Virus record (IMG/VR): IMGVR_UViG_3300020147_000011
Coordinates: 1-57,861 of that record
Strand: one strand, 5' to 3'
DNA from: a virus
Taxonomy: Duplodnaviria; Caudoviricetes
Length of the DNA: 57,861 nucleotides
Within the stretch, counting starts at the first letter, position 1. Each line of letters starts with the position of its first letter. The notes under the pieces are model-generated. The model was given only the letters and a program-made list of their open reading frames with translations, had not been told where the DNA came from and did no database searches. Of the stretch, positions 1 through 57,861 are shown one piece after another. A program made the translations under genes and the position numbers.

Positions 1-50
1 GTCCGCGGCGCGATGACTTCAAATTTTTTGAACTACCCCCCCGGGGGGGC
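1..50. other. Probable cos/packaging region (genome end)
   Basis: Lies between the HNH gene and, across the window junction, the terS start. It contains the inverted repeat TTCAAA-ttt-TTTGAA (18-32) and the palindrome C7G7 (36-49). HK97-like cos sites lie at this position. Confidence 0.6.
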
Positions 51-54
51 ATGA

Positions 55-330
55 TCAGTGCCAGACACCACGCATGTGCAGTGACGCCTGCTCCTCGCGT
101 TGCGTCACGCTGTCATGGCAAGGCTTGCATTGCGTCTCGAGATTGTCTTCACACCAGAACAGACGCTCATCGCCTCGGTGAGGCGTCTTGTGATTGCACA
201 CCAGCTGGCTGGTATCGCCTACTAGCCTGCCACACTCCTTGCGCTGGCAGGTGTAGCCATCACGCAGGAATATCTTGAGCCGCAAGGCCTGCCATCGGGC
301 AGTCTTGTACCAGCGCTTCCATGGGTGCAT
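55..330 (-). CDS. HNH endonuclease, HK97 gp74-like terminase accessory
   Basis: RDGYTCQ...CG...HKTPHRGD...NLETQCKPCHD motif; immediately upstream of terS on the circular map. Confidence 0.9.
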   Translation of the reverse strand: MHPWKRWYKTARWQALRLKIFLRDGYTCQRKECGRLVGDTSQLVCNHKTPHRGDERLFWCEDNLETQCKPCHDSVTQREEQASLHMRGVWH

Positions 331-435
331 CGGTGAAAGGGAGGCCGCACAGAACTTGGAGACCGTGCGGCCTCAGTCCAGGGAGGAAAGTTGACCATAT
401 CGGAGGGCATCCTGCATGGCCTACCCTATGCACAC

Positions 436-467
436 AAAAGCCCCGGGCGTTTCCGCCTCGGGGCTTC
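436..467 (-). terminator. Intrinsic terminator between the NusG-like gene and the late operon
   Basis: Minus strand GAAGCCCCGAGGCG-GAAA-CGCCCGGGGCTTTTG hairpin followed by a U tract. Confidence 0.7.
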
Positions 468-625
468 AGGTAGGATGCCAGCTGTCCGCTCCAGCTTCCG
501 TTTCTCATAATCGCGCCTGTCGAACAGCGCGCTGGGTATCTGCTTTGGGCGTAGTTTTGGCTGGGGAAGAGACCGTTTTTTTTGGTCTCTTCGGTCCACC
601 ATCTCCGTTCCTGCATTCCCCAAAT

Positions 626-1216
626 TCATGAGGACGGTACTAGCGAGAGGCCCAACGCCTTCCGAAGTGTCTGATTCCGTATCTTGGAGTCAAGCCTCAT
701 CAGCCGATCCTGGAATTCCGACGGGGGATGTGCAGCGACCACGCCTTCGTCGGCGACCTTTTGCTTACGATATCCACGCGATTTGCGCGGCCGCCAAATT
801 GGACGTTGCCCATTCTCAACGGCACGCACAATGTCGATTACCTCATCAGCGATCACCACTGGCGTGCCCTCCGATGCGAGAAACTGCATCACGCCGGGCG
901 TCGACCTGATCCTGGTGTAGTTTCGGTCGGTCAGCCACACGAAGACGAACAGATAGCCCGGAAACATCGGCCGGACGATATCAACCTTCCGACCACGCTT
1001 GATCTCGCTCCTCACTTCTTCCGGCAGGTAGATGCCGAACCGGCGGCTTGACAGTTCCTCGGCAACCGCGCGATCCGCATTCGCATAGGTTTCGATCACA
1101 TGCCACGTCGGCTCCAGATTGCCCTTCATCTCGGCATTGCGGTAATCGAGCGTCACAAATGGCCGGGCCAGTTCCGCCATCACGTCCGCCGAAAACGCCT
1201 TCGGTAAGTCGTTCAT
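626..1216 (-). CDS. NusG/RfaH-family (NGN domain) antitermination protein
   Basis: WHVIET...RPMFPGYLFV...IRSTPGV NGN signature; no clear KOW domain. Confidence 0.85.
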   Translation of the reverse strand: MNDLPKAFSADVMAELARPFVTLDYRNAEMKGNLEPTWHVIETYANADRAVAEELSSRRFGIYLPEEVRSEIKRGRKVDIVRPMFPGYLFVFVWLTDRNYTRIRSTPGVMQFLASEGTPVVIADEVIDIVRAVENGQRPIWRPRKSRGYRKQKVADEGVVAAHPPSEFQDRLMRLDSKIRNQTLRKALGLSLVPSS

Positions 1217-1314
1217 CCCTCCGCATCGCTTTCCCCTCTCGCTTGGTGACAGATCGAACCCGGAATGGAAGGCCGGGCTTTTGGGCTCAAAAAGATATTC
1301 CGATTGAGAATATT

Positions 1315-1580
1315 TTTTCCGGGAGGAAGGCTGGGAGGTTCATGGGAACATCCAGCTTTCAACCTCAATCCAAGAAAACACTGTGCCGCAGGGCTTTCTT
1401 AGATTCTTTGGGAGGATGGGAGGATTGGGAGCTTATTTCCGTCTGTAATATACGCTCGCCCGCGCGCACGCGCATGTGACATAAGAAACAAGCTCCCGAA
1501 CTCCCCTCAAGCTCCCATCGTCAAGCAATTCAACACGTTAAGCGCCGTCAATTCCTCCCGATTATGGGAGGATGGGAGGA
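1315..1580. repeat. Probable replication origin with GGGAG(G) iterons in both orientations
   Basis: Non-coding gap after the primase-helicase with many GGGAGG/GGGAGC copies (1321-1432, 1566-1579) and CTCCC copies (1493-1559). Confidence 0.6.
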
Positions 1581-3749
1581 TCAGATTTCCATATCGACAC
1601 CTTCACTCGCCTCCTTTGGCCCGTCGTTGCGCACGCGGATGGGCTTGCCTTCATGGTCGACGAAGTCGTTCACGCTCTTGACGAGTTTCATGTCGAGCCA
1701 CCAGACGACGTCGCTCTGCTTGCGCTTGTAGCCGCGCTCATCCATCGCGAGCGAGAAGCCGCGGTTCTTCCAGGCGTTCTCGCCGGCGGACGCACACCAT
1801 GCCTCGTAGACCTGGTGCAGCACGCTCGACTGCACACGATCGCCGATCGAGTCGACGATGCATTGCGACAGGAAGCGGCCAAGAGGATCGGAGGCGGAGC
1901 GGTATTCCGCCGTGGCCTGCAGCACGTCCTCAGGCTCGTGCAGGCCCTTGTCGATCCAGACCCGCAGGCCATCCAGCAGCCAGTTCAGAATGCCCGACGC
2001 CTCGGCCCGCAGCTTTTCGTGCAGGTGGATGTCGCGCTCTTCCTTGGGGATGGTGATGCCGAACGGTACCAGCCGCACGCGCCGCCAGATGCCTTCGTCC
2101 GTTCCCGATATCGTCGGCCGGTAGTTGCCGCTCATGGTGAGCTTGAACTGTGGGTAGAACTTGAAGAAATCGCGGTTGAGGTGACGCGCCTGGATCGGCT
2201 CGCCGCCGGTGACGAGCTTCACCATGGCTTCCGCAAGCTTTGCGCCCTTCTCAGGCTCGGAGGTGCGCAGGAAGCGCACGCCGGGCAGGATGGCGAGATC
2301 CGGCGTCGCCTGGCCGCCGCCGCGCGCCTTGCCGTGGTCGAGGAAGGTCTCGATCGGGACGGTCTCGCCGTAGTCGCCGGCGACGAAGCTGACGGCATCG
2401 ATCAGCACGGACTTGCCGTTGCCGCCCTTGCCGTAGAAGAACGCCAGCAGCTGCTCGGTGACGTCGCCGGTCAGCGACAGACCGAGCCATTGCTGGATGA
2501 AGGAGCGCATCTCGTCACGCGGCTGCACCTTGGCGAGGAAGGCGTCGAACGCCGGCCGCTGCGCCTCGGGATCGAATTCGACGGGCGCCAGCTTGGTGAT
2601 CAGGTCGGATGGATCATGCGGCTTGAACTCGACGTAGTCGCCCTCGGACCTGCGGCGGACGACCAGCGTGCCGTTGCGCACGTTGATCATCATCTTGTCG
2701 GCATCGAGCTTGTCGATCGCGACCGCAAAGTATGGCGCGCCGCGCTTTGACAGGGCGCCGAGCTTGTTCAGCGCTTCGGACGCGCGGCCCCAGCTGGCGA
2801 TCTTGTCCGAATACATCGTCTTGTTGCCGTCACGGTCGACCTTGAACACGTAGTCGCGCGCGCCCCACGGCGCATCGTCGGCTTCCTTGTCGCCGCTTTC
2901 GGCGACCGCGTCAGCCTCATCCTGGATGGCCCGCACGGTGTCGTGCTCGGCGATCTTGACCAGGTCGTCGGCGCCGTCGCGGCTCCAGCGGCGGCCGTCC
3001 CATGCGAGCCAACCGATCGCAGGGCACCACAACAGCTTGTCGCGGTAGCGTTCGCGAAAGCGTTCGGCATTGCCGAGGTCGGTCAGCGGAAAGAACGCCA
3101 GCCGCATGTTGCGCGCGCCGTCGTCCTCGCGCCGGCCCGGCGGCCGCCCCCCGCCCCCCACGCCAGTGTCGCCATCGGCGCAATCTCCCGTTTGGGAGGT
3201 TGCGAACCCGCTTCGCCCCTCAGGGGGCGCGGGGGCGACAGACGACGACGAAGCGGAAGGATCGGGAGGAATGTCGGATTCCCGCGCCGCCGCGGGTGCG
3301 GCCGGGAGGTCGGGAGGGTCGGAAACCTCAGCAGAGGAAGATAGGCGGACAGCCGCGCTATTCCCGGCTTCGCCGGGGCGCGGCAGACTCAGCATGGGAT
3401 GGCCGAAATCGCGCGGGGCCTTCTTGCCGGCCTTCAGCGCGGCCGCGATGGTCGCCTTCACCGCCTTGGCGCCGATCTCCTTGAGGAGGCCGACAGCGGC
3501 GGCTGCGTCTTCCAATAGGGCCTTTGCAAAGGGCTCGCTGAGTGCGCCGGCGCCGATGATGCTGCCGGCGGCTTGGGCGGCCTCCTGCAGGGCGCCGGCG
3601 CGGGCCTCGCCTTCGGCACCGCGCAGTCGCTGGATCTCCTGGTCGAGCGCGGAGAGGCCTGCGCGGCGCAGCTCGTCGGGGGACAAGGCTTGCGGCTCGG
3701 CGAAGGCGGGCGCGGCGTCGATCAGCTCGAGGACGGCGGTGCCGGTCAT
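1581..3749 (-). CDS. P4/D5-family primase-helicase (D5 N-terminal domain plus SF3 helicase)
   Basis: TDLGNAERF, Walker A YGKGGNGKS, GTDEGIWRR; start MTGTAV overlaps the upstream stop (ATGA). Confidence 0.92.
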   Translation of the reverse strand: MTGTAVLELIDAAPAFAEPQALSPDELRRAGLSALDQEIQRLRGAEGEARAGALQEAAQAAGSIIGAGALSEPFAKALLEDAAAAVGLLKEIGAKAVKATIAAALKAGKKAPRDFGHPMLSLPRPGEAGNSAAVRLSSSAEVSDPPDLPAAPAAARESDIPPDPSASSSSVAPAPPEGRSGFATSQTGDCADGDTGVGGGGRPPGRREDDGARNMRLAFFPLTDLGNAERFRERYRDKLLWCPAIGWLAWDGRRWSRDGADDLVKIAEHDTVRAIQDEADAVAESGDKEADDAPWGARDYVFKVDRDGNKTMYSDKIASWGRASEALNKLGALSKRGAPYFAVAIDKLDADKMMINVRNGTLVVRRRSEGDYVEFKPHDPSDLITKLAPVEFDPEAQRPAFDAFLAKVQPRDEMRSFIQQWLGLSLTGDVTEQLLAFFYGKGGNGKSVLIDAVSFVAGDYGETVPIETFLDHGKARGGGQATPDLAILPGVRFLRTSEPEKGAKLAEAMVKLVTGGEPIQARHLNRDFFKFYPQFKLTMSGNYRPTISGTDEGIWRRVRLVPFGITIPKEERDIHLHEKLRAEASGILNWLLDGLRVWIDKGLHEPEDVLQATAEYRSASDPLGRFLSQCIVDSIGDRVQSSVLHQVYEAWCASAGENAWKNRGFSLAMDERGYKRKQSDVVWWLDMKLVKSVNDFVDHEGKPIRVRNDGPKEASEGVDMEI

Positions 3750-4195
3750 TTGCGGTCCGCCACGATGTCGTGCGCGCCGCGAAGCACATCGCTCGGTGTC
3801 CGAAACTGACGCGTTGGTGTGGGTCCATCTTCGGACCAGTCGCAGAAGTAATCGCGAACGATACACTCCAGCGCTTCCCACGATGTCTGCTCGTCCCACT
3901 CCGGCTCGTAATAGCCGCTGACCGCGCCGACCATGATCGTGCCCTTGAGGGGATGACTCGGCGGTGTCATATAAATCCAGCCGCCTTTTCCGTCGCGGGC
4001 GGGACGCTTCAACATGTCATCGTTGAACAGATCCGGATGCGACGAACGGCCGCGCTCCCAATGCTTACGGGCTCGAATGATCATGCCCGTGTAGCTGTCC
4101 TGCCGCTCCGCCCGGAATTGCTTCCGCTTGTCGTCCAACAACGGCAGCAACGGTGCCGCGCGCTTCGACAGCTTTTTGAGAATTCGCAAATTCAC
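3746..4195 (-). CDS. Hypothetical phage protein
   Basis: Translationally coupled on both sides. Confidence 0.7.
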   Translation of the reverse strand: MNLRILKKLSKRAAPLLPLLDDKRKQFRAERQDSYTGMIIRARKHWERGRSSHPDLFNDDMLKRPARDGKGGWIYMTPPSHPLKGTIMVGAVSGYYEPEWDEQTSWEALECIVRDYFCDWSEDGPTPTRQFRTPSDVLRGAHDIVADRK

Positions 4196-5361
4196 GCCGC
4201 ACCCCGCAGCACGTCGTTGAAATCGACCCCCGACGGCGCGAACGCAATCCGGATCACGCGGCCGTCTTTGGCGTAGCGCCGAGCTGCCCGGACCATGGCG
4301 TATTCGGTCAGCACCTTCTCGCTGTCGCCGTCGCCGAGCAGGATCAACTCGGTGACAGGCTCCGGAATCGACAAGCCGCTGTCGTCAGGATCGGGCACGG
4401 GCCCGGGCACGCGCATCGGATGGCCGTTCGGCCGCTTCAAGATCGGGTGGCGAACGGCTTCCGTGGCGCGGCCGGCCATGTTGCCGAGGTCGCCGGCGGC
4501 CCAGAACGCGGTGTCGCCGATCGGCCGCATCGCGGCCTGGTGCGCGGTCCAGACGGCCAGCACGGTCTCGATGCCCTCGCCGATGATCAGGCGCGACGGA
4601 TCGGAGGGCGCGGCGATCGCGATGTGCGCGGAGGTCTTCGAGCCGCGCATCTTTTTCGCGTTGAGGATCTCGCCGCTGTCGGGATCGATGATCTCGGCCT
4701 TGCCGGGAGGATCCTCCGCCGACAGCCAGGTCAGGTGCAGCCCACCGAACTTGCCATCCGGGCGGATGAAGGCCGCGCACATCGCAGGTCCCGTGTGGAC
4801 CATGCGGGGCGAGGTTCGGCCCCGCGAGTCGATCACCTCGCCGTGCCAGTACGGCATCGAGGGCATATAGCGCAGGCCGGGACACGTCTCCGGCAGCTTG
4901 AGGCCGCGGCCCTCGAGGTAGCGCGCCGCCGGCGTGCCGTGGATCGGCATCGCGCCCTGCCAGGTCTTGAACAGCCGCTTGCGCTCGGCCTCGCGATAGG
5001 AGGCGGCGGTCTTTTCCCGATCGAGGCGTTTCTGCTCGCGGGCTTCGAACAGCGCTTTCGCCGCGGCCTTGTCGATCTCGGTGCGGCCGCCGAGCCGCTC
5101 GATCGCAGCACGGAAGTCGCAGCCCTCGGCCTTCATGACCAGTTCGATAACATCACCCCCGCCAGGGCAAACTGCGCATACCCAACTTTCACTATCCTTG
5201 ATGATCTCGAAGCGTTGCGAGGTCGCGCGGCCGCCGCAGATCGGACACGGCCCGACCAGGCGGGAGCCGGCGCGGCGCAGTTTTACGTAGCCGCCGGCGA
5301 TCGCCTCCAGCGGGTTGCGGGCCTTGATGTCGTCGAGATCGTCGGGAGAGAGGCGGTTCAT
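4192..5361 (-). CDS. CHC2 zinc-finger/Toprim primase-like protein
   Basis: GPCPICGG...WVCAVC..GGDVI zinc finger; IGEGIET and LGDGD Toprim motifs. Confidence 0.88.
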   Translation of the reverse strand: MNRLSPDDLDDIKARNPLEAIAGGYVKLRRAGSRLVGPCPICGGRATSQRFEIIKDSESWVCAVCPGGGDVIELVMKAEGCDFRAAIERLGGRTEIDKAAAKALFEAREQKRLDREKTAASYREAERKRLFKTWQGAMPIHGTPAARYLEGRGLKLPETCPGLRYMPSMPYWHGEVIDSRGRTSPRMVHTGPAMCAAFIRPDGKFGGLHLTWLSAEDPPGKAEIIDPDSGEILNAKKMRGSKTSAHIAIAAPSDPSRLIIGEGIETVLAVWTAHQAAMRPIGDTAFWAAGDLGNMAGRATEAVRHPILKRPNGHPMRVPGPVPDPDDSGLSIPEPVTELILLGDGDSEKVLTEYAMVRAARRYAKDGRVIRIAFAPSGVDFNDVLRGAA

Positions 5362-5636
5362 TCGTCGTCCGCCTCCTCGATCGACGCGGCATCCGTGGCC
5401 GGCACCGGCAGCTGCGACAGCTTACCGAGCCGCTCCAGGATCACGGCGTCGCTCTGGATCAGGTCGATCAGCCGGACGATGCCGGCGAAGTCATCGCGCA
5501 AGCTGACCTGGTCGGGCATCGGCTCTTTCAGCATGCCGAGCTTGACCCGGCCGTCCTGGCTGATCTCGATGCGCTCGGCCTCCGACAAGGCGGCGAGCTG
5601 CATGCGAGTGAGCGTGGTTTTGCCGGGAGGGATCAT
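5358..5636 (-). CDS. Hypothetical protein
   Basis: Coupled ORF in the early operon. Confidence 0.65.
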   Translation of the reverse strand: MIPPGKTTLTRMQLAALSEAERIEISQDGRVKLGMLKEPMPDQVSLRDDFAGIVRLIDLIQSDAVILERLGKLSQLPVPATDAASIEEADDE

Positions 5637-5899
5637 TTTGACTTTCGATCTCCGCGGCGCTTTGGCGGGAACGGCTGCATGAACTGCTTCAGCTTGCCGG
5701 CCTCATAGGCGTCGGCGAGTGCGCGCAACCCCGCCGGCGTGATGCCGTGCCACGCGTCTGGCCTGTTTCGAAGGCGGGGTTTGAGCAGCCCGCGCTTCAC
5801 CAGGGATTTCGAGACGGCATCGCCGACGACCAGGAGCATCGAGGGCGAAGCCAACCCCAGCAAGCGCTCCAACTGCAGCTTTCCGAGGGGTCGCATCAG
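5633..5899 (-). CDS. Hypothetical protein, possible winged helix
   Basis: SLVKRGLL...WHGITPAG pattern; coupled ORF; start uncertain. Confidence 0.55.
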   Translation of the reverse strand: MMRPLGKLQLERLLGLASPSMLLVVGDAVSKSLVKRGLLKPRLRNRPDAWHGITPAGLRALADAYEAGKLKQFMQPFPPKRRGDRKSK

Positions 5900-6165
5900 C
5901 ATCCTCCGTTCGGCCGCAGGTCCGCGGCATTGAGCCAGTCGTTGATCTTGACGCACGCCAGGCGGCGGGCTTCGGCAAGGTCGCGCGCCGGCCGCCAGGC
6001 TGCAGATGTCGAGGCTTCGGGCAGGGTCAGCCGGAAGCAGGCCTGGTGCCGGCCGCCATCGGTCGGCATGATCTCGCCGACCTGGACGCGGCCGAGCATC
6101 ACCGCTTCACGGCCGAGCGTGAGGGGCTGAAACGCCACCACGCCGTCGTGCGATTCCCCGCCCAT
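5896..6165 (-). CDS. Hypothetical protein
   Basis: Coupled ORF. Confidence 0.6.
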   Translation of the reverse strand: MGGESHDGVVAFQPLTLGREAVMLGRVQVGEIMPTDGGRHQACFRLTLPEASTSAAWRPARDLAEARRLACVKINDWLNAADLRPNGGC

Positions 6166-6191
6166 GGATGGATTCCCCTGTGATGCAGGCC

Positions 6192-8111
6192 TCAGCGCTT
6201 CTTCTTCGCCGAGGTCTTTTTGGCTGCCTTCTTCGCTGACGCCGCGCGCTTGGCAGGCGCCGCCTTGGCGGGCTTCTTCGCCTTCCCTGACAGCGCCACT
6301 ACCTTGCCCTTGGCGACCGGAGGGCCGTCATAGCCCTTGGCGCGCAGCTGCAGCGGCAGCCAGCCGGTTAAGGCCACGTTCTCGACTGCGAACGCGACGA
6401 TGTCTGGCTTGCCGTTCTTGCCCTGCTGGCGGGCGATGTCGGGGCCCATCGCCTCCTCGATCGCCTTGAGGCACAGCGCCTTGCTGACGCCGCCGAAATA
6501 GTCCTTGGCATCGAAGGCGCCGCGGGCGGCGGCGTTGAAGGCCTTGGCGTCGATCGCGTTGACGATCGCCATGGCGCCGTCGTGCGGATCGTTATGGTCG
6601 GTCGACGTATGCTGGAAATCCAGCGCGTTGGCCGCCAGCTGCGTCAGCAGCGTGATCCGCTCGGCCGGCTTCAGCTTCTGCGCCAGCGGCAGCGCGCGCT
6701 TCATGTCTTCGGCGCCGAGCACGCTCCGCTCGTCACGGCTGCCGAGGCCTGAGATCGAGGCCTTGACGCCGCAGTTTGAATAGCAGCCGACGCCGGCGAT
6801 CAGCACGGACAGCGCGAGCTGCTCGTCCTGGATTAGCGCGGTTGCGGCGGCCTTAGTCAGCTGCACGGACAAACGATGCAGCAGCGCCTGCGAGATATCG
6901 GCTTCATCGGCCTCGGCCGGCGTTACTGCTGCGGCTTTCTTTCCCGGCTTGGCCGGCTCGTCTGCCGGAGTCTGTGACGGCAGCCTGGCTTCATCCGGCT
7001 TTTTCACGCCATAGAGGATGACGATGCGGCCGTTCTCGACGTCGACGATGCAGCCGAGCTGCTTTCTTTTCTTGGACTCCAAGCTGCGCGCGCGGACGGC
7101 GGAGGTGATTTCCGCCATCTCCGCTTCGAGCTTTTGCTGCAGTTCTTCCTGCTCGTTGTAGGAGAGATCGGAATCCTCTTCCAGCGACTGCAGCTTTGCG
7201 TCCAGGGCGTCATAACGCGCCTTTTCGTCGCCCTGATAGTCGAGATGTTTCGGCTGCGACTGCGACCAGTAGCGCGCGCCGTGCGGCAGGTCCTCGTTGA
7301 TCTCGGCCCAGGCCCAACCATCGGCCTGCAGTTCCTCGCATTTCGAGATCAGGAGCTGGCGCGCCATCTGCTTCAGCAGGACTTCGTTGCTGATGATATG
7401 GGAGGTGCCGAACAGGTCTTCCGTGACGTCGCCGCCGGCGTTGCGGTAGGCCTCGATGCCGACGACATCGAGCAGCTGGGTCACGCTGGCGTCGACTGCG
7501 CCGGCGCCGAGTTCCTTCTTGACGAAGGTTTCATAGAGCCGGCCCTCCGCGTGCAGCTTGTCGAAGGTCTTGTCCTGGGTGTCATGCCCCAGCGCCAGCG
7601 TGAAGGCGCGGGCGACCTCCGCCCTGATCTCCCCGGCCCGCCAGGCATCACGGATCTTCGGGCTGAGCCGGCCGAGCGCCAGCGCCTGGCGCACTTCCTT
7701 CTCCGTCATGCCGTACTGGCGAGCGATCTCTTCATGGGTCTTGCCGCGCTCCTCGAGCCGGGCAAAGGCCTCGTACTGGTCGACCGGGTGGAGCTGCTTG
7801 GCGGTGATCGCGGTCGTCAGCGAGAATTCGAACGCGCGGGTCTCGTCGACGTCGTGCAGGGTGCAGTTGATCGGCTGGTCGGAGTCCGCGGTGTAGATCA
7901 TGTGAAACGCCGCCAGCCGCCGGTTGCCGTTGGCGACCGAATAGAAGCCGCCGCCGGCGTCTTTCACGATCAGGTTTTCGATCTGGCCCTGCGCGTGCAG
8001 GTTGGCGGCGAGTTCGGCAATGCCGTCCTGCCGGCCGGCGACGCGGGCGTTGATGCCGGCGCCGTCGTCCTGGCCGAACTTCAGGCGGTTCAGTGGAATC
8101 TGCATGTCCAT
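6192..8111 (-). CDS. ParB/Srx N-terminal domain protein (plasmid/ICE-type ParB-like)
   Basis: IPLNRL...GQIENLIV...VANGNRRLAA, LHPVDQYEAF, then an HTH; Lys/Ala-rich tail; GGAGG upstream of ATG 8111. Confidence 0.85.
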   Translation of the reverse strand: MDMQIPLNRLKFGQDDGAGINARVAGRQDGIAELAANLHAQGQIENLIVKDAGGGFYSVANGNRRLAAFHMIYTADSDQPINCTLHDVDETRAFEFSLTTAITAKQLHPVDQYEAFARLEERGKTHEEIARQYGMTEKEVRQALALGRLSPKIRDAWRAGEIRAEVARAFTLALGHDTQDKTFDKLHAEGRLYETFVKKELGAGAVDASVTQLLDVVGIEAYRNAGGDVTEDLFGTSHIISNEVLLKQMARQLLISKCEELQADGWAWAEINEDLPHGARYWSQSQPKHLDYQGDEKARYDALDAKLQSLEEDSDLSYNEQEELQQKLEAEMAEITSAVRARSLESKKRKQLGCIVDVENGRIVILYGVKKPDEARLPSQTPADEPAKPGKKAAAVTPAEADEADISQALLHRLSVQLTKAAATALIQDEQLALSVLIAGVGCYSNCGVKASISGLGSRDERSVLGAEDMKRALPLAQKLKPAERITLLTQLAANALDFQHTSTDHNDPHDGAMAIVNAIDAKAFNAAARGAFDAKDYFGGVSKALCLKAIEEAMGPDIARQQGKNGKPDIVAFAVENVALTGWLPLQLRAKGYDGPPVAKGKVVALSGKAKKPAKAAPAKRAASAKKAAKKTSAKKKR

Positions 8112-8115
8112 CGGA

Positions 8116-8280
8116 CTAGCCTCCCTGGCTGGTTGATTGTTCACGGATGAGTTGAGCGGTCTCGCGGTAGCGCTTGCGCAGCATTTCGCGGGTGCCGTCC
8201 GGACCGGTGGAGCCGATCGGGATCAGCGCCTCGAGGATGGCGATCTGGTTGAGCAGAATCTGGCGCTCGATGGCGGTCAT
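8116..8280 (-). CDS. Small hypothetical protein (54 aa, not in ORF track)
   Basis: MTAIERQILLNQIAILEAL...; ATGA-coupled to the upstream gene. Confidence 0.55.
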   Translation of the reverse strand: MTAIERQILLNQIAILEALIPIGSTGPDGTREMLRKRYRETAQLIREQSTSQGG

Positions 8281-8984
8281 CCGATGAGCCTCGGATTTTC
8301 GATGATGACAGGCTGCGGCTGAACGAGGCCGATCGGCGCATCGGTACCTTGGGCAAAGGCGTCACGAGCTCGCAACGCGCGGCAGACGGCTCTCACCACT
8401 TCGCGCCCCTGAAGCATGTCTACAAGCTCGGAAACGAGGGTGAGGTGGTTCGGCCGCTTCGGGACCGCGACTTGATGGCGCCCCGCGATATTGATCAACT
8501 CAGAGACGTGCAGCATGTCGAGCATTTGCGCCAGCCATGGCTTGTTTGCCCGGTAGTAGTCGCCGGCTGTCACGGTGACGGAAGAGGCCGCAGCATCGAC
8601 CGTCCAAACCTCGATGCCAGCGACGCGCCGGATGATCTGCTGCGTCTCAGTAAATTGTTGCTGATAGCCAATCCCGCCGGATGCATGCTCGGTCTTGATG
8701 GTTGGCAATTGTTCGTTCCAGCGCGGCGCGAGAGCTGCGATCATGCGCGAGCTGATCGGCTTAAACGCCCGCAGCTGCGCTTCCAGCCGATCCATCACGT
8801 CCCGGCTCGATTTGATCTCGACCGAAACGATCTCGTCCTCGGTCACTGCCGCAAGATCGATCCGGTTGCTCGAATACCGCAGCGGCAACTCGTGGATAAT
8901 TCTTGCTGCAGGATAGCGCTTACGCAATTCCGGCACGATCAGAGCGCGCATTGCTAGTTCTTCATCGGAACGGTTGTGCGTCAT
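8277..8984 (-). CDS. PD-(D/E)XK-like nuclease-fold protein (sce7726/MmcB-like)
   Basis: HEL...RIDLAAV...SVEIKSSRD...RL..Q motif. Confidence 0.7.
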   Translation of the reverse strand: MTHNRSDEELAMRALIVPELRKRYPAARIIHELPLRYSSNRIDLAAVTEDEIVSVEIKSSRDVMDRLEAQLRAFKPISSRMIAALAPRWNEQLPTIKTEHASGGIGYQQQFTETQQIIRRVAGIEVWTVDAAASSVTVTAGDYYRANKPWLAQMLDMLHVSELINIAGRHQVAVPKRPNHLTLVSELVDMLQGREVVRAVCRALRARDAFAQGTDAPIGLVQPQPVIIENPRLIG

Positions 8985-9313
8985 CGATCGTCCTCGATCA
9001 GAAACGCCGCCGCCCGCCCCAAGGGCGAGGCCGGCGAGCCGTCCGGGTTGCGCTTCATGGCGTGGGCGATGTCGGAGGGCGGGCAGCCGTATTGCAAAAG
9101 CATCGACATCAGGATGGCGCCGTCGCTGGCCAGCGTGTCGGCTTGCGTGTTGACCTTCTGGGCGTTGAGGAACACCTCGACGATCGGGCCGACTTTCGCG
9201 CGCTCGACGCAGACCAGTTCACGGCCGAGGCCGATCTTGTAGCGCTGGCCCTCGTGCTCGATGGCGATGGTTTCATGGGTGCGGCGGCTGGCGAGGCGGT
9301 GGCGGGAGGTCAT
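8981..9313 (-). CDS. TSCPD-like protein (stand-alone class II RNR C-terminal domain)
   Basis: RLASRR.HET...EVFL...DGAILMSMLLQYG pattern. Confidence 0.65.
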   Translation of the reverse strand: MTSRHRLASRRTHETIAIEHEGQRYKIGLGRELVCVERAKVGPIVEVFLNAQKVNTQADTLASDGAILMSMLLQYGCPPSDIAHAMKRNPDGSPASPLGRAAAFLIEDDR

Positions 9314-9372
9314 AACCAGCCCTCGACAAGCGGCAGCGAAACCCTCATATCTGCAGAGACAGGAACAGACCG

Positions 9373-9603
9373 ATGACGAAGGCCACCAAACCGAGAAGGC
9401 AGCTTGCCGAATTTATCGTTGAACGTGTCAATCTTGCAGCGCCCGAGAAGCTCGAAGGCATTGACATCGTTCCCGGCGCTCATCCGCTTGCCAACTGGAG
9501 CCCAGGCGTTTACTGGCCACCGGCAGTCGCGGGGGGTGCAACTGAACGCATCCTCCAGAACGTGGTGCTCGACCTGCAACGGGAATTTGATATCTCGGAC
9601 TGA
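9373..9603 (+). CDS. Small hypothetical moron, opposite to operon
   Basis: 76 aa ORF with AGGA upstream, lying between duplicated gene fragments. Confidence 0.6.
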   Translation: MTKATKPRRQLAEFIVERVNLAAPEKLEGIDIVPGAHPLANWSPGVYWPPAVAGGATERILQNVVLDLQREFDISD

Positions 9604-9605
9604 GG

Positions 9606-9816
9606 TCACGCTGCTTCCCCCGTAAATTCCAACTCGTCGCCCCAGGAAACCCATCCGGCCCTTGTCCGCCTTGCCTGCAGCGCGAGGTAATCGCCTTGCG
9701 TCAGCCACTCGATGCGCTCCAGCACGGCCCAAACCGATCTTTGTAGCGCTGGCCCTCATGCTCGATGGCGATGGTTCGTGGGTGCGGCGGCTGGCGAGGC
9801 GGTGGCGGGAGGTCAT
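9606..9816 (-). pseudogene. Chimeric remnant: 5' end of the TSCPD-like gene fused to the 3' end of an MT-A70 gene
   Basis: 9723-9816 is a near-copy of 9220-9313 with two 1-nt indels. 9606-9722 encodes LERIEWLTQGDYLALQARRTRAGWVSWGDELEFTGEAA*, matching 10863-10979. Confidence 0.9.
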
Positions 9817-10256
9817 AGCGGCTCCCACTTGATCACGACGCCCTCGAAGGTAGTGGCGCCATGCGTGTCGAACCAGAAGGCCTTCATGTCGTCAAAATCG
9901 TTGAAGCCGTCGTCGCGCGCAAACTGATCCATATCCGCGATCGGCCGCAGCGGGCCCACGCGCCGAAACTCCCTTGGCGCATGTTCGAACAGGTCAAACA
10001 GACAATAGGACGGCCATTCCGACCACTTCAGCAGCACGCCGCCGAATCCGACGCATCGGCCCTCGCCGAGCAACTCGCAGTTTCTGGTTCGCATGCCGGT
10101 ATAGAGCTGGACGATCTCTCCCGGACTCGCATGCCGCCGCTTGCCCATCGCACGGATGGTCTGTCGTTTGGGCCAACGATCGAACGACAGCGAAACGCTG
10201 CTCAAGCCGACGCGGATCGGTTCGGCAAAACGTCGCTGGAAGCTGTAGGCGACCAT
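9813..10256 (-). CDS. ASCH/PUA-like domain protein
   Basis: YSFQRRF...KRQTIR...LYTGMR...FARDDGF...MKAFW. Confidence 0.75.
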   Translation of the reverse strand: MVAYSFQRRFAEPIRVGLSSVSLSFDRWPKRQTIRAMGKRRHASPGEIVQLYTGMRTRNCELLGEGRCVGFGGVLLKWSEWPSYCLFDLFEHAPREFRRVGPLRPIADMDQFARDDGFNDFDDMKAFWFDTHGATTFEGVVIKWEPL

Positions 10257-10489
10257 CAGGCTTGCCCCCGCTGGTCGATCGCCCGCCGGCCGATCGGCGG
10301 ATCGCCCATCACCACGGCCGTCAGGTCGGCATGCTGCAGCGGGGCATCGCGCATGGGGTCATAGAGCGCGTCCGTCCGGCTGACGCGGATGTCGACCTGG
10401 TGCATCCACGGCGTTTCCGACTTGTATTCCGCGCGCTTGTGGGCGCGCTGGTAGGCGATATCCTGTTCGGTTCTGCGGCGGCGGCTCAT
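10256..10489 (-). CDS. Hypothetical protein
   Basis: Coupled ORF. Confidence 0.6.
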   Translation of the reverse strand: MSRRRRTEQDIAYQRAHKRAEYKSETPWMHQVDIRVSRTDALYDPMRDAPLQHADLTAVVMGDPPIGRRAIDQRGQA

Positions 10490-10866
10490 GCCTCACCTTT
10501 CCGTTCAGCGATGCCCGGACGCATGCGATTGTCGACGCCGGCGAGCTGCAGATGCCAATTCGACAACGCCGCGGCGGTGCTGATCGTATGGTGTTTGGCC
10601 TTCTCGACGTCGCCGTTGATCGCGGACGTCGCGGCCTTCTGCGCGAGATATCCGATCAGCCAGAACCAATCGAGCGGAGCCTTGCCGGCATCGTGGGCGG
10701 CGCCCCAGCGTTCGCGCTGATGTGCGGCCTCCAGCGGGACGCCCCTCATGAAGGCTTCCGTCTCCGGTTTGTTGATCTGCGCCTCCAGCTCGGCAATACG
10801 CTCGCGCAGTGCAGTGACCTCTGCTTCCGAGATCTTCGCTAGACGAAACTCCGCGGCCCTGTTCAT
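10486..10866 (-). CDS. Hypothetical phage protein (possibly MazG-like helical fold)
   Basis: EAAHQRERWG...DWFWLIGYLA.KA; coupled ORF. Confidence 0.6.
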   Translation of the reverse strand: MNRAAEFRLAKISEAEVTALRERIAELEAQINKPETEAFMRGVPLEAAHQRERWGAAHDAGKAPLDWFWLIGYLAQKAATSAINGDVEKAKHHTISTAAALSNWHLQLAGVDNRMRPGIAERKGEA

Positions 10867-11960
10867 GCTGCCTCTCCCGTGAATTCAAGTTCATCTCCCC
10901 AGGACGTCCAGCCCGGCCTTGTCCGCCTTGCCTGCAGCTCGAGGTAATCGCCTTGCGTCAGCCGCTCGATGCGATCGAGCCAGGCGTCGGGCTTGCGCGA
11001 GTGCTCCATGACGGGGGCGACGATCAGCTGGCGGACGTCGGCATAGAGCCGCTTCGGATGGCCCTTGGTGGCGAGCCAGCATTGTTCCGGGTTGGCGCGG
11101 GTCCAGTAGCCCTGCCCCATGTGCCAGGTGGAGTTGTCCCAGATGTCGAGGCCGGTATCGTCGCCGTTGGTCTTGATCCAGGTAAAGGCCGTGGTGACGT
11201 GGCGCAGCCCGTAATGCGCGAGCAGATCGAGCGCGTCCTGCGGGCACCAGTCGACCATCCACATGTAGAAGGCGCCGTCGTCGGCCAGGAGTTCGCCGAC
11301 GGGGAGGTTCTTGATCTTGTCAACCTCCTCGGTCTTGTAGTGGACATTGGCGCTGCGGCCTTCGCCGGCGGCCGAGCGCGTCAGGAATTTCCATTGCGGG
11401 TCGGAACCGATCGAGCCGAACTTGCGGCCCTCGCGCGCCATCCGGCCTAGATCCTCGACACTGCCGCCGTTGATGGTGCGCGCGGCATGCGCGGCGCGGC
11501 GGGTGTCGACCTCGGCGGTCTTGGCGTGCGCCTTCACCGGGTCGATCAGGATGGCGTGGCCGCTTCGCACCTTGTCGCGGGCGCCGGCGACGATGGTTTC
11601 GAATTCCGCTTCGTCGAGCGCTGCGGCGCGCCTGGAGGCGGCCGACAGTTTGTAGTCGACGCCGATGTCCGGCAGCGTCGCCGGGCGCGGAGCATCGTCC
11701 GCCGGGGCAGCCTTGGCCTTGCCGCGCTGGCCGCGGGCGCGTAGTTCGCCGGATTGCTCGGCGGCGGCGAGCTGAGCCCCCAGGTGCCGCTCGGCACGCA
11801 GTTGCAGTTCGGTTGCTTCCGCCAGCAGCTCGCGGTCCTGCACCTTTCGCGCGTAGAGCTTGAGATGGTCGATCAGGTCGCGCACCTCCAGCGTATCCTT
11901 GACCGTGCGGGCCTCGGCGATCGCGGCGCGGGCGCGGTCGTATGCGGCGAGCAGATTCAT
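10863..11960 (-). CDS. MT-A70-family adenine methyltransferase with N-terminal extension
   Basis: SDPQW, GQGYWTRANPE, EHSRKP, LELQARR, GWTSWGDE. Confidence 0.9.
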   Translation of the reverse strand: MNLLAAYDRARAAIAEARTVKDTLEVRDLIDHLKLYARKVQDRELLAEATELQLRAERHLGAQLAAAEQSGELRARGQRGKAKAAPADDAPRPATLPDIGVDYKLSAASRRAAALDEAEFETIVAGARDKVRSGHAILIDPVKAHAKTAEVDTRRAAHAARTINGGSVEDLGRMAREGRKFGSIGSDPQWKFLTRSAAGEGRSANVHYKTEEVDKIKNLPVGELLADDGAFYMWMVDWCPQDALDLLAHYGLRHVTTAFTWIKTNGDDTGLDIWDNSTWHMGQGYWTRANPEQCWLATKGHPKRLYADVRQLIVAPVMEHSRKPDAWLDRIERLTQGDYLELQARRTRPGWTSWGDELEFTGEAA

Positions 11961-11965
11961 GGTGC

Positions 11966-12706
11966 TCAGATGTCTTTCAGCTGGTAGCCGACGCCCTTGA
12001 CGGCGCGCAGGTCGAGGCCGATCGGGGCGAGGCCGCCCTTCAGGTCGGCGGCGATCAGGCGCAGCTGCTCGGCAGCATCGCGCGGCGGCTTGCCGTCCCA
12101 CAGCGCGCCGACCAGGAAGGATTCCGCAACCGGCGCCGGCCGCGGCTTTGCGAGCAGCCGGACGAACTTCGCCTGGCGTGTGGTGACTTCCGTCGCCTTG
12201 CCGTTGAAGGTGATGCTTTCGGAATCGAGCGTCAGATCGATCGTGATGCCGTTGACCGTCTCGCCGACCGGGGCGCTCTGTCTTCGGGCAACCTTGGCCG
12301 GCTCGGTTGGCTTGTCCGGGTTCTTCGCCGGAGGCGGCAACAGCTTCGGGCCGTCATCCGGTGGAATGTCGATCTCGATGCCAGCTTCGACGATGCGCGC
12401 GTCAACCGGCCGCTGCTTGTGCGGCGTCACGCCGATCGCCGGCACCATGCCGAGCCGGAAGAAGAACGCGCCGGTCTTTTTCAGCTCGCGGGCACAGGCG
12501 ACCCCTGCCTTGTCCTTGACGATCCGCAGCTTGCCGACGTCTTCATCGGTGCCGAGCTGCGCGCTGAAGGTGTCCTTGACGTTGAAGCGGGCTTGCGCGA
12601 CCAGGTCCTTGCGCAGCGCCACGACTGTCTTGCCGTTCTGCGTGATGGTGATGCCGGCGGACTTCCTAGGCTGGTTGACCGCGATTTCAATCCGTTCAAA
12701 CGCCAT
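11966..12706 (-). CDS. Hypothetical protein with C-terminal OmpR-like winged helix
   Basis: VTTRQAKFVRLL...LVGALW...LRAVKGVGYQL. Confidence 0.65.
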   Translation of the reverse strand: MAFERIEIAVNQPRKSAGITITQNGKTVVALRKDLVAQARFNVKDTFSAQLGTDEDVGKLRIVKDKAGVACARELKKTGAFFFRLGMVPAIGVTPHKQRPVDARIVEAGIEIDIPPDDGPKLLPPPAKNPDKPTEPAKVARRQSAPVGETVNGITIDLTLDSESITFNGKATEVTTRQAKFVRLLAKPRPAPVAESFLVGALWDGKPPRDAAEQLRLIAADLKGGLAPIGLDLRAVKGVGYQLKDI

Positions 12707-13520
12707 GAAGGTTCCCCGTGGTTGGAAATGCGGATGCGTGGAATTGATCGACGCGCAGCGGGTTGTGGTAACCGGCCGGCAGATACGGCTGCAGATCGAG
12801 CTTGATGTAGTGGCGCTTTCCCAGCGCCTGCAGCTTGTCGATCACGCGCAGCGTGTAGCCGCGCCAGTCCGTAGTTCGGGTGATCTCTTTGAGGTAGTTC
12901 GCGCGGCCGACCTTGTAGAGGTCGACGAATTCATGGGTGGCGTCGACGATCGACAGGCTGGCCTCGATGTCGAGCGTCGGCTCGAGGCTCACCCAGGTGA
13001 AGATGCCGCGATCGTGGAACGCCTTCAGCGCAGCGAGACGGTCAGCGGGCAGCGCGGCGTTGCGCTCCCACTTGCGCGAGAAATCATCGTCGAGCGTCGT
13101 CAGCGTCGACGCGAAGGCGTCGCGATCGGGCCGGAAACGATGGATATCGCGCAGCGCGCGCGTGCCGCCCTTGGTCAGGGTGCAGAAGCCGAGCCCGTAT
13201 CCCTTCAGGACTTCCAGAACGACGCTGGTCAGCGACGTATCGCCAGGGTGGAACGGGTCCGTGGTGAATGAAAGCATGACCTGCTCGGTGATGCCCGCGG
13301 CCTCGTACTTCTCGGCATCGCGCACCAGGTGACGGCGGAAGTCTTTGCGCTCGACGGCGCCGGCGTCGAAGTCCGGCCGGCCTTGCTTGGTCACCAGCGG
13401 CACGTAGCAGTAGGCGCAGCCGTGGCCACAGCCGCGATAGGGATTGGTCGCCAGCGGCGCATACTCGCCGGCCTGCCCCTTGGGCGCATAGATGTAGGTG
13501 CAGCCAGCCACGGACGCCAT
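12696..13520 (-). CDS. Radical SAM protein (SPL-like clade)
   Basis: NPYRGCGHGCAYCYV (CxxxCxxC), SFTTDPF, LTKG, SLEP. Confidence 0.88.
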   Translation of the reverse strand: MASVAGCTYIYAPKGQAGEYAPLATNPYRGCGHGCAYCYVPLVTKQGRPDFDAGAVERKDFRRHLVRDAEKYEAAGITEQVMLSFTTDPFHPGDTSLTSVVLEVLKGYGLGFCTLTKGGTRALRDIHRFRPDRDAFASTLTTLDDDFSRKWERNAALPADRLAALKAFHDRGIFTWVSLEPTLDIEASLSIVDATHEFVDLYKVGRANYLKEITRTTDWRGYTLRVIDKLQALGKRHYIKLDLQPYLPAGYHNPLRVDQFHASAFPTTGNLHGV

Positions 13521-13690
13521 CAGTTCGCCCTCGCCAGCTTCAGCGCGTGCTCGCGCTTGCGCTCGATCAGCAGCGGGCAGTTGTCGCAGGACGCGTGCGG
13601 GCCGGTCCATTCGTCGACCGAAAGCTTGCCGCAGCAGTGGTCGGCTTCTGCCAATGACATCTGGCGCGCGTGGGTGTCGGTGAGGCTCAT
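13520..13690 (-). CDS. Small Cys-rich protein (56 aa, not in ORF track)
   Basis: MSLTDTHARQ...HCCG...SCDNCP; coupled at both ends. Confidence 0.55.
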   Translation of the reverse strand: MSLTDTHARQMSLAEADHCCGKLSVDEWTGPHASCDNCPLLIERKREHALKLARAN

Positions 13691-14118
13691 GTCGCGAGCG
13701 CCCTTTCAACTTCACCCATCGAGACGCAGATGTCGGTTGCGAGCAGAGCCATCAGCTCCGGCTCTTCGCCGTCGCGCGTCAGGATGATGCAGCGCTTGCC
13801 CTGGCCGCAGAACCATCCGGCTTCGAGATGTGCGGACCGGCCGCACGGCAAGGCGAGCAGGCAGGTGTCCGCCCACTGCATGCCACGAAGATCGCTGAGA
13901 AAGCCGGCAGCGGCGATCGGAGAGGTAGTCAGCAGCTGGCGATAGCGCTCCGCCGACCACGCCTGCCATTCCGGATCGATCTGCGACCAGGCGAAGCCCG
14001 GAACGCCGTTGAACGGGTTTCGGAAATCATAGACCTCGTGGCCGAGCGCTCTAAGGCGCTCGACGATTGCGGGTTGGTGCGGGTTGCGCCATGACGACGC
14101 CACGTAAATACGCTTCAT
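13687..14118 (-). CDS. Nucleoside 2-deoxyribosyltransferase-like protein
   Basis: IYVASSWRN...D...ADTCLL...GRSAHLEAGW..G.GK. Confidence 0.75.
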   Translation of the reverse strand: MKRIYVASSWRNPHQPAIVERLRALGHEVYDFRNPFNGVPGFAWSQIDPEWQAWSAERYRQLLTTSPIAAAGFLSDLRGMQWADTCLLALPCGRSAHLEAGWFCGQGKRCIILTRDGEEPELMALLATDICVSMGEVERALAT

Positions 14119-14441
14119 GATCCCCTCGCCTGCTTCTCGTCGTTCAGCGCGCGCCAGGCATCCGCCCGCAGCATCGGCAGCAGGCAGCCGGCCACCATCA
14201 GCCAGGGCGCGCCGGGATCGCGCTCGCCGTCGCGGTAGGCTTCGAGCGCGATCACCATCGCAAGGGCTGCATTGGTGCAGCGGACGCCCTCGGCGGGCCT
14301 GGCGTCGGCGGCGCGGACTTCCTGGGCGACCGTAATGAAGCGGTCGTCGACGATGTTGCCGGCGAGCGAAAGCCCGTGGCGGGTGACGACGTTGCCTGAG
14401 ATCGTGATCAGCTCGGTGAGCGTCTTCGATAGCTCCCTCAT
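14115..14441 (-). CDS. Hypothetical protein
   Basis: Coupled ORF. Confidence 0.6.
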   Translation of the reverse strand: MRELSKTLTELITISGNVVTRHGLSLAGNIVDDRFITVAQEVRAADARPAEGVRCTNAALAMVIALEAYRDGERDPGAPWLMVAGCLLPMLRADAWRALNDEKQARGS

Positions 14442-14848
14442 GGCGCATAGCCTCCGGATTGCTTCAGCTCGTTCGCCTCGGAGCGCACCAGCTCGACCAG
14501 CGCGCCCATCACGTGCATCCAGCGGTCCTGGCGGGCGCTGCCGGCGTCTGATTGTGCCGCTCCCATCAGGGCGACCACCAGCAGCCGCGCCGGATCGAGG
14601 ATTGCGCGGGCCGCGGGATCATCGGGGGCGGCGACCAGTTCGCAGGTCACCGCGCGCGCATTGGCGAGCGCCTGGGCTGCGTCATGGCGGCCGTCGAGCA
14701 GCGCTGTGGCATGCGCCACGACCTTGGCGCCGAGGAAGTTGGCATGCTCGGCGGGCGTGAAATTGGAATAGAGGGTGGTTCTACCGAGCACGGCGTTCAC
14801 TCCCTGATAAGGTGCGGGCAGCGGCGGCCCCTTGAGAGGACTTTCCAT
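14438..14848 (-). CDS. Hypothetical protein
   Basis: Coupled ORF. Confidence 0.6.
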   Translation of the reverse strand: MESPLKGPPLPAPYQGVNAVLGRTTLYSNFTPAEHANFLGAKVVAHATALLDGRHDAAQALANARAVTCELVAAPDDPAARAILDPARLLVVALMGAAQSDAGSARQDRWMHVMGALVELVRSEANELKQSGGYAP

Positions 14849-15062
14849 TGCCGCCGCTGCCCTGGTCCGCGCGGCTGGCAGGCCTTGCGGAATCGGGGAA
14901 GGAATGGTCGCGCAGTGATCCCGAAGGCAGCGGCATCACCTCGCCGAACGGATGCGCAAATGGATCGGAGGCCTCAGCCTCGGTGGGCCAGGCCATCACG
15001 ATGATGGTGATGCCGAGCGAGATCGCGGCGAAGCCGGCCATTGCGAGGTCAATCAGGTCCAT
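14781..15062 (-). CDS. Hypothetical membrane-anchored protein
   Basis: Hydrophobic N-terminus. Confidence 0.45.
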   Translation of the reverse strand: MDLIDLAMAGFAAISLGITIIVMAWPTEAEASDPFAHPFGEVMPLPSGSLRDHSFPDSARPASRADQGSGGNGKSSQGAAAARTLSGSERRAR

Positions 15063-15092
15063 GGTGGAATTCCCCGTCGGTTCAGTGGCCGA

Positions 15093-15302
15093 TCAAGCCG
15101 GAAACTTTTCCCAGCGCGCGAGCTGGGCGGATTGGCGCAGATAACCGTCGAGCGCTTCGGTCAGCGGCTTGGCTTCCGGGGCGTTGTGCGGCATCACGCG
15201 CAGCGCCTGGTGCACGAGCAGTTCGGCGGCGAGGATGCGCAGTTCGGAAACGATGTTCATCAGCATGACGTGCGTCCCGGTGTGAGAGACAAGACGGCTC
15301 AC
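15093..15302 (-). CDS. Hypothetical protein
   Basis: 69 aa ORF in operon orientation. Confidence 0.45.
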   Translation of the reverse strand: MSRLVSHTGTHVMLMNIVSELRILAAELLVHQALRVMPHNAPEAKPLTEALDGYLRQSAQLARWEKFPA

Positions 15303-15532
15303 GCTCGGAAATAACCGGGCGGGCCAGAGGTTTTCGATTTCAGGGGTACGCAGTGATGCTACTGGAACTAGGAGCGAGAGATCAGCTATCGGAGCCGGCG
15401 ACCCTCGCGAATTTCAGGTGACGATGGCGCCGTCCGGTAAGCACAGAGCGTCCGGACGGCCAGGATCAGCGCATTGATGATTAACCAGGCGACGATGATC
15501 TTGGCGAAGAGGATCATGCGGCCCTCCGAATT

Positions 15533-15745
15533 AGGTGAGCGTCTCTCCGCCCTGTCGCGTCCATTATCTCAGACGTTGCAGGCTGAACCGCGACAGCCTC
15601 GCCTACTCGCAACCCCGTTCCGGCGGTCGATCGTCTTACGGGGCCCGTGACCCCAGCCGTTCCGGCTTTGCCTCTGGTTGCTTTCGCCAGGGATTCATCT
15701 GAAGTTGCAGGCGAGCCGCCATCGGCTCCTTTTCGGAAACCGCGA
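15533..15745 (-). ncRNA. Candidate structured RNA domain (possibly GOLLD-like 3' domain; may extend to ~16163)
   Basis: Long-range complementarities 15704-15715/15598-15613, 15696-15703/15568-15575 and 15589-15596/15552-15559; GAAA-capped hairpins; terminal GGGCG-GAGAGA-CGCTC hairpin. Family assignment is from memory only. Confidence 0.55.
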
Positions 15746-15827
15746 TCGCGGACGCCGCCGGCGTCACAATCGCCGGTGACAGGCGGGGATAAGGCCCCGC
15801 TGCGATCCGAAAGGAGGTGATGACACC

Positions 15828-15989
15828 ATGCGGAAGCATGGCGGTGCACCGAAGCATGTTCACGTCCGACGGTATGCCCAATGGCGACGGGGAAAGCGCA
15901 CGAGAGTGGGAGACCACCCGCGCGGCGCCAATCCGAAGCCGGCAAGCAGACCGAGCCCAGGGCAACTTGAACTGTTCGATGACGAATGA
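15828..15989 (+). CDS. 53-aa basic small protein ending in a QLELF clamp-binding-like motif (not in ORF track)
   Basis: Perfect SD AAGGAGGTGA at 15811-15820; MRKHGGAPKHVHVRRYAQWRRGKRTRVGDHPR...GQLELFDDE*. Confidence 0.7.
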   Translation: MRKHGGAPKHVHVRRYAQWRRGKRTRVGDHPRGANPKPASRPSPGQLELFDDE

Positions 15990-16163
15990 CGGGACTCGCA
16001 ATCCCATCACCCCGATGGCGGCTCACCATCCGGTCAATTGATGCGCAGGAAATGAAAACGAGACGTGCACTGAGTGCCGCGAGGGATCGGTCATCGGCAC
16101 CGAGGTGCTTACGGCCTTTCCGCTGGGGGCCGGGCAGGCCGTACCAGACGCCTCTCTGGGTAT

Positions 16164-16547
16164 TCAGATTTTCCTGATGGCAACCCCAAACCGTACCTCT
16201 CCGGTCGCGGCTTGACGCATTGTGCGTCGGCGATGGCAATTCGCACACCGAACCTCGCATTTGGCCATCTCGGCGCGAACTCGACCCAGCGTCTTCCTGC
16301 CACGCCGCGCCTCCGCCATTGTGAACAACTTGAGCTTTGGGTTTCTGTGGTCGAATTCGAGAACAATCGGGTCGGCCTCGCCACAGTCCACGCAGGGATG
16401 CGTGCTCAAGTGATCGAGCAGAAGGCTCTTTACTGCGCCAACAAGGAGTCGGTTCTTCGCCATACTCCGCGCCGACTCTCTCGCAATGTTTCTGTGATAG
16501 TAAGCGCGCTGGCGCGCACGTTTTTTGATCGGGTCTTCGTACCCCAT
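16164..16547 (-). CDS. Free-standing HNH endonuclease
   Basis: PCVDCG...LEFDH...KCEVRCANCHRRRT. Confidence 0.88.
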   Translation of the reverse strand: MGYEDPIKKRARQRAYYHRNIARESARSMAKNRLLVGAVKSLLLDHLSTHPCVDCGEADPIVLEFDHRNPKLKLFTMAEARRGRKTLGRVRAEMAKCEVRCANCHRRRTMRQAATGEVRFGVAIRKI

Positions 16548-16594
16548 GCCAACATCCTAAACTAGACGAGCCTTGCCAGGTGCCACTCGGGCAT

Positions 16595-16843
16595 TCAGTC
16601 GCCAAGGATCGCGCCATGGAGCGCGTACATGGCCTTGGCATTCGGCTTGCGCTTGCCGTCGATGAGAAAACTCGCGTGGCGCTTCGTGCATTTCGCACGC
16701 TGCGCGAGGCCGGCAACCGGATCATCGGGCCAGAGCGCCCAGACGACGAGACCGAACCTAGAAAGATTTTCGCGACGCGGATGAACAGTTGTTCCGATGT
16801 TCCGGCTTGGCCGCTGCCGCCGCTGATTCGAAATTGTTCCCAT
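16595..16843 (-). CDS. CII-like HTH protein
   Basis: LAQRAKCTKRHASFLIDGKRKP HTH-like; first gene after cro. Confidence 0.5.
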   Translation of the reverse strand: MGTISNQRRQRPSRNIGTTVHPRRENLSRFGLVVWALWPDDPVAGLAQRAKCTKRHASFLIDGKRKPNAKAMYALHGAILGD

Positions 16844-17144
16844 GAATGAACTTCCCCACGCCACAACACTGTCGATCGAACTGGAAACGAAGCTGCGCAA
16901 TACTGCGGCGTATCTCGGCGCGCATCACGCATCGGTTGAATTGCGTTGCATTGACTCGCATAGCGAGTCCCAATTCGAAACAGAGGCGCAACGCCGCAGC
17001 CGAAAGGTGCAGATCGAATTAGGTTCACAAACCCGAAATGGTTGTCATACACTGTCCCCTCAACCGGCGTCCGGCGGCGGGCGGTCGCCCCTCTGTTGGG
17101 GGTATAAGAACAATGGGAATAGTGGTTTGCTTTCCGAGGCCGCG

Positions 17145-17402
17145 TCATGTCCGGGCCTCATCGAAACTGTTTGCCTGTCGACGCGCCGCGACCTCAGCCA
17201 AGATTTCAAGAGTGATTTCATTTTTGCCGGCTTCACCTGCCAGCTTGACGACGGCCGCCCAATGCTTTCCCGGGATGCCGCCGGGCCGTGATCGCCAGCC
17301 GCTGACCGTGGATGCAGACTCTCCGAGCCCCTCGGCAACACCCTTGGTGCCGCCGATGGCGTCAATGACCGAGCCCCATGTCCAATCCGAATCACTTGTC
17401 AT
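17145..17402 (-). CDS. Cro-like repressor
   Basis: VIDAIGGTKGVAEGLGESASTVSGWR..GIP; divergent from cI. Confidence 0.85.
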   Translation of the reverse strand: MTSDSDWTWGSVIDAIGGTKGVAEGLGESASTVSGWRSRPGGIPGKHWAAVVKLAGEAGKNEITLEILAEVAARRQANSFDEART

Positions 17403-17410
17403 GCACCAAG

Positions 17411-17479
17411 AAATAGTTCGCATTTCGCGAACCTGTCAAGACTACGCAACTTGCGAAACGACATTTCGCGAGTCGCGTG
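17411..17479. promoter_or_regulatory. Three operators (TTCGC-N5-GCGAA) and divergent cro/cI promoters
   Basis: Sites at 17417-17431 (perfect), 17443-17457 and 17465-17479; minus-strand TTGACA at 17434-17439. Confidence 0.8.
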
Positions 17480-17493
17480 TTCGAATATCCACC

Positions 17494-17823
17494 ATGGATA
17501 GTGATGTGGATGTTGGCCGCCGGTTGATCGCATTTCGCGAGTCCCGGGGCATGAACCAGGTCCAATTGGCCGGCGAGCTCAATATCGCAAAAAACACGCT
17601 CAATGGATACGAAACCGGCGAGCGCCCATTACCAGCTGAAAAAGCGAAGAGAATCCGCGAGCGGTTCGGCATCTCGCTGGACTGGCTGCTTTATGGAGAT
17701 ATCGGCCAGCCAGGCTATGAGATCGCGGTAAAACTAGGCCCCAAGCCAAGTATCAAGGCCGACACCAAGGCGGCCCCGGCCCAGAAGACGCCAGCAAAGC
17801 GCAAAAAATCTGCGAACCGGTAA
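17494..17823 (+). CDS. XRE-family phage repressor (cI-like), no peptidase domain
   Basis: RESRGMNQVQLAGELNIAKNTLNGYETGER...SLDWLLYG. Confidence 0.9.
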   Translation: MDSDVDVGRRLIAFRESRGMNQVQLAGELNIAKNTLNGYETGERPLPAEKAKRIRERFGISLDWLLYGDIGQPGYEIAVKLGPKPSIKADTKAAPAQKTPAKRKKSANR

Positions 17824-17875
17824 TTCGCATATTGCGAACTTTCTGTTGACAGGTTCGCAAAGCGCGAACTAAGAT
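17824..17875 (+). promoter_or_regulatory. Two perfect operators overlapping a sigma70 promoter
   Basis: TTCGC-N5-GCGAA at 17824-17838 and 17854-17868; TTGACA 17846-17851, TAAGAT 17870-17875. Confidence 0.85.
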
Positions 17876-17910
17876 GTTTCCCGTGAGATCAATCACGGGG
17901 AATCATCGTC

Positions 17911-18333
17911 ATGCGTACCTCTGCCCGTTCAACCTCCTCCATCGTCGCTTTTCCGGCCCGCTCGCGATCCTTCGCCCGCCGGCCGCTGTCGTCGTTTGCC
18001 GGCCACGTCACCTGCCTGATGCTGTTCCGGCACGGCGAAAGCGCGACCGAGATTGAGGTTTCCGATGATGGTGACCCGGTCGGCGCCGTCTGGCTGCCGA
18101 AGGCACTGATCTCGATCGACCGCACCGACCGCGGCCGCTTCCTGGTGGTGACGCTGCCGCAGAAGATCGCCCATCAGCACCGCCTTTACACCCCGATCAT
18201 CGATCGCGCGCGCTTTACGGCGGCCGAGCGCGCCGACCTCGAGGACGCCATCATCACCGCCGCGCGGGCCCGCAAGCGGCTGAGCGGACGGGAAGACGCG
18301 CTGCCGTTTCCGGGGAGGAACGCATGGGCCTAA
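17911..18333 (+). CDS. Hypothetical early protein
   Basis: First ORF after the promoter. Confidence 0.6.
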   Translation: MRTSARSTSSIVAFPARSRSFARRPLSSFAGHVTCLMLFRHGESATEIEVSDDGDPVGAVWLPKALISIDRTDRGRFLVVTLPQKIAHQHRLYTPIIDRARFTAAERADLEDAIITAARARKRLSGREDALPFPGRNAWA

Positions 18334-18662
18334 TGCTCGCAACTGCTGTGACCGACGAGATGCGCGCAAAATGGGAAGCCGCGAGCCGGGCCCGCGAAGC
18401 GCGGCTGGAATACGGGCGCACCGTCGGCGATCTGCGGCGCCTGCTCAAGGGCGCGAGACAGGTGCAGATCGCGCTGCGCACCGGCAGCGCCGACAGTGCG
18501 AATGACGTCGTCTTCCCGGTCGTCTCGGCCGCCGCAGTTCGCATCATGTTCAAATACTACAAGGATGACGAGTTTGCCCCGTGCGAATTCGATCCCGAAG
18601 AGAAGAGCCTTTCGATCGGCACCCTTCGCGCCATTCACAAGGCGCAGGAGACCGCGTCATGA
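18333..18662 (+). CDS. Hypothetical protein
   Basis: TAATG-coupled ORF. Confidence 0.6.
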   Translation: MLATAVTDEMRAKWEAASRAREARLEYGRTVGDLRRLLKGARQVQIALRTGSADSANDVVFPVVSAAAVRIMFKYYKDDEFAPCEFDPEEKSLSIGTLRAIHKAQETAS

Positions 18663-18904
18663 TGCCCGCCGAATTCCGATGGCTGAAAGGACCGATCGTG
18701 GTGAAGCCAGCGACCTATCGCCAGCAGCTGACCGAAAGCATGGCTCGCAGCCTGGAGCAATCCGGCTGCGCCGGCGACGAGCGCGACGCGATCCGCTGGC
18801 TGATGCACGAAGGCTACGCATCGGCGGACATCCTGATGCTGCTGGATGACGTCCGCGCGCTGGCGATGCAGGAGCTGGTCGGCCGCGAGATGTCGCGGCG
18901 ATGA
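18659..18904 (+). CDS. Hypothetical protein
   Basis: ATGA-coupled ORF. Confidence 0.6.
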   Translation: MMPAEFRWLKGPIVVKPATYRQQLTESMARSLEQSGCAGDERDAIRWLMHEGYASADILMLLDDVRALAMQELVGREMSRR

Positions 18905-19479
18905 TCTCCGATCGAACTCATTCTTCCACCGCAGTAGTACAGCGTATCAGCGCGGTGGCCCCGCCCGGCTCGCTTCTCAAGCGCGGACAAGTCCAGCCCC
19001 GGACGCGCCTCGAAGTGACCGGGCGGGATCTCGATCCCGACTACCTGCGGATGGTCAGGGAATGCCCATGCCTGATGTGCGGACTGGACCCTTGTGGCGA
19101 AGCGGCCCACGTCAGATTTGCCAGCGCCGCCTACGGCAAGGCCTCCGGGCTACAGAAGAAGCCTGAGGACCGATGGGCGTTGCCCTGTTGCGGGCAGGAC
19201 CATCGCGTCGCCAGGCACGCGCAGCACAACCGAAACGAACAGGAATTCTGGGCATCGCTCGGCATTATTGCCCTGCAGACATGCGTCCGCCTCTATGCGG
19301 TCCGCGGCGACCTGGTCGCGATGCGCGCCGTGGTCATGGTGGCGATTTCAGAACGCACCGCTCCGCCGTCCTCCGTGGCCGTTCCAAACACGGCGGCATC
19401 ACCGGCTTCACCGCCGCGGCGGGCGCACCCCCCGCGCCCGTCGATCAAGCCGGAGGACGGCGGAGGCTCCTCACAATGA
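18901..19479 (+). CDS. DUF968-like zinc-binding HNH-fold protein
   Basis: YLRMVRECPCLMCG...EAAHVR...KPEDRWALPCC..DH. Confidence 0.8.
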   Translation: MISDRTHSSTAVVQRISAVAPPGSLLKRGQVQPRTRLEVTGRDLDPDYLRMVRECPCLMCGLDPCGEAAHVRFASAAYGKASGLQKKPEDRWALPCCGQDHRVARHAQHNRNEQEFWASLGIIALQTCVRLYAVRGDLVAMRAVVMVAISERTAPPSSVAVPNTAASPASPPRRAHPPRPSIKPEDGGGSSQ

Positions 19480-19760
19480 GCGGCAAGCCGAAGAGAAGCG
19501 GCCGCATTGGCGAGCGCGGCAGGCCCGGCAATCTGCGAAGGCAGGCCGCCCGCGGCGTCGCCACGCCGACCGGCGAGGTCCAGGTGGTCTGTGCTTTCGA
19601 TCCGGAGACTTTTGCCGAGATCCGCGAGATGGCCGTTCGGACCCGGACCAGCTTTCGCGCCCAGGTGCGGCTGCTGGTCGAGTTCGGCCTTGAGGACATC
19701 AAGCTGGCCGAGGCGGAGCCGGCCGAGCTGCTGATCAACTGCCAGAAGGTTGAGCGATGA
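19476..19760 (+). CDS. Ribbon-helix-helix-like DNA-binding protein
   Basis: VVCAFDPETFAEIREMA...SFRAQVRLLVEFGL. Confidence 0.6.
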   Translation: MSGKPKRSGRIGERGRPGNLRRQAARGVATPTGEVQVVCAFDPETFAEIREMAVRTRTSFRAQVRLLVEFGLEDIKLAEAEPAELLINCQKVER

Positions 19761-20272
19761 TTCAGTCGAAGATTACATCGAACGTGATACCATTCGATGC
19801 GCGCCGGTTTTGGCTGCAGCGATATCCCGTGATCGAGGAAACATTCTTCAACCGCGACCAGGCGGCGGCATACTGCCGCCTCACAGTTCCGGCCTTCTCG
19901 GCAATGGTTCGCGGAAAGCTGTTGCCCGCTCGTTTGAAAGACGGCTGGTGGAAGGATCATCTGGATGAGGCAGCGGCCAAAATCGATCCACTGCTTTTCG
20001 ACCGTAACGTTTACGGCTCGGAGGTGTACTTCATTGAGTGCGAGTGTTTTTGCAAGATCGGTTTTTCAGCCTTTCCGCCTTCAAGAATGGCCGACCTGCA
20101 GGCCGCGACACCGTTTCAACTCCGATTGCTTCACACGATCCGCGGCGACGAACGGATAGAGCAGCAGCTTCATGACCGTTTTGCCGCCCTGCGGGTCCGT
20201 GGAGAATGGTTCAACAAAGCGCCAGTGCTTCTTGCCTACATTGATTGGCTGAAGGCGAACGGTACCAAATGA
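19757..20272 (+). CDS. Xis-like HTH fused to a T5orf172-type GIY-YIG nuclease
   Basis: NRDQAAAYCRLTVPAFSAMVRGKLLP; VYFIE...KIGFS..P.SRMADLQ...E..LH.RF...R.RGEWF. Confidence 0.85.
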   Translation: MIQSKITSNVIPFDARRFWLQRYPVIEETFFNRDQAAAYCRLTVPAFSAMVRGKLLPARLKDGWWKDHLDEAAAKIDPLLFDRNVYGSEVYFIECECFCKIGFSAFPPSRMADLQAATPFQLRLLHTIRGDERIEQQLHDRFAALRVRGEWFNKAPVLLAYIDWLKANGTK

Positions 20273-20664
20273 CCAACCTTTCCGCATCAGGCATCGAGGA
20301 CGTCCCCCCCCACGTCCTAGCCGCCTTCGAGGGACACCCGCATCTGACGATGCCGCATCTCGCTAAGGTCCTGGAAATGGACAGGAAGACGCTGGACCGG
20401 CACCGGGAGGCCGATAATCTGCCCGTGCATATCAAGGGAACCGGGCTTGAGCGCCGGCACTATGTCTGTACGTTGGCCGACGTTGCCGAGTTCTACCGCC
20501 GCACGGGGCCAGCATGTCAGTATTCCGCGTCAAGGGATCGCCCTACTTCCAGTTCGATTTCCAGCTCCAAGGTCATCGCTTTTACGGGTCCACGCGGTGC
20601 ACGAATGAACGTGAGGCCCGCGAAGACGAGAAGGCCCGCCGGGCAGAGGCCGCCGTCCTCGTAA
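20269..20664 (+). CDS. Probable excisionase (HTH), overlapping the integrase start
   Basis: LTMPHLAKVLEMDRKTLDRH...LADVAEFY; 151-nt overlap with int. Confidence 0.7.
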   Translation: MTNLSASGIEDVPPHVLAAFEGHPHLTMPHLAKVLEMDRKTLDRHREADNLPVHIKGTGLERRHYVCTLADVAEFYRRTGPACQYSASRDRPTSSSISSSKVIAFTGPRGARMNVRPAKTRRPAGQRPPSS

Positions 20665-21659
20665 AGCAGGCGCTCGCCGCCGGCCGCAAGCCGATGACGT
20701 TCGGCGCCGCCTGCGATCGCTGGTGGGACCAGGTTGGCAGCCACGGCAGCGATCCCGACCTCAAGCGCGCGCTGGACTGGCTGAAGGATCAGATCGGCCA
20801 TCAGGTGGCCCTGCACACCGTCAACGACGACATGGTTTCCCGGGCCGTGGAAGCCCGCAGGAAGTGCGTCATGCGCGCCGGCCGCGATGCAAAGGGCACG
20901 CAGCTCTACCGCCCCCTCTCCGCGCGCACGGTCAACAAGACCGTACCCAGCCTGCTCCGCCGCGTTATGAACCGGGCGCGCAAGGCCTGGTCGGTCGCGA
21001 TCCTGGTCGAGCCGAACTGGAAAGAGCACTTCCTCGCCGAGCGGAAGCGGCCGGTGCGCGAGATCACGGCCGCGGAAGATGCCGCGCTCGACGGGATCGA
21101 AAGCCTTGAGTATGCCGGGCTGCGCGAGTTCGCCGAGATCATGGGCCTGCGGCGGAAGGAACTGCTGCTCACCTGGCCGCAGGTCGATTTCGACAAGGCC
21201 ACCATCAGCATCATCGGCAAGGGCGGCGTGCCGGCGATCCTGCCGCTCACGAAGCGGGCCTATCACATCCTCTGGGGCCTGCGCGGGCACGACAAGATGC
21301 ACGTCTTCACCTTCGTGGCCCAGCGCACCAGGCGCTGCCCGAAGACCAAGCGCGACTTCGTCAAGGGCCAACGCTACCCGATGACCTATTTCGGCATCGG
21401 CACCAACCGGCGCAGGAAGTGGTCCAAGGCGGGCGTGGATGCGCGGCTGCACGACACCCGCCACACGACAGGCCAGCGCGCGCTGCGCACCACGGGCAAC
21501 CTGCGGCTCGTACAGCAGCTGCTCAGGCACACCGAGATCCGGACCACCGCGAAGTTCTACACCGACACTACTATGGCGGACCTGCGGGCTGGGATGGAGG
21601 CCGTCGAACAATCAAAGCCTGCAAAGCCCGATCAACCAAAAAAGGTGACTGGCGAATGA
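20514..21659 (+). CDS. int: Tyrosine recombinase (phage integrase)
   Basis: GLRRKE, IIGKGG, LHDTRHT, LLRH..IRTTAKFY. Confidence 0.95.
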   Translation: MSVFRVKGSPYFQFDFQLQGHRFYGSTRCTNEREAREDEKARRAEAAVLVKQALAAGRKPMTFGAACDRWWDQVGSHGSDPDLKRALDWLKDQIGHQVALHTVNDDMVSRAVEARRKCVMRAGRDAKGTQLYRPLSARTVNKTVPSLLRRVMNRARKAWSVAILVEPNWKEHFLAERKRPVREITAAEDAALDGIESLEYAGLREFAEIMGLRRKELLLTWPQVDFDKATISIIGKGGVPAILPLTKRAYHILWGLRGHDKMHVFTFVAQRTRRCPKTKRDFVKGQRYPMTYFGIGTNRRRKWSKAGVDARLHDTRHTTGQRALRTTGNLRLVQQLLRHTEIRTTAKFYTDTTMADLRAGMEAVEQSKPAKPDQPKKVTGE

Positions 21660-22336
21660 GCGTTTTCAAGGTCCGGAACTCGCCCTACTATCAGTATGAC
21701 TTCCGTCGAGAAGGCCACCGCTATTCTGGATCGACCAAGTGCCTCAAACTGGCCGATGCGGAAGCCTTTGAAATCGCGCAGATCGGGTTGGTCGAGCGCC
21801 GCAATGAGTCACTGAAGCTGGCTGCGATCCTTCCGCGGCATGTCATACGCGAGCCCCTTGGCGACGGATGGCGATATTACTTCATCGTGCCGAGCAAGGC
21901 CCGCAAGGCCGGTTGTCCGGTTCGCAATGAGAGCCTTGGCACTGTCTTAGATACCGCCATAGCGCGGGCCGAGGATCACCTGCTGCCCGAGTTCGACGCA
22001 TGGCATGCGAAGCACAAAACCACGATGGGGGTGAATGGTGTCACCGAGCGGTCAGACCCTCCGCTCGTTGGGGTCTATCTGCTGTTGCTCAAAGGCAAGG
22101 TCGTCTACATCGGATCTAGCAAGAACATGCCCAGGCGCGTTAGGCAGCATCGGAACGGCAGCCGACCGTTCGACAACGCCTACTATATTGCAGCCTCGGA
22201 AAGCGAGATGAGGAGCCTGGAGGCCTCTCTGATCAAGGCGATGCTGCCGACGCAGAACACGAGCGGGATTGCGCGACGGCAAAAAGCCCCATGCCCAGCC
22301 CCAGAGTACCCCGACGCACCATCTTCAAGCCTTTGA
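21656..22336 (+). CDS. Integrase arm-binding-like domain(s) fused to a GIY-YIG nuclease
   Basis: N-terminus MSVFKVRNSPYYQYDFRREGHRYSGSTKC mirrors the integrase N-terminus; C-terminus GVYLL...VVYIGSSKNMPRRVRQH...LEASLIK...P.QN. Confidence 0.85.
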   Translation: MSVFKVRNSPYYQYDFRREGHRYSGSTKCLKLADAEAFEIAQIGLVERRNESLKLAAILPRHVIREPLGDGWRYYFIVPSKARKAGCPVRNESLGTVLDTAIARAEDHLLPEFDAWHAKHKTTMGVNGVTERSDPPLVGVYLLLLKGKVVYIGSSKNMPRRVRQHRNGSRPFDNAYYIAASESEMRSLEASLIKAMLPTQNTSGIARRQKAPCPAPEYPDAPSSSL

Positions 22337-22370
22337 TGCACTGAGTAAAAATCGCATCGTGACCCACGTC

Positions 22371-22415
22371 TTTCGATTCCGAGGGTCGGGAGTTCGAATC
22401 TCTCCGAGCGCGCCA
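22371..22415 (+). mobile_element. attP core: 3' half of a tRNA-Arg (anticodon TCG)
   Basis: TTTCGAT-TCCGA-GGGTC-GGGAG-TTCGAAT-CTCTC-CGAGCGC-G-CCA; no tRNA 5' half upstream; just downstream of the int module. Confidence 0.85.
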
Positions 22416-22597
22416 CGTCTACCCGCCTACGTTCATTGAAAACATTGAGAAAAGGCGCGGGAACAAGGCCGCTCAGCACCGGTCCGGAAGGCGAACGCAA
22501 GGGGATCAAAGGTCACCTTGTGTTGCGCTAGCGGACGGTGAGTCCCAGAAAAAGCCCCAGACTCCGCTTGCGGACCGTTGCGACCTATATACCGGCC

Positions 22598-22981
22598 ATG
22601 TCCCAAGACGACCCCGTCCGCATCATTCCCCACGCTCCGGAAGGCATCCCCGACACCGGCAGCTTCGAGGTCGTCTGGCCGGGCGGGAATCGGCACTTTT
22701 ACTGGGATGAGAATGCCGGCCGCCGGGCGATCACGCTGCACGACAGCCGGGACGAGGCGCTGGAAAAGGCCCGGGCCCTGGCGCGCGCCGAGCGCGACCG
22801 GCTGGAACACGCCTGCCCGGGATGCGACGGCACCGGCTGGGTATGCGAGGATCATCAGGACCAGCCGTGGGATGGTCCGCACGCCTGCAGTTGCGGTGCT
22901 GCCGGCGCGCCCTGCCCGCGCTGCAACTGGCCGGAAGATGGCGAGCTGCCGCGGATGCCGGACGGATTCCAGCCGGGCTGA
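22598..22981 (+). CDS. Hypothetical protein with C-terminal Cys-rich zinc finger
   Basis: CPGCDGTGWVCEDH...CSCG...CPRCN. Confidence 0.65.
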   Translation: MSQDDPVRIIPHAPEGIPDTGSFEVVWPGGNRHFYWDENAGRRAITLHDSRDEALEKARALARAERDRLEHACPGCDGTGWVCEDHQDQPWDGPHACSCGAAGAPCPRCNWPEDGELPRMPDGFQPG

Positions 22982-23498
22982 CCCGCGAAACCGCAGCTGC
23001 GTCTGGGCTAGGTTCGCTCAGTCGGCACGATCCCGATGGCAAGGACGACGACCCCGATCGCCAGCACGATCATCAACATGGCCATCAAAGCCAGATACAT
23101 GCCAGCCTGCCCTGCGGAACAAGCCTCAGCCCACCGTGGAAGCGGTGAGCTGAGGCCCGGGAGCGGAACGGTCGCTGTGAGACAACCGCGCAGCAAACGC
23201 AATCGCCGCACAGATGTTCCAAACCGGGTCGCGTTTTCTATCGGATAACATCTCGGGCTGCGGGCGCCCGGTGACGGCTTCGAGCTGGCCCCGCCGATGA
23301 TCACGCGCGCCGACGCCCGCTGAGGCCAGTACTTTCGCTTGTTCCACCGCCAAACGTGAGTCTGTAAACTTAACATTTGTTGGGGAAACAATTTCGCATC
23401 AACCTACGTTAACTTCTATCACCGCTCGGTCCTCGGCAGTCATCGGTGATGAGAACGCCGGTAGCGCTCCCGCCTTCCTCTAGCGAAAGGAGCGCGCC

Positions 23499-23726
23499 AT
23501 GACCATCACCCGGCGTCGTTTCAAACAATCCACATCGTTCCAGGATCGGCTTGCAGAGGAAGCCAAGCGCTTCAGAGAAGAGGCGGACAAGCTCCCGCAC
23601 GGCCCGCAAAAGGAACTATACCTGCGGCGCGCCCGACAATGCGAGACGGCCAGTCACATCAACGACTGGCTCACATCGCCCGGCCTACAGCCGCCAACTG
23701 GCTTGTCCAACCATGCCGACAACTAG
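23499..23726 (+). CDS. Small hypothetical protein
   Basis: AAGGAG SD; RRRFKQ..SFQDRLAEEA...WLTSPGLQPP. Confidence 0.7.
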   Translation: MTITRRRFKQSTSFQDRLAEEAKRFREEADKLPHGPQKELYLRRARQCETASHINDWLTSPGLQPPTGLSNHADN

Positions 23727-23730
23727 TCGC

Positions 23731-23916
23731 ATGGATAAATTCAAGCATATCCTCACCTTTGTGAACCGACCCGGCTTTGTCGCGCTCGACGTGGCCGATG
23801 ATGAGGCCGCGTTGGCCGTGGGCAGGATGATCGCCGAAGAGACAGGCGGCGCCGTCGTTGTTCGCGATTCGCAACTTGTTGAGATCGACACGATTCCTGC
23901 GCCGCAGAGAAACTGA
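23731..23916 (+). CDS. Small hypothetical protein (DUF6894-like)
   Basis: LDVADDEAALAVGR...VVVRD. Confidence 0.5.
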   Translation: MDKFKHILTFVNRPGFVALDVADDEAALAVGRMIAEETGGAVVVRDSQLVEIDTIPAPQRN

Positions 23917-24080
23917 GGCCGCCTGAGACGACGGCGAGCCGCCGGGGTTCGAGCCCGGGCACAAGCTCTTAAATGGTTGCCCGCGAATCCGGTTGACACG
24001 GCCGCAAAATTGCATCGCTAACTGATTCGCTTTCCAACTTTTCCCGCCCTATTTTGGACTCGGGACGTTGGGAGTTGCAT

Positions 24081-24416
24081 ATGAGTTCACCGTCAATTGT
24101 TCCAAATGACCGTTTGGACAAAGATTTTTATCTGGTCCTTGAGAATTTCAGAGCCGGCGCCGCATTCCGGGAAACCGATGAGGGCATTACCTACACCACC
24201 CTGATCGACGACCTGCTGACCGGGCAATACGACCAGGTGCTGCGGATCGTGGCCTTCAATCCCGTCGAGGGCTGGTCGCGCGACGCCTCCGAAGATGTCG
24301 CCAACGCGCTCGAGCAGCACATCGCCGCCGAAGGCCGCGAGGTCTCGGAGGCCATGCGGGATTTCATCGAAGGCCAGACCGGGCGCAAGATCGGCCAGCA
24401 GCTGGCGTTGTTCTGA
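24081..24416 (+). CDS. Hypothetical protein ending in QLALF
   Basis: GGAG SD; AFRETDE...GQY...AFNPVEGWSRDASED. Confidence 0.7.
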   Translation: MSSPSIVPNDRLDKDFYLVLENFRAGAAFRETDEGITYTTLIDDLLTGQYDQVLRIVAFNPVEGWSRDASEDVANALEQHIAAEGREVSEAMRDFIEGQTGRKIGQQLALF

Positions 24417-24721
24417 TGGGCGCCAGTTTCGCCGTGTCGCCGCTGATCCTGTCCGCGATCTGCGTGGCGGAGAGGGATGGCAATCCGCCGATGACCGCCG
24501 ACGAGATTGCCTTCATGCTCGAATTGCCGCGGGAATTTATTGACCCCGCCCTGGATCAGCTGGTCCGGAACGGCTCGATTGTGCGCGCTGGCGACCATTA
24601 TCGCTATGACAAAGACCGATCGCTCACCGCATCCGAACTGGCCGAGATCGAACTGCTCCACGACGAATTGCAGGCGATCGTTCCCCTTCTGGAAGCAATT
24701 CCGCCGCGTCTGGACAGTTGA
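24416..24721 (+). CDS. Winged-helix protein
   Basis: MTADEIAFMLELPREFIDPALDQLVRNG. Confidence 0.6.
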   Translation: MGASFAVSPLILSAICVAERDGNPPMTADEIAFMLELPREFIDPALDQLVRNGSIVRAGDHYRYDKDRSLTASELAEIELLHDELQAIVPLLEAIPPRLDS

Positions 24722-24741
24722 GGGTCAGTCAATCCCCGCTC

Positions 24742-25335
24742 ATGTTGAAGTTTGAGTATTGCAAGCCGGTCAACGCCAAGGCCGTTCCGACCGGCGACGA
24801 ATGGATTCACGAGGTCAAATACGACGGCTACCGCGGGCGCATCGTCCGCGACGGCCGTGACGTCAAGCTGCTGTCGAAAAGCGGCCTCGACTGGGCCTGG
24901 CGCTTTCCGTGGATCGTCGAGACCGCGCTGAAGATCCGGCAGAGCCAGTTCATCATCGACGGCGAGATCTGCGTGCTCGACGTCCAGGGCATCTCCGATT
25001 TCAACGCCCTGCATTCGAACAAGCACAATGACGAAGCGCAGCTTTACGCGTTCGACCTGGTATCGATCGGCGGGGAGGATCTGCGCGACGTGCCCCTGCT
25101 CGATCGCAAGGGCCGGCTGGAAAAGCTGCTACGCCGCCGCGTACAGGGAATCTTCATGGCGCCCTTCGAGCGCGGCGAGATCGGGCCGGACCTCTTCACC
25201 GCCGCCTGTCGCATGCGGCTCGAGGGCATCGTGTCAAAGCACGAGGGGCGGCGGTACCGGGCCCGCACCTGCGACTGGGTCAAGGTGAAGAACCGACAGC
25301 ACCCGGCGTTCGCCCGGGTGATGGACCAGTTCTGA
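24742..25335 (+). CDS. ATP-dependent DNA ligase, adenylation domain only
   Basis: HEVKYDGYR, IDGE, YAFDL, LEGIVSK, WVKVK; no OB domain. Confidence 0.88.
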   Translation: MLKFEYCKPVNAKAVPTGDEWIHEVKYDGYRGRIVRDGRDVKLLSKSGLDWAWRFPWIVETALKIRQSQFIIDGEICVLDVQGISDFNALHSNKHNDEAQLYAFDLVSIGGEDLRDVPLLDRKGRLEKLLRRRVQGIFMAPFERGEIGPDLFTAACRMRLEGIVSKHEGRRYRARTCDWVKVKNRQHPAFARVMDQF

Positions 25336-25370
25336 CACGGTTAACGGACCGTTCGTACACGGGAGCGGCC

Positions 25371-25604
25371 TTACTGCTGCCTTTTCTTTGAACTTATGAA
25401 GATGTGAAAGAGCGGCCGGCTTGCCTCATCCGTTACTTCGATGCTCCACTCCTGGCCGGGCCGGAACTTGCCGTCGATGTCCCTGAACAGATCCCCGGCA
25501 AAAAGGGTAGCCGCTTTCCACGCCGCTTCATCGTCGGGGAACTCCTCGCCCACGTCATCAGTGCTTGGTTCGACGTCATGGACGTTGAAAAAGTATCTCG
25601 GCAT
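25371..25604 (-). CDS. DUF6894-like small protein
   Basis: MPRYFFNVHD...DDVGEEFPDDEAAW. Confidence 0.75.
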   Translation of the reverse strand: MPRYFFNVHDVEPSTDDVGEEFPDDEAAWKAATLFAGDLFRDIDGKFRPGQEWSIEVTDEASRPLFHIFISSKKRQQ

Positions 25605-25929
25605 TGCCGCAGAAAAATGCCGGTTGGGAGCATTTGTTCCGGCGTCGGTTGGCTGCCCCCCGTAGTTCTCCGAACGGAGAATGTTAACGGCTGCACAATT
25701 CCAACCGCATGGAGGCGGACGCAGGTGGCACGGGTGTTGCTAATTACCCAATGACTGAGATTTCAGGTTCAGTCTGAGACAGGGCGCCGCCGGGACAACT
25801 CATTTCGAGCCCGGCGGCGTATCCTTTTGAAACGTTCGGGCGGGTTGGCACAAACTGGACGTGACAAAGGGACCGTCGGGAACTTCAACCTGTCAGGGAA
25901 GTTACAATCGGCAGGCATGGAGGCTCCAA

Positions 25930-26187
25930 ATGATAGTCACAATCGCTGCTGCAGCCCTCGCTGCTCAACTTGGCGCAGCTCCCGCGGGCGACACCAATAG
26001 TTTGGTGCACCAGGTTCGTCGTGGGTGGTGCAGCCACGGTTATGACATCGACATCCATGGACGTTGCTATCCCAACGGCGTCATTCCTCCTCAGTATCAA
26101 GCCGGGCGACAATACCGCGGATACGGCGCCTACGGACGATACAGGGGGCGGTATCAGGACCATCCAAGGTTCTATCGTCGCTACTAG
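25930..26187 (+). CDS. Small secreted Arg/Gly/Tyr-rich protein
   Basis: GGAGG SD, signal peptide, C..GY.....GRC.PN. Confidence 0.65.
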   Translation: MIVTIAAAALAAQLGAAPAGDTNSLVHQVRRGWCSHGYDIDIHGRCYPNGVIPPQYQAGRQYRGYGAYGRYRGRYQDHPRFYRRY

Positions 26188-26205
26188 GACCTCAAACCAC
26201 AACAG

Positions 26206-26236
26206 AAGGCCCGCCAGCGTGAACCGGCGGGCCTTG
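26206..26236. terminator. Hairpin terminator
   Basis: AAGGCCCGCC...GGCGGGCCTT. Confidence 0.6.
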
Positions 26237-26919
26237 TTCGAGACATCCGGTGAAGTCTACGCCATCCCGTGCAGCCGGAAATAGCTCAGCGCCACTTGGT
26301 AGGAAATGATCGCCTGCTGTCCGTAGGTAAGCCGCGCCTTGTCGTAGATCGCCGCGGCGGCGGCCGGTTAGACACCCTGCCTCAAGACTTATCCTGGTCG
26401 CAGATTGGCCGCGGCCTCGTCTGTAGGGAGCCGGCATCAAAGGTTCTGTGCACGTCGTGCCAAACTGGCATGACAGAGCTGCTGCTGCCGAGCGATTCAC
26501 CCGCCATTGGAAAACATGAGAACTCAGCTTTGAAAATGACTGCCGCGCGACCTTTCTGAAACGGCTGCCCGTCGTCTTCTGGAGCACGCCCACGCCTTCG
26601 AACCCATTCAGGATGGGCTGGATCTATATCGAGAAGCTCAATGGCCCTTCCTGTTCCGCGACAAAGGCACGCTCGCGGAGCACAGCGCCGGCGAAAAGCT
26701 CGCCATTGAACGAGGCTGGTGGAAATTCATGACAGCGGGACTTTCGAACAATTCACCGCCGCCGGCGCGGATGTAATCGCTTGAGGCTTTGAACCTTCTC
26801 CAGCCCGGCAAGCCATATAGTTGAGGTCCCCCAAGCCCTCGCAAGCCCATCAGAAAGCTCCGTCCCTCCTAAGGCGGGGCTTTCGCTGGCCGCGATGACC
26901 GCCGCGCCACCGCTCATGC

Positions 26920-27735
26920 TCAATGAACCGTGTGCGCCGCCGGGTTTTCCTTTAACCTGAGATCGAGATAAACGTTGTACTCGCCGCATTGGATATATTG
27001 AAAATCGAAGTCTTGCAGAGCTTTCAGCACCTTCGACTCCGCTTCCGCAGAATGTATCTCGACACAGAAGTTGCGAACGAACTTCAACCAACGTTTAGCA
27101 TCCATATTAAAAAGCGTCGCCTCGGCACCTTCGATGTCGATCTTCAAGATATCGATGATCGGTTTGGGGCACATCTTGAGAACGGTCGGCATATCGATCG
27201 CCTCGACGTCAGCATTTTCAAGGTCGCTCGTAGGAGCGACCTGAGTTGCCCATTCCCGACCATCGCGAAAAGCTCCACGAGAAAGCGATAAACGGGTTGA
27301 GCGATCCCATATGGCCGCTTCAACTATCCGAGCGCGAGGACCATATGCAGCAAGATTTTGAGCGCAGATATAGGCGTTATTCGGATCAGGTTCGACAGCC
27401 AACACGAAAGCGTCGGGAAAGGCATTTAAGAAAAAGACGCTTGAGTATCCGACGTTCGCTCCCAAATCGACGATCACTCGAGCGGACTGCGTTCGAGAGG
27501 CAATTTCGGACAGGATTTGTTCGATGAAAATCGCATCGAACACCTCAGGATCGCTGCTACCACCTAATCTCATAAGCACTGAATGCCCGGAGCTTGGCAC
27601 ACGCGCCAGTCTCATGGTCTTAGGAAGAAACCTGCTACCGTTGCTTCCACGGATCACGCACCAGCGCAGTCCGCTGAAAACTCCCAAAACGCTTATGCAA
27701 CGCTGTAGCTTCCTGAAATGATTGCGCATCGACAC
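26920..27735 (-). CDS. FkbM-family SAM methyltransferase (moron)
   Basis: VDLGANVG, AVEPDP.N, ILKIDIEGAE, VEIH; visibly lower GC. Confidence 0.9.
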   Translation of the reverse strand: MSMRNHFRKLQRCISVLGVFSGLRWCVIRGSNGSRFLPKTMRLARVPSSGHSVLMRLGGSSDPEVFDAIFIEQILSEIASRTQSARVIVDLGANVGYSSVFFLNAFPDAFVLAVEPDPNNAYICAQNLAAYGPRARIVEAAIWDRSTRLSLSRGAFRDGREWATQVAPTSDLENADVEAIDMPTVLKMCPKPIIDILKIDIEGAEATLFNMDAKRWLKFVRNFCVEIHSAEAESKVLKALQDFDFQYIQCGEYNVYLDLRLKENPAAHTVH

Positions 27736-28223
27736 CTACGCGAAACATCGAAATCAATGCAGAAAACTAAATGATCGCGCTGCAATGCTTAGTTCGTCAA
27801 TGGATCTCGCCGGTACCTAGCCGGGATCGTGCGAGGCACGTCGTCGCAGGCAACCTGGCGAAGTTGAGCCGGATTGCTCGTCTTTGAGGTGCGCGGTGAG
27901 AGTCATCGCACGGCAATCAGGCTAACGGACGCTGGGCTCCAGAAGATGCGTTCGCCAATCTAAAGACCGCTTGTGAAAGGCTGAAGTTGATGGGGAGAGG
28001 CGCGGCTGATGCCGTTGGGCAAGGCGGCTTGGCTGAGTTACCTCACCGGGTTTTGGTGCTATTTGTTTCTTGGGGCGTTAGCTGCGTGGCCGCGGTTGCC
28101 CTAACGGCTAGGCTCAAGTATTTTTTCACAGAAAGCTGGCCAGGCAGCGATGTGGCCTCATTTGAGTTCCACTGGTGGTCCCTCGCAGCCAACCATCGCC
28201 ATTTTTTGGATGATCAGCTCGGA

Positions 28224-28448
28224 ATGCCTACAAAGGACGACCTTCTTAAGATTGTTCCAATCGGAGAGGAGAATGCGGTCTCATCCCGCTTGCTCTGGCA
28301 GCAGCTCGGCATGTGGTCCCTCGCGAGTATCAAAAAAACGCTGAGTGAGATGGCAGAGGCAGGCCTGATCGAGCGAAGGCAAGATTGTCAAGAAGAGAGA
28401 GCAGCCAACTTGTATTTCAGGCTCCCCGACCCGGCCGCCCGCTTGTAG
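28224..28448 (+). CDS. Small winged-helix protein
   Basis: SSRLLWQQLG...IKKTLSEMAEAGLIER; start uncertain. Confidence 0.5.
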   Translation: MPTKDDLLKIVPIGEENAVSSRLLWQQLGMWSLASIKKTLSEMAEAGLIERRQDCQEERAANLYFRLPDPAARL

Positions 28449-28546
28449 AAGGCAAGAAATGAACGAACTGGAGCCTAAGGCATCCCAGCAGTGGCTTTGG
28501 TTTGCGGCGGCGCTATTGGCTATGGCGGTGATAGCGGTGATTGTGA

Positions 28547-28816
28547 CTAAGCTTCCCGTTTGAAACGGTTCTGCGCGGCGGCAGGCGGCTCTGCAGGCGC
28601 AGCTGCCGCCAGGTCGATTTCGCGGTTGGTTTGGTCCCGGCGGTATCCCTCGGTGTCCACCCATCGGCCCTTGTCGGGATCGTAGGTCGAGGCCCGCTCG
28701 CCGCACCCCGCGAGTGAGATCAAACAAAGCGCCAGCAGCACCAGGATGACCGGTGGGCAGGCCTCGAGGAGTCTGTCAATGTACCAGGGGACAGGCATTC
28801 CGCGCCGTCGTCTCAC
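28547..28816 (-). CDS. Small lipoprotein
   Basis: Hydrophobic stretch plus LAGC lipobox; last gene of the late operon. Confidence 0.65.
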   Translation of the reverse strand: MRRRRGMPVPWYIDRLLEACPPVILVLLALCLISLAGCGERASTYDPDKGRWVDTEGYRRDQTNREIDLAAAAPAEPPAAAQNRFKREA

Positions 28817-29008
28817 GTCGCAGTCCCAACTGGAATCCGGCTCAGTTCACGCCAGTGCCAGATCCACCGGCAAACGATATGCTCCGGCTCCTTCAGGTGG
28901 GCGGCAATCTCCGCCGTGTTGAAGCGACGGGACCACAGCTTCAGCGCGATCGAGTATTTGCGGAACAGTTCGCGCTCGATGTCGTCGCTTCGGGTGAGGC
29001 CGCTCACG

Positions 29009-29350
29009 TCATCGCCCCGGCATAAGCGGATCGTCAGCCCCATGTAGCCCTGCGTCGGTTCGATCACCGCGCTTTCCGGCACGTCGATCCATTCGCCGTT
29101 GATACGCACGCGGTAGCGGCCGTCGCGGCTTTCCCAGTTCAACGTCGTCGAGCGGGGTGGCGTCGGTGCCGTCGCAGCATGCCGCGCCGGCACGGCTGGT
29201 GAGGCCCTTGAACCAGCCGTCGAGTTCGGGCCGGTGATGATCGTAGGCGCGCGCCGGTTTGACATGGATCAGCAGCGCCATCGCCAGAAGGATCAGCGAG
29301 ACGATGATCAGCGCCAGCCAGCCGTTGAAGCGCATCTTCTGTTCGCTCAT
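29009..29350 (-). pseudogene. Frameshifted secreted Cys-containing phage protein
   Basis: Signal peptide and WFKGL...CCDGTD in one frame; the natural continuation WESRDGRYRVRINGEWIDVPESAVI is in another frame from ~29138. Confidence 0.65.
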
Positions 29351-29514
29351 ATCCCGGCCAACCAGGTGAGGCCGGCGAGCAGCCCGGACAGCACGCCGAG
29401 CATGACGATCACCCCGCCGAGCGTTTCCTGCGGGCCGGACTTCGCGAGCGCACAGAGCGTCGCGCCGAGCGCGAGCAGGATGCCCGCGGTCAGCAGCATG
29501 ATGGCCGTCAGCAT
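29347..29514 (-). CDS. Small two-TM membrane protein (not in ORF track)
   Basis: MLTAIMLLTAGILLALGATLCALA...LGGVIVMLGVLSGLLAGLTWLAGI. Confidence 0.55.
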   Translation of the reverse strand: MLTAIMLLTAGILLALGATLCALAKSGPQETLGGVIVMLGVLSGLLAGLTWLAGI

Positions 29515-29546
29515 GGGGAAGCTTTCCTTTGGGATCTTGGGGAGCG

Positions 29547-29924
29547 TTACGCGCCGTATTCGCCGTCGACCGCCGAGCGATGGCTGCGGATGAAGCCTTC
29601 GCCCCGCCGCAGCTCGTCGATCTGGCGGCCCTGCGAGGTGACGCGGCGGTCGAGGTTGAGGATGCGTTCCTCGACCAGCGCCTGCTTGATCAGGATCTCG
29701 CTCATCTTCTTCAGTTCGCTCTGCACGCCGGCAAACTGCGCACCGGTCTGCTCGCGAATCGCTTTGAATTCCTCCTTGTTGTCCTCGCCGTCCGCCTTCA
29801 GCTGGTCCTTCAGGGTTTTGACCGTGTTGCGCAGGGTGACAATGGCCGCCACGCCGCCGCCGGCGATCACCGCCGTCTGCAGGATGGTGCCGATGCTGAT
29901 CGTCAGATCCAGGGTAACCGCCAT
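29547..29924 (-). CDS. Membrane-anchored coiled-coil protein of the lysis cassette
   Basis: N-terminal TM helix followed by coiled coil. Confidence 0.65.
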   Translation of the reverse strand: MAVTLDLTISIGTILQTAVIAGGGVAAIVTLRNTVKTLKDQLKADGEDNKEEFKAIREQTGAQFAGVQSELKKMSEILIKQALVEERILNLDRRVTSQGRQIDELRRGEGFIRSHRSAVDGEYGA

Positions 29925-29931
29925 TTTTGCG

Positions 29932-30165
29932 TCAGCGCCTTTTTGCTTGGGCGCACGCACGCGCAACAGCGCGATCGCCAATGGATTGCACGGCAACTTC
30001 TGCCAGCGCCGAACTGGGTGCGGCGCGCATTTCGGCCGCGACCTTGTTGCGGAATTCGCGCGTCCACGTCCGGACCGGCGGGCACACGACGGCGGGGGGC
30101 GGTGTCAGGTCCGTGCAGGTCATCTGCACCACGAAGAAGGCAAAGCCGGTGCAGTGAAGCGTCAT
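29932..30165 (-). CDS. Possible o-spanin (Rz1-like)
   Basis: Cys/Pro pattern C..L.PPPAVVCPPV..W...RAC; follows the i-spanin-like gene; lipobox atypical. Confidence 0.45.
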   Translation of the reverse strand: MTLHCTGFAFFVVQMTCTDLTPPPAVVCPPVRTWTREFRNKVAAEMRAAPSSALAEVAVQSIGDRAVARACAQAKRR

Positions 30166-30431
30166 ACCTCGCCGTCCCCTTCCAGCTTGCGGATGGCGTC
30201 CTCGACCGATCGCGGCGCGTTGGCCTGCGCCTCGAGCTGAGCCTTTTGAGACGAGATCGTGACGTTGCCTTGCTCGACATGGGCCTTGGCTTCCCCGAGA
30301 TCCTGCGCGTTCTGCTCGGCGCGTTTGGCGGCCTGGCTGGCGTTGAGGGTCGCGCCGAGCGACTTGAGGAATACCTCGAGGAGCGGCGCGAGCACCGCCA
30401 GCAGGCCGCTCCTCGCAAGCCAGGCCAGCAT
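30162..30431 (-). CDS. Possible i-spanin (Rz-like)
   Basis: N-terminal hydrophobic helix plus Ala/Gln helix. Confidence 0.5.
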   Translation of the reverse strand: MLAWLARSGLLAVLAPLLEVFLKSLGATLNASQAAKRAEQNAQDLGEAKAHVEQGNVTISSQKAQLEAQANAPRSVEDAIRKLEGDGEV

Positions 30432-31015
30432 CAGCTTGGCTTGACGCTGTCGACCACGGCCGGGAGCACGGCCGCGTCCGCGCCGTCGCCGAGGTTGAGC
30501 TTGGCCCAGATCTTCTTGGCGATCTGCTCGGGCCCGCCGGCCCAGGACTGGAGCCAGCCCGGCGCGTTGTCGATCGCATACTGCAGCGCCTCGCGCAGCA
30601 CCTGGTTGCCGACATCGACCTCGAGCTTCTTGTCCTTGACCGCGCCGGCAACCGCATTAAGGCCGTAGTTGATTGCGTTGTCGATCAACAGCTCGACCCG
30701 GGCATTGCCGAAGATCGCAACCAGGTTTGCCGGCAGCTTGCGCAGCATCACCATGGCCAGCGATACCAGCACCCACGCGACGGCGGAGGCGATCTCCGAG
30801 ACCGTGGCACCCCAGGCCCACACCACCTTGTTGGCCTCGGAGGTGGCCTGCGCCACCGTTTCGGGGGCGCTGTCGGCTGCGAACGCAACCGCATGAACGA
30901 TCGCGACGTCGGCGATCGGGGCGACCGCGAGAGCGAGGAACATCACCGGCACGATCGGGGCGGCGACGACGGAAAGATACGCGGCAGCGATTGCCGCGCG
31001 AGCATAGCGCATCAT
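30431..31015 (-). CDS. Membrane protein, holin-like
   Basis: Hydrophobic segments; lies in the lysis cassette. Confidence 0.5.
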   Translation of the reverse strand: MMRYARAAIAAAYLSVVAAPIVPVMFLALAVAPIADVAIVHAVAFAADSAPETVAQATSEANKVVWAWGATVSEIASAVAWVLVSLAMVMLRKLPANLVAIFGNARVELLIDNAINYGLNAVAGAVKDKKLEVDVGNQVLREALQYAIDNAPGWLQSWAGGPEQIAKKIWAKLNLGDGADAAVLPAVVDSVKPS

Positions 31016-31073
31016 GGTTTTACCTTTGGGGTTTGGGGAGGGTTTACGCGATGCCGTCGCGCGGCGGTTTACT

Positions 31074-31241
31074 TCAGCTGAACCACCAAGCCAGCCACAT
31101 AATGACGGTGCCGATCCAAGCGGCGGCGATCAGACCGGCGCCTTGGAACTTGCCAGGCGACGACCGCATGGCGTTGGCCCAGAGCACCACGAACGACCAT
31201 CCCAGCGCGGCCAGTGTCGCGACGCTTGCAAGAACGATCAC
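31074..31241 (-). CDS. Two-TM small protein, holin candidate (not in ORF track)
   Basis: GTGA-coupled to the endolysin stop; two hydrophobic helices. Confidence 0.5.
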   Translation of the reverse strand: MIVLASVATLAALGWSFVVLWANAMRSSPGKFQGAGLIAAAWIGTVIMWLAWWFS

Positions 31242-32074
31242 GACGCCACCTGGATAAACCGCGCCGCGACATAGTCGTCGCCGGCGATCTTGAACCAGAG
31301 CGTATCGCCGTTCCTGGTGTCTCCGATGATCATCACCGTGTCGCCCTTGTGAAGCACGCGGGTCACCGGCGACTTGCCGCTGGGCTCGTCGCGGACGTTG
31401 AGAAAGTCATCGACCGAGACGTTGACGATGCCGATGCGACCCGGCTTCGGCGTCACCGCCGGCGGCGGATCGTCGTCCTCGTGCGCGCCGCTATCCGACA
31501 GCCGCGCCATCGCCTGCCGGATCAGGTCGACCATCTTCAATTTGTCGACCTTGCGGCCCGGGCAGGTTTTGGTGGTCTTCGGATCGTCGCGATGGAAGTG
31601 CAGCCCGCTGGTCTTGAAGGCGTAGCCGTCAGGACTGATGCCGAGCGAAAGATGCAGGCAGGCCATCCCCTCGGCGTAGCGGTCGGCGAGATCCGGCGTG
31701 AACGCCTCGCTGTCGAAGTTGCCGACGCATTCGACGCCCCACGAATTGGCGTTGAAGGAGACGGCGTGCACGCCGCGCTTCTCGGGGAGCGACAGCACGC
31801 AGAAATTATCCGGCGTAAAGAAGAAGTGCGGGCCGGCGCTCCAGCCCATTTCGTTGCCGTAGTAGCTGGAGAGGTTCTTCATCCACGCGGCATCCGTGAT
31901 CGGCACCTTGCGGGTGCCGTGGGCGTAGGTCTTCCAGGTGGCAAGGCTCGGGCCACCGGTATGGTGCATGGTGACAAAACGGGGACGCCAGGCGCCGAAC
32001 TTGATGCCGTCGAGGTAATCGAGGAACAGCGCAGCCGTGGGGAAGCACTTCCCGACATAGGGAATCGGCGCCAT
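31238..32074 (-). CDS. Endolysin: Amidase_2 plus SH3b
   Basis: MHHT, GPHFF, GVHA, GVE, HFHRD...KTCPG; FLNVRDEPS...WFKI...YVAARF. Confidence 0.9.
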   Translation of the reverse strand: MAPIPYVGKCFPTAALFLDYLDGIKFGAWRPRFVTMHHTGGPSLATWKTYAHGTRKVPITDAAWMKNLSSYYGNEMGWSAGPHFFFTPDNFCVLSLPEKRGVHAVSFNANSWGVECVGNFDSEAFTPDLADRYAEGMACLHLSLGISPDGYAFKTSGLHFHRDDPKTTKTCPGRKVDKLKMVDLIRQAMARLSDSGAHEDDDPPPAVTPKPGRIGIVNVSVDDFLNVRDEPSGKSPVTRVLHKGDTVMIIGDTRNGDTLWFKIAGDDYVAARFIQVAS

Positions 32075-32184
32075 GGGGATTTCTCCAATGGTTTGAGTCC
32101 AATTGTCTCAACCGTTGATATATATCGGGTTACGCTCGCGATCTTACGTTGATCGCTGCACAGTTGCAGTGCTAAAACGCTGCC

Positions 32185-32349
32185 ATGTCTTCAGCAGAGA
32201 CGCCGCCAGATCCAGACGAGCCCGAACCGACTCATGAAGAGGCAGTCGAAGGCTGCAAGCGCTGGCTGTTTTGGGTTGGCTGCCTGACCGCGCTTGCATT
32301 GACGGTGATTGGCTACGGCGAGGTCGCCGGACGAATTAGCTTTTTCTGA
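32185..32349 (+). CDS. Small membrane moron (54 aa, not in ORF track)
   Basis: MSSAETPPDPDE...RWLFWVGCLTALALTVIG; AT-rich upstream region. Confidence 0.45.
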   Translation: MSSAETPPDPDEPEPTHEEAVEGCKRWLFWVGCLTALALTVIGYGEVAGRISFF

Positions 32350-32370
32350 TCAGGCGCGCGGTCGCGACCT

Positions 32371-33273
32371 CTAGAATAATTCCGCAACCAGCGTGCCATA
32401 GCAAAGCAGAGCGCCGGCACCGCCCGTGAAATTCGTTTGCATGACCGCGTTGAGGTTACCGCCACTCGGCAGGTTGAAAACCCGCTCCATATTCGGGAAA
32501 ATCCAGCCGTTCGGATCATTGCTCGTCAGATGCATCGCAGTCGTCGCACCACCGGCCGGCGACGTCTGGATGCTCGTCGTCCCGATCCCAAAGTCTGAAT
32601 GCATGTGCGAGATCACCGGCGTTGTTCCAGTATTATGAATGACGCCCGACTGGCACAAGCAGCGCCAGTTTCCCGCCGGCAGCACGATAACATTCCAAAC
32701 TTTGTCGACGCTATCCACCAGCCCGACATTGTCTGCAATGCTGATTATGCTGGTGAGCCGATGCCCCTTGTAGGGATACGGAATCGAATAGTTGGCCCAT
32801 GCGGTATGCGTGCCGGACTGCGTGCCGGTAAAATTGATCGACGTTCCAGCGATCGCGTTTGCGATGCTGCTTGATACCCGAAACGAATTCGTCTGCAGCG
32901 ACGCGCCCGCCGTAACATAAACGATTGACCCCGCCGTCAGGCCGGTCAGCAGCGCGCCTGTAGTGGTCAGAAAGAGCGGCGTGTAAGCCGGCAGGCCGTG
33001 GCCGGTCCAATTGATGGTTCCAGGACTCCCAAGCGTCAGCGTGACCGTGGCCGTCTTTGGCATTGCGGCCAAAATCAACCCGTTCGGGATCGGAGCTACG
33101 GCCGCGGCGGCCAGCACCGCCGCCGCGGCGTCGGCCATGGCGTCGGAAACCTCACCCTCGAGAGAAGCCGCCCACGCGATGACGTCGGCCTTGACCGGAC
33201 GATGCGGACCGCTGGCCGGAACGCCGTCGACATTGTAGAGCCGCCAGACATCGGCGCCCGCAGGAGTAGTCAT
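32371..33273 (-). CDS. Tail fibre/receptor-binding protein
   Basis: Last tail gene; G/T/S-rich beta content. Confidence 0.7.
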   Translation of the reverse strand: MTTPAGADVWRLYNVDGVPASGPHRPVKADVIAWAASLEGEVSDAMADAAAAVLAAAAVAPIPNGLILAAMPKTATVTLTLGSPGTINWTGHGLPAYTPLFLTTTGALLTGLTAGSIVYVTAGASLQTNSFRVSSSIANAIAGTSINFTGTQSGTHTAWANYSIPYPYKGHRLTSIISIADNVGLVDSVDKVWNVIVLPAGNWRCLCQSGVIHNTGTTPVISHMHSDFGIGTTSIQTSPAGGATTAMHLTSNDPNGWIFPNMERVFNLPSGGNLNAVMQTNFTGGAGALLCYGTLVAELF

Positions 33274-33296
33274 GGGATCGCTTCCTTTTTAAGCTT

Positions 33297-34799
33297 TTAG
33301 ATTTCCGCCAAAGCGGCGGGATCAACCAGGATCCAGGAGAACAGCACGGTGCCCGTCAAAAGGTCGATCGTTGGCGACGGCTGGATCTCGACCACGCAAT
33401 CCTCGAGATCGGCGAGGAACGGATACTGCACCTTGACCCAGCGCTTGCCGAAGTATCGCAGGCCGATCAGTTTGGTGGTGAACGTGCCCGATCGGCGCGG
33501 GTTGAGCCGCTGCAGCGCCCGGCCGGCCAGCCGCTCGGCCTGCGCTTCCGACTGCACCCAGGTCAGCGAAAGCGGCTTCGGCCGCTCGGCGCCGAGTTCG
33601 GAAATCGATATTTCGTCGCGCACGTCATCGAGCGCGGCGCTGACGAATTTCTGCGCCGGATCGGTGAAACTGACATTGAGCACGTTAATGATCTGCTCAT
33701 CAGCCTGGCCACAGTGCAGGCTGACGCCGACGATATCATGCTCGGTCAGCGGCGGCTCGGTCGGCTCGCGATAGACCCCGACCGTCAGCGACAGCGTGCC
33801 GTCGCCGGCCTCGGCCAGCCAGCCGTCGCAGGTCGACAGGATCGAATTGATCACGTCCTCCGGCGAGGTGTCATAGCGAAACCAGCCGTCGGAGACGTAG
33901 CGCGGCGCGCCCTCGACCAGCGCGTCGCACAGATCGGCCTCGACCATCCATTGCGCCAGCACGTCCGGCGGAAACACAATGTCGAGATCCTGCCCCATGC
34001 CGCCATCCTCGCGCGTGACGTAATCGATCAGCTCGAGCACCGGGTTTGATTTCGTCACCCACGTCGAAGGATCGCCAAAACTCTGCGCGCCGTCGCGCGG
34101 ATCCCAGATCGGCGAACAGTTCGCCACCACCGACAATTCGGGACGGCCTCGTGGGTAAATGCGGCTATGCTCCGATGGATCGCCGATGCCGGCACAGATG
34201 ATGCCGGCATAGGCAATGCCGTCCCCGCGGTGTGTGCTGTCCCATCCCACAATGCTCGACATTGCCGTTTGCGATGCGTCCCCGAGCCGAATCTGTATCA
34301 ACACGGGGTGTCCTGTGCCGCCGGAGGGTATCTGATAAGAGCCATCCGATAGCCCTTGCACTTCGCCGGCAGACAAACCGCCATTTAGAACAGAAGGAAT
34401 CGTCGATATCGAATCGTCGCTCAAATACATGCCGAGCAGCGAATCGATCTTGCCGGAATGAAACGCGATCACGTCATAGGACTGTGCGGGAGGCCCGCCG
34501 GAATCCGAGGCCTCGAAATACATATAGGCGCCGGCGAGCCTGTTAATGCCGTAGCCGCGCTGCCGCGCCGGGATCGACTGCCGGATTGCCTGCGAACCAT
34601 CCTCCGGCCGAGGTGCCCCCGGCGTGCCGTTGAGCGCGTATTGCAGCCCGATCGACGCGCCGATGATCGCGGCACTGCCGACGATCGTCGTTAGCCCGAC
34701 GCCGACAACGGTCGTCGACGCCAGGGCGAAGCCGGCCGGACCAGTGACGCCGGCGGCCGCCACGGCGTTGATGATCAGAAGGCCTACCGCTTCAGCCAT
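33297..34799 (-). CDS. Tail tip/hub protein (gpJ-like)
   Basis: RQRGYG..RLAG, WDPRD, SNP.L..DY, QAERLA. Confidence 0.8.
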   Translation of the reverse strand: MAEAVGLLIINAVAAAGVTGPAGFALASTTVVGVGLTTIVGSAAIIGASIGLQYALNGTPGAPRPEDGSQAIRQSIPARQRGYGINRLAGAYMYFEASDSGGPPAQSYDVIAFHSGKIDSLLGMYLSDDSISTIPSVLNGGLSAGEVQGLSDGSYQIPSGGTGHPVLIQIRLGDASQTAMSSIVGWDSTHRGDGIAYAGIICAGIGDPSEHSRIYPRGRPELSVVANCSPIWDPRDGAQSFGDPSTWVTKSNPVLELIDYVTREDGGMGQDLDIVFPPDVLAQWMVEADLCDALVEGAPRYVSDGWFRYDTSPEDVINSILSTCDGWLAEAGDGTLSLTVGVYREPTEPPLTEHDIVGVSLHCGQADEQIINVLNVSFTDPAQKFVSAALDDVRDEISISELGAERPKPLSLTWVQSEAQAERLAGRALQRLNPRRSGTFTTKLIGLRYFGKRWVKVQYPFLADLEDCVVEIQPSPTIDLLTGTVLFSWILVDPAALAEI

Positions 34800-35229
34800 G
34801 GTGATAAGCCTCCAGCAGCGGCAGCCGATCCTGATCGGCAATGACGATGCCAAGATCTGACGTGATCACCGCCAGCAGGCGATCCGAAACGCAGATCGCG
34901 CCGGTCGGCCGGCGCAGGATCCGGCCCTGCCGAACCGCATACGGCGCCATCACGACGGCGATATCGCCGCCCGCCGGCGCCGGCGTCGGCGCATAGCCGA
35001 CGGCCGCAAGTCGCCTGGCGCACGATCTGGCAAATCCGCCCTCGCGGCGCAGGATCCGGCGGAACTCGCGTTCGCTCGAATAGGTGCCACGCACGTCGGC
35101 GATCGGATCGACGCCGCGAACGGCCATCACCCAATCGGCCATGAACACGCCGCAGTCGAGCGCGCCCGGCTGCCAGCGCCGGCCGGCAAGCGACGAGAGA
35201 TAGTTTTTCAACCTGGGAATGTCGGCCAT
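34792..35229 (-). CDS. NlpC/P60-like tail protein (DUF6950-like)
   Basis: WQPGALDCGVFMADWV...G.DP...RGTYS. Confidence 0.8.
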   Translation of the reverse strand: MADIPRLKNYLSSLAGRRWQPGALDCGVFMADWVMAVRGVDPIADVRGTYSSEREFRRILRREGGFARSCARRLAAVGYAPTPAPAGGDIAVVMAPYAVRQGRILRRPTGAICVSDRLLAVITSDLGIVIADQDRLPLLEAYHHG

Positions 35230-35822
35230 TTCTTGTTGAAGTTGTTGGCATAGCGCGCCGTGAATTCGCAGAACGCGTCGCCGGGCGAGCGCGCCTGCTG
35301 GTCGCGGTCGGAGAAATAGGAAAAATTCGGCCGCCGCCGCGACGTCAGCAGCGATCCGCATGACAGCGTGACGGTCCGCACGATCGACGCCTGCGGATCG
35401 GTGACCGGCGGCTGGTCGATCGACAACCGGTCGGCGCGATAGGTCGCCAGCCAGCGCGGCGGACCGAGCAGCTGCCACGCACCGGACAGGATGCCGAAGC
35501 CGACCGCGACCCGCTTGCCCTTGACCTCGTCGGCGTCCTGGTTGGCGGCGATCTGCAACACCTCGCCCGAAACGCCCGACAGCGTGAACTCGACCCGCTG
35601 CGCCGCGCCGTTCATGATCTGGTTGAATGACGGCAGGTCGCGCAGCTCACCGAACCCGACATATTCCGCGCCGTCTGGATCGAACACATTGCTGGCCGCG
35701 CGGATATTGCCGAAGCCAAGCCAAAGCCGCACTACCGGGTCGGTATCGAGCCTGAAGAACGCGGCGATGTTCTGCACGCCGGATTGCAGCGCCGCGATTT
35801 CGGCATCGTTGAAATTGATCAT
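35208..35822 (-). CDS. Minor tail protein (gpL-like)
   Basis: RLWLGFG...YVGFG...DQQARSPGD.FC. Confidence 0.75.
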   Translation of the reverse strand: MINFNDAEIAALQSGVQNIAAFFRLDTDPVVRLWLGFGNIRAASNVFDPDGAEYVGFGELRDLPSFNQIMNGAAQRVEFTLSGVSGEVLQIAANQDADEVKGKRVAVGFGILSGAWQLLGPPRWLATYRADRLSIDQPPVTDPQASIVRTVTLSCGSLLTSRRRPNFSYFSDRDQQARSPGDAFCEFTARYANNFNKKWPTFPG

Positions 35823-35824
35823 GG

Positions 35825-36556
35825 CTATGCCGACTCGACGAAATCGACACTGGCCGAATTGAAGGTCCACGGCACGACGCTCAGATCCATCGATCCCGGA
35901 TTTGCCAGCCGCATCCTGCAGCGTGGCCGATCGAATTCCAGCGGCGTCCCGGCCTCGATCGACTCGCGCAAAGGCGGGTTGAACGTGATGGTCGCCGTCG
36001 TGCTCGACGTCATGTCGACGGTCGCGATCTCGTAAAGCCGCCAGTCCATCGTATCATGCGCGATCGAGAACGACTCGCCGCCGATCAGTTCGCCGGCATA
36101 ATTGAGCGTGATATCCATACTGGTCGCGCGCAGGTCCACCGCGTCCGTCGCCTCGATATCGATCACCGACTGGTAGTATCCGGCTCCGTCATCGAACAGG
36201 GTATCGTCCGCGTGCGCGATATCGATGCCGGCGGTCTGCGAGACGCCGGCCGGCCACGGCCGGAACAGCGTGTCATTGCGCCAGACGATGATCGGCGTCA
36301 CGCCGCCGTTGCATATCTGCCGGACCGCGCGCCACAGCAGCGTCGAGATCCGCTGCCGCTGCCTGCCCTGCGAGCCCGGCAGTCCGCCCGACAGACTGAC
36401 GTCCGACATCGAGCATTTCCAAAAGCCGCCGCCGTCGCTCCTCGTCAGAACGGAAACACTGTTGGCCGTATCGCCTGGCGTCGCGGCGACGCCGGCCAGA
36501 TTCCAGCTGTGGCTTTTCTCGCGCAGCAGCAGTCGCGGGAAATGAACCGTCATCAA
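35825..36556 (-). CDS. Distal tail protein
   Basis: Follows the tape measure gene; FNPPLR...EFDRP.C.MRL. Confidence 0.7.
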   Translation of the reverse strand: MMTVHFPRLLLREKSHSWNLAGVAATPGDTANSVSVLTRSDGGGFWKCSMSDVSLSGGLPGSQGRQRQRISTLLWRAVRQICNGGVTPIIVWRNDTLFRPWPAGVSQTAGIDIAHADDTLFDDGAGYYQSVIDIEATDAVDLRATSMDITLNYAGELIGGESFSIAHDTMDWRLYEIATVDMTSSTTATITFNPPLRESIEAGTPLEFDRPRCRMRLANPGSMDLSVVPWTFNSASVDFVESA

Positions 36557-38415
36557 CCGACCCCTGTCGACTGCATGCGCTGCGCACTGGTGAAAGCCCG
36601 GTTCTGGCCGGCAATGGCGCGCGCATGCTGTGCCAGCACGGACTGGATGCGGGCGACCGTTCCACTGTCGGCGCCGGCGGCGTTGATCTGATAGACCGGC
36701 GCAAATGTCTGGCCGCGACTGCCAGCCGCGGATCCAACCCGCGGCAGGATCATCCCGCTGCGGTTAGGAACAAACAGCTCCGGCCGCTTCTCGCCGACGA
36801 CGTATGCCTTGCCCGCCTCGACCGGACCGCCGGCCGCCCTGGTGCCGCCGAAGAGACTGCCGAGATTGAAGCCGCCGCCCCCACCGCCGAGCGCCGCGGC
36901 GATCGGCCCCGTGATCGCCTGGCGAATGGCAATCCGCGCCAGGTCCGCGATGATCGCATTGGCCATCGCCGTGAAGGCATCGGCCGCGCTCGCGGTCCCG
37001 GTCACGATCCCGACCAGGGCATCCTCAAACGAGCGCAGCCCGCCCAGCGCCGCATCCTGCAGCGCCTTGTCGGTGTCGCGTGCCTCGCGCGCAAACGTTC
37101 GCAGCGGCGAATGCGCCTCCTCGGCCGCCACCTTCGACCTGGCGTAAGCCTCGGCCAGCGCATCGATCTGCAGGCGCTGCTCGGCCGTCACCTTGGTCGC
37201 GTCGAGGCCAGCCTGCTTGTTGGCTGCTTTAGCCGCGGTCTCGAGCTCGACGGTCTTGCGCGCCCGCTCGCGGGCGAACGTGTTGAGATCGATGGTCTCG
37301 GTCTCGACATTGGTGACCGCAATGCGCTTTTGCGTCTGATCGATCTCGCGCTGAAACGCATCCCTTGTTGCCGCGTCATCGCCAGCGGCACTCGGCAGCC
37401 TGGTCTTTTTCCCGGTGACCTCGACGCGCGTCGGCGGCTTGATACCGACCGCGTCATAGAATTTTGCCGCATCGTCCGCCGAAAACTCATTTCCGCCGCC
37501 GACCGTCAAGCGCTGCTTGGCCGCCTCGAAACGGCTGATCAGGCCGAGCGCCTCGCGCACGCGCCCCGATGCCAGCAGATCGAAGCTCAGCGCAAACATC
37601 TTGACCGCGACCTCGAGCCCCTTGAAGGTTTCGAGCAACGCCGGCCCTCCCCAGTCGACCGACATCCTTTTGTAGGCGGTCGCGGTACGCTCCTCGAGCT
37701 TGCGAAACGCCTTGTCGAGCTCGCCGGCCTTGTCGATCAGGCCCTGATCGAGCACCACGCCCGCCTCTTTCGCCTTTTCGATCAGCGCCGGCAGGCCCTG
37801 CTCGGCGATCTCCTTGAGCGTGCCGACCATCTTCGGACCCGCCTGGCGCCCGAAGGCATCGGTTGCGAGTTTCAGACGTTCCTGCGGTGTCGCCGCATTG
37901 GTCACCAGCCGGGCAAAATCAACCAATAGCGCGCTGTTGTCGCGCAGGGTGCCGCTGCTATCGCGTAGCGCGACGCCGTTGGCGTTGAACACCTTCATCA
38001 GGTAGCCGGAACCGAGCGCCGCCTCGGCGACGCTATCGGAAAACTTGTCGAAAGCCTTGTCGGCCAGTTCGGCATCGCCGCCGGCCTGGCCGAGCGTATG
38101 CCGCAACGCCTGGATCGCATCAGTCGACAATCCAACGCGTTCCGACAGATCGCCGAGGTCGTCGACCTCGCCGATCGCTTTTCTGATACCGACGATCGAC
38201 TGCTCGAGCGCAAAGGCACCGGCGGCCGCGCCAACCAGGCCACGGCTGAACGAGTTGAGAAAACCGTCCGCAACACCCGGATTGATTTTCTTGAACCGAT
38301 CCTCGATGCCGCGCGCGGCCTTGTCGGTCCCGCTCATCGCTTTCGCCAGCGATTTCTCATACTTGGAAATGTTCGCCTCGAGCGAGACGACCAGGCGCTC
38401 CAGATCGGTTGCCAC
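36553..38415 (-). CDS. Tape measure protein
   Basis: LERLVVSLEA N-terminus, Ala-rich helices, RAAGGPV...VGEKRPELFVP. Confidence 0.9.
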   Translation of the reverse strand: MATDLERLVVSLEANISKYEKSLAKAMSGTDKAARGIEDRFKKINPGVADGFLNSFSRGLVGAAAGAFALEQSIVGIRKAIGEVDDLGDLSERVGLSTDAIQALRHTLGQAGGDAELADKAFDKFSDSVAEAALGSGYLMKVFNANGVALRDSSGTLRDNSALLVDFARLVTNAATPQERLKLATDAFGRQAGPKMVGTLKEIAEQGLPALIEKAKEAGVVLDQGLIDKAGELDKAFRKLEERTATAYKRMSVDWGGPALLETFKGLEVAVKMFALSFDLLASGRVREALGLISRFEAAKQRLTVGGGNEFSADDAAKFYDAVGIKPPTRVEVTGKKTRLPSAAGDDAATRDAFQREIDQTQKRIAVTNVETETIDLNTFARERARKTVELETAAKAANKQAGLDATKVTAEQRLQIDALAEAYARSKVAAEEAHSPLRTFAREARDTDKALQDAALGGLRSFEDALVGIVTGTASAADAFTAMANAIIADLARIAIRQAITGPIAAALGGGGGGFNLGSLFGGTRAAGGPVEAGKAYVVGEKRPELFVPNRSGMILPRVGSAAGSRGQTFAPVYQINAAGADSGTVARIQSVLAQHARAIAGQNRAFTSAQRMQSTGVG

Positions 38416-38420
38416 TTACA

Positions 38421-38977
38421 TCAATCCTTTGATTGCAGCCATTCCCAGAGATCGTCAGCCTCGGCCGGGCTCAGGGAATCCCCGATCTCGATCTGGCCGG
38501 ATATCATCGCGAAAAACTGCCACATCGACATCGCGTCGACCTGCTGCGGCGACAAATTCAATTTGCCGCCGGCGCCGTAGATGGCTCCGAACCGGATTTT
38601 CCCTCGTGGGAGATCGTCGACGCGCGCGCCCGACGCGGAGCCCTTGATTTTTTTTCGATTCTCTCCTCTGGCGCGCCGTAGCAGCCGGCAGACAGCACCG
38701 CGATCGCATGCAGCAGATTTTCCGCCGGCGGCCGCGCCTCGACATAGGTGCGCGTTTTCTTCAGCGCCTCGACAGGCGCCAGGCCGCCGCCGATCAGGCC
38801 ACAGCGCAGCACGTTTGAGATCTCCTCGATTCTGCAGACTTTCGCCTGCAGGCGATCAAGGATCACGAACGGCCCGGCGTCGCAGGCCTCCTGCAGCAGC
38901 GCGATCTCGCCCCAGCCCAGACGGAACCGATAGGTTCCGTCCGCCCAGTCCAGCATCAGAGATGCGTCGCGGCTCAC
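38421..38977 (-). CDS. Tail assembly chaperone G (38558-38977) and -1 frameshift product GT (to 38421)
   Basis: GTA-gp10-like WADGTYRFRLGW; slippery A AAA AAA at 38648-38654; open -1 frame ending SPQQVDAMSMWQF...LWEWLQSKD*. Confidence 0.8.
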
Positions 38978-39414
38978 GGCGAAACCGTGCGCGCGAGCTC
39001 GCCGTCGCTTTGCATTTCGATATTCGCGGTCACGCGCCCGCCCTGTTCGGCGCCGGCGGTAAACGTCGCGATATGCATCAGCCCGGTCCAGGTGATCGTC
39101 TTGGCCGGAAACTCGACCTCGATCTTGACCGGAATGCTCTCGACGCTTTCCCAGCCATCGAGCCAGGCCTCGACCGATTCCGCGGCCAGCACACCCTCGC
39201 CGGAGACCGCAGCCGACAGGCTCGCGGCGTCGCGACCAACCCAGGCAACTGCGTCCGGATCGTCGCAATCCGGCAGATTGACGTCGGTCAGATCCTTGGT
39301 CAGCGTCAGCGATTTCGACGTGAAACCGCACGGCGACGCATAGGTAATCGGATCGGCGTCGTCGCCGAGCAGCACGCGGAATTTTCCAAACCTGGCGGTT
39401 GTCGGTTGCGCCAT
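38974..39414 (-). CDS. Major tail tube protein
   Basis: PCGFTSKSL...PDCDDPD...SGEGV...QSDG. Confidence 0.85.
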   Translation of the reverse strand: MAQPTTARFGKFRVLLGDDADPITYASPCGFTSKSLTLTKDLTDVNLPDCDDPDAVAWVGRDAASLSAAVSGEGVLAAESVEAWLDGWESVESIPVKIEVEFPAKTITWTGLMHIATFTAGAEQGGRVTANIEMQSDGELARTVSP

Positions 39415-39443
39415 GACAGCAGTCTCCTTTTGTGAAAACGGGG

Positions 39444-39848
39444 TTAGGGTTGCTCAACCAGCGCGACGAATTCGATGACGGCATGGCTGGTCTGACCGTC
39501 AGGATCCGGCAGGATCCGCGTCTGCCGATGCTCGATCGACAGCAACGCGTTGTCTGTTAGCGACAGATCGAAGCCGTGCAGCGCCAGGCGAACTGCCTCG
39601 GCGACACGCTTGACCTCGACCCGTCCCTCAGTCCGCGACCATGCGTCGAGCTGCAGGAACACCTCGAAAGCCGTCAGGCATTCCGCGTCGTCAGAAACAA
39701 TCTGATCCGGCCCCACAGAAATGTAGGGAAAAACCGCCTCATCGGGCACGGCGTCATAGACCCGATCAGCGATCAGCGCCGTCAGCGGCGCAAACCCGAC
39801 CAGGCGCGCGACGATAGCCCCCTGCAGCTCGAGCGAAACACTACTCAT
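39444..39848 (-). CDS. Tail terminator (DUF3168)
   Basis: LQGAIVARL...RVYDAVP...FPYISVG...DAWSR. Confidence 0.85.
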   Translation of the reverse strand: MSSVSLELQGAIVARLVGFAPLTALIADRVYDAVPDEAVFPYISVGPDQIVSDDAECLTAFEVFLQLDAWSRTEGRVEVKRVAEAVRLALHGFDLSLTDNALLSIEHRQTRILPDPDGQTSHAVIEFVALVEQP

Positions 39849-40318
39849 TTGCCAGCTACTTTCTTCGCCGCCCGGTTGGTCGCCCTGGTGATGCGCGATT
39901 TGACCCGCTTGCGCAGCGCCCGATAGGCAGGAAAGAAAAACGGCTGCGGCGCCGTGCCGGGATGCTGCGTTCCCTTGAACTTGCCGCCATTGACATGCGG
40001 CGCCGTGCCGAACTCGACAAACGACGCATAGTAAGCCTTCGCATCTCCGGCATGGATCGTAACCGTGAGATCCGGATCGCCCGCACCGGCAAAGGCGCTG
40101 ACGCCGCGCACATTCGCGTTTTCCGCCCGATATTTGCCGAAGGTCGACCCGATGCTTTTGGCCAGGTCGCCACTCTGCTTGGGAACAAGGCGCCGCTGCA
40201 TATCCGTGATCTCGTCAGCCCCCTCGGCCAGCGCCTGCTTGATCGCCGAGCGCACCTCGGACGGCAGCGCCCGCATCTTGGTGAGCAGCCGATCGCGCCC
40301 CTTCGTTCTCGCGGCCAT
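39845..40318 (-). CDS. HK97 gp10-like neck protein
   Basis: SGDLAKSI, YASFVEFGT, PQPFFFPA. Confidence 0.9.
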   Translation of the reverse strand: MAARTKGRDRLLTKMRALPSEVRSAIKQALAEGADEITDMQRRLVPKQSGDLAKSIGSTFGKYRAENANVRGVSAFAGAGDPDLTVTIHAGDAKAYYASFVEFGTAPHVNGGKFKGTQHPGTAPQPFFFPAYRALRKRVKSRITRATNRAAKKVAGK

Positions 40319-40463
40319 CCGTAACCTCACCCGCTTGCGCTGAAACGATTGCCCTGACCGCAGCCTCTGGAACGCGCCGGTAGGACCGGCCGGCACGATA
40401 CGCCACGATGACACCGGCCCGCGGCCGGTAGTCGAAATCCCGCAGCATGGTCACGCTCTTCAC
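40215..40463 (-). CDS. Small hypothetical protein
   Basis: GTGA-coupled; RDFDYRP...AYRAG. Confidence 0.5.
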   Translation of the reverse strand: MKSVTMLRDFDYRPRAGVIVAYRAGRSYRRVPEAAVRAIVSAQAGEVTDGRENEGARSAAHQDAGAAVRGALGDQAGAGRGG

Positions 40464-40801
40464 GTCGCCACCCCGGATTGGCACAGCATCTCGAGCCATT
40501 GGCCGCCGGCATCCGGATCCGCGATCGAGCGGATGTTATAGATCACGCCGGTTCGCACATCGCGCGCGCGCCAGTCGGTCGTAATCTCCGCGGTCGCGCC
40601 GACCTGCCTCACGGTGATCACGACCGGCTGTTGACCCGATAGCCGCGCCGCGGTCACCGCCTCGCCGCCGAACTTGGCGACGATCGCTGCCGCGCAGACG
40701 AACTGCTGCTCGAATTCGCCGCGCACGTTGCCGAAACCGTCGGAGACGACGGATCGCTTTTCGAACGCGACGCGCTCGCGCAGCTGGCGGGCCCGCGGCA
40801 T
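40460..40801 (-). CDS. Head closure / head-tail joining protein
   Basis: LRERVAFE...DGFGN...YNIRSI. Confidence 0.85.
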   Translation of the reverse strand: MPRARQLRERVAFEKRSVVSDGFGNVRGEFEQQFVCAAAIVAKFGGEAVTAARLSGQQPVVITVRQVGATAEITTDWRARDVRTGVIYNIRSIADPDAGGQWLEMLCQSGVAT

Positions 40802-40804
40802 GGG

Positions 40805-41212
40805 TCAGTTAGCGACGGCGGTATAGTGCGGCTGGACGTCGAGCACCGAGGCAGAGTCCGCCAGGCCGACCAGGTTGACGTATTCGCCGGAGCCGACATC
40901 GGCGATCGGGCAGATCCCCCCGGGGGTGTCACTGCCGTAGTAGGCGAGCCCTGGCGTTAGCGTTGCGCCGATCGTGATCTTTCCCTTACCGAGCGTGATC
41001 GGCTGATTGAGGGAAGCCGCATTCAGCGCAACGTGCGAACCCTGGCGTGCCGCGGCGGTCGCTGAATTCGAATCCGCCAGCATCCACTTACGCGACGTCG
41101 GATCCAGATAGCAAAGCTTGCCTTGAGCAATCGTCTCGCCCGCGGTCCCATGGACGCGCGTTGCAGACGGTGAGGCAACGACGTTGGCGGCGGTGATCAC
41201 GATGTCGGTCAT
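40805..41212 (-). CDS. Small structural protein (head decoration-like)
   Basis: AGETIAQG..Y...LAD...YY.SDTPGGI. Confidence 0.6.
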   Translation of the reverse strand: MTDIVITAANVVASPSATRVHGTAGETIAQGKLCYLDPTSRKWMLADSNSATAAARQGSHVALNAASLNQPITLGKGKITIGATLTPGLAYYGSDTPGGICPIADVGSGEYVNLVGLADSASVLDVQPHYTAVAN

Positions 41213-41251
41213 TTGTGACGTTCCTTTTCAGGTTGCGGGTTAAGCAAGATT

Positions 41252-41848
41252 TCAGCGATAAACCCGATACGGCTGCAGCAGCCGGTAGATCGTATCTTTC
41301 AGCCGGGCCCGCTCCTCGTCGGTCGGCCCGTCAAACGTCATCTCGACATGCAGCTTCACCGCCGACTTGAAATTGTTCAGTCGGATGTCGCTGGCGGGGT
41401 ACCCGACCCAATATCGGATCCGGATGCACTGTTCCTCGCCCGACACTACCGGCCAGCTCTGGCCCGACTTCAGCAGCACGCGGCATTTGCTGGCGTTCTC
41501 GCCGTCGACGATCCGATAGACGGTCCCGACCAGCGTCTGCTCGACACCATCGGCATCGTCATAGAGGATCACCGGCTCCGCATCCGGATCGGTCAAAAGC
41601 GGCCCGCCCGGCAGCGCGATCTCCGAACCGCAAAAACCGTCGAGCCGCAGCTCCACCAGCCGCGGCAGCATCGAGCGCCCAAGGAAGCCGAGTTCGGGAT
41701 CCTCGAACTCGGTGATGGCACCCCAGATCTTGGATTCGATATCGGCATCGTCATCGTCAAAATCCTGACGCAGATGCGCCTTGACCTCTTCAACCGACGG
41801 CACCGGTTCATCCGGCGGTGTGATAACGACCAGCGTGCTGCCCATCAA
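41252..41848 (-). CDS. Head-tail connector (gp6-like)
   Basis: SVEEVKAHLR.D.DDDDA.I...LLQPYR. Confidence 0.88.
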   Translation of the reverse strand: MMGSTLVVITPPDEPVPSVEEVKAHLRQDFDDDDADIESKIWGAITEFEDPELGFLGRSMLPRLVELRLDGFCGSEIALPGGPLLTDPDAEPVILYDDADGVEQTLVGTVYRIVDGENASKCRVLLKSGQSWPVVSGEEQCIRIRYWVGYPASDIRLNNFKSAVKLHVEMTFDGPTDEERARLKDTIYRLLQPYRVYR

Positions 41849-41873
41849 ATGACCAACCTGATTTGAAGTACGA

Positions 41874-43250
41874 TCACGGAACGAGTTTCGACAGCACGGG
41901 ATACAGATCGCATTCCACTGTGGAGCCGTCGGCGTTCACCAGTGTCAGCAGCCCCTGCCCGTCGACCGCCATCTCGATGATCGCGGGCCCTGCCGCGCCG
42001 CGCGGCCCCACCCCGCCGCGTTCGCCCGGCTTTCCGGTCTTGCCTTGTGTCGATATCACCTGCCATCCCGCACCCGGGCACGGCCCCGGATTATCCTTGC
42101 GCGCGATGAACGCCGCGCCGCCGAGGGCTACGATGTCGAGCTCGCGGTAATCCTGCTCCCCGGCATCAAAGGTCTCGCGCACCCGCGGGCTTCGGCCATC
42201 ACGCCCGGCGGCTGCGATGCAGGTCCAGTCCGCATGCGGCGGCGCGTGACCGGTATCCTTTGCAGCCTGCCAGGTGGATCCGGCGAGCGTCACCACCTCG
42301 CCCTCGTAATGCACCCGGTCGCTCCAGGCGCGGACCACCGGCATCTTGCCGTCCGCGCCCCTGTCGCCCTTCTCCGGCTTCGGCAGGGCCGCCACAGCCT
42401 TGGCGACCACATCATCGACCAGCGGCGCCAGCTGCTCGACCGTGACGCTCTCACCATCCTTCGGCGCCGGCAGGGCGGCCACGGCCTTGCCTACCGCCTC
42501 GTCGATCAGCGGCCGTACATCGTCGATCGTGACGCTGTCGCCGTCCTTCGGCACCGGCAGCGCCGCCACGGCCTTGGCAACTGTGTCCTCGACCAGCGGC
42601 GCGAGCTGCTCAACCGTCACGCTCTCGCCGTCCTTCGGCGCCGGCAGCGCCGCCACGGCCTTCTCGACCGTTTCTGCAACCAGTGGCGCGAGCTGCTCCA
42701 CCGTGACGCTGTCGCCGTCCTTCGGCACGGGCAGTGCCGCCACTGCCTTGGCGACTACATCTTCGACCAAAGGCGCGAGCTGCTCGACCGTTACGCTCTC
42801 GCCGTCCTTGGCCGCCGGCAGCGCCGCCACCGCCTTCGCGACCACGTCGTCGACCAGTGGCGCCAACTGCTCGACCGTGACGCTGTCGCCGTCCTTTGCC
42901 GGCGGCAGGGCTGCTACGGCCTTGCCGACGGCATCCTCGATCACCGGCCGCACATCGTCGACCGTGACGCTCTCGCCGTCCTTCGGTGCCGGCAACGCCG
43001 CCACGGCCCTGGCGACCACATCGTCGACCAAAGGCGCGAGCTGCTCGACCGTCACGCTCTCGCCATCCCTGACCGACGCCAGCCGATCGGCAACCGCGCG
43101 CTCCAGATTGACCAGGCGCAGCTCGCGCTCGGCGTCGATCCGGCGCAGGTCGGCGATCGCCGCCTCGATGCGAAGCCCCGCTTCGCGTTCGATCCGTCCC
43201 GCGACGGCGCCGAGCTCCTCGGCGAGGATGTCAAGCGGCGTGGCGGGCAT
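41874..43250 (-). CDS. Portal-adjacent protein with eight 29-aa repeats and short Gly-X-Y stretches
   Basis: KDGESVTVEQLAPLVDDVVAKAVAALPAP x8; GKPGERGGVGPRG. Confidence 0.85.
   Translation of the reverse strand: MPATPLDILAEELGAVAGRIEREAGLRIEAAIADLRRIDAERELRLVNLERAVADRLASVRDGESVTVEQLAPLVDDVVARAVAALPAPKDGESVTVDDVRPVIEDAVGKAVAALPPAKDGDSVTVEQLAPLVDDVVAKAVAALPAAKDGESVTVEQLAPLVEDVVAKAVAALPVPKDGDSVTVEQLAPLVAETVEKAVAALPAPKDGESVTVEQLAPLVEDTVAKAVAALPVPKDGDSVTIDDVRPLIDEAVGKAVAALPAPKDGESVTVEQLAPLVDDVVAKAVAALPKPEKGDRGADGKMPVVRAWSDRVHYEGEVVTLAGSTWQAAKDTGHAPPHADWTCIAAAGRDGRSPRVRETFDAGEQDYRELDIVALGGAAFIARKDNPGPCPGAGWQVISTQGKTGKPGERGGVGPRGAAGPAIIEMAVDGQGLLTLVNADGSTVECDLYPVLSKLVP
42375..43070 (-). repeat. 8 x 87-bp in-frame tandem repeat
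   Basis: Eight units counted directly in the protein and DNA. Confidence 0.95.
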
Positions 43251-44601
43251 GTGCCGATCGGAAGAGTTGGCGCGCGCGCTCGTTACCATCCGCATCAGCC
43301 TCCGGCTTGTCTTGCTCTGGATCTTCGGTATCGCCGGCCGGCGGTTTCGCCGCCGGCGCCGAGACCTTGCCCGCCATGCTCAGCGGGATGTCCTGCTGCT
43401 GCACCAGGATTTCGTCGCCACCGGCTTTTGCCGGCAGGTCGAGATACCGCCGCGCTTCGTTGACCGCCATCACGCGGCGGGTGCCGTTCGACAGCGCGTC
43501 GAGCATTTCCTTGAAGGACGAACGCAGCAGCGCGTTGGTGTCGAACTCAACATACTCCTCGGGAAAGCCCTTCAGCCGGAACAGCAGGCCGAACGCTTCC
43601 TCGATGTGGTTCAACGCAAAGCCGAGCCCCATCGCCCGCCAGGACGACATCAGCGCCTCGGTCGACGCGAATGGGGTGCCGCCGATGCCAAGAATCTGCA
43701 GCGGCATCCGAAACGCCAGCGCCACGTTCTGGTCCGACATCTTCAGCATGTCGGCCAGCATCGTATCGCCCACGGCCTGGGTTGCCGGCTTGGCCTTCAG
43801 TCCCCATGCCAGGACCGTCGTGCTGCCGGCGTTTTCGCCGGTCGTCTGGTCGATCCAGCGCTGCCGCAGATCCTGCGTCTGCTGCGCCGTCAGCTGCTGG
43901 TCGGTTTCCAGCATGAACGACGGGCGCGACTGATTGAGGTAGTAGGTGATCTGCTGATTGAGCGCCGCACCCGAGAACATCATCTCCAGCGCGGTCGCGA
44001 GGATCGGGCTTTCCCCCTTCAGGGGATGCCGCGGCGTATGCAGGCGGATGTGCAACACGTCCCGCGCCGGAATCGGTCGTGAAAGGTCAAAACGCTTTTC
44101 GGCGATCTCGTTGCCATACAGCGCATAGAAGATCTCGCCGCCGGCGCCGAGCAAGGGCTGACCCTCGCGCATCCAGTGCAGTTCAGCGATCTCGCTGCGA
44201 TCGTTACGCACCCCAGCATAGGCAAACGCCTCGCCCTTGGAATAGAGCCGGCGCGTCATGTTGAGCAGCAGGTCCGACATCGACTGGTAGTCGTTCGGCC
44301 GGCGGATGATGCGCGACAGCGCCGAGCTCGTGACGCGTTCGCGGCCGCCATCACCCGTCGATCGCCAGTGATCGCCCGGACACATCGCGACCGTCTGCGA
44401 ATAGGCCGACACACAGGCCTCGACCATGGCCCCGCTCTGCCCGTAGTCGAGCGAGTAGCCCTTCTGCCACCAGTTCATGAACTTGCCGGCGGTCGCCGAC
44501 AGCCAGCCACCGTCAAGCAAATACGGTCCGGGGCGGTACTCGCCCTCGGCGGGCACCGCCTTCAGCCGCAGGCCGGTCAGGATCCTGTCCAGGAGGCGCA
44601 A
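43231..44601 (-). CDS. HK97-type portal protein
   Basis: VEACV, RPNDYQ, DVLHIR, GESP, VNEAR..LDLP...GGD. Confidence 0.93.
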   Translation of the reverse strand: MRLLDRILTGLRLKAVPAEGEYRPGPYLLDGGWLSATAGKFMNWWQKGYSLDYGQSGAMVEACVSAYSQTVAMCPGDHWRSTGDGGRERVTSSALSRIIRRPNDYQSMSDLLLNMTRRLYSKGEAFAYAGVRNDRSEIAELHWMREGQPLLGAGGEIFYALYGNEIAEKRFDLSRPIPARDVLHIRLHTPRHPLKGESPILATALEMMFSGAALNQQITYYLNQSRPSFMLETDQQLTAQQTQDLRQRWIDQTTGENAGSTTVLAWGLKAKPATQAVGDTMLADMLKMSDQNVALAFRMPLQILGIGGTPFASTEALMSSWRAMGLGFALNHIEEAFGLLFRLKGFPEEYVEFDTNALLRSSFKEMLDALSNGTRRVMAVNEARRYLDLPAKAGGDEILVQQQDIPLSMAGKVSAPAAKPPAGDTEDPEQDKPEADADGNERARQLFRSAHARHAA

Positions 44602-44605
44602 GGGA

Positions 44606-44920
44606 TCAATCCGCCTTGGTTTCGCGGGTCTTGTAGCCCAGCTGCTGCTGGTCGTCGGCCTTCATGGCCTTGCCCTTGCCGCCACCACCACCCTTGCTGG
44701 CAGCGTCGGCCTTGGCCTTGGCGTCGGCATCTGCCTGAGCCGCGGCTTCCGCCTTGGCGCGCTCGGCAGCGGGATCCACCCCGCGGGTGCGCGGAACGCC
44801 AGGCGCGCGCATCGCGACCGGAACGCCGCTCGCATGCACCAGGGCGCCGCCCTCATCCAGGGCTACTTCGGATGGATCGACGGTTCGGCCGTCTTCCAGA
44901 ACGTACCAGGTATCCTGCAT
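44606..44920 (-). CDS. Hypothetical head-region protein (YVLEDG type)
   Basis: MQDTWYVLEDG...YKTRETKA; paralogous to 53308-53709. Confidence 0.75.
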   Translation of the reverse strand: MQDTWYVLEDGRTVDPSEVALDEGGALVHASGVPVAMRAPGVPRTRGVDPAAERAKAEAAAQADADAKAKADAASKGGGGGKGKAMKADDQQQLGYKTRETKAD

Positions 44921-45982
44921 CGGTCAGGCTTCCTTCTGTGAAATGGGCCCCTTACCCCTAGACAGCAAAAAGCCGCCCGGAGGCGGCTGTGGGGAACGGG
45001 GACAAGATTTCAGCCTGGCTGATTGGACCTTACGGTTGAATTGCTGACCTATCCTGCGGAGGAAACGTGGCGTAGAGGGTTGGGGATGCTCCAAAGAATT
45101 GCCTCGTCCCTGAAATATCGCGCGAAGTGGGCCAACCTCGGCGTTCTATACGCCCGGCAGCCGGACATAAGCCATATCAAGGTTGGAGGGCGCCCCGTAA
45201 GGCTCCAGCTTCCTAACGATGAGCGGCCTCGCCAGGAACACGAGTTCCACAAGATCGTCTTTGAGGACTGCTACCGCCTGGCAAGCGCGCCCAGCGCCAA
45301 TACTGTCCTCGACATCGGAGCCAACATCGGCCTCTTTGCCATTGCTGCCCGGAATCGGTTTCCACGGGCTACCATCCACTGTTACGAGCCCAATGCAGCG
45401 GTGCTGCCAAACCTTCGCGCGCACGGACTGCAGATAGACGCATCTTGTTTCCCGGAAGCCGTAGGACTCACGGCCGGCAAGATATCCCTCCAAACCTCCG
45501 GGGACGGCTCGCTGTTCTCGGTAAGCAAACCTGACGCTGCGGGTCTGATCGACCAAGTTTCGTTCGCCAGTGCAGTTGGCAAGCTTGGCAACGTCGATCT
45601 GCTCAAGCTCGATTGCGAGGGCGCTGAATGGCAGATATTCGAAGATCGCGAGACGTGGAAATCAGTGAAGCATCTCGTGATGGAGTATCACCTCTGGGCG
45701 AAAGAGGGCTCGACTGTTGCAGAGCTTAAGTCAGTCATCGCCGGGCTAGGGTTCAGTCGGGTAGATGTGCGGGAAGACAGCCCAAAGTTTGGGATAGTGT
45801 TCGCATCCCGCGCGTAGCGACCGCAACGCCGCACCAGCGCCCCGGATTCGTCATGCGCCACCTCGTTGGGATCGACCTTGCGGCCGTCCTCCAGAACGTA
45901 CCAGGTATCCTGCATCGGTCAGGCTTCCTTCTATGAAACGGGCCCCTTACCCCTACACAGCAAAAAGCCGCCCGGAGGCGGC
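44836..45982. repeat. ~152-bp diverged direct repeats (44836-44987 and 45831-45982) flanking the FkbM moron
   Basis: Both copies carry the terminator, GGGGTAAGGGG, the RBS and the first ~28 codons MQDTWYVLEDGR. Confidence 0.92.
45086..45817 (+). CDS. FkbM-family SAM methyltransferase (moron)
   Basis: LDIGANIG, CYEPN, LLKLDCEGAE, MEYH. Confidence 0.92.
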   Translation: MLQRIASSLKYRAKWANLGVLYARQPDISHIKVGGRPVRLQLPNDERPRQEHEFHKIVFEDCYRLASAPSANTVLDIGANIGLFAIAARNRFPRATIHCYEPNAAVLPNLRAHGLQIDASCFPEAVGLTAGKISLQTSGDGSLFSVSKPDAAGLIDQVSFASAVGKLGNVDLLKLDCEGAEWQIFEDRETWKSVKHLVMEYHLWAKEGSTVAELKSVIAGLGFSRVDVREDSPKFGIVFASRA

Positions 45983-46059
45983 CTGGGGAGAGTGGGGATA
46001 GGCAGATTAAGGCCGGTCAAGACCTAGATTGGACCGGCACCGTGGGGTAGTGGTGGGGG

Positions 46060-46628
46060 ATGAAGGCCCTTGTCCTGATACTAGCGCTAGCGCTTGCGCC
46101 CGTGGCGACAGCCACCTGCGGAATACCTACCGGCAGACCCTGGCGCACTGGCTGACCAAGGTATCCCCTCCCCCGACCGTTTTTATCCGCGACAGCATCA
46201 CAGCCGGGGGGCAATGGTTCGATGACGTCAGGAATATCAATCTCGCTTCGAATGGTCTCATCACCGAGCAGATCGCGGGGCTTCTAAAACTGGCCCAAGC
46301 CTATCGCCCGAAGCGTATCGTCATCATGGCCGGTACAAACGATGCCACCCGCGGTTTTGATGCCGACAAGCTTCGCGGCCTGTGGGAAACCACATGCAAG
46401 GAACCGACCATCGTCATCACTTTGGCGCCGCCGTCAACGAATGTCGAGACGAACCGACGTATTGACCAGATCAACCGCATCGCTATGGATAGCTGTCCTG
46501 GAAAGCCCGTCATCACTCTGGATATCGGCGACGAACAAGGCCGATTAAAGCCTGAATTTACCGTTGACGGCACCCACCTTGGACCGAAAGCTTATGCGCA
46601 ATGGGTCGCTCGATTAAAGGCGCTCTAA
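46060..46628 (+). pseudogene. SGNH/GDSL hydrolase, apparently frameshifted
   Basis: FIRDSIT (GDS altered), MAGTND, DGTHL; signal peptide MKALVLILALALA from 46060 is out of frame. Confidence 0.7.
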
Positions 46629-46834
46629 TAGATGGACGAAACGCTTTGGCACAAGTGCCGCACACCGTTCTTTCCTCGCCGCACTGTCGACGGCGGTTGG
46701 ACCGACGTTCTCGGTCAAGGCCAATGCTGGCGGCGGCGGGTCAACGGAAAGTGGGAATATCGAGAGGACGAAGAATCCGCGAGCGATTGGCTTAATCGGC
46801 AATGGTGAATTTCAGCACCGAATCGAGGTTGGCG

Positions 46835-47086
46835 ATGTCTCAGGGTACATGCACTATTTGTGGCAAGATGAATTGCGAGTGGGTCGCTGGCCCCTATTGC
46901 GATGGAGCCTCGCCTCCCGCGCCCGATGGATATAGAATCCGGGTAGCCATGCAAAACTTCGGCGGCTTCTTTTTCTATGCTGAGCAGAAGCATCGGAAAT
47001 GGTTTCGCAATCGCTGGGAGCAGATCACCGGAGTGATGGGATCAACCCCGGAAGAGGTGCTGGCGTCACTTCGGAGCAAGATCTAG
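46835..47086 (+). CDS. Small hypothetical protein
   Basis: CTICGKMNC; GAGG upstream. Confidence 0.4.
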   Translation: MSQGTCTICGKMNCEWVAGPYCDGASPPAPDGYRIRVAMQNFGGFFFYAEQKHRKWFRNRWEQITGVMGSTPEEVLASLRSKI

Positions 47087-49771
47087 CTACGGCGGCAAGT
47101 TCTGATTAGTCCGTAGCGTCACCGTCACCTGTGGGCTGTCGCTGGGTGTGTTGGCGGAGAATATTGGCGCTGCATTAAACCCACCAAAGACGGCCCCCGC
47201 TGAGGGAGCCGTGAGCGTGTCACCAACCTGAGTTCCTGTTGCGCCGGATGGCGTCAACGTGCGCGTTCCGCCACCGGCAGACGCTGGAAGCTTCATATTT
47301 ATCATTCCGCCTGAACTCGTTGCCGTGCCGAAATCCACCTGAACGTTGTCCGTGCGCAGCATCTTGATCTGGCCGAACTGGGTGATCGACCAGTTTAAGG
47401 AGCCCGTGTTAGTGTACGGCACGTTGTTGGTGAACGTAAAGGTGTCCAGTTCACCCCACATCGTAGGGACGTTTGTTGAAACCGTCGTGCCTGCTGCGCC
47501 GCCTGTATAGGTAAGGTTTGCACAAGAGAACATCGGCGATTGAGCTGCGCATCCACCGAAAAGGGTAATGCTATTTACGCCTGTTGGGTTCGTTATAGTG
47601 AGTTTTGGCGCTGGATGTGGTGTGACGCCGAGGCCGTTTGTTGTCCATGCTCCCGTTGGAAAGCCGCCCGCCTCGCTGGTTTGAACATAGGTGTTCACCA
47701 AATCTTGCGTCACATCTACGACTTTGAACGAACGTCCCGCTTGGGCAGTCGTGCCGCCGCCTCCGCTACCCGCCCAGAACATATATTTGCCCGGAACGAT
47801 GTACCGGGTCTGCGTCTCGAACGCTCCCACAGCGCCGGTGCTAATGGCATTCGGGATCGTGATGACTCCGCCTGACATGGTCCACAAAGTCGCAGGAGCG
47901 GTATCGCCAGCGCGTGTGACGACGCCCGGCGATGATACGCTGCAATTGGTGCAAATGGTTTCGTCCGAGGCGCCATAGGAATCTGTCCCGATCTTGAATA
48001 TAGCGTCAGTCGAAATACAGCCAGGACACGAAATCGGAGAGTTGGTGAGGGTTAGCTTTTTAGGGCTGCCTTGCCATGACCGAATGCTTGTCCCGCTTAG
48101 ATTGATTTCGTCCATAGACGAGCTTTGGACGTGAACTCGTCCTACCAATCCTCCGGTTATATTCCATTTTCCGACGAGCTTATCTGTCTCGATGGTGCAG
48201 GTAGATGCGTCAACGTTGATCCAGTTGTGCGTTTCGTTCTGCGTCGGGGCGACGCAGTTAACCCCGGCCATCTTTATATTTTCAAAGGTGACACTCCGGC
48301 CGTTAAAATATGTCTGGCCTGGGATGTCCAAGGTGAAGTCTTTGAAGACAGCAGTTTGCTCCCACAGCGGGTCCAGCGCATAGAGCGTAGCAGGCCCGCC
48401 GGGATCGACTTCAAAGAGGTTGCCGGTGTTGTACTGCGGCCAAGCCGCCTTATAGGAGTTTGCCAGTGGTGTATCGAAGCATACCTGATGCGTGCCGGAG
48501 TTTGTGCTGGCGACGGTCTTAAATTCGAACCAATGGTTATTGCTGGGGAAACCATAGGGCCCAGCCCAATAAGCCTGCAACACATAGCCGGTCATCATGA
48601 CCTTAGAGCCGACTGGTGTCAGCGACGTTCGATCGCCGCCGCCAGTGCCGCCGCTGGTATAGGAACCATCGTAGTCGCTCTGGAAGATATCAATCTGCGT
48701 ACCGTTTATAACCTTGATCCAACGCAGGCCGTTTGTCCGCTGAGCGAGCAAGCCGCGCGATGTGATGCCGGTCAAGTAAAGCGTGTCGCCAGATGTCAGG
48801 CCCGCCGTGGAATTAAGCGTGACTCGCGGTTGGCCGTTGCCTTGGAACTGCCTGCTACTGACGGTAGAGAGCGGAGGCACGTCGAGTTGATAGGTCCCAG
48901 TGCCGCCTGCTGAACCGGTCAACTGGGACTGGATCGAGACCGCGTTACCTTGAAGGCCGCCACCATTTGGGTACACCCACATACCGACAGCGAGGGCGCC
49001 ATCCTGAACAGCCGAGACGGTCATGACGCCTGTGGTAGCGACACTGGCGGTAAATGATGCTGGCTTGGTCACGACGGTCTGGGATGAGAATGTGGCGGAG
49101 ACGCTTAACGCATACGTGCCAGTTCCTCCGACACCGGTCGTCCCGGCGGTGCCGTAAGGCTGGATTGTGTTGAACGACCCCGTGCTACTGTCTTGGTTTC
49201 CGATGATAGCGCCGGGGAGGATGGTCCCTGACGCCACCGCCGTCACTGTCATTGTGGTCGTGGATGACGACGCTGTGAATGTTGCACGAGCAGGAAGGTT
49301 GTTGCCAATCGCGGATACGGTGACCGCTGATGCAGTCTTGATGATAACGCAACTATCACCAGCATTCGCGTCGTCGGTGCGGAGGCTGTGCGCGTTGTCT
49401 TGAACCTGCCCACGTCCTCCTATCATGAGGGCTCCAGACGCGCGCTTGATTGAGGTTGTCGCTGCGCCGGTCCCAGCAACGACCAGATCGGCTACACCTC
49501 CAAATATGAGTTGATTGTCCCCCGAACCGGCCGGATTAATCAGACACGTTCCAGCAGGAAGGTTTAACTGGACCGGAGCCGTGCCTTGAAAGGCCGCCTT
49601 GAACGCGAGGAATGCTGCCGTGTCATCGGTCACTCCATCGCAGACTCCACCGTAGGTGGAGAGGCTTACCTGAACGCGATTGTCGGCGCCTAGACCTCCC
49701 AACGTACCCACCGCCGCATAGACACTGCCGTGCAGCAACAGCAGCATAAGAGCAGCGACAACATTTCTCAT
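47087..49771 (-). CDS. Large beta-rich spike/adhesin-like protein with Sec signal peptide
   Basis: MRNVVAALMLLLLHGSVYA; YGGVCDGVTDDTAAF...LPAGT (pectate_lyase_3-like start); two FTAS...GGTGTY repeats. Confidence 0.75.
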   Translation of the reverse strand: MRNVVAALMLLLLHGSVYAAVGTLGGLGADNRVQVSLSTYGGVCDGVTDDTAAFLAFKAAFQGTAPVQLNLPAGTCLINPAGSGDNQLIFGGVADLVVAGTGAATTSIKRASGALMIGGRGQVQDNAHSLRTDDANAGDSCVIIKTASAVTVSAIGNNLPARATFTASSSTTTMTVTAVASGTILPGAIIGNQDSSTGSFNTIQPYGTAGTTGVGGTGTYALSVSATFSSQTVVTKPASFTASVATTGVMTVSAVQDGALAVGMWVYPNGGGLQGNAVSIQSQLTGSAGGTGTYQLDVPPLSTVSSRQFQGNGQPRVTLNSTAGLTSGDTLYLTGITSRGLLAQRTNGLRWIKVINGTQIDIFQSDYDGSYTSGGTGGGDRTSLTPVGSKVMMTGYVLQAYWAGPYGFPSNNHWFEFKTVASTNSGTHQVCFDTPLANSYKAAWPQYNTGNLFEVDPGGPATLYALDPLWEQTAVFKDFTLDIPGQTYFNGRSVTFENIKMAGVNCVAPTQNETHNWINVDASTCTIETDKLVGKWNITGGLVGRVHVQSSSMDEINLSGTSIRSWQGSPKKLTLTNSPISCPGCISTDAIFKIGTDSYGASDETICTNCSVSSPGVVTRAGDTAPATLWTMSGGVITIPNAISTGAVGAFETQTRYIVPGKYMFWAGSGGGGTTAQAGRSFKVVDVTQDLVNTYVQTSEAGGFPTGAWTTNGLGVTPHPAPKLTITNPTGVNSITLFGGCAAQSPMFSCANLTYTGGAAGTTVSTNVPTMWGELDTFTFTNNVPYTNTGSLNWSITQFGQIKMLRTDNVQVDFGTATSSGGMINMKLPASAGGGTRTLTPSGATGTQVGDTLTAPSAGAVFGGFNAAPIFSANTPSDSPQVTVTLRTNQNLPP

Positions 49772-50592
49772 TACAGCATTCCCGCCCAGCTAAGACCCGC
49801 GCCACTGTTGTAAAGAGAAGTTACATCGCCGGCAGAAAGAATACGCCCTTTCCAAAATCCGCACTGGTCAAAGCGATAACCCGTCGCAACACCGGCGCCG
49901 CCGAAAGCGCCTCTACCAATAGATATTTCATTTGTCGTGGACTGAACAGCGTTTGTAGCAGTGGCCGTTCCTACTGATGCCCCATTCTTATAGAGGGTCA
50001 GACCCTTTGTGGCGCTGTCGTATGTAGCAACTAGATGCACCCATACATTGTTTGTAATAGACGCGGAGTCATCTGCGTTGGTAACGTTTGATGAACTGTC
50101 GTAGTGGAAGAACGACCATTTATTAGACCCAGAAAAACGTGATCCTAGAGACCATTCTGCATTTCCAAATCCTGAAGTACCCTTGCCAAACGCCACCGAT
50201 CCAGGACTTCCGGGACTGTAAATCCACATCTGCACGGAGAATGAGCCGCCAGCCGTGACAATGTTAGAGTTGCTTGCGGCAGTGAGATAAGCGCTACCGG
50301 GAAGAGCGAGGTAGTTGCCAACCAAAGCAGGCGCGGTATTTGTCGACGTTGGACTGCCAGTCGCTGTGAGCGTGGTAGCGCTGGCAGTGTCGTCTGTCCA
50401 CGAGCCTGTTTCGAACGACCAGAAGCCAGTGCAGCTGGTTTGCAGGCCGAGCCCACCACCACCAGTCGAGTGGACGGTCCCTGGCCCCGGTCCCATACCA
50501 CCCTGGGCCCTCGCCTTATCAGGCCGGATGATGGCCGGGATTGCCGGGACGAAAAGCCCGGCGGCTGTTTTCAAAAACCGGCGGCGGTCCAT
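49771..50592 (-). CDS. LamG/ConA-like lectin domain protein with Tat signal
   Basis: MDRRRFLKTAAG...ARA; FSVQMWI, WVHLVATYD, LYKNG, LYNSG. Confidence 0.85.
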   Translation of the reverse strand: MDRRRFLKTAAGLFVPAIPAIIRPDKARAQGGMGPGPGTVHSTGGGGLGLQTSCTGFWSFETGSWTDDTASATTLTATGSPTSTNTAPALVGNYLALPGSAYLTAASNSNIVTAGGSFSVQMWIYSPGSPGSVAFGKGTSGFGNAEWSLGSRFSGSNKWSFFHYDSSSNVTNADDSASITNNVWVHLVATYDSATKGLTLYKNGASVGTATATNAVQSTTNEISIGRGAFGGAGVATGYRFDQCGFWKGRILSAGDVTSLYNSGAGLSWAGML

Positions 50593-51953
50593 CAGCGTGC
50601 CACCCGCCAGTTGAGCGTGATGGCGCCGGGCGTGATCGAGCCCGACGTATTATTGCATACCTTGAAATTCACGTTGTTCGCTGACGGATAGGCGATGATC
50701 GTCAGCATGCCGGCGACCAACGGAACATAGCCGGTGACTGCTGTCGGATCGCCATTGAAGCCCCACCAGATGACGTCCGTCGTGGCCGTGTTGGTCGCGG
50801 TAGTCGTGACCACCGTTGCGCAGGTGGCCGAGGATATCGCGCTCGTGCCGAGGGCTGAGGTCCCGCTGGCCACCGTCGTGCTCAAGCCGCCGGCTGCCGA
50901 CAGGTTGGCTGCGGCAGCCGTCGCGACGCCAGTACCCGGCGTGGTCGAGCAGAGCGCCGTGCCGTTGCTGAGATCGGCGCAGGCAGCCTGAGATACGACG
51001 CCGGAGCCGTTGCCCTTCAGTGCTCCGCTAATCGTGCCTGCGCCGCCCCTGGCCGCAGCAAGCGTGCCCGCAGAGAAGGTCGAGGCGTCCATGCCGAAAT
51101 CGGGGACGACGACATAGTTCGTGCCGTCTGAAACGATCCCGGCGCAATTCGGCCGCGCCGCGCTGCCGGCGGGGAGGACGAACGTGGAGGCGCCGCCGAT
51201 CGTCGAGGTCGTCGGCGTGATGGTCTGTGCGCCAGCCCCGATGTTGCAGGCGGTCGCGTACCACCCGCTCGTGAAGCTTCCGGTACCCGCCTGGGCAATC
51301 GTCGGCGCCTGTGGCGCGGCATTGCTGAGGTAGATGATCTTGGTGAGGTCAGTGCCCTGGAAGGCGTAGTTCGTGCCGGTCTGCACGCTGGGCACAGCGG
51401 AGGCCGCCCCACCGCCCGTCAGCGTGGCGCACGCCAGCCCGGAGCCGTTGACATAGACGAGCGCATGCGTCCCGTCATTGGCGCATGCAGGAACGGCTAC
51501 GTTCTGCATATCCGCCGTCGATCCGGTCGGATTGATCCAGATCGAGTTGGCGATACCCTGCGGCAGCTGCGCAAGCGTCGCGCGGCCCGTCACGCTGGAC
51601 ATTGCCGGCGTACAAGCAGCTTGGGACGCGGCAGTGATCAAGCCCTTGGCGTTGACGGTGATGCTGGTGCACTGCGTCGCGCTGCCGAACGATCCGACGT
51701 TGCTGTTGACCGTCGCAAGGGTGTGGGTACCCGTGCCGTTGGCCGTGAGATCGCCTGAAGCGAGGCTGTAAACATATGCCGCTATCTGAGCCGCCGAAGG
51801 CCGCACGGCAGGATTGGCGCCTTGATAGGACGGAAACAAGTCGGCACCGATAACGGAACCACGGCCGGCACCAAGATTATTGATGGTCTGCGCGACCGCG
51901 GCCGACGCAAACAGTGTCAGCGCAATCAATACCCCTGCGAAATGCTTCTTCAT
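50592..51953 (-). CDS. Fibre-like G/A/T/S-rich protein with Sec signal peptide
   Basis: MKKHFAGVLIALTLFASAAVAQ; ITVNAKGLITAAS and LAAARGG fibre-type motifs; many Cys. Confidence 0.75.
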   Translation of the reverse strand: MKKHFAGVLIALTLFASAAVAQTINNLGAGRGSVIGADLFPSYQGANPAVRPSAAQIAAYVYSLASGDLTANGTGTHTLATVNSNVGSFGSATQCTSITVNAKGLITAASQAACTPAMSSVTGRATLAQLPQGIANSIWINPTGSTADMQNVAVPACANDGTHALVYVNGSGLACATLTGGGAASAVPSVQTGTNYAFQGTDLTKIIYLSNAAPQAPTIAQAGTGSFTSGWYATACNIGAGAQTITPTTSTIGGASTFVLPAGSAARPNCAGIVSDGTNYVVVPDFGMDASTFSAGTLAAARGGAGTISGALKGNGSGVVSQAACADLSNGTALCSTTPGTGVATAAAANLSAAGGLSTTVASGTSALGTSAISSATCATVVTTTATNTATTDVIWWGFNGDPTAVTGYVPLVAGMLTIIAYPSANNVNFKVCNNTSGSITPGAITLNWRVAR

Positions 51954-51954
51954 G

Positions 51955-52140
51955 TCATTGCACCAAAATAGGTTGACCGGTGTCCGCCAGGATCGGCTGC
52001 CCGGTGTCAGCCAGGAGTTCATCGCTGCCACCCCCTCCCCCGCTCGCCGCCTCGACATCGGCCTGGGTGAGTTCGTCGGTCAGCTGGCGGACCAGGCGCG
52101 TGGTGATCGGCTGCATGAGCGGCCGGAAAAGATTAACCAC
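51955..52140 (-). CDS. 61-aa protein with Gly linker and tandem LADTGQPI repeat
   Basis: SGGGGGSDELLADTGQPILADTGQPILVQ*. Confidence 0.7.
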   Translation of the reverse strand: MVNLFRPLMQPITTRLVRQLTDELTQADVEAASGGGGGSDELLADTGQPILADTGQPILVQ

Positions 52141-52408
52141 TGAACACCCCGCATGCCGCCGCTCCGGCGGAACGGCTGAAGCGATACGTGCCGGCGCCGA
52201 CGATGACGAGGCTCGATCTGCTGCCGGTCAGGGTCGCGACCGTAAAATATTCGCCGGCGTCATCCTTGAGCTGGATCTCGACCCTGGCGTTGCCGACGCC
52301 CGGTCCCGCCGCATCCTTCAGGCAGACGGTGAGTGTCGATCCATCAGCGACCGTCACGTCGCTCGAACTTGCAGCCGTGGTACCGACCGCTAGGATTTCC
52401 GTGGCCAT
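52133..52408 (-). CDS. Small beta-rich structural-type protein
   Basis: Coupled ORF in the head operon. Confidence 0.65.
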   Translation of the reverse strand: MATEILAVGTTAASSSDVTVADGSTLTVCLKDAAGPGVGNARVEIQLKDDAGEYFTVATLTGSRSSLVIVGAGTYRFSRSAGAAACGVFSG

Positions 52409-52498
52409 CGATCAGGTCCCGCTTCTAGATGAAGAACTGAAGGCGCTTGAAGCGCGCAGCCCGCGCCAGGTCGGCGCAGGCTGGCGTTGTCCGTCGAC

Positions 52499-52876
52499 CT
52501 ACCTGGCGTCGTCGACCACGATATGGAACGCGCCGCTCTTGGCGTTGCCGCCTTGCGCGATCACGATCTTCACGCGGTCGCGGCCGAGCGCGATGCGGTC
52601 GTTGACGGCGACGCCGCCGGCCGCATACAGCGCCGCGACACCGACGGTCGAATGCGTCGCCTGGCGCGGGGCCTTCACAGCGGCCGCGTTGACGTCGCTC
52701 TGGGTCCAGATGTTCTCGCCGGTCGCTTCCGCCGTGATCGCGAAATCGACGCCGTCGGCAAAGTCGGTCTTGATGTAATGGATCTCGTGGATATAGCCCG
52801 AGATGTAGGGCGAATAGGCGGTCGCGCTGCCGTCAGCAGCGGTGGTGACCGAAACCGGGAACCTGCGCAGAGCCAT
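52499..52876 (-). CDS. Beta-rich structural-type protein
   Basis: AAAGG upstream; TTAADGSAT...IAQGGNAKSG. Confidence 0.65.
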   Translation of the reverse strand: MALRRFPVSVTTAADGSATAYSPYISGYIHEIHYIKTDFADGVDFAITAEATGENIWTQSDVNAAAVKAPRQATHSTVGVAALYAAGGVAVNDRIALGRDRVKIVIAQGGNAKSGAFHIVVDDAR

Positions 52877-52981
52877 GGGTTTACCTTTCGTTATGGAGGA
52901 ATAGCCCTCTACCCCTGTTGACGAAAAAGCCCGGCGCATCGCTGCACCGGGCCACGCGGCCTCACGCGAAGTGGAAGACGA

Positions 52982-53311
52982 TTATTCCTTTGGCGGCTCG
53001 GAGCCTTCGGATTCCGGCAAAGGGATGTTCGAGATCTGGCTCAGATTGTCGCGCGCCTCCTTGGCGGCGGCGGCGACATCCTTGGCGAAGGCGGAGTATT
53101 TCCTCGCCACATCCGCCTGCTCGGCGTAGGCCGCCTCGAGTTCGGCCGCCGCCGCATCGGCTTCGGCGTCGGCCTGCTTCATCAGATTGCCGGCCGCGTT
53201 CGCCAGCCGCTGAATTCCGCGCATCCTGTCATCCTTTTCGTTTTCGCGGCCGGACAGCTCGGCGATGGCTTGACCGAGATGGCGGTCAAGCCGCTCGCCG
53301 GCCGGCGTCAC
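52982..53311 (-). CDS. Hypothetical coiled-coil protein
   Basis: Coupled ORF. Confidence 0.55.
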   Translation of the reverse strand: MTPAGERLDRHLGQAIAELSGRENEKDDRMRGIQRLANAAGNLMKQADAEADAAAAELEAAYAEQADVARKYSAFAKDVAAAAKEARDNLSQISNIPLPESEGSEPPKE

Positions 53312-53709
53312 GTAGGGGCGGCGGGTGTCTTGTCACCCTCGAGTGCCGGCTTCTGCTCGCCATCACCGGCCTTGTTGGCGTCTGCTTCCGGCTGCAACGC
53401 GGCGTCGTTCGTCTTCTGCTGATCGCCGAGCCCGAGCACGTCGGTCTGCAGCAGCAAGGGATCGCGATCGACATTGCCTTCGTCGGACGACCGCGCGGGC
53501 TTCTGTTCGCCATCCGGCTTGCCGGCGTGCGCGGCCATCTCATTGGTGGCGGCGCCGCCGGCGATGGTCTCCGGCTTTCCCTCGCCGTCGATCGCGACCT
53601 TGACGCCGCTCCTGTGGCGCAGGATACCATCCTCGCCCTTGGCACAATCGTCCGGATCCGCCTGGGTACCGTCCATCAGACGATACATGTTTCCGATCTT
53701 CATGATCAC
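53308..53709 (-). CDS. Hypothetical protein, paralogue of 44606-44920
   Basis: YRLMDGTQADPDDCAKGEDGILRHRSGVKVA aligns with YVLEDGRTVDPSEVALDEGGALVHASGVPVA; AAGGAGG SD. Confidence 0.75.
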   Translation of the reverse strand: MIMKIGNMYRLMDGTQADPDDCAKGEDGILRHRSGVKVAIDGEGKPETIAGGAATNEMAAHAGKPDGEQKPARSSDEGNVDRDPLLLQTDVLGLGDQQKTNDAALQPEADANKAGDGEQKPALEGDKTPAAPT

Positions 53710-53749
53710 TAGCCTCCTTCGAATGACCCACCCCTTACCCTTGGAAACG

Positions 53750-53780
53750 AAAAAGCCCCCGACCGAAGCCGGGGGCTTTC
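53750..53780 (-). terminator. Intrinsic terminator after the capsid gene
   Basis: AAAGCCCCCGGC-TTCG-GTCGGGGGCTTTTT. Confidence 0.85.
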
Positions 53781-53802
53781 CAGTCTTGTGCGTCTCGCCG
53801 AA

Positions 53803-55674
53803 TTACCAGCTGGTGCCGTTCACCCAGGAAACCATACCGTCGCGTCGCATGGTCCAGCTGACGTCCATCAGCATGCGGACGCCGACGCTGGCGGTCTGCC
53901 ACAGCGAGCGGACCGGATCGGCTGTGGTGGGGCCGGTGCCGCTGACAATTTCGAGAGGAGTGGTATCCTCCATGTGAATAGTCGCCTGCTCCGACACATC
54001 GAAGTCCGGATCGCCGCCGGCGCCCGCGAAGTCCGAGGCGCGGATCGCGATCAGGCGACCGGCCGGCACGTTGGTCGACTCGATGAAGCTGACGCGATCC
54101 TTGATGCGCTGCATCCAGTTCGGGTCGCCCACCGGGCCGTCCATCAGCGACATGTTGAGGCCCTGCGTCGGGTTCATCAGCACCACGATGCCGTCCGCGG
54201 CGTTGGCGGTGTGGAACGGCGCCACCAGCGCCTTGATATCCTCCTTCACCGCCTGGTAGTCGCCGCCGGCAAATCCGACGCCGACCGCCGCCACGCCATT
54301 GAGGAGGCCCGCCGGCCGCGCGGTCGAGGCCGCGGTCGCGTCCAGCAGGATCGGATCGAGGATGGCCGCGGTGTCCTCGAGGATCGCCTGGCGAACGATG
54401 CCCTCGATCGCGGGCGTCGAGCGCTTGGCGAGCTCCTTGGAGAACGCGACGATCACGCCCATCTTCTTCGGGGTCAGGCTTGCGGAGGCGGTGGTGATCT
54501 TGCCGACGCGGATCGGCGCACCTTCGGCGACGAATCCGCCACCGGCTCCGCCGGCCGTGCGGCGCGGCATCGTCAGCGTGCCCCAGCGATCGAACGTCAG
54601 CGACAAACCACGGCCGAGCAGATCCGGGAAAATCGAATGCCCGGCCAGCGCCTCGATGAAGCCCAGATACGCAGTCTGCACCAGGTCGTCCGCCCAATGC
54701 GAGCCCGTGGTGGTGCCGATCGTCTGATCGGCCTTGGCGATGATGCCGACCGCCTCATGGCCTGGGTAGCGCGCTTCGAGCGCTTTCTCGATCGACATGC
54801 CACCGAAGTGCGCCGTGCCGCGAACGACCAGCGCCTTGACCAGCAGGTCCATGCCGTTCTTTTCCTGGTGACCCAGCGGCTTGCGCGCCTGGGCCGGAAC
54901 GGTCGGCGTATCGCGGACGGCGCCGGCGCCGATCTTCGCTTCCGCCGCCTTGAGCGTGGCAACCGTCTTCTCTTCGGCGTCGATTTGGCTGGTCAGTTCA
55001 CCGATCGCGGTTTCGTCCAGCGTGTCCGCGCCGGTCAGTTCGGACAGCTTGTCCTTCTTGGCAACGAGGGCCGTCTGCGCATCCTCGATGCGCTGGGAAA
55101 GGGTCTTCATGGTGATGGGTGCCTTTGTGGCAGGAGGTGATGCGGCATGCTCGCCGGTGTTGGACACGTCCTTTCGCCTCACTTCGGCATGCTCGCCAAA
55201 GGCCAGGGACATGGTTTCGGAAGAGATGTTGAGCTGCTTCGCCAGGGTCAGCGCCGACGGATTTGCCGGCACGGACACCAGCGATGTCTCCAGCAGCTCC
55301 TGCTTGGTGTAGCGCTGTGGTCCGTAGGGCCGATCCGGATTGATCGGCTCGGACTTGATCGGAATGAAGCCGACCGATACCGCGCGCAGCACGCCCTGCT
55401 CGACCAGGCTGATCAGCTCGTCGATGCGAGCGCTGGTGCCGCGGGCGGCAAGCTTCAGCTTCGCAACCAGCTTGTTGCCCTCGACGCGGACATCGGTCCA
55501 GGTGCCGATCGGAAAGCCGTTCGAATGACCGAACAGCGCGATGGGGTTCTTCTTGAAATTCGTCAGCACCCAGCCGGCGGCCATGATGATATCGCCGTAG
55601 CGGTCGACCGTCTCGTCGGACAGAACGAACTCGAGGCCGCCGTCGCTCGCGACGGTCTTGAAGATCATGTTCAT
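53803..55674 (-). CDS. Prohead protease - HK97 major capsid protein fusion
   Basis: VDRYGDII...NPIALFGH...SVGF...LLETSLVSVPANP protease domain, then FVAEGAPI...LTPKK...RSLWQ capsid domain. Confidence 0.93.
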   Translation of the reverse strand: MNMIFKTVASDGGLEFVLSDETVDRYGDIIMAAGWVLTNFKKNPIALFGHSNGFPIGTWTDVRVEGNKLVAKLKLAARGTSARIDELISLVEQGVLRAVSVGFIPIKSEPINPDRPYGPQRYTKQELLETSLVSVPANPSALTLAKQLNISSETMSLAFGEHAEVRRKDVSNTGEHAASPPATKAPITMKTLSQRIEDAQTALVAKKDKLSELTGADTLDETAIGELTSQIDAEEKTVATLKAAEAKIGAGAVRDTPTVPAQARKPLGHQEKNGMDLLVKALVVRGTAHFGGMSIEKALEARYPGHEAVGIIAKADQTIGTTTGSHWADDLVQTAYLGFIEALAGHSIFPDLLGRGLSLTFDRWGTLTMPRRTAGGAGGGFVAEGAPIRVGKITTASASLTPKKMGVIVAFSKELAKRSTPAIEGIVRQAILEDTAAILDPILLDATAASTARPAGLLNGVAAVGVGFAGGDYQAVKEDIKALVAPFHTANAADGIVVLMNPTQGLNMSLMDGPVGDPNWMQRIKDRVSFIESTNVPAGRLIAIRASDFAGAGGDPDFDVSEQATIHMEDTTPLEIVSGTGPTTADPVRSLWQTASVGVRMLMDVSWTMRRDGMVSWVNGTSW

Positions 55675-55687
55675 CGTCGTCTCTCCG

Positions 55688-57376
55688 TCAGGCGACCATC
55701 GCCGCGACGTCGGCGACGATTTGAGGTGATGGATTCCAGCTCATCAGGATCGCGGCCTCGAACAGTGCGATCAAAGGATCTATCTTGGCGCGGCCGGAGA
55801 TCTGCTTTGTGATCATAAGATGGTTGCCGCGCGGCTCGACCTTGGCGTTGCCCATCACCCAATCCATCAGTGCTTGCTCGGCATGCCAGAACGTGCCGTC
55901 ATCGAGCTTCAGTTCCAGCCCGTACATCGCCGGCGCCAACGCCGGGCCCTGCAGCAGGCGCCTGATCTGTTCGGGTGCGATGCCACCCTCGGCCAGTGCT
56001 TCGAACACGGCCGCCGCATTGTTCGGATCGACGCCAGCGGCATCCTTCTTCGACAACAGCCCGGAGGCCACCACCTGGCGCACCAGTTCGACGAAGCGGG
56101 CGTGGCGCGCGGCGCCGTCACCGATAGTCAGCGAGCCCTCGTCCTTGAAACGCAGTAGCGACGGCGCGATCGACTTGCGTCGCTCCAGCACCTTCGGATC
56201 GGCAAACGCGTGGCACCATGACAGCCACTCGCGCGTCGAGCGGTCGCGGCCGATCACCGCGAGTGCGAGCAGATCGTCGAGGCCGCCGCCATCGGCGCCG
56301 ATCGTCACCACCTCGGAGCGCGCCAGCAGCGACTCCAGCGTTAGCGTCGGATCGGCCGCGGCTTCCCAGAAGTCGGCACCGCGCCAGGTGTCGTTGGTGA
56401 TGCCCACACCGATTTCTATGTTCAGGTGCTGGCTGGCCCAGATCTGCTCGGCCTCGGCGTTGATCTTGCCGTTGTTCTGGTAATCGTCGATCAGGCGCTG
56501 CGGGTCGATCGAGCGCCCAAGGTTCGGCAAAATCAGCGGCCAGTTTTGCGGATCGCGCCAGTAGTCCTGGTCGCGCTGCAGCTCCGGCGGATACTCGTAC
56601 AACACCGGTAGCAGGATTGGATTGGGTCCGCCGGTGCCGTCACGAATATTGCGGGCCTTCGAAAGCTCGTTGGCCCAGATTCCATCCGGCCTCTCGTCCG
56701 ACTGAGTGGTGATCATCAGCACCTGACCGCCCTGCATCGTGATGCCACCGCCCCGGATCTGCTGCATTACGGCCGCGGCCTTCGCTTTCTTGCCGAGCTC
56801 GTGCAACTCATCGAGGATGGTCAGGATCGGGATCTCGCCGGTGACGATCGTGGTGTCGAAGGTCTTGACATCGAGCTTGGTGCCGGTCTTGCGCCGCGTG
56901 ATGCACTTCAGGTGATCCTGCACCTTGAAGATCTTGTTCAGCCGCTCATCGAGCCGGATCATGCCCTGCGCCTGCTCGAAGCATCGCTCCGAGATGTTCT
57001 GGCTCGGACCGACCAGAAGCATCTGCCGGTTGGGCGCGTCTTCCATGTAAAGCGCTGTAAGGCCGAGCGCTGCGACGTTGGTGGTCTTCGAATTCTTCTT
57101 CGGCACCATGCACAGCAGCTCCCACACCAGGCGCCGCTTCGTCTCGGGATCCTCGCTCGCCAGGAACGCACACAGGATGTCGCGGAACCAGTCGCCGCAG
57201 GCTTCCGACATCGGCGGGTTGCCGGGGACATCGGGAAGCCTGAGGCGATTGAAGAACGCCAGCGCCTTCGCGGCCTTGGCGGCATTCAACGGCACATGGG
57301 CCATTGGTGTCTGTCCGCGCTGGATCCGGTGCCACCAGTCCGGACAGGCGAAGCGCGGAAGATCAGTGGACGGCAT
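55688..57376 (-). CDS. terL: Terminase large subunit
   Basis: VPKKNSKT, ILDELH, ITTQ, GADGGGLDDL, KIDP. Confidence 0.95.
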   Translation of the reverse strand: MPSTDLPRFACPDWWHRIQRGQTPMAHVPLNAAKAAKALAFFNRLRLPDVPGNPPMSEACGDWFRDILCAFLASEDPETKRRLVWELLCMVPKKNSKTTNVAALGLTALYMEDAPNRQMLLVGPSQNISERCFEQAQGMIRLDERLNKIFKVQDHLKCITRRKTGTKLDVKTFDTTIVTGEIPILTILDELHELGKKAKAAAVMQQIRGGGITMQGGQVLMITTQSDERPDGIWANELSKARNIRDGTGGPNPILLPVLYEYPPELQRDQDYWRDPQNWPLILPNLGRSIDPQRLIDDYQNNGKINAEAEQIWASQHLNIEIGVGITNDTWRGADFWEAAADPTLTLESLLARSEVVTIGADGGGLDDLLALAVIGRDRSTREWLSWCHAFADPKVLERRKSIAPSLLRFKDEGSLTIGDGAARHARFVELVRQVVASGLLSKKDAAGVDPNNAAAVFEALAEGGIAPEQIRRLLQGPALAPAMYGLELKLDDGTFWHAEQALMDWVMGNAKVEPRGNHLMITKQISGRAKIDPLIALFEAAILMSWNPSPQIVADVAAMVA

Positions 57377-57839
57377 TCTGCGACGCGGCTTCCTCGTCGA
57401 GCTCGGCCATCAGGTCGGCGTCGGCGTCCATCGCGATCTGAGCGGCGACCACCTTCTTGCCGGCAGTCGGCTGCGTCTTGTCGCGGCCGGCCGCCATCTC
57501 GCGTTCGGCTTCCATCCGGTCGTTGCGTTCCATCAGCTTGCCGAATTCCTTCAGCGCGCCGACGTTGCCGCTCTCGGCGAGTTCCCATGCAAGCTCGAGG
57601 CGCCGCAGTTCCAGCCGATCGCGCGCGACCTCCTGCTGACGCAGCTCATAAAAATAATGCTTGCGCAACGTCGGCAGCGTGACGCCGAGCGTCGAGGAAA
57701 TCCGCGGCGTCGACCAGCCGAGCGCCAGCAACATGCTGACTCTGTTGCGGGTTCTGACCGTGACGACATGCGGCGGCCGGCCGCGCCGAACGGGTGCGTC
57801 GATCCATGGGTTGCCGAACAGGTCAAAATCCGCGTCCAA
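57363..57839 (-). CDS. terS: Terminase small subunit
   Basis: GRPPH...HTH...TLRKHY..EL...GNVGA; upstream of terL. Confidence 0.85.
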   Translation of the reverse strand: MDADFDLFGNPWIDAPVRRGRPPHVVTVRTRNRVSMLLALGWSTPRISSTLGVTLPTLRKHYFYELRQQEVARDRLELRRLELAWELAESGNVGALKEFGKLMERNDRMEAEREMAAGRDKTQPTAGKKVVAAQIAMDADADLMAELDEEAASQNAVH

Positions 57840-57861
57840 GATTAAAAAATCCCTGAATGAG

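Follow-up and report, generated by a model that had tools for sequence, protein, structure and literature searches.

The 631 nt at positions 15533–16163 of the window (the whole stretch of viral DNA that was analysed, 57 861 nucleotides) are probably a patchwork, lying in a prophage early operon, of a core RNA on the sense strand, a cassette carrying a gene on the opposite strand, and a second folded module, M2. This level of confidence applies to what the region is and is kept apart from any mechanism. The core (∼170 nt) is likely to belong to a previously undescribed family of structured RNAs of ∼165–230 nt, as judged from sequence comparison; supplements to RNA-motif surveys may list the motif under another name. 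The initial annotation had proposed one candidate pseudoknot-rich RNA of ∼630 nt on the sense (minus) strand of the early operon, with a 3′ end that might resemble GOLLD. A structured RNA on that strand was upheld for the 3′ end, which is conserved and covarying, and for the 5′ end, where the second folded module lies, and not for the whole stretch: the conserved units measure ∼170 nt and ∼115 nt and occur elsewhere separately or in swapped order. The parts of the region and its neighbours were located as follows, L-numbers (L174, L224 etc.) denoting collected homologous loci.

16595–16900, minus strand: short ORF of the early operon (101 aa); in L270, L199 and L196 a comparable short ORF stops precisely where the RNA element begins.
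16164–16547, minus strand: free-standing HNH endonuclease gene (127 aa; phrog_2255 at 1.4e-23).
16048–16163, minus strand: M2, predicted multi-branched fold closed by GAGGCGU (16154–16148) and ACGUCUC (16066–16060).
16012–16027, no strand assigned: left arm of a 16-nt inverted repeat; sharp 5′ limit of the conservation shared with L226, L228 and L246.
15828–15989, plus strand: predicted gene for a 53-aa basic protein, antisense to the early operon, with a Shine-Dalgarno sequence AAAGGAGGTGA at 15810–15820.
15710–15725, no strand assigned: right arm of the 16-nt inverted repeat, identical in all four cassette loci; includes the CUCGCC drawn earlier as part of a long-range stem.
15528–15697, minus strand: core structured RNA element (type A form); the model match covers 15577–15697, and the 3′ domain reaches the conserved AAUUC at 15532–15528.
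15386–15517, minus strand: downstream 43-aa hydrophobic ORF, whose Shine-Dalgarno sequence GGAGGG (15527–15522) begins 1 nt past the AAUUC of the element.

Conserved blocks with variable spacers first showed in L174, and members of the family were collected mainly by exact scans for two of these blocks, B1 and B2. B1 was located 54–73 nt upstream of B2 in ten of 11 viral B2 matches, compared with two of 23 genome matches, the other genome matches being due to chance. Because the blocks served as exact search patterns, the way of collecting accounts for part of their invariance; the covariance model alone contributed just two members (L261 and L289). This model, R1, recovered all 47 collected loci at E ≤ 1e-5 (junk loci > 0.05) and scored 143 bits on the core (E about 2e-31). 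The 47 matches include 42 distinct ones, which together with the phage ppBdUSDA122-1 make 43 distinct instances; the DNA came from phages, prophages and soil metagenomes. The carriers are prophages and temperate phages whose hosts are soil Alphaproteobacteria; hosts named for other members are Bradyrhizobium, Rhodopseudomonas, Bosea, Chelatococcus and Reyranella. The family is rare (one of 130 genomes of the source virus's own order; two of 151 in a Bradyrhizobium-centred family sample), and the core was present in a single copy in every genome searched. Direct DNA similarity to the region was found neither in phages, plasmids, 61 relatives and 69 genomes of the genus nor in the rest of its own genome, and no match to the conserved blocks was found in the literature consulted.

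The predicted fold of the core was assigned from the aligned members, with the following elements.

15668–15687, minus strand: block B1, GCGAAAGCAACCAGAGGCAA, near-invariant in all members; holds the 5′ strand of helix H1 (GCAACC, 15681–15676).
15598–15614, minus strand: block B2, GGUUGCGAGUAGGCGAG; holds the 3′ strand of helix H1 (GGUUGC, 15614–15609), and its GAGUAG faces the GAAA of B1.
15620–15665, minus strand: tentative long-range helix X, CCGG (15665–15662) with CCGG (15623–15620); encloses Hb.
15640–15654, minus strand: hairpin Hb, GGGGUC-acg-GGCCCC; five of six pairs changed on both sides.
15581–15598, minus strand: hairpin Hc, GGCUG-ucgcgguu-CAGCC; double changes in all five pairs, and in three of five on MAFFT alignment A7.
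15557–15576, minus strand: helix Hd, ACGUC ... GACGC; near-invariant, 95 % paired, no double change.
15537–15552, minus strand: terminal hairpin He, GGGCG-GAGAGA-CGCUC, whose GAGAGA loop is invariant; four of five pairs double-changed (MAFFT alignment of 16 type-A members).

Three predicted hairpins are strongly supported by covariation and a fourth helix tentatively. In the model-fitted alignment of the 42 distinct rows, 97.6 % of cells were paired (83.6 % after shuffling), double changes occurred in 14 pairs (6.3 after shuffling) and the covariation score was 0.325 (0.098 after shuffling); none of 500 shuffles reached the observed value, and slid controls gave 28–51 %. Structure-blind MAFFT alignments agreed in direction (A3, 94.1 % versus 86.1 %; A7, 95.7 % versus 80.7 %). 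The check for covariation in homologues proposed at the outset was answered by pairs kept through compensatory changes, above all 500 shuffles and all slid controls. G.U pairs were frequent on the minus strand (UG 19, GU 9 and others, set against 2.4 % unpaired cells), and their placement points to this strand as that of the RNA. About 45 nucleotides of the core are near-invariant, and the unpaired ones are highly conserved.

Helix H1 (GCAACC/GGUUGC) had 99 % of its pairs kept, the sole change being G-C to G.U in nine sequences; in L261 and L289 one base pair was deleted on both sides. It adjoins a conserved internal loop rich in purines (GAAA facing GAGUAG), which may resemble a loop-E/sarcin-ricin-type motif. 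Hairpin Hb remained 100 % paired on the structure-blind MAFFT alignment, with four double-change pairs. Helix X was 94 % paired with double changes in all four pairs on the model-fitted alignment, compared with 88.5 % and no double change on the structure-blind one; it is tentative and rests mainly on the former. A closing helix, P1, convincing by eye in a few members, was rejected: the duplex energies were −13.6 kcal mol−1 for own flanks and −13.9 kcal mol−1 for cross combinations, and no covariation was found in this own-versus-cross duplex test, in which 3816 of 5000 permutations were equally good.

Every sequence quoted in the initial annotation was found on the minus strand where it had been placed, and the local hairpins drawn there fared better than the long-range stems. 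The hairpin given as AGGCUG/CAGCCU was borne out as GGCUG/CAGCCU (Hc; 15598–15594/15585–15581), and it covaries among homologues, as does the terminal hairpin He, which had been drawn correctly. The local hairpin AGCCG-GAA-CGGCU proved weaker, with 84 % of cells paired family-wide and one pair broken in 16 of 36 sequences; helix X (94 %) competes with it. Neither 5′ long-range partner, CUCGCCUGCAAC (15715–15704) or UUCAGAUG (15703–15696), lies within the conserved element: the first is present in four of the 42 distinct members, the second is not conserved among them, and GUUGC, the proposed mate of the first, pairs instead with the invariant GCAACC at 15681–15676. The Hc loop bears a conserved CGCGG, for which a pseudoknot had been proposed; its partner CGCGAC overlaps helix Hd, and the two pairings compete. 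This pseudoknot alternative was 77.5 % paired, its 4-bp invariant CGCG/CG(C/U)G core being kept in 15 of 16 sequences and the U-A extension in two of 16.

Single-sequence folding is weak evidence here. The whole 631 nt gave z = −2.9 on the minus strand (20 shuffles only) and −1.55 on the plus strand, and 16048–16163 gave −2.81 and −0.37, respectively; for the 168-nt 3′ core alone z was +0.11, and 111 of its 200 shuffled versions folded equally well.

A protein-coding role for the core was rejected. B1–B2 spacings of 54, 55, 56, 57, 58, 64, 73, 75, 76 and 79 nt were seen, the blocks were invariant at all codon positions, and the best sense frame was open in only 30 of 42 members. The 544-aa minus-strand ORF that spans the flagged region (15514–17148) was rejected as a gene and is a shadow frame (low GC3, no Pfam hit, codon position 2 most variable). 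The earlier statement that the minus strand holds no convincing ORF stands in this respect; it had overlooked the 53-aa gene on the plus strand. A conserved coding signal, which had been named as evidence against an RNA, was accordingly lacking in the core, which shows no conserved frame, and was found in the middle segment, which evolves as a plus-strand gene.

This middle segment belongs to the cassette (16027–15710; ∼320 nt) that separates M2 from the core and is absent from 38 of 42 members; as the comparison of loci indicates, it has entered a minority of phages, immediately 5′ of the core. The arms of its inverted repeat are complementary at 15 of 16 positions, and the mismatch is a G.U on the minus-strand RNA. 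The 53-aa frame, ending in QLELFDDE, was intact and free of indels in all four loci, and its variable columns were distributed over the codon positions as 18/11/34 (chi-square p = 0.0013), the flanks being flat (12/11/9 and 5/5/5). Frame, Shine-Dalgarno sequence and third-position bias, taken from only four sequences, indicate that 15828–15989 is a real protein gene. Searches for homologues of its product gave no valid pattern-scan match, nothing by tblastn in plasmids or phages, nothing in a 5.8-billion-protein collection, and two marginal matches in genomes of the genus, both within long unrelated ORFs.

M2 is a second, rarer module with a predicted fold and a terminator-like U-tract (16059–16048), with which it ends. 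It is 88–90 % identical in L224 and L225 and occurs also in L263; in these three loci it is placed directly 3′ of the core, whereas at the studied locus it lies upstream. Its inner hairpin covaries (GGCC/GGCC, AGC/GCU, UCC/GGA). Only four long-form copies are known, and block scans for further ones returned these alone. The HNH gene, flanked by the small upstream ORF and M2, is missing from related loci; its relatives are scattered over many phyla at ≤ 60 % identity. None of about 160 HNH-relative loci compared carries the RNA region or anything resembling it, and the HNH gene is therefore regarded as an independent mobile gene.

The core is co-oriented with its flanking genes and is placed among unrelated genes, whether the operon is an early, a replication or a late structural one; the genes downstream are varied (cII-like, replication initiator, head-tail adaptor, tail chaperone, tRNA). 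An upstream stop codon was found within −9 to +12 of the element start in nine of 43 instances, compared with 2.9 % at random positions; of the three loci with a small ORF ending at this start, only the L270 product was matched to the 101-aa ORF, by eye. In at least eight loci the downstream gene starts 10–100 nt away. A same-strand tRNA-Met follows shortly downstream in seven of 41 related loci, and the whole window contains no tRNA. In ppBdUSDA122-1 the element begins two codons past the end of the MT-A70 domain, with no stop codon before it: residues 1–369 of the coding sequence align to the MT-A70 gene of the studied phage, which stops eight codons later, and downstream of this point nothing is homologous. 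Since an open frame runs through the element in ppBdUSDA122-1, L194 and L251, translation through it may occur there. The long ORFs of these three loci had suggested an intron or in-frame insertion, which was rejected because the flanks are separate genes by profile coordinates.

Known RNA classes were compared by using the 4227 Rfam families (GOLLD, ROOL, HEARO and introns included). Nothing matched in the window at the gathering score. At E ≤ 10, positions 15200–16500 gave only noise of 12–17 bits (TLS-PK3, symR, an lncRNA fragment) and no GOLLD, and in 12 diverse homologous loci tRNA was all that appeared at E ≤ 0.1. The covariance-model check suggested initially was thus run with no match to any of the named classes, and the GOLLD idea is unsupported, there being no GOLLD match in the stretch or in the homologous loci. 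ROOL and HEARO were likewise discarded for want of a covariance-model match, as were group I and group II introns, for which, in addition, no single gene is interrupted. A generic riboswitch was rejected: the downstream genes are unrelated, and no conserved terminator or alternative pairing sequestering a Shine-Dalgarno sequence was found.

For the function, we tentatively infer that the core may be an intercistronic RNA-processing or 3′-end element, possibly self-cleaving. It would act in cis on the polycistronic transcript, defining a processing site or 3′ end, and would make the upstream cistron independent of the sequence after it. It is doubtful, if conceivable, that it represents a new catalytic or ligand-binding RNA class, either a new self-cleaving ribozyme at stop codons of phage genes or a compact ornate RNA, formed jointly with M2, of alphaproteobacterial phages. 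Where an open frame crosses the element, self-cleavage would leave an upstream message without a stop codon.

A stable ncRNA, acting in trans or self-assembling, is a further possibility of which we are sceptical. It would be cut from the operon transcript like the neighbouring tRNAs and would then associate with a factor of the host or the phage, or assemble from RNA alone, in a role like that of GOLLD and ROOL without homology to them. The same-strand tRNA-Met of seven loci, a setting independent of gene function, the conservation of unpaired nucleotides and a modular build in which M2 stands 5′ or 3′ of the core are consistent with such a product, and the U-tract of M2 behind the core in L224, L225 and L263 would give it a discrete 3′ end. 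However, an element whose start often coincides with the upstream stop codon leaves no space for a promoter, and the studied region yielded no promoter-like site. The window is also without a tRNA, and 170 nt with no Rfam match is far below the size of known ornate RNAs.

The core is unlikely to serve as a sensor or antiterminator in cis, whether as a riboswitch-like aptamer, as a translational operator or as a put-like RNA that engages RNA polymerase, with the following gene or terminator as its target. The Shine-Dalgarno sequence of the next ORF 1 nt past the element, the start codons 10–100 nt downstream at several loci and the terminator-like M2 behind the core in L224, L225 and L263 would suit this reading, as would the position just past cro/HTH genes in many loci, which is nut/put-like. 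In L235 the element directly follows a NusG-like antiterminator gene, and the studied phage encodes the same PHROG family; yet NusG-like genes are not enriched (eight of 15 element-bearing viral contigs versus two of five related element-less ones; three of six among element-bearing contigs ≥ 90 % complete). Moreover, the genes that follow have no function in common, M2 precedes the core at the studied locus, and a conserved alternative helix involving a Shine-Dalgarno sequence or a terminator was not found.

A DNA-level feature (a small mobile element, recombination site or replication origin, whose hairpins matter as DNA) is highly improbable. The patchy occurrence in different intergenic slots of otherwise unrelated modules, the insertion exactly at gene ends, and the HNH homing-type endonuclease gene and inverted-repeat cassette adjoining the core at the studied locus would fit a mobile element, but the pairing is strand-asymmetric (the many G.U pairs of one strand are A.C on the other), the element is always co-oriented with transcription and single-copy in every genome searched, and the core is flanked by no visible terminal repeats or target duplications. 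A single GOLLD-related, pseudoknot-rich RNA of ∼630 nt can practically be dismissed: the whole region folds somewhat better than its shuffles (z = −2.9, 20 shuffles), the inverted repeat would close the cassette as a stem and bring M2 and core together, and tRNAs adjoin some related loci, but GOLLD, ROOL and HEARO are unmatched even at E ≤ 10, the three segments occur independently in other phages, the middle one evolves as a plus-strand protein gene, and 38 of 42 members do without it.

New ribozymes, riboswitches and RNA-protein machines come mainly from covarying RNA classes rich in invariant nucleotides, and phages of soil Alphaproteobacteria have so far contributed few such classes. The present family offers 43 distinct examples with a well-defined fold and an unusual position right where the upstream gene ends, in differing operons. 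One member resides in the cultured, inducible phage ppBdUSDA122-1, whose host, Bradyrhizobium diazoefficiens USDA 122, is a laboratory strain, and the RNA is therefore directly testable. The region also illustrates that a "gap" in a phage operon can conceal a small antisense protein gene and mobile modules besides RNA.

Compared with known systems, M2 shares with intrinsic (rho-independent) terminators a G+C-rich closing helix followed directly by a U-tract. It differs from them in that its "loop" is a conserved, apparently multi-branched fold of ∼80 nt and that M2-like domains in L200 and L212 have no U-tract; M2 was not flagged by a simple terminator scan. The nut and put sites of lambdoid phages lie just after cro-type genes, and the core resembles nut sites and the HK022 put RNA in its early-operon position past cro-type and small ORFs and in a purine-rich hairpin loop. 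Unlike these, it is also found in replication and late structural operons, occurs once per phage, is much larger and more conserved, and shows no link to phage NusG-like antiterminators.

GOLLD is contiguous and ∼800 nt long, GOLLD and ROOL measuring roughly 600–800 nt, and in phages GOLLD adjoins tRNA genes. The units found here, ∼170 and ∼115 nt long, are far from the sizes of these RNAs, and the core has no model match. GOLLD and ROOL are Rfam families of large ornate RNAs of phages and prophages (see also bioRxiv 10.1101/2024.12.08.627333); the core, too, is phage-borne, has multiple conserved hairpins and, in seven of 41 related loci though not in the window, adjoins a tRNA, whereas its alphaproteobacterial hosts and its location within operons, abutting stop codons, set it apart. 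Small self-cleaving ribozymes, for example hammerheads, are reported to occur between phage and prophage genes (PMC3088659). Whereas the core matches no known ribozyme model, is larger than most of them and has no stop codon before its copy in ppBdUSDA122-1, it resembles phage hammerhead-type ribozymes in being intergenic, co-oriented with the flanking genes and patchy in distribution, and in carrying invariant unpaired nucleotides around short covarying helices.

The window is one entire contig (C125) of an 8.1-Mb assembly of 456 contigs with 7.3% contamination, and its genome is that of a temperate tailed phage. A long early operon on the minus strand encodes an HNH endonuclease, a nucleoside deoxyribosyltransferase, a radical-SAM protein, an MT-A70 methyltransferase, a primase, a D5-type helicase and a NusG-like antiterminator; packaging, head and tail genes are placed beyond it. 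The flagged stretch (15533-16163, minus strand) lies within this operon, between the HNH gene (16164-16547) and a 43-aa ORF (15386-15517). Further landmarks are:

20514-21656, integrase
~17440-17823, plus strand, CI-like repressor with HTH
17145-17423, minus strand, Cro/YdaS-like gene, divergent from the CI-like repressor
626-1216, minus strand, NusG-like "transcription antiterminator" at the end of the early operon (PF02357, phrog_6386)
24718-25335, plus strand, protein with an ATP-dependent DNA/RNA ligase domain, close to the prophage's integrase side (PF01068, PF09414)

The nucleoside deoxyribosyltransferase-like protein (phrog_12607), radical-SAM protein and MT-A70 methyltransferase are clustered at 10863-14448 (minus strand), which suggests phage DNA modification. 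Beyond the NusG-like gene, a ~295-nt gap without a called gene (331-625) is followed by a second HNH gene (55-330) and then, across the contig ends, by terL. This gap is the expected site of a late promoter and an antiterminator loading site; R1, the covariance model of the RNA core described below, found no match in it.

Direct DNA searches with the flagged stretch gave no hit in phages, in plasmids, in 61 relatives, in 69 genomes belonging to the genus or in the window's own genome. Relatives of the HNH gene number in the hundreds and are scattered, but none of ~160 HNH loci fetched resembled the flagged region. A search from the flanking early gene 13687-14448 brought up 21 related viral contigs. 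One of these, L174, has the cI/cro region in common with the window; at the equivalent place it is poor in ORFs and carries three blocks that match the window's 3′ part exactly, with intervening spacers that differ in length. These blocks were then used as exact search patterns. Block B1 (15687-15668) was located 54-73 nt upstream of block B2 (15614-15598) in 10 of 11 viral B2 hits, compared with 2 of 23 hits in genomes (the others were chance matches). B1 scans and a two-block metagenome scan brought the set to 47 loci; the invariance of B1 and B2 is partly by construction, because both served as search patterns. Named hosts are Bradyrhizobium sp. YR681, Bradyrhizobium sp. Pha-3, Rhodopseudomonas infernalis and Bosea sp. 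CRIB-10, and the core was also found in MAGs of Chelatococcus, Reyranella and Hyphomicrobiales.

The conserved core is a structured RNA of ~170 nt (15697 to 15528, minus strand). R1 (121 positions, 21 pairs) was built from 13 equally spaced members; it recovered 47/47 loci at E ≤ 1e-5, chance loci staying above E = 0.05, and matched the window at 15577-15697 (minus strand) with 143 bits. In the model-fitted alignment of 42 distinct rows, 97.6% of cells paired (83.6% in shuffles), 14 pairs were changed on both sides (6.3 in shuffles) and such cells numbered 98 (21.4 in shuffles); none of 500 shuffles reached any observed pairing measure, and a slid-partner control gave 28-51% pairing. Because this alignment was fitted to the model, pair counts were repeated on structure-blind MAFFT alignments. 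The seed alignment A3 was 94.1% paired (shuffled 86.1%); in it, hairpin Hb reached 100% pairing with four double-change pairs. A7 (3′ domain, 16 members of the window's form, type A) was 95.7% paired (shuffled 80.7%). Helix H1 (GCAACC 15681-15676/GGUUGC 15614-15609) is near-constant, its sole changes being G-C to G.U, and G.U pairs are frequent on the window's minus strand. L261 and L289, which were detected with the model and not through the search patterns, lack one H1 pair on both sides. Outward of H1, GAAA stands opposite GAGUAG, followed by two further G-C pairs. The long-range CCGG/CCGG helix is called tentative, because it has no double change on the structure-blind alignment A3, and a closing helix that looks plausible by eye in some members was negative in an own-versus-cross duplex test. 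Thermodynamics by itself says little for this region: folding z-scores were −2.9 for the whole 631 nt (20 shuffles), +0.11 for the 168-nt 3′ part and −2.81 for the 5′ 116 nt (minus strand only).

Coding potential of the core was considered and rejected: B1-B2 spacing takes ten values (54-79 nt) and keeps no single frame, the blocks vary at no codon position, and no more than 30 of 42 members keep the best sense frame open. The initial annotation, which proposed one ~630-nt pseudoknot-rich RNA without a convincing minus-strand ORF, was partly right. Its quoted sequences all occur at their coordinates, and a minus-strand structured RNA whose pairs covary beyond shuffles (42 distinct rows) is real, but it extends over ~170 nt, with a separate 115-nt module, rather than 630 nt. 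An ORF of 544 aa (15514-17148) does cross the region, but it is a shadow frame: it is rich in R/S/A/G, has low GC at third positions and no Pfam hit, and codon position 2 is the most variable in the only part with comparative data. Homologues bear out the AGGCUG/CAGCCU hairpin and the terminal GGGCG-GAGAGA-CGCUC hairpin, whose GAGAGA loop is invariant. The local hairpin AGCCG-GAA-CGGCU is paired in 84% of cells across the family, less than the CCGG/CCGG helix (94%). Two other long-range pairings find no support as traits of the family, their 5′ partners falling outside the element (CUCGCCUGCAAC in 4/42 members, UUCAGAUG not conserved), and the proposed pseudoknot keeps an invariant core of only 4 bp and competes with helix Hd.

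The remainder of the flagged stretch contains an insertion and a second module. Window positions 16036-15578 are 78-82% identical to L226, L228 and L246, with a sharp onset of conservation at the left arm of a 16-nt inverted repeat (16027-16012/15725-15710), both arms of which are identical in all four loci. Between the arms lies:

15828-15989, plus strand, 53-aa ORF with a strong Shine-Dalgarno sequence

This ORF is intact and without indels in 4/4 loci; its variable columns by codon position number 18/11/34 (p = 0.0013; flanks flat), and window and L246 differ at 20 synonymous and 15 non-synonymous codons. Its pattern of change is therefore that of a protein gene, which runs antisense to the early operon and was overlooked by the initial annotation; no homologue was called in any database searched. 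Since 38 of 42 members are without this cassette (16027-15710), it is an insertion beside the core and outside the RNA family. The protein is basic and has QLELFDDE at its C-terminus (QLDLFDHE in the three relatives); this resembles the pentapeptide with which many proteins bind the bacterial sliding clamp, so that it may be a clamp-binding peptide of the phage. Upstream of the gene, a perfect 12-bp palindrome, CCGCGATCGCGG (~15740-15751), is kept in 4/4 loci. At 15992-16006 the cassette holds a near-copy of the B2 start at 15603-15617 (GGGAUUGCGAG versus GGGGUUGCGAG; repeat D8). Because the cassette's right end, CUCGCCUGCAAC, is complementary to B2 (the first helix of the initial annotation), the cassette might compete with H1 in its four loci; in L246, a G-to-A change in that end is matched by C-to-U in B2.

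The second module, M2, corresponds to 16163-16048 (minus strand); L224 and L225 each contain a stretch with 88-90% identity to window 16165-16055, and the module is present in L263 too. M2 folds as a multi-branched domain with a GAGGCGU/ACGUCUC closing helix, then a U-tract, and its inner hairpin covaries (four copies). It directly follows the core in L224, L225 and L263, an M2-like domain without the U-tract directly precedes the core in L200 and L212, and L193 has a short form. Block scans for additional copies found none. M2 is thus a second, rarer module able to sit 5′ or 3′ of the core.

The core is single-copy in the window's own genome and in each of five named genomes. It is rare, occurring in 1/130 genomes of the window's order (the window's own) and in 2/151 of a sample taken at family level around Bradyrhizobium sp. 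Pha-3. Flanking ORFs that passed a GC3 filter were annotated with PHROG, which gave these settings:

L190, L196, L199, L228, L247: early operons beside CI-type repressors
L191: before a cII-like gene
L194, L251: between methyltransferase, helicase and replication-initiator genes
L232: after terS
L235: after a NusG-like antiterminator gene, before late genes
L200, L212: between major head and adaptor genes
L261, L264: between tail tube and downstream tail genes

Flanking genes run in the same direction as the core. An upstream gene-like frame ends at −9 to +12 nt of the core's first base in 9/43 instances (2.9% for randomly chosen positions within those loci), and in several loci the upstream stop codon is the core's own UGA or UAG. 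A phage-encoded, same-strand tRNA-Met (CAT) lies ~70-460 nt downstream in 7/41 loci (L196, L224, L226, L228, L243, L246, L247), directly after M2 in L224; no tRNA was found in the window. Six loci (L272, L265, L274, L266, L269, L238) share a sequence ~20-60 nt after the core, ...CAGUUCGGGCG-CGGCCUUGGCAUCCA-CAGCCCGGGUCAAUGACAU..., which may mark a further conserved RNA or else the beginning of a conserved gene. The window phage and L235 carry NusG-like antiterminators of the same PHROG, and a link of the core to such genes was rejected for lack of enrichment: 8/15 core-bearing viral contigs have one (3/6 of those at least 90% complete), against 2/5 related contigs with confirmed absence of the core.

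Bradyrhizobium phage ppBdUSDA122-1 (OP596612.1, complete genome) has a divergent core (L289, 32.8 bits), annotated within a 659-aa CDS (34080-36059) with no stop codon intervening. The MT-A70 domain ends at aa 369 and the core starts at aa 372; aa 1-369 align to the window's MT-A70 gene, whose stop is eight codons later, and the core therefore again lies where the upstream gene would naturally end. The GenBank CDS takes in the methyltransferase, the RNA element and a region of 234 aa that belongs to no known family, and represents either true translation through the RNA or an annotation fusing two genes.

Any function must explain why the fold is compact and contains many unpaired bases that do not vary, why the core is strictly co-oriented and lies between unrelated cistrons, often in contact with the stop codon upstream, and why tRNA genes or the U-tract-bearing module are occasionally nearby. 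We tentatively rank first that the core would act as an intercistronic processing or 3′-end-defining element, possibly self-cleaving. A stable processed non-coding RNA, ranked after a processing element, is a doubtful account of the same facts, and a cis-regulator such as a sensor or antiterminator an unlikely one. A role at the DNA level is improbable. The single GOLLD-like RNA of the initial annotation is the least credible, given the ~170-nt extent and the absence of a GOLLD match in the Rfam scan of the window.

Rfam 15 (4227 models) gave no match in the whole window at gathering score, and only 12-17-bit noise over 15200-16500 at E ≤ 10; GOLLD, ROOL, HEARO and intron models therefore do not match. 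The literature, at the level of abstracts, yielded no description of the motif, searches with the conserved blocks as strings included. The core is a real structured RNA, apparently undescribed, and its GAAA/GAGUAG internal loop looks akin to the loop-E/sarcin-ricin-type motif, of which it is a candidate.
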